Of a stretch of DNA of 43,608 nucleotides, positions 1 to 43,608 are shown piece by piece (within the stretch, counting starts at the first letter, position 1; every line of letters begins with the position of its first letter). The stretch comes from Atractiella rhizophila (lineage: Eukaryota): assembly GCA_021432655.1 (NCBI GenBank), contig MU271292.1, positions 62,001-105,608 of the forward strand, written 5' to 3'. Below the pieces are notes generated by a model that was not told where the DNA came from, ran no database searches, and saw only the letters and a list, made by a program, of their open reading frames with translations. Made by a program: the position numbers and the translations under genes.

Positions 1-843
1 GGGTTCGGCCTGGGTAGAATGGGCTTACCCGGGAGTGTAAAGATAAAAGGTGGGCTCGGAGTCGGTGGGATTCTGCCTCTCTATCGGGGACGGGATGGAG
101 AAGTGGACGGAGAAGCTGGTGAACCGCGCGAGAGAAAGAGCATGAAGATGGCCGTTGATCGAGTGCGACAACTCGGACGTTCAGTCAGCGCATTCAAGAG
201 GAACGATCAGAGAAATGATCAGACTTCCCAAGAACCGGCTCCGTTCAGTCAATTAGAGGCTCGGAAACCAATCTCGAGCAGGGATCTTCCCCCTACAGTG
301 GTCAAGATCGGGAATGGACTTGGAAACATCCCCAAGAAACCGAGCAGAGAGAACATCCGACCGCTTCCCTCTGAGCCAAGACCGCAACTTTCTCTTCCCT
401 CAAATCCCTCAAACCCTCCTCCTCCTCCGCAGCCCGTAGCACAGACATCCCTTCCTTCAGACCTTCCGTACGCTTCTACTTCCTCTACACAAATCAAGAC
501 TGCCGCTCCTCGGCCTCCACAACAACAAATGAGCATCCCCTTCCTCCTCCCCTCCACGTCTCCTCTTGGCTTGGGTTTCTCCTCCAATTCTCCCGTAGTT
601 GACGCTCGAGCTTCAGTCTCTGAATCACTCGGTGGCGTGACGCCTTTGTTGACCGCCAGAGGCTTGCCTAGCATGCCTTACACCCCGAGAGATAGCACCA
701 GTATAGAAGGAAGGCGAAGCGCGAGCATAGCGAGAGAGAAGAGGCTCACTGTCGAAACGGGTTTACGGATGCCCAGTGACGATAAGAAGGAAAAGGTGCA
801 GGCGGTGAATGGAGCGATTGACGGAAGAGGGGATATACTTTAG
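1..843 (+). CDS. 3' part of an unidentified gene (Pro/Ser-rich, low-complexity C-terminus), probably truncated by the window start
   Basis: Open frame of 274+ codons to TAG 841-843; disordered P/S-rich composition; no recognisable domain. Confidence 0.55.
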   Translation, partial: GFGLGRMGLPGSVKIKGGLGVGGILPLYRGRDGEVDGEAGEPRERKSMKMAVDRVRQLGRSVSAFKRNDQRNDQTSQEPAPFSQLEARKPISSRDLPPTVVKIGNGLGNIPKKPSRENIRPLPSEPRPQLSLPSNPSNPPPPPQPVAQTSLPSDLPYASTSSTQIKTAAPRPPQQQMSIPFLLPSTSPLGLGFSSNSPVVDARASVSESLGGVTPLLTARGLPSMPYTPRDSTSIEGRRSASIAREKRLTVETGLRMPSDDKKEKVQAVNGAIDGRGDIL

Positions 844-3800
844 TCTATCGCCTTCCAATGACGCAAATCCTGGTGATTTTTCAGTTTCATATATTTTAAA
901 GAACTGCTTGGATTCAATAAAGTGTGCTTGGGGTTCTTTCTTTGTATTTGAAAGGGCATAACCGTTTCTGGCCATCGTTTAGCACCAGCAGTTACAAACG
1001 ACATTCGACGAATGTAAATTCTGTAGCAAAACTTGTGCCTTTCGTACGGAGAACCTTCATTCTCTGGACTCCAAATGCTTGCAGTCCGCAGATTTTAAAG
1101 AATACCCGATGGTTTCATTAGAGGGTAAGTCTCGCGCAAGAAAGTCAGCTCGGAAAAGGCATTTGTCGTTTCCCAGCTTCCAATTGGTTGGTCCCTACAC
1201 TCGGACTTTTCAAAATTCAAAAACCACCGTTGCTCATGATCAAGCTCCCAAGTTTGGAGAGAGTCATATAGGTAGGCATTGTAGGCATGAGAGAAGATAA
1301 AAGAGCGCCGATATCTGTGGACGTTGGACTGGAGGATAGGGATTTGGAGCTAGTAGGTGTCTTGTTATGAATCTCCGTCATGGACTTGTCAATTTAACCA
1401 GCCAGAGAGCCATCAAAGGCACATTGACGGCAAGGCGTGATCCTGATCCTGACCGTGCAAATGCAAAGACTTGGTCATAACAAATTCGACACAGTCAAAT
1501 GTATCGCTGTTGAGATTATCAACTCCTTGTCATATAATTCCCTACCTTGTCTATGACGGCCCAAAAAGAGCTGAACTGCTGCTAATACTACCTAATGTGG
1601 AGGCCCTGCCTTGCGCTTGTCAAGTCCTTAGGCCTGCTTTGACCCAGCTCCAGGAACTCAAGCCATTGCTGGAGGGCCGACCCTGTAGTTGGTACTGCAT
1701 ACCAAGTTGCTGGTAGTGAGACTGATGTCTACCACAACTGCACATCCAAATATCTCCTTGTCAACGAATCTGAAAAGACTTTCCATACAGGTTTCCACGA
1801 ATGATGTGGATGTCGTGGCCCCAACTAGATCAGATGTTCAAACCAGCTTGGATAACATGAACGATGTCTTCAATTTGAATAAGAAAGGACTGTGGTGTTT
1901 GGCTGCTCAACACTTTTCAAGGTAACTGGTATCACCTCTCTTTTGTTAAGGAGCTAACATGCTGATGGCCCGGAAACTCAGCACTTGGGGAGATCGTTGC
2001 TCTGAATTTGCCTTTTACCTCTTTCTCATCGTTTTGTTCCCGAGTACACTTCTCCCAGCTTCGCTGTATGGATTCTTCACGACCAGTATGGGCTTTCCTT
2101 ATTGATCCAGAATGCGACTGAGAGAATATCAGGCTGTGGGGTAATTTTCTCACCATCCGTTGGAGGATTAGTCGACAGATACCCCCGCCTCAACCTCGTC
2201 CGCACATTCATCGTTCTACAAAAGATCTCATCAACGATCGCCTACGCTGTCAACTTGGTGCTCTTCGTGCACCAATCCACTTTCCACCTCTCCACCAACA
2301 GTTCAGGTGCTAAAGCTCAATCTCACGCTCCCCTCGCCTGGGTTCTGTTTGGTATCATCGTCCTTCTCGGTACAGTCCTCAAGCTTTCTACCGTCGGCAT
2401 TCAAGTTGCTATAGAGAGGGATTGGGCTACTACGATTGCGGGAGAGAACTCCGACGCTCTTACGAAGATAAATACGGTCCTAAGACGGATAGATCTCATC
2501 TCAAAGCTTGTAGCTCCTCTTTTCGTTTCTCTTCTCACTTCGACTACGGGATATCGCAACGCAGCTATCGGTTTACTTGCTTTTCAAACTGGGACCCTGA
2601 TGACAGAATTCTTTTGTACGTCCTCCTCCTCCACTCTGTTCCGAATGGAATAACTGGAACTTCTGCATCATGAAAGGGATAAGTGTCGTTTATACCAAGT
2701 TCCCTTCCCTCCAGCGGCACATACCCGAATTGCCACGACACTCCCTTTCTAAACCTCCCAAAGGGATGCGAAAGTTACAACCGTACTTCGAACTCTGGCT
2801 CCAATTTATCCACTCCAGCATCTTCCCCTCCTCCCTCGCCATCGCATTGCTGTATATGACCGTTCTCTCGTTTGACGGAACCCTCTTGTCATATCTGAAG
2901 ACGCACAAGTTTTCAGACGCCTTCCTAGCTGCCATGCGGGCTATCTGCGTCGTCGCCGGACTGGGAGGCACCTTTGTGATGCCTTGGTTGGAGAAGAAGG
3001 TCGGAGTATCCCTTCCTTCAGACCTTCCGTACGCTTCTACTTCCTCTACACAAATCAAGACTGCCGCTCCTCGGCCTCCACAACAACAAATGAGCATCCC
3101 CTTCCTCCTCCCCTCCACGTCTCCTCTTGGCTTGGGTTTCTCCTCCAATTCTCCCGTAGTTGACGCTCGAGCTTCAGTCTCTGAATCACTCGGTGGCGTG
3201 ACGCCTTTGTTGACCGCCAGAGGCTTGCCTAGCATGCCTTACACCCCGAGAGATAGCACCAGTATGGAAGGACGGCGAAGCGCGAGCATAGCGAGAGAGA
3301 AGAGGCTCACTGTCGAAACGGGTTTACGGATGCCCAGTGACGATAAGAAGGAAAAGGTGCAGGCGGTGAATGGAGCGATTGACGGAAGAGGGGATATACT
3401 TTAGTCTATCGCCTTCCAATGACGCAAATCCTGGTGATTTTTCAGTTTCATATATTTTAAAGAACTGCTTGGATTCAATAAAGTGTGCTTGGGGTTCTTT
3501 CTTTGTATTTGAAAGGGCATAACCGTTTCTGGCCATCGTTTAGCACCAGCAGTTACAAACGACATTCGACGAATGTAAATTCTGTAGCAAAACTTGTGCC
3601 TTTCGTACGGAGAACCTTCATTCTCTGGACTCCAAATGCTTGCAGTCCGCAGATTTTAAAGAATACCCGATGGTTTCATTAGAGGGTAAGTCTCGCGCAA
3701 GAAAGTCAGCTCGGAAAAGGCATTTGTCGTTTCCCAGCTTCCAATTGGTTGGTCCCTACACTCGGACTTTTCAAAATTCAAAAACCACCGTTGCTCATGA

Positions 3801-5569
3801 TCAAGCTCCCAAGTTTGGAGAGAGTCATATAGGTAGGCATTGTAGGCATGAGAGAAGATAAAAGAGCGCCGATATCTGTGGACGTTGGACTGGAGGATAG
3901 GGATTTGGAGCTAGTAGGTGTCTTGTTATGAATCTCCGTCATGGACTTGTCAATTTAACCAGCCAGAGAGCCATCAAAGGCACATTGACGGCAAGGCGTG
4001 ATCCTGATCCTGACCGTGCAAATGCAAAGACTTGGTCATAACAAATTCGACACGGTCAAATGTATCGCTGTTGAGATTATCAACTCCTTGTCATATAATT
4101 CCCTACCTTGTCTATGACGGCCCAAAAAGAGCTGAACTGCTGCTAATACTACCTAATGTGGAGGCCCTGCCTTGCGCTTGTCAAGTCCTTAGGCCTGCTT
4201 TGACCCAGCTCCAGGAACTCAAGCCATTGCTGGAGGGCCGACCCTGTAGTTGGTACTGCATACCAAGTTGCTGGTAGTGAGACTGATGTCTACCACAACT
4301 GCACATCCAAATATCTCCTTGTCAACGAATCTGAAAAGACTTTCCATACAGGTTTCCACGAATGATGTGGATGTCGTGGCCCCAACTAGATCACATGTTC
4401 AAACCAGCTTGGATAACATGAACGATGTCTTCAATTTGAATAAGAAAGGACTGTGGTGTTTGGCTGCTCAACACTTTTCAAGGTAACTGGTATCACCTCT
4501 CTTTTGTTAAGGAGCTAACATGCTGATGGCCCGGAAACTCAGCACTTGGGGAGATCGTTGCTCTGAATTTGCCTTTTACCTCTTTCTCATCGTTTTGTTC
4601 CCGAGTACACTTCTCCCAGCTTCGCTGTATGGATTCTTCACGACCAGTATGGGCTTTCCTTATTGATCCAGAATGCGACTGAGAGAATATCAGGCTGTGG
4701 GGTAATTTTCTCACCATCCGTTGGAGGATTAGTCGACAGATACCCCCGCCTCAACCTCGTCCGCACATTCATCGTTCTACAAAAGATCTCATCAACGATC
4801 GCCTACGCTGTCAACTTGGTGCTCTTCGTGCACCAATCCACTTTCCACCTCTCCACCAACAGTTCAGGTGCTAAAGCTCAATCTCACGCTCCCCTCGCCT
4901 GGGTTCTGTTTGGTATCATCGTCCTTCTCGGTACAGTCCTCAAGCTTTCTACCGTCGGCATTCAAGTTGCTATAGAGAGGGATTGGGCTACTACGATTGC
5001 GGGAGAGAACTCCGACGCTCTTACGAAGATAAATACGGTCCTAAGACGGATAGATCTCATCTCAAAGCTTGTAGCTCCTCTTTTCGTTTCTCTTCTCACT
5101 TCGACTACGGGATATCGCAACGCAGCTATCGGTTTACTTGCTTTTCAAACTGGGACCCTGATGACAGAATTCTTTTGTACGTCCTCCTCCTCCACTCTGT
5201 TCCGAATGGAATAACTGGAACTTCTGCATCATGAAAGGGATAAGTGTCGTTTATACCAAGTTCCCTTCCCTCCAGCGGCACATACCCGAATTGCCACGAC
5301 ACTCCCTTTCTAAACCTCCCAAAGGGATGCGAAAGTTACAACCGTACTTCGAACTCTGGCTCCAATTTATCCACTCCAGCATCTTCCCCTCCTCCCTCGC
5401 CATCGCATTGCTGTATATGACCGTTCTCTCGTTTGACGGAACCCTCTTGTCATATCTGAAGACGCACAAGTTTTCAGACGCCTTCCTAGCTGCCATGCGG
5501 GCTATCTGCGTCGTCGCCGGACTGGGAGGCACCTTTGTGATGCCTTGGTTGGAGAAGAAGGTCGGAGTA
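447..5569. repeat. Head-to-tail tandem duplication, 2561-bp unit (447-3007 / 3008-5568)
   Basis: Identical sequence at offset 2561; only 4 substitutions spotted by eye (705/3266, 712/3273, 1493/4054, 1833/4394); junction ggagt-A-tccc with 1-nt microhomology. Confidence 0.97.
1725..3404 (+). CDS. Chimeric copy: 5' part of ferroportin fused in frame to the duplicated C-terminus of the upstream gene
   Basis: Same exons as the intact ferroportin up to ...WLEKKVGV (3008), then reads SLPSDLPY...GRGDIL* identical to the upstream protein tail. Confidence 0.6.
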
Positions 5570-6330
5570 ATACGCGCCGGACTGTGGAGCATCTGGTCTG
5601 CCTTTCTTATTCATTTGATCCAATTTATGGCAGTCCTCAGAGAGAAATAGGACTCAAATCATTTGCCTGGTTCCTGTTCTGCTAACATTCTTTATCAAAG
5701 CTCCGCCTCCCGGTCAAAACGGACCAGTCTGGGGCTCGGTGCTGCTTTTTGGAGGTCCGTGCCTTTTCTGTCTCTCTATTGATTCTACGCAAGCAGAGAA
5801 ACAGGTCTCGCACTTTCAAGGATAGGATTATGGGCTTTTGATTTAGCACAGCTGAAGCAGTTGCAAACATCTTTACAAGGCCACACCAAACGAAATGCAT
5901 TGTAAGCTACCCTTTGAGGCATAGTTTGTGAACTTAACTGCCTCCAGAACGGCCCTTCAGTACTCGTTGCAGAATATTTTTGATCTGGCTAAGTCAGATA
6001 TTCTGCCGATGACCTCTTCACATTTAACACGCCTCTGCAGATACGTACTGACGATCATCCTGCACCGACCGTATGTTCCTTTGACGAGCTCACTACATCA
6101 TGAGATCTTATCGGACAGTCAGGTCACAATTTAAATGGGCAGTTCTAGTATCATTTATTAGCGTTTTCACAGGAGGCGAGTTCGCTTCTTTGTTCCTCCT
6201 GAACAGCAATCAGGCATTAACGCATGGGATTGCAGGATTAACTTACACCTTCTTTGCTAAGAGGGAGAGAGGACATATTTTGCATTGGGAGCGAGCTTAT
6301 GGTCTCCTTATGAAGAAAAATCCGTCATAA
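4286..6330 (+). CDS. Ferroportin (SLC40A1/FPN1-like) iron/metal exporter, multi-exon
   Basis: Spliced translation gives HFSSTWGDR.SEFA, GGLVDRYPRL, VAIERDW, INTVLRRIDLISKLVAP, ALLYMTVLSFDG, SRIGLWAFDL, Q.SLQNIFDL, all ferroportin hallmarks; canonical GT-AG introns; stop TAA 6328-6330. Confidence 0.93.
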
Positions 6331-6774
6331 TGCAAATGTGGTTCAAATTAATGCTAGAAATGGCAACAAGCATTAAATCCTTACTGCCAACCATGTTTCT
6401 CTCTGTAATGAGGAAGAACGATAATGTTGATGTAATGTATCTACAGGCTACGGCACATTGCAACTAAACTGGCGACGAAGGCATCACTTGTGCATATCCC
6501 ATCTTTTTACTCAATCCCACAGCGCAGCAAAGGGACCTAAGAAAGTAAAACTTACATTTTGTTATCTGGTAATGTCGGACAATGTTCTGGCACAATCGGA
6601 GACAAGAGTCGGCAAGACGCAACAGTCACTGCTGTTGAGAGGCATATGATTTATGTTAAGATGTTACAGTTGAAAACGGCTGTACCACTGGTCGCTGACC
6701 AAATTGCATCCAAGTAAAGCTACAAGCGACGCTTTCATGGTCAACCTTTTGCGCTGCTTCTCCACTACGGCGGA

Positions 6775-7471
6775 ATGTCGGCACGACAATTGCTGGCTAA
6801 GCTGGGTAACATAGCATCACCGCTGAGACAACTTCCATCGTCAGCCCGAATCAATCACATTCGCAATGGTCCCTCCCGCTTCGCAGTTCAAGTTCCACAA
6901 TCAAAGAAACAACATCATCCCACAAAATCTGTCCGCATTCAAGCTCAAAACCCGCTAATGTACAAATCTTTGCAGAAAGATGTGACAGAGGCGTTCTCCG
7001 TCACCTAGCTCAACAAAGCTCGTGTCACAGTGGAAGCAGAATGGCAGAGACTGCATCAGGTTTGTACTCCGCTGAACACGATTGAGGAAATGAATGGCGT
7101 AGGGCGGGCTGGTGCTGCTCTTCCCTGACGGAACGGATACACTAGCTTGGATCAAAACAGGCATCGAAGTCTACGATGGCCGTCAAAACGTCTCTACGGT
7201 TGCAACACCAGCTGGGGGGGAGGTGACATCTGACTGGTCTCTCGTACCCATCAGCTCCAGCAGAGCGACAATTGAAATTGAGAGGAAGGGAGTGGCGCTC
7301 TGGGTGTACATCGTTGGAGAGGATGGGAAGAGGTCAGGTGTCAGAGAAGTGACTTGGACGTTTGGGAAGCAGGATGCTGTGGTGGAAGTTGGAGTTTACT
7401 GTTGTCGCCCCTCACAAGGAGAAGGCACTGATGAGCTGACGGTTTCCTTCTCAGCCCTGCAAATCGAATAG
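6775..7471 (+). CDS. DUF1349 / Ree1-like concanavalin-fold protein (5' exon structure uncertain)
   Basis: Exons 7009-7059 (ARVTVEAEW..HQ) and 7103-7471 (GGLVL..WIKTGIE.YDG...STV....SDWS...VREVTW...VGVYCCRP..L.V.F) match DUF1349 motifs. Confidence 0.8.
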
Positions 7472-8230
7472 TGATATAAATGTTCTTCACAAATAAAACA
7501 AAGAGAAAGAGGTTGGACAAAGCGATTAGATACTTTATCTGATCAATGTGGATCTGTGGATCAACAACGGGCGTTCGAATTTCCCGAACGACGAACACGA
7601 GAGCATTATCGAAGCCCACTTGTGGTGAAAGAGAGGAAAACCTTTTGCTTTCCTTAACAGACTGACAATTGGTATACTGCCGAAGGTGCGCACCATCAAG
7701 TTGCACTCTCGTACAATGGTTTGGGAGATGTCAAGTTGGTACAGTGGGAACAAGCATGGTAGATAGATGGGTCTGAGGTTTATTTGGCTTTGCGCCAGTC
7801 CTGTTACCCAGCAAGCGCGCAATAGCACTGCCAGTCCTTGTTGGGGTGTTAGTGCGTCGACGTTGGACCTCGGCAAAGGCATAGCGGCGCTTGACGCTTG
7901 TTACCTTTGTCTACCGAGGGAGATGTCTTTCAACTCCTCATTCTCCTTCATCTGAAGTCTATGGCATCTGACCCTTCCTGCCGAATCCCTAAATTGGTTG
8001 TATATAGACTCTTGACTTCCTCGTTAAGAGCGTTTCTGAAATTGTAACCTGAAGAGTCCTCTCAGGGCTCCCTTGTGATGACGAAGGCTTGTACGCTACA
8101 GTCCTGTATTATTGTGGAGTGAATAATGTATTGACATCCGTACTTCAATAGTGGACAGACGAAGAGAAGCTTTCGAGAGGCGTAGGCTAGCTCCGATAGC
8201 CAGCATCTTCCGACGCTGACCGTGACATAG

Positions 8231-11200
8231 AAGAGGCTGAAAAACCTGTCGGGTTCACCAATTAACAAATCTCGACTGAAAGCACAACCATTACAACCGT
8301 CGTACCCCCTCGTTGCGCCGCCAGCTGTTGCTCCATCGAAGCAGTCAAACCCTTTGCCGCCCACGTCGAACTGCATCGGAGACGGGATGATCGACCCTGA
8401 CCTGCACAAACGGCTTGTGGATATCAAGAAAGTGAATACCAAAGGTCTCCGCATCCTTTCGATCGACAATGGAGGTGTTTGCGCTTTCTCTTGCCTTTAT
8501 ATGCTCGAGGCCATTATGGAGCAAGTCGCAGATCTCCTTCCTGGGAAGCCAGATCCCGGAACCCTTCGACCATGTCAATTCTTCGACCTCATCTGCGGTA
8601 CATCAACTGGAGGGTGGATTGCTTTGATGCTCGGGCGACTGGGCATGACCGTCCGAGAGTGCATGGACGCGTTTAACGAAATCGTAAAGGGGGTCTTCTG
8701 CGAGAAGAGTCTTTGTACAGGCAGCTCACCTGCTTATTCTGACAAAGCCCTTGAAGAAGTGTTCGAGATGATCGTTAGAGATTACATCCTCCTTCCGAAA
8801 GTTCGATGATTACCTCTTTGGAATCGACAGCACTTCCGATGACCGATTCTAACTTCGAAGAGCGGTGTCGAACCTTTGTCATCGCCACGTACGAAGCCGA
8901 TTCGGTTGTTCCCCTAGAGATGCGCACTTACAGTGTTCCCTCCGCTGGAGGATCCGCAGCCAAGTGCTCCGTCGTAGATGCTGCAAAAGCGACATCTGCA
9001 GAACCGGCATTCTTTCCTCCTGTCACTCTCGACAAGACAGTGTACGTCCTGGTTGGCAACAACAATCCGTCCTTTTTCGCTGCGAAAGAGGCAAAGAAGA
9101 TCTGGGGGGTTGGGATTGAAGTCATTTGTTTCCTCTCCTTGGGTGTTGGCATTCGACCTGCGGTGAAACTTGGATCGAAGCCAAGCGAGGTCGAGGACGC
9201 CTTCAAAAAGATAGTAGAAGACTGCTCCCGCGTTGACAAAGAAATGAAGAACGAGATGCAGGGCCGCGGGATTGGCCACTGCTACCATCGATTCAACGTT
9301 GACACGATGGTGGGCGTCCAATGGGACGAGTTTGGACGGATGAAGGATGTTGTGGGACAGACGAAAGCTTATTTGGGTGGAATGGGTTATGAAACGAAGG
9401 CCGTGGCAGAATCTATCATCCTTGGTGTGTTTTTGCCCCTCTCAGTTTCTAGACTCATGACAGGCCGGCAGCTCATCGTCATCGAGTGGCAGTTCATGAA
9501 AAGGAGCCTCTCCCACCGCGCGGCCTTTGCTATGGAAGAACGAAGGAGATCGAAGAGGTGAGGACGGCCGTTCTAAGGGGTCGCCACGTAGCAATCATGG
9601 GTCTAGCCGGAAATGGGAAATCTACCGTTGCGCTTTCCGTGTTACATGACGAGTGTGTGAAGCCTGCCTTCGTAGTTCGAGAAGGAGATTTTCTTGTCGA
9701 GCGACGGTTTTGGGTCCGTTGTGACGCCTTCACTTCCTTCGCCGGCCTTGAGAACCATTTGTGTCGCCGGGTCTTCGCTCTATCGCGCCGGTTTGGTATC
9801 ACGGATTTGATGGCTGTGGCTGAATTTTTTCAAAACAACAAATGCCTTCTCATCCTGGACAATTTTGAGACACCTGCAGATTCAGATTCAGAACGGATGC
9901 AACATTTCTTTCAGGCTCTCGTCGGCGAAGCAGGAGTTGGTTCTATTCTCGTGCTTGCCATGCGTGGATATCATGTCCCACGAATCGATGTGAAAAGCGC
10001 TGCTTTTGTGCGGGTTGTCGTTGACACACTGAAGGAGGATAAGGCGGCAGCAAGGGATACCTTCTGTCATTTCTATGAAGGTGGTCGGGACCCAACAAAT
10101 GCTGATGTCACATCAAAGATTTTGTCGTGCCTAGATTACCATCCTCTTTGTATCCGCCTTTTTGCTCTGAGAGCAAAGCACGATCCATCTTCCAGCATAG
10201 CATATCTTCTGGAACTTTGGCGCCACCAAGCCAGTGCAGTTCTTTCAGAAAACGCTGACGGTAGAGACGGTACTCCAACACTCGACATATCACTCGGATT
10301 TTCTCTCACGTCTCCAGTCATCAGAGAACGGCCAGGCAGCTTCCTTGCTTTGTCATTTCTGTCTTGGTCTCCAGATGGTCTCCTACGCGCCGACCTGAAG
10401 GACTTACTTGCTGGAGATTATCGAGCCATCGATGCTATTCTGAGTGTTGGACTGGCAGATGAGATTCCAGCAGTGAAGAGAGTCTCGCAATGCTTGCGCA
10501 TGCTCGCCCCAATTCGAAGGCTCCTCAACGAGCTTGTTATGAAACAAGTACCCCCTTTCCCTCTGCGAATCCTAGACTCACTTCAACCTCTCTCCAATTG
10601 CCTTCTTGTCAAAGCGCAAGACGTAATACACCAATTCGAAGTGACGAAGCAGCAGGATGCCCTATTCGAATTGAGAGAAGAATATCTCAGCTTTCGACAG
10701 GTTATTTCTGACACACTGCTGCACGTTCCAGAAATGAGCGGAAGCATCACAGTTTTCCTTTTGGAAAACTCGAATACCCTCCTTTACCAGGGGTTCGATA
10801 CAACACAGCTATTGCAGAGAACTTTATCCAACCAAGAGTTGTCTGCCCCAGTGTTAGTCCGCTTGCGGTTGTACCTCGGACAGGCATTGGAATTTCGAGG
10901 CTATATTAAGGAAGCCTTAGAAGAGCTGCATGGCTCAATGAGGGATAGTACAGACATTGAGAACAAAGCAAATTGCCTCGAATCTATAGGGCAGATCCAT
11001 TTTCGATGCGGGAGCAACGAAGAAGCACTGGAGCGGTTGAAGCAGGCCGAGGAGCTGTACATCTTGACGGGGAGTGCACAGGGGAGGGCAAACTGCATCC
11101 AATCCATGGGGAGGATCGATTTTCGATGCGGGAGGAATACTGAAGCGCTTGGGCGATTCAAGGAGGCGGAGGAGCTGTACATCTCGACGGGGGATCCAGT

Positions 11201-13101
11201 GGGGATGGCAAACTGTGTCCAGTCCACAGGGAGGATCAATTTTCGATGTGGAAGGAATGAGGAAGCGCTGGAGCGATTCAAGGAGGCGGAGGAGTTGTAC
11301 ATCTCGACAGGTAGTACACAAGGGAGGGCAGACTGCGTCAAATGCATCGGGGATGTCGATTTTCAATGCGGGAGGAACAATGAAGCACTCGCGCAATTCA
11401 AGGAGGCGGAGCAGCTGTACATCTTGACGGGGGATCCATTCGGCAGGGCAGCCTGCGTCCAATCTATGGGGAGGATCGATTTTCAATGCGGGAGGAATGA
11501 GAAAGCGCTGCAGCGATTCAAGGAGGCTGCGGAGTTGTTCATCTCGACGGGTAGTGCACAAGGGAGAGCAAACTGCGTCCAATCCATGGGGAGGATTGAT
11601 ATTAGATGCGGAAGAAATGAGGAAGCGCTGAAGCGATTCAAGGAGGCGGAGGAGCTGTACATCTNNNNNNNNNNNNNNNNNNNNNNNNNNNNNNNNNNNN
11701 NNNNNNNNNNNNNNNNNNNNNNNNNNNNNNNNNNNNNNNNNNNNNNNNNNNNNNNNNNNNNNNNNNNNNNNNNNNNNNNNNNNNNNNNNNNNNNNNNNNN
11801 NNNNNNNNNNNNNNNNNNNNNNNNNNNNNNNNNNNNNNNNNNNNNNNNNNNNNNNNNNNNNNNNNNNNNNNNNNNNNNNNNNNNNNNNNNNNNNNNNNNN
11901 NNNNNNNNNNNNNNNNNNNNNNNNNNNNNNNNNNNNNNNNNNNNNNNNNNNNNNNNNNNNNNNNNNNNNNNNNNNNNNNNNNNNNNNNNNNNNNNNNNNN
12001 NNNNNNNNNNNNNNNNNNNNNNNNNNNNNNNNNNNNNNNNNNNNNNNNNNNNNNNNNNNNNNNNNNNNNNNNNNNNNNAAGGAGGCGGACAAGCTGTACA
12101 TTTCAACGGGTAGTACACAAGGGAGGGCAGACTGTGTCAAATCCATAGGGGATGTCGATTTTCAATGCGGGAGGAACAATGAAGCGCTCGCGCGATTCAA
12201 GGAGGCGGAGCAGCTGTACATCTTGACGGGGGATCCATTCGGCAGGGCAGACTGCGTCCAGTCCATGGGGAGGATCGATTTTCAATGCGGGAGGAACGAG
12301 GAAGCTCTGGAATGGTTCGAGGAGGCAGAGGAGCTTTATATCTCTACGGGTAGTCCACAAGGGAGGGCAGACTGCGTCCAATCCATGGGGAGGATTGATT
12401 TTCGATGCGGAAGGAACGAGAAAGCGCAGGAGCGATTCAAGGAGGCCACAAAGTTGTACATCTCGACGGGTAGTGCACAAGGGAGAGCAGACTGTGTGCA
12501 ATCTATTGGGAGGATCGATTTTCGATGTGGAAAGAATGAGGAAGCGCTGAAGCGATTCAAGGAGGCGGAGGAGCTGTACATCTCGACAGGGAGTGCACAG
12601 GGGAGGGCAAACTGTGTCCAATATATGGGGAGGATNNNNNNNNNNNNNNNNNNNNNNNNNNNNNNNNNNNNNNNNNNNNNNNNNNNNNNNNNNNNNNNNN
12701 NNNNNNNNNNNNNNNNNNNNNNNNNNNNNNNNNNNNNNNNNNNNNNNNNNTGTGTCCAATCTATGGGGAGGATCGATTTTCGGTGTGGGAGGAATAGTGA
12801 AGCATTGGAGCGATTCAAGGAGGCGGAGGAGCTGTACATCTCGACGGGGGATCCAGTGGGGAGGGCAGACTGTGTCCAGTCCATGGGGAGGATTGATTTT
12901 CAATGCAGGAGGAACGAGGAAGCACTGAGGCGATTCAAGGAGGCAGAGAAGATCTATCTTGAGGCAGGAGATGTATATAGCAGGTCTTATTGCCTTGATT
13001 GCATCGCAAAGGTTGACAGAAAGTCTGGGAGAACTGGATGGAGGCGCTGGAAACCACCGTTCAAGACGTGCGTCATTCTAAGTTTCTCCTACATTTCTTG
13101 A
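8231..13101 (+). CDS. Fungal NLR-like STAND protein: patatin (PNPLA) + NB-ARC + TPR repeats; start uncertain, two assembly gaps
   Basis: Patatin LRILSIDNGG, FDLICGTSTGG, ATSAEPAFF, NNP, LSLGVG, YHRFNV; Walker A GLAGNGKST; Walker B LLILDNFE; LDYHPLCI (GxPL-like); >=13 40-aa TPR-like repeats; phase-compatible intron 9425-9471. Confidence 0.9.
10965..12960 (+). repeat. Coding tandem array of ~120-bp TPR units, interrupted by N gaps 11665-12078 and 12636-12750
   Basis: Unit GRA(N/D)CVQSMGRIDF(R/Q)CGRNEEAL.RFKEAEELYIST repeats with a 120-nt period and high nucleotide identity. Confidence 0.97.
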
Positions 13102-13499
13102 GTATTCATTGACCCCGTACAGTTTCATAGCCCAAGTTAAAGGAACGCACGTTGCCCAGTGATACAGAGAGACTTTCGAAGTTCAGTAATAATTTTTCAT
13201 ATTGGCGTATAGAAGCAGAGAAAGTTGTGGATGTCAATGAAATCCTAGCTCACTGGTGACTGGCCCACGGAGTCTGGTCGATGTTCCCAAATGCATGTAC
13301 CCAACCCTGACTGGGGGACCTGGTGGAGAGTTACTTTCTGGATTTGGTGAAGATTAGTGGCAGACCGACATAGACGAAGATGGGGTATAACAGTTCTCAG
13401 CTTTCATTCTACGGTAATACATACAAGTTAGGTGCCAAACAAAATAAATTATGTGTCTGCTTCACATATTCGGCAACTTCTGGCTTCTGGGGGCTGACG

Positions 13500-15450
13500 A
13501 CATTACTCACAAACAAGTATGACTTCAGCACAGCTCATTCAGACGATATCCAAACCCTCGACCATCTACCAGCACGATCTCTCCCATGTCCGCCGTCTTT
13601 CTCTTCTCTTCGACCGTCTCTTTCCTCTCCGTCTCCTCAGAAGGTTTGTCGAACTACCTCATCCCGTCCTTCAGTCTTGAAAGCACTTTAACCTCTTCCT
13701 TTCCACCGTTCATCTTCCCCTGATTCCACAACCGCCCCAGCCGTCTTTTCCAGCTCTTCTCCCCTCCAACTCCTCTTCCAACTGCAACACCCTCGCCCTC
13801 AACCTTCCATTGGCGACCTCGAGCGCATTAAAAGCGCTCCTGCAACTTCGTCGGATCCAAGGTACCCATCAACCTCTCTGAGTGAGAATCCTGGTCCTGC
13901 TGCTGTCGCCGTGCTTCATGCTAAATGAAAATAGTAGCTCTTATCTTTACTCGCAGATTCTAAGGTTCCCCAATCACGTATAAGCAAATGCGAATACAGT
14001 AAAGATATTTGATTTCGTTATGAAGTAATAGACATACCTAAGGTTCCCCAATCACGTATAAGCAAATGCGAATACAGTAAAGATATTTGATTGGGGAAAA
14101 CAGAAAGCAAAACCCATAGCCATGCTTTATAAGTCCGGACTAACGGTGAAGTGCACATGTTTGGCACGGCATCCGGAACGCAAGGCAAACGATCGAGATT
14201 TGTGTCCACACACCCATCTCCTCTCTCTCCTTTCCATTGTATTATTGATGTCCAACAATGCTGAGACCGCCTTGTCGCTTCAGACCCTAAGTCTGGGATG
14301 TTCATCCGGTACTTCCTCCGAACTTGATGGTGTGGAAGGTGTCGGAGACAGACCGCAGGAATTGTTGCTTGAAGTGGATTTGGGCGGAAGAGGACGTGGA
14401 ACTGGTTTGTAAGGTTGCGTAGAGGACTTTCGCTTTTTTTGTGGTGGAGGCGCTGAATCCCTCACTCGTTCTTTTGTGGATGCGCTGGTGGGGCGTGAGG
14501 AATGTGGGAGGTGGGAGCTAGGGTGTACTTTTCTGGAGAAGTAGAGGGTGTGGCTGTAAGTAGACATAAAGCAGTGGATACGCCGGAAGGAGTGGTGGAG
14601 AGAGGTAGAGGAGAGATGGGACAAAATATCTGTGCGGAGGAGGTTGCATGTCGATTTCTCCATCTATCCATTGCCGCTCATTGAGTCGACATACAGCAAC
14701 AGAATGAAGGGACGATGCACCCGTCATCTCTGACTCCCATGCCTTTCAATCAGACATCAATCCACCTCCACCGTGCCTTGCATGTTCTACATCGGTCCCC
14801 CCATTTTTGCTCCAACAATGCCGTCAACGTCGACATCGTCCGCCGTTCCTTTCCCTTCGTCGAATGCGTGCCCGCCTTTGATAGGTGAGCTCTCATTTAA
14901 GCGAGTATAGGGATCAAAATCGACCAATTGCCATCTATGAATGAGTTGAGGTACTGATCGACGATGTGCATGTCCAACAGCGTCTGAGAATTGACTGGCT
15001 GGGGAATACGCCTAAACGCGTTGCGTGAGCGGCGTTTCAAGCGGAAACCTGCGGAACGGAGGAAGCGTTGGAGGAGGCGGAGGCGAGGGTCAAGCTAGAG
15101 AGATTGGAGGAGGTCTGGCGGGAGGGTGCAGAGGGTAAAGTTGGTGTTGGGGTTCGTGTTCAAGAGCCGCTGGCGTTGAGGGTGTCATTGCCCATGCTGT
15201 TCCTGATGAATCCTGCGTTGGACTTGGCTGAATACTGGCGCAGAAAGATATGAAGATGAGATGTCGTCGAATGTTCGTTGTTTGAGTTTGAAGGGACGCG
15301 ACGACCTTATCATGCCGCGGCAATTGATTCCGCAACCATAATCAAACCAACTCCTCCTGCGCTGGGCCAAGCTGGGCCAAACTGGATTAGCTGCTGGCAA
15401 AGATTTATAATCTGGAGAATCTCTGTGCACCGTCTCTGGAAATACCAAGT
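13500..15450 (-). pseudogene. Probable degenerate minus-strand gene remnant
   Basis: Coding-like segments broken by frameshifts/stops (LMGTLDPTKLQERF / NALEVANGRLRARVLQLEEELE coiled coil near 13760-13880; P/S-rich ORF 14280-14663); no family recognised. Confidence 0.3.
13960..14092. repeat. Perfect 55-bp direct repeat (13960-14014, 14038-14092) with 23-bp spacer
   Basis: ctaaggttccccaatcacgtataagcaaatgcgaatacagtaaagatatttgatt occurs twice. Confidence 0.95.
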
Positions 15451-15855
15451 TTGTACAATTCTACCTGTGTTATCGCATCTCTTTTGGTCTCTTGTTGCCT
15501 TCCTGTAGAGGCAAGCAGGATCCTCTATTATCGAGTGATCAGTGCCCAAAATTCTCTCGGACAGTCGAACTGATTATCTGACCACATTGATCTTTGAACG
15601 AGCGATATTGCCATTACAGACCACTGCCAAATTGCTGCCCCGGTACCTTGTAATGGTTACGTGCCGGTGATAAATCATCCATCTTCCTCCTGCTTACTAG
15701 TATGCCTGTCACTTGACAGGAAAGCATTACCTCTTCGAGTGTCCATGAAAGCGATTCGGTAATGCTTCCTCCATTATCGATGACAACGATGACAGACGTC
15801 GAAGAATATTAAACCTGAATTCCAACCGAAACTGACTTCCATCCTACGCACAGGA

Positions 15856-17505
15856 ATGGAGAACTACACGATCCACTCCTCCCGCGTTCTTCTTCCCTCC
15901 ACAAAAGAACCGATCGAAGCTGTCCTCACCCTCTCCCCCTCCACAGGCAAATTCGTGTCCATCACTCGTGGTCCCCCTTCCGCCGACACTTCCATCGATA
16001 TCGAACTCCACCACGCACTCGTCTTTCCCGGGTTGGTTGACGCGCACGTACACGTTAACGATCCTGGACGGACAGAATGGGAGGAGTGGGGAAGGGCAAC
16101 AGAGGCAGCTGCTGCCGGAGGTTTGAATTTTGCTCTATTCGGACACCGCGACAAGTGGAATTGAGAAGTGTAATAGGCGTGACGACAATTGTGGATATGC
16201 CTCTCAATAGTATACCTCCGACTACGACGGTGGCTAATTTCAACACCAAGCTTGAAGCGGCGAAGAAGAGCATCAATGTAGATGTGGCGTTTTGGGGTGG
16301 GATCATTCCAACGAACGCCGTGCGTTCTTTCGTCTTCTCTTTACTCCTCATTCTTGCATAGGTTCACGGAGAATAGGAGGACCTCAAACCTCTCATCGAG
16401 AAAGGCGTGAAGGGATTCAAGTGTTTTCTCTGTCCTTCAGGAGTGGACGAGTTCCCATGTGTGAACGAAAGCGAAGTTCTGCGGGCCATGAAAGAGCTGG
16501 ACGTGCGTCGTCCTCACATCTATTCCTTTCTCGCTGCTAACAACTCGTAGGGCACTGATATCCCGTTCCTCTTCCATGCAGAACTCGAGCACGATGCCTC
16601 CTCTCACCAACTCGAAGGAGCAGCAGACGACCCAACTGTCTACGATTCCTTTTTAAAAACGAGGCCGGACGATATGGAGTATCGAGCCATCGAATTGGTC
16701 ATTAAATGTTTGAGGCAATACCCAAGAGTGCGAGCGCATATCGTGCACCTTTCCTGTGCGTTTCATCCTTCCTCTGACATTTCCGACATTTCAGCTAAAA
16801 GGAGTGTACCTAGCTGCCTCTTGTATTCCTCTGCTCCAATTAGCACAGGCGGAAGGATTGAGAATAACGGTCGAGACGTGCTTCCACTACCTCTGCCTAT
16901 CTGCAGATACCATTCCCGACTCCCAAACGCTATACAAATGTTGTCCACCCATCAGAACACATGCCGTTCGTGGTTTTCTCCCTTCTTCCCCCTTTGCCTC
17001 TAAAAGATACCGCAATCAGAATCGGGAAGCGCTTTGGTCCTCTCTCCTTTCCCCAACCGGTGACAGTCCCATCTCGATGGTCGTATCCGACCACTCACCC
17101 TCCACCAGCTCCTTGAAACACCCGTCCTTCCTCTCCGCCTGGGGCGGCATCTCCTCCCTCGGCCTAGGTCTGCCTCTCCTTCTCACCGAACTGTCCGACC
17201 GTGCCGGCTCGCGTCGATACGAGCTTGCTCGAAAGTGGCTGGCTGAGGAGCCGGCTCGACATGCGGGTCTGCAGGGGAGGAAGGGCAGGATCGAGGTGGG
17301 GATGGATGCGGATCTGTGCGTTGTGAGGGAGGAGGAGTGGGTTATTGGGAGGGAGCAGCTGAGGTTTAAGAATGCTCATTCGCCGTATGCGAGCGAGGGG
17401 AGGAAGGTTGATGCGAAGGTCGTTAGGACGTTTTTGCGTGGAGTTGAGGTGTATAGGGAGGGTGAGGGACTGATGGTTCAGGGAGCTGGAAAGACCTTGT
17501 TGTGA
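15856..17505 (+). CDS. DAL1: Allantoinase (amidohydrolase superfamily), multi-exon
   Basis: [99 protein letters not shown]. Confidence 0.95.
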
Positions 17506-17929
17506 TGATTAGCGAATCTATCATGATGCAAATGTACTGAATAGAACTCTCGTAGCAGAAACTTGAATGTGCACTGCTGTTTCTCATTCTCAAAAGTGTG
17601 CTTCTGCCTGTTTTTGTGATGGCACCTTGAATGTGAAGTTGCAAAGGCACGAAGGAGGATGAGTTTATTTCTAGATTGGAGAGTAAATGAAAACGATGGC
17701 ACACTTGACTTTATGAAAGAAGCATCATGCCATGCTCGCAAGAGTTCGTGGTGGATGGTTGCGCGGTGGACACCGCTCGCTGCTCAGCCGGCACACTTTG
17801 CTTTTTGCTTCGGTTCTGTGGCTATCCCCCCGACTCCACCCTGTAGTGGTTCATGGACGATCACGTTCGCTCAGTCATCTAGCCCAGCAAGAAGGCATCT
17901 TGCTGCCAATTGGACAAAAAGCTGAGACA

Positions 17930-19321
17930 CCATCGTTCGAGTATCGAGACTGCGAATCGAGACCCCATTCAGGCGGTGAGGTACCGGAAGATCGTGGAGA
18001 GCGGAAATGTTAACTCGCCCGTCAACCTCTTCAACGGAAAGGGTGTGTCTTCTTCCTTTGGTTTGGAGGTGGGAGAGCTGAAGAGTAGTGTAAAGGTGGA
18101 ACTTTCACTTTGGCCGATGACAGCGACTACCCAGGAGGCATTGGCAGCGGTATGGCCTCCGTCGTCCTCGTGCTCGCAGTGAGTTGTCCTTCCACGTTTC
18201 ACTCTCATTTCCCTCAAGCTAAAGCCATTATGTGACAGCCATGCGCCGTGATTCAACCGCATTACCAACCACGAGCGAACGAGATTGGTTACCTGATTTC
18301 CGGAGGTCCCGTGCGGTGGGCCACTCAATTCGAGGCTGGAGAACCTCTCGACTACGAATTCCTCCAAGTCGGACAAGCTCTTATGGTGTGTTTCCCTCTT
18401 TCATTCTTCCAGAAGAAAATGATACTGAAGAGAATTACAGCTGCGCAAGGGATCTATGCACTATGGTCTCGTCTTGGGTTGCGACCTTACCCTTGTGCTG
18501 GCCGCTTTCGAGTAGGTCTTTACTAACTCATTTATGACATTGTTGAGTTGACGAAAATGAACAGTGTTGAGGACCCTGGATTCAACTTGGTCCCCTTCGC
18601 CTTCTGGTGTTTCGACTACGAGGCCATTGCCGCCTCTCACGGAACATACGGTGTTCAACCCGTAGACTGTACGTTTTCCCCTCCTCTTATAAATGTGGCA
18701 GGCGCTAACGTGAGATGGCCTGTAGTCTCCCAGTTCCCGCAACCGCTCAACTTGGGCGCCCAACAATGTCTCGACCGGTGCGGCATCGACCGTTCCGCCT
18801 TCGACGTCGGATGGACCACCAAGCTCCAGCTCATGCAGGCCTCCTTCACCATTTACGCCAAGCAAGTCCTTGCTAGCAACCTCTCCACCTTCGAGCCTCT
18901 CCTAGACCTCGACCTCACCCAAACTACTCGTACCAACTAAGGACCGTATAACAACTATGGTATCGCTGAAGTAGCCACCGCAGCTAGGTTAGTATTCTCC
19001 TGCCTTCCATCATCACAACCAACTGACGATTCGATTCTGCAACACAGCGGTCTTAGATCCATCTCAGGAGCTTCCACCATCGGAAACCTCTCCGGAGTCG
19101 ACTACACAAAGCAAAACGCCAGCGGAACCGGGAACAAGGTCCAAGGCTCCGTTTCTGACCCGATGGCGAACAACGTGAACCACGTCGACCCCTCCGCCTG
19201 GATGAAAGGTCGCGTCAACCTGACCGGCACCATCGGGCCCTCCGTCAACGGCGTCCAACGCTCCGCGCCGTCTCTGGGTTCGCATCCGACAATGGGAGTG
19301 GAGGGGACTCTTCGGAACTGA
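17930..19321 (+). CDS. Spherulin/germin-like cupin protein with C-terminal extension (boundaries approximate)
   Basis: PCAVIQPHYQPRANE (germin box PHxHPRAxE variant), GQALM, NSVEDPG, LGAQQCLDRCGI as in fungal spherulin-like cupins; several short introns. Confidence 0.65.
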
Positions 19322-19783
19322 AGAGCCACCGGATCGCGACTCACGTCCTCGCCGCCAGCAGCGCTTTCTTCCTTTCTTCGACCATCTTCCTCTTTTATGC
19401 TGTCAGCAAACAGAGGAAGTCCGGACAGAGGTTGGGTGGAGGAAGCTCGAGGCCTCTCATGACCCAGGCTTTTGATTTGTAATGTTCGTTATCGTACCCT
19501 CCCATGTTTTAATGATGATGGAATGGATTCACGTATGCCTTGAACCCTCCCCTTTTGGACTTTTCGCCTTTTCGTGCGTGACGTGGAGCTGCCACAGTAA
19601 TCTGTTAGATGATAGCTTGCCTTCGGGAATGTTGCAACGTTAATGTTTGGTTGACATCGATACTTCCAGCTTCCGTCATCATGATGGAGTGGCTGCATTA
19701 TTCCTGAGACCATTGACTTACGTTAAGCGCAAAAGCTGAAATCAGGAAGTTTACTTCGTCTCCGAAATGTGAGAGTAGCGATA

Positions 19784-22070
19784 ACCAGGAGAACATCTGA
19801 GTACGCTGGCATATTAGCCTACTTCTTCTTTTTTAAGGTCAACATCCATATAATTACCACATCTCGTTCAAACCAGGCAATGACTCGCCGAGGGACGTCC
19901 AAATTGTACATTATAAGAAGTCCAGCACGGTCCAAGCCTGATTTCGCTTTTATTTGTGAACATCACTCTACTTATACTCCTATCGTGAGCAATGATTTTC
20001 AGCCTCCAAAGTCATGGTAAATCTACTCCGGAGCGCGGACACCGTGATGGCGCTCCAAAACGAGCTAGTCCGGCCAATGTGATGTGTGAGCCCTCGTTTC
20101 TTGTGCTAATAATCCAGATCAAGACTGACAAGTAGCCCCAGCTCTCAGGAAACGGAAGACTCAGGCTGTGACATCTGAAAGAGACGATCCGGGGCGGCCG
20201 TCGCTCCCATCTGATTTGATCCACCTCATCCTCAAGGGGATTTGGCTTGATGCGTTGGCTTGTTGGAAAGGACATTATGATGCAGTCTGCGACTTCTGGC
20301 GGTTGAGGATGCTTTCCCGCACGTTTAGAGAAGAGGTTGTGCGATTGAGATGTCGTGTTATCACGGTACACTCTTACCGACAGCTTGAAAAGCTCATGCG
20401 CCGAAGCAACGCTCACCTCCATCCTTTCATTCGTATTGTCGAATTTCACATTGATTACGATCCTGAAACCTCTTCCTCTCCTTTCCTACCTATCTTGACC
20501 TTTCAGTTCTCCTTGAAACCGATTGCAGATAACGTATGGACGTGGATGTCTTCCTTGGTCTTTTTGGAAGAGTTGGAGTTTCATGGAGAGTTGCTCGAAC
20601 TCGTTGTTCCACCCATTCGGGGTCTTCGCCGTCTACTTCTACGCCGATGGGGAGGTCTGCTCCCTCCACGGACACTACATAACATCGTCCCACAATTGAC
20701 TGATTTCAATTCGTTGGAGTCCCTAGAAATTGACGGATCGATCCATTGTTCCGACGATGCTTCTGCAACCCTTCAAGCCCCTTGCTCCGTACAAAGATTG
20801 TCTACAGGCCAGCATACTGCTGTTTCCAAAAGGAGCAAACCTCAAGTCACGATTAGGACAGTGCCAACTTTTTGTTCTTCACGAAACATCACCTCGCTTT
20901 CAACCCATGAGGCGAGCTGGAGTGTCACCAGGAGAACATCTGAGTACGCTGGCATATTAGCCTACTTCTTCTTTTTTAAGGTCAACATCCATATAATTAC
21001 CACATCTCGTTCAAACCAGGCAATGACTCGCCGAGGGACGTCCAAATTGTACATTATAAGAAGTCCAGCACGGTCCAAGCCTGATTTCGCTTTTATTTGT
21101 GAACATCACTCTACTTATACTCCTATCGTGAGCAATGATTTTCAGCCTCCAAAGTCATGGTAAATCTACTCCGGAGCGCGGACACCGTGATGGCGCTCCA
21201 AAACGAGCTAGTCCGGCCAATGTGATGTGTGAGCCCTCGTTTCTTGTGCTAATAATCCAGATCAAGACTGACAAGTAGCCCCAGCTCTCAGGAAACGGAA
21301 AACTCAGGCTGTGACATCTGAAAGAGACGATCCGGGGCGGCCGTCGCTCCCATCTGATTTGATCCACCTCATCCTCAAGGGGATTTGGCTTGATGCGTTG
21401 GCTTGTTGGAAAGGACATTATGATGCAGTCTGCGACTTCTGGCGGTTGAGGATGCTTTCCCGCACGTTTAGAGAAGAGGTTGTGCGATTGAGATGTCGTG
21501 TTATCACGGTACACTCTTACCGACAGCTTGAAAAGCTCATGCGCCGAAGCAACGCTCACCTCCATCCTTTCATTCGTATTGTCGAATTTCACATTGATTA
21601 CGATCCTGAAACCTCTTCCTCTCCTTTCCTACCTATCTTGACCTTTCAGTTCTCCTTGAAACCGATTGCAGATAACATATGGACGTGGATACCTTCCTTG
21701 GTCAATTTGGAAGAGTTAGAGTTTCATGGAGAGTTACTCGAACTCGTTGTCCCACCCATTCGCGGTCTTCGCCGTCTACTTCTACGCCGATGGGGAGGTC
21801 TGCTCCCTCCACGGACACTACATAACATCGTCCCACAATTGACTGATTTCAATTCGTTAGAGTCCCTAGAAATTGACGGATCGATCCATTGTTCGGACGA
21901 TGCTTCTGCAACCCTTCAAGCCCCTTGCTCCGTACAAAGATTGTCTATAGGCCAGCATACTGCTGTTTCCAAAAGGAGCAAACCTCAAGGCACGATTAGG
22001 ACAGTGCCAACTTTTTGTTCTTCACGAAACATCACCTCGCTTTCAACCCATGAGGCGACCTGGAGTGTCA
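19784..22070. repeat. Head-to-tail tandem duplication, 1143-bp unit (19784-20926 / 20927-22069)
   Basis: Near-identical sequence at offset 1143; junction gtgtc-A-ccagg with 1-nt microhomology; substitutions concentrated in the coding 3' half. Confidence 0.97.
19992..21163 (+). pseudogene. Truncated/chimeric F-box-LRR-like copy; reads into duplicated upstream non-coding DNA after 20927
   Basis: Same ATG/intron structure as 21135-22531 but loses the last ~150 codons, replaced by ..TRRTSEYAG..PPKSW*. Confidence 0.7.
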
Positions 22071-22531
22071 GAAAGCTGTATCGAGTGCTCGAGGTGCTAA
22101 AATCATCCTTGAACGAGCTTGCAGTTTTGTCCCTACGTCGCCTAACACTTCCCGCTCTCCGTGCTCTTCGATGCCTCAAGTTGGATGGGAGATATCCTCA
22201 CTCTCCCGAGTTCGCTACAATCGCCCCGCACTCAGATTGTTGGTCTTCCCTCTCAGTCCTCAGCCTGACTCGCATTTCCATCAGTCAGCTTTCTGAAGAA
22301 TACGTTCCAATTTACATCACACACTCGCTCACTCTAAAGCACTGTTTAATTAAGGTGCACATCGCCGTCAGGTTATTAGAAGTAGAGCAAACAAAATTCC
22401 GTTTCGTCGCTTCCAACACGTATTCTTCACCTTCTCCATCGTACAAAGGACGCAGCAAAGAAAAAGTAGCTGTGTGGGATAAGCTGCGAGAGCAAGATGC
22501 AGAGTACGTTAGGCGAAAACAGACATTGTGA
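21135..22531 (+). CDS. F-box-like + LRR (RNI-like) protein, paralog A
   Basis: ATG 21135, phase-1 intron ending ccccag 21284, long exon with LPSDLIHLILK...LRMLSRTFR F-box-like motif and LxxLxL repeats. Confidence 0.75.
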
Positions 22532-23096
22532 ATGACTTTCATCAATGAGGTGTCGTTGGGTACTCGCACAGCGATCAATGTACTTTCTAGGCTACCTTGT
22601 GAGCAACACGAGGAAGAGGGTCAAGTAATTTGTTGCTGATTTGTGATTTGTAACGATGTAATTTTAGTAGTGCGTCCTACTCACCTTTCCACCTTTATTC
22701 ATCCTGATTTGTCAACGAGCACTTGTCTTGATGAATGTTGGTATCTGCACTATACAAAGACATTGTGGCGGAGACAACCCAAGTCACAGTATTATCCAGT
22801 TGAACGCAAATGCAACCAGTCCCATCGATACTGATCGAGAAACATCAAGACCTGCAGGCAATCAACTGAGTACGAAGGCTTACTCAGTGAAAAATTTGTG
22901 AAGCGAATTGTCTGGGTCAGCGGAGTAAACTAGGGGTGGGTACCAGTGCCCGCATAATTAATCACCTGCACAAAGTCACTTAGTACGTATCTACGAGCCA
23001 CTGGTGACTCGACAAGGGACTTGCTTGGTTAAATAGTACCACTCGATCGTTATACTCTTCACTTAGAAGTCCACGTCGATGTATTGGCATTGAGCA

Positions 23097-43608: not shown

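Follow-up and report, generated by a model that had tools for sequence, protein, structure and literature searches.

The window, meaning the whole 43,608-nt stretch of Atractiella rhizophila contig MU271292.1 that was analyzed, carries between positions 8,231 and 13,101 one gene in which a patatin-like domain is followed by a STAND NTPase and then by tetratricopeptide (TPR) repeats, so that the tripartite effector-NOD-repeat order proposed in an earlier note on this DNA was borne out. Pfam matched the head to patatin (PF01734, E 6e-7) and the repeat part to TPR_12 (E 3e-22 and 2e-25), and the Walker A (GLAGNGKS, 9600-9623) and Walker B (CLLILDNFE, 9843-9869) motifs were intact. Position 8231, which the earlier note took as the start, is the beginning of a stop-to-stop frame; the likely ATG lies at 8387 and is common to 7 close copies, an older upstream ATG having been lost in the subclade of this gene. 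The note also overlooked the absence of the catalytic Asp from the patatin, as well as a frameshift and an intron, through which the gene spans more than one open reading frame. The features are as follows.

8387..9424, + strand: exon 1, patatin-like head of about 346 aa, a probable pseudo-enzyme (PF01734, ATG conservation, fold search)
8459..8491, + strand: altered oxyanion loop SIDNGGVCAFS, DGGG[VI]R in intact relatives (sequence comparison)
8597..8611, + strand: intact nucleophile motif GTSTG
8787..8789, + strand: 1-nt frameshift within a C run, probably an assembly error (paralogues, read contigs)
9043..9069, + strand: YVLVGNNNP, with the catalytic Asp replaced by Leu and a 2-residue deletion, YVDGGxGxNNP in intact proteins (alignment to solved CBASS patatins and the genome's own intact patatins)
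9425..9471, + strand: 47-nt GT..AG intron whose removal brings head and NOD into one frame
9472..10589, + strand: STAND NTPase with NBD, helical and winged-helix parts, NB-ARC-type fold, nSTAND1-like (Pfam, model, Foldseek)
10590..10967, + strand: helical linker ahead of the repeats, dS about 0.45-0.48 against the probable allele
10968..12984, + strand: array of at least 14 TPR units of 40 aa (120 bp), with two N gaps
11665..12078, no strand: assembly gap of 414 N
12636..12750, no strand: assembly gap of 115 N
12985..13101, + strand: capping helix, non-conserved tail and stop codon

Comparison with paralogues and read-derived contigs clarified the state of the gene. Paralogues have one base more at the 8787 frameshift, and every contig of runs X1 and X2 across 8731-8878 contains an extra C, which in the X1 contig is the sole difference from the assembly; the frameshift-spanning contig was about three times as deep as a copy-specific segment (282 versus 96). 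The frameshift is thus probably an assembly error. An intron bypassing it was rejected, since none of five candidates combined good splice sites with the correct phase, and paralogues and read contigs alike indicate a plain 1-nt gap. For the 47-nt intron the phase fits, the intron is kept in paralogues, and run X3 yielded a spliced contig across it, which has other letters nearby and may therefore be a paralogue's. The same run had zero cover at 10525-10960, and RNA run X6 gave three short pieces only, none identical to this copy. The best explanation is that the gene is intact and damaged only in the assembly, encoding a protein of about 1,450-1,550 aa. A pseudogene, or a neutral by-product of a birth-and-death family whose array differences reflect relaxed constraint and slippage, appears very unlikely to us. 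The assembled frameshift, a public annotation that covers the gene only as a fragment (P0127), a broken neighboring passenger gene and the absence of any pN/pS above 1 agree with such decay, as do the many broken paralogues: the NOD frame is short or broken in 9 of 49 NLR-linked loci and repeat motifs are out of frame in 17 of 40 paralogues, and part of the family is therefore decaying or mis-assembled. However, read-derived contigs restore the frame, the NOD and repeats run through 737 codons without a stop, structural repeat positions are invariant, and the four segments of the NOD and linker give a dN/dS of 0.12-0.29 against the probable allele.

The label NB-ARC given in the earlier note held for the predicted fold, and Pfam gave a less clear picture. 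No match to Pfam NB-ARC (PF00931) was obtained for this copy, which matched nSTAND1 instead (E 8e-6 to 3e-5); among 42 family members, weak matches to NB-ARC, NACHT and nSTAND1 numbered 23, 35 and 41, respectively. The NOD model (pLDDT 88) found ZAR1, NRC2 and Apaf-1 as its best STAND matches in Foldseek, with TM scores up to 0.68. All 48 NOD cores retained by the motif filter had intact Walker A and B. When 64 NOD cores were placed in a FastTree tree, the NOD-TPR part grouped with bacterial and agaricomycete STANDs, in a clade separate from ascomycete patatin-NB-ARC-TPR proteins (a set without PLP-1 itself). The bacterial STAND-TPR proteins (e.g., P0268, and a relative, L130, from a Thermoanaerobaculia MAG) share the motifs RRFWVRCD, LDNFE and RLRMLAPIR and 40-aa ANCI-type TPRs, at 27-33% identity over the NOD, but their N-terminal domains, SIR2-like and others, differ from the patatin head. 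Horizontal transfer of the NOD-TPR module was considered and set aside, as the tree is poorly resolved among its bacterial and agaricomycete members and gives no direction.

In the patatin head of this copy, GxSxG is present, whereas the Asp of DG[G/A] is absent and the GGGxR/K oxyanion loop is replaced by DNGGVC. The catalytic Asp was kept in 0 of 47 unique NLR-linked heads versus 38 of 39 outside proteins, and its column held eight different residues together with a common 2-residue deletion. The first oxyanion Gly was N or S in 46 of the 47 heads, and the oxyanion Arg was retained in 13. No invariant substitute acid was seen near the active site when the NLR-linked heads were compared, and the Glu of a SAEP motif was dismissed as a replacement because it is confined to a close subclade. 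The heads are nonetheless under purifying selection, with a median pairwise dN/dS of 0.23 (261 of 1,081 pairs usable). Because the key catalytic residue is lost, this lipase-like head probably signals, judging from sequence, by assembly with other proteins rather than by cleaving lipids itself. The GxSxG Ser is kept in 46 of the 47 heads, a residue that a fully dead enzyme would not need, and this observation sits uneasily with a pseudo-enzyme. Together with the purifying selection and the Arg retained in some members, it leaves a small place for a head that is still an enzyme with non-standard chemistry, in which the Ser would work with another base, or with an acid supplied by a neighboring subunit or partner upon oligomerization, and lipid attack would kill or signal as in PLP-1. 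We judge this unlikely given the eight residues and shared deletion in the Asp column, the altered oxyanion Gly and the lack of an invariant acid. The active site is modeled too poorly (pLDDT below 50 at residues 206-226) to reveal another base. A fold search with a model of the intact paralogue L022 (mean pLDDT 58) matched CapE/CapV, iPLA2beta and patatin. CBASS CapE/CapV, the closest solved sequences and folds to the head (identity 15-19%), form ligand-bound filaments according to PDB titles; they differ in being active enzymes gated by cyclic nucleotides rather than NLR heads.

The 48 Asp-less sequences form a clade (support 0.877) that groups with three intact stand-alone patatins of the same genome (L081-L083, support 0.961), to which the heads are sister on the sequence tree. 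No NOD motif was found in the approximately 2 kb read downstream of these three genes. Ten further Asp-less proteins came from other sources. A membrane or protease part at the N terminus of the stand-alone patatins was discarded, as it occurred only at C258, a frameshifted chimera. Our search of the open-access literature found no paper describing Asp-less patatin NLRs, and PMC13581612 mentions neither patatin nor fungi.

The array retained the 120-bp period described previously, and the count of at least 13 units was sustained, with 14 distinct unit positions touched and 10 of them complete; neither N gap keeps to the phase of the period, and both conceal further units. The description of the units as near-identical was too strong, since the 10 complete units average 78% nucleotide identity (range 67-96%; protein 48-95%). 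The variable sites named earlier are real (position 2, N/D/A; position 13, R/Q; position 22, after EAL; loop 36-38), and variation is concentrated at TPR positions 2, 5, 6, 9, 12 and 13 and in loop 36-38, where pN is about 2.5 times that of the remainder. The expected excess of non-synonymous change did not materialize: pN/pS was 0.36-0.44 overall, no codon exceeded 1, and pairwise counts across 74 units, a test of low power that could overlook weak site-specific selection, gave no sign of positive selection. That no repeat codon rises above neutrality is an observation that runs against a sensor. In 27 of 37 nearest pairs both units came from one gene, paralogues were mosaic (37 runs versus 47.8 expected, p 0.004), and 40 paralogues carried from 0 to 16 in-frame motifs, some in far more homogeneous arrays (C137, 92%; C143, 90%). 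The literature on the HNWD family and on HiC TPR NLRs (Dyrka et al. 2014) describes similar repeat-number variation, within-gene homogenization, exchange between genes and variable sites on the predicted concave face. In contrast to these NLRs as described there, positive selection was not detected here, and this copy only narrowly reaches 85% identity over 100 aa, through one duplicated segment (89% over 100 aa) across the first gap. The letters CVIL hinted at prenylation of a conserved C terminus, an idea that was dropped because the tails are not conserved.

A second locus, C365, is probably the other haplotype or allele. Its array has 12 units, none more than 88% alike, versus at least 14 here, and because the probable second haplotype carries a different array, the array appears not to be monomorphic. 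Divergence to C365 reached 13-19% over the sensor half, whereas the 33 downstream bins had a median of 2.2%. Part of this peak is explained by conversion, because at 10449-10568 C365 resembles other paralogues (91-94%) more closely than this copy (80%). The peak and the differing arrays would suit a genuine allorecognition (het/vic) locus similar to PLP-1/SEC-9 and under balancing selection, as the earlier note proposed. Published accounts of PLP-1 (Neurospora crassa), HET-Z1/PaPlp1 (Podospora anserina) and VIC2 (Cryphonectria parasitica) likewise give the same patatin-STAND-TPR order, an intact P-loop and a polymorphic locus (PMC12881547, PMC13449251, 10.1101/2022.04.03.486892). We nevertheless regard this proposal as improbable. 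Conversion accounts for part of the peak, the gene is one among many paralogues, and both alleles would coexist in one strain if C365 belongs to a second nucleus. No SNARE-type gene was found beside the locus among 20 window ORFs and the co-duplicated neighbor, in a search that could miss small-exon genes; the flanking genes encode DUF1349, ferroportin, an amidohydrolase and a low-complexity product with no Pfam match. A convergent neighbor was rejected as a SEC-9-like partner, having no Pfam match and being broken both here and in C365; a genome-wide SNAP-25 search had no match anywhere, and its controls were likewise without a match. PLP-1 requires lipase activity for cell death, according to reviews, whereas the head here lacks the Asp and has an altered oxyanion loop. 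The analogy with vic2/PLP-1 thus breaks down at the effector, given a disrupted lipase dyad and a NOD from a different lineage. The repeats also differ, being 40 aa here and 42 aa in 10 fungal patatin-NLR hits tested.

Of the earlier note's proposal of a non-self recognition NLR, what remains is a fungal NLR whose repeat sensor is diversifying, upheld by repeat-number variation, within-gene nearest units and the second array, without the excess of non-synonymous change. We favor, at roughly 60% probability, an intracellular non-self sensor NLR with a pseudo-enzyme head, belonging to a lineage-specific expansion in Atractiella, whose genome holds 90 NOD matches. This reading builds on the observed architecture, intact Walker motifs, Asp loss, purifying selection, array polymorphism and kinship of the heads. 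In such a sensor, the concave face of the TPR array would bind a protein that is foreign or altered, with a specificity that may be reshuffled through repeat gain, loss and conversion. Ligand binding would free the STAND switch, leading to nucleotide exchange and oligomerization, and the clustered heads, hydrolyzing no lipid themselves, would offer an assembly surface that relays the signal, possibly toward cell death. The recipient would most plausibly be the few intact stand-alone patatins of the genome, the putative source of the heads. A broader and more speculative picture, which we advance only tentatively, is a split sensor-executioner system, in which dozens of pseudo-patatin NLRs with reshuffled arrays would switch on the few active stand-alone patatins by nucleating patatin-patatin assembly (compare CapE-type filaments), with a receptor that would have arisen separately from PLP-1, by the joining of a bacterial-like STAND-TPR module to a patatin of the fungus itself. 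Other fungi have independent patatin NLR heads that are Ser/Asp-dead (e.g., Rhizoctonia P0130), and in the Mycena gene model P0007 an intact patatin runs into a Ser-dead one, which suggests that a split design may recur.

The architecture is known and ordinary alone; it is the family context that is unusual. Surveys report one or two patatin NLRs per species (mean 1.7, PMC4986451), and the one that has been studied kills through its lipase activity, whereas Atractiella has dozens of copies with a shared broken catalytic dyad maintained by selection, suggesting a patatin NLR whose output is non-enzymatic. The candidate executioners form a small, defined set, and the presence of two markedly different sensor arrays within one strain would make this a tractable locus for learning what basidiomycete NLRs recognize in a root endophyte.

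The patatin head of this NLR gene has lost a catalytic residue. Comparison with solved CBASS patatins and the genome's own intact patatins showed that the intact motif YVDGGxGxNNP has become YVLVGNNNP, with the Asp replaced and two residues deleted. The loss extends across the family: among 47 unique NLR-linked heads, the Asp was kept in none and the Ser in 46, and the first oxyanion Gly was changed to N or S in 46, compared with retention of the Asp in 38 of 39 outside proteins. Head dN/dS had a median of 0.23 and a maximum of 0.58 (261 of 1081 pairs, dS 0.05-1), demonstrating purifying selection on the domain. The predicted structure of an intact paralogue (L022) had a mean pLDDT of 58, was poor at the active site, and matched CapE, CapV, iPLA2beta, and patatin in fold. 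A search of open-access papers found no description of Asp-less patatin NLRs. Among 141 patatin profile matches, the DG-type motif was kept in 118, missing in 20, and uncovered at the site in 3; of those 20, six are encoded in the window or carry the label Atractiella, a single one comes from Rhizoctonia solani, and several others combine a Walker A with a Ser-to-Gly change, a different lesion. Two patatin domains each were seen in P0007, P0130, P0135, and P0158, proteins from other sources. The Mycena protein P0007, which may represent two fused gene models, has a Ser-dead patatin downstream of an intact one, and in the Rhizoctonia protein P0130 both patatins are Ser-dead and lie upstream of an NB-ARC-TPR part.

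The A. rhizophila genome yielded 90 matches to the NOD of this copy (86 of 156 candidates scored), some of them pieces of one gene, along with 150 to the head and 115 to the Pfam patatin model. In 56 of the 90 fetched loci the entire patatin domain lay in a single frame, and in 49 of these (47 unique) a NOD followed. A long NOD frame was found in 40 of the 49, with 0 to 16 in-frame repeat motifs and, in 17 of the 40, further motifs out of frame. Patatin NLRs average 1.7 per species in a published survey (PMC4986451). L085 (contig C209), a divergent patatin NLR that branches basally to the family, keeps GGGIR and the Ser and is missing the Asp. One family member carries a BAG domain (PF02179) beyond its repeats, and several others end in long additional C-terminal stretches (P0121, L035-L036).

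Three stand-alone patatins are complete and retain every motif (L081-L083); L080 is truncated by a contig end, and the patatin on contig C258 is a frameshifted chimera. There, an aspartic protease (PF00026, E 7e-48; L104:102-1605, - strand, with L089) and a predicted transmembrane segment stand in frame with the start of a motif-intact patatin that then shifts frame, forming a receptor-like protease-membrane-patatin chimera that is perhaps broken or mis-assembled. In a FastTree phylogeny of 93 patatin domains, arbitrarily rooted and with other Pucciniomycotina thinly sampled, the Asp-less heads formed a single clade (48 sequences, support 0.877) that joined the stand-alone genes, L090, and L085 (0.961). 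Further patatin groups (L086, L087, L090, L091, and L099; contigs C124 and C548) had altered catalytic motifs (FVDVSGSGDLNP, YLAGVNDNSNP) and no NOD motif nearby, and some adjoin LRR-like ORFs. A split between sensor and executioner, in which pseudo-patatin NLRs would switch on the few active stand-alone patatins, is a possible but less likely reading.

Three-frame translation of 8000-13200 placed the patatin across two frames, followed by a long NOD-TPR frame with two N gaps. Pfam matched Patatin, nSTAND1/AAA_16 (weakly), and TPR_12 (strongly), and the public annotation of this copy is a fragment only (P0127). The start is likely ATG 8387, because an older upstream ATG was lost in the close subclade, which also has frame-changing indels at that place. 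The intron and the convergent neighbor are as follows:

9425-9471, + strand: intron (GT..AG, 47 nt) joining head and NOD in frame
13500-15350, - strand: low-complexity gene, two exons, C-terminal coiled-coil-like part, convergent and co-duplicated with the NLR

The splice is present in a contig from sequencing run X3; because this contig has differing letters from the window at 9417 and 9521 and the run type is unrecorded, it may derive from a paralogue. At 8787-8789, one base fewer than in the paralogues splits the patatin frame. An extra C occupied 100% of the contig depth there in runs X1 and X2 and was the sole difference between the X1 contig and the window over 8731-8878, where a depth of 282, versus 96 at a copy-specific segment, fits three copies including this one. 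This is strong evidence of an assembly error, albeit not final, since contigs drop rare variants. The convergent gene is intact at paralogue L022 (contig C113) and frameshifted both here and in C365, the contig taken as the probable second haplotype. No SNARE was found in this gene or among the 20 window ORFs scanned.

The repeat array has a period of 120 bp and touches 14 distinct unit positions, 10 of them complete. Having G8, G15, A20, F24, and A27, the unit fits standard TPR numbering, with positions 2, 5, 6, 9, 12, and 13 on the predicted concave face. The earlier note had called the units near-identical, a description contradicted by a mean nucleotide identity of 78% (67-96%) among the complete units; the variable sites it named proved real. 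From 93 units in 12 loci, 74 unique clean units were retained, giving a pN/pS of 0.36 over 37 disjoint nearest pairs, and the value within this copy was 0.44. Concave and loop positions were approximately 2.5 times more variable than the remaining positions, and no codon above neutrality was found in these 74 units. One duplicated segment spanning the first N gap (89% identity over 100 aa) satisfies the published HiC rule for internally conserved NLR repeats (PMC4986451).

C365 starts at window position 7590 and ends at 31014, with both ends >99% identical and largely colinear sequence between, a pattern suggestive of a haplotype bubble; a segmental duplicate is an admissible alternative, and small contigs C1802 and C1672 show one further copy. 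At the 5' end, substitution divergence was 0.8%; it reached 13-19% in the five bins covering 10100-13600 (those inside the array being aligned otherwise than unit to unit), and downstream its median was 2.2% (maximum 8.9%, 33 bins). The dS was 0.11 in the NBD and climbed to 0.48 just ahead of the repeats, and dN/dS was 0.12-0.29. The C365 array contains a 1-nt shift and has 12 units, none of which is >88% like those of this copy. Because the paralogues are mosaics (p 0.004) and C365 at 10449-10568 resembles other paralogues more closely than it does this copy, conversion accounts for part of the peak. Elsewhere in the window, a tandem repeat at 1-5650 (2561-bp spacing, 99% identical where compared) with ferroportin (FPN1) pieces reflects either a genuine duplication or an error of assembly. 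Both C365 and C1672 lack a 335-bp insertion at 13923-14257 that contains a 55-bp direct repeat and recurs as many partial copies across the rest of the genome; it is probably a small mobile element. At 19784-24490 lie three related ORFs that are LRR-like, possibly F-box-like, and have no Pfam match, the first two sharing a near-identical duplication (1143-bp spacing) that is single in C365. A tandem array at 30102-30661 has ~23 copies of a 20-bp unit, beside which C365 has ~16 kb of extra sequence. At 31837-34114 (- strand), a Crinkler N-terminal domain (PF20147) precedes a kinase-like region; the colinear part of C365 lacks it.

The NOD model (pLDDT 88) matched ZAR1, NRC2, and Apaf-1 (TM up to 0.68), as well as ORC/Cdc6 AAA+ domains; the former matches make the label NB-ARC-type a fair one for the modelled fold despite ambiguous Pfam results. 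The family NOD profile scored 89-122 bits for bacterial STAND-TPR proteins and one Thelephora protein, and at most 34 bits for the other fungal patatin NLRs that have a WLLxxDN-type Walker B. RRFWVRCD, LDNFE, RLRMLAPIR, and 40-aa ANCI-type repeats are common to Atractiella and the bacterial relatives, the named ones occurring in MAGs (e.g., Thermoanaerobaculia, Terriglobia, Anaerolineaceae), whereas the fungal patatin-NB-ARC proteins compared carry 42-aa repeats. A tree built on 64 NOD cores united the Atractiella set with the bacterial relatives and three proteins from agaricomycetes (0.97) and placed the 42-aa-repeat proteins in a separate group (1.00); with these clades separate, the patatin-NOD-TPR architecture looks convergent with PLP-1, itself absent from the tree. 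According to reviews, PLP-1 requires lipase activity (PMC12881547; 10.1101/2022.04.03.486892), whereas the Atractiella NLR heads lack the catalytic Asp. Judged from sequence, this copy is placed outside the PLP-1/HET-Z1/VIC2 group, as defined by active lipase and NOD ancestry. It probably works as fungal NLR sensors with shuffled repeats do, and the best explanation, with a probability of roughly 0.6, is a non-self sensor NLR with a pseudo-enzyme patatin head, its frame damaged by assembly.
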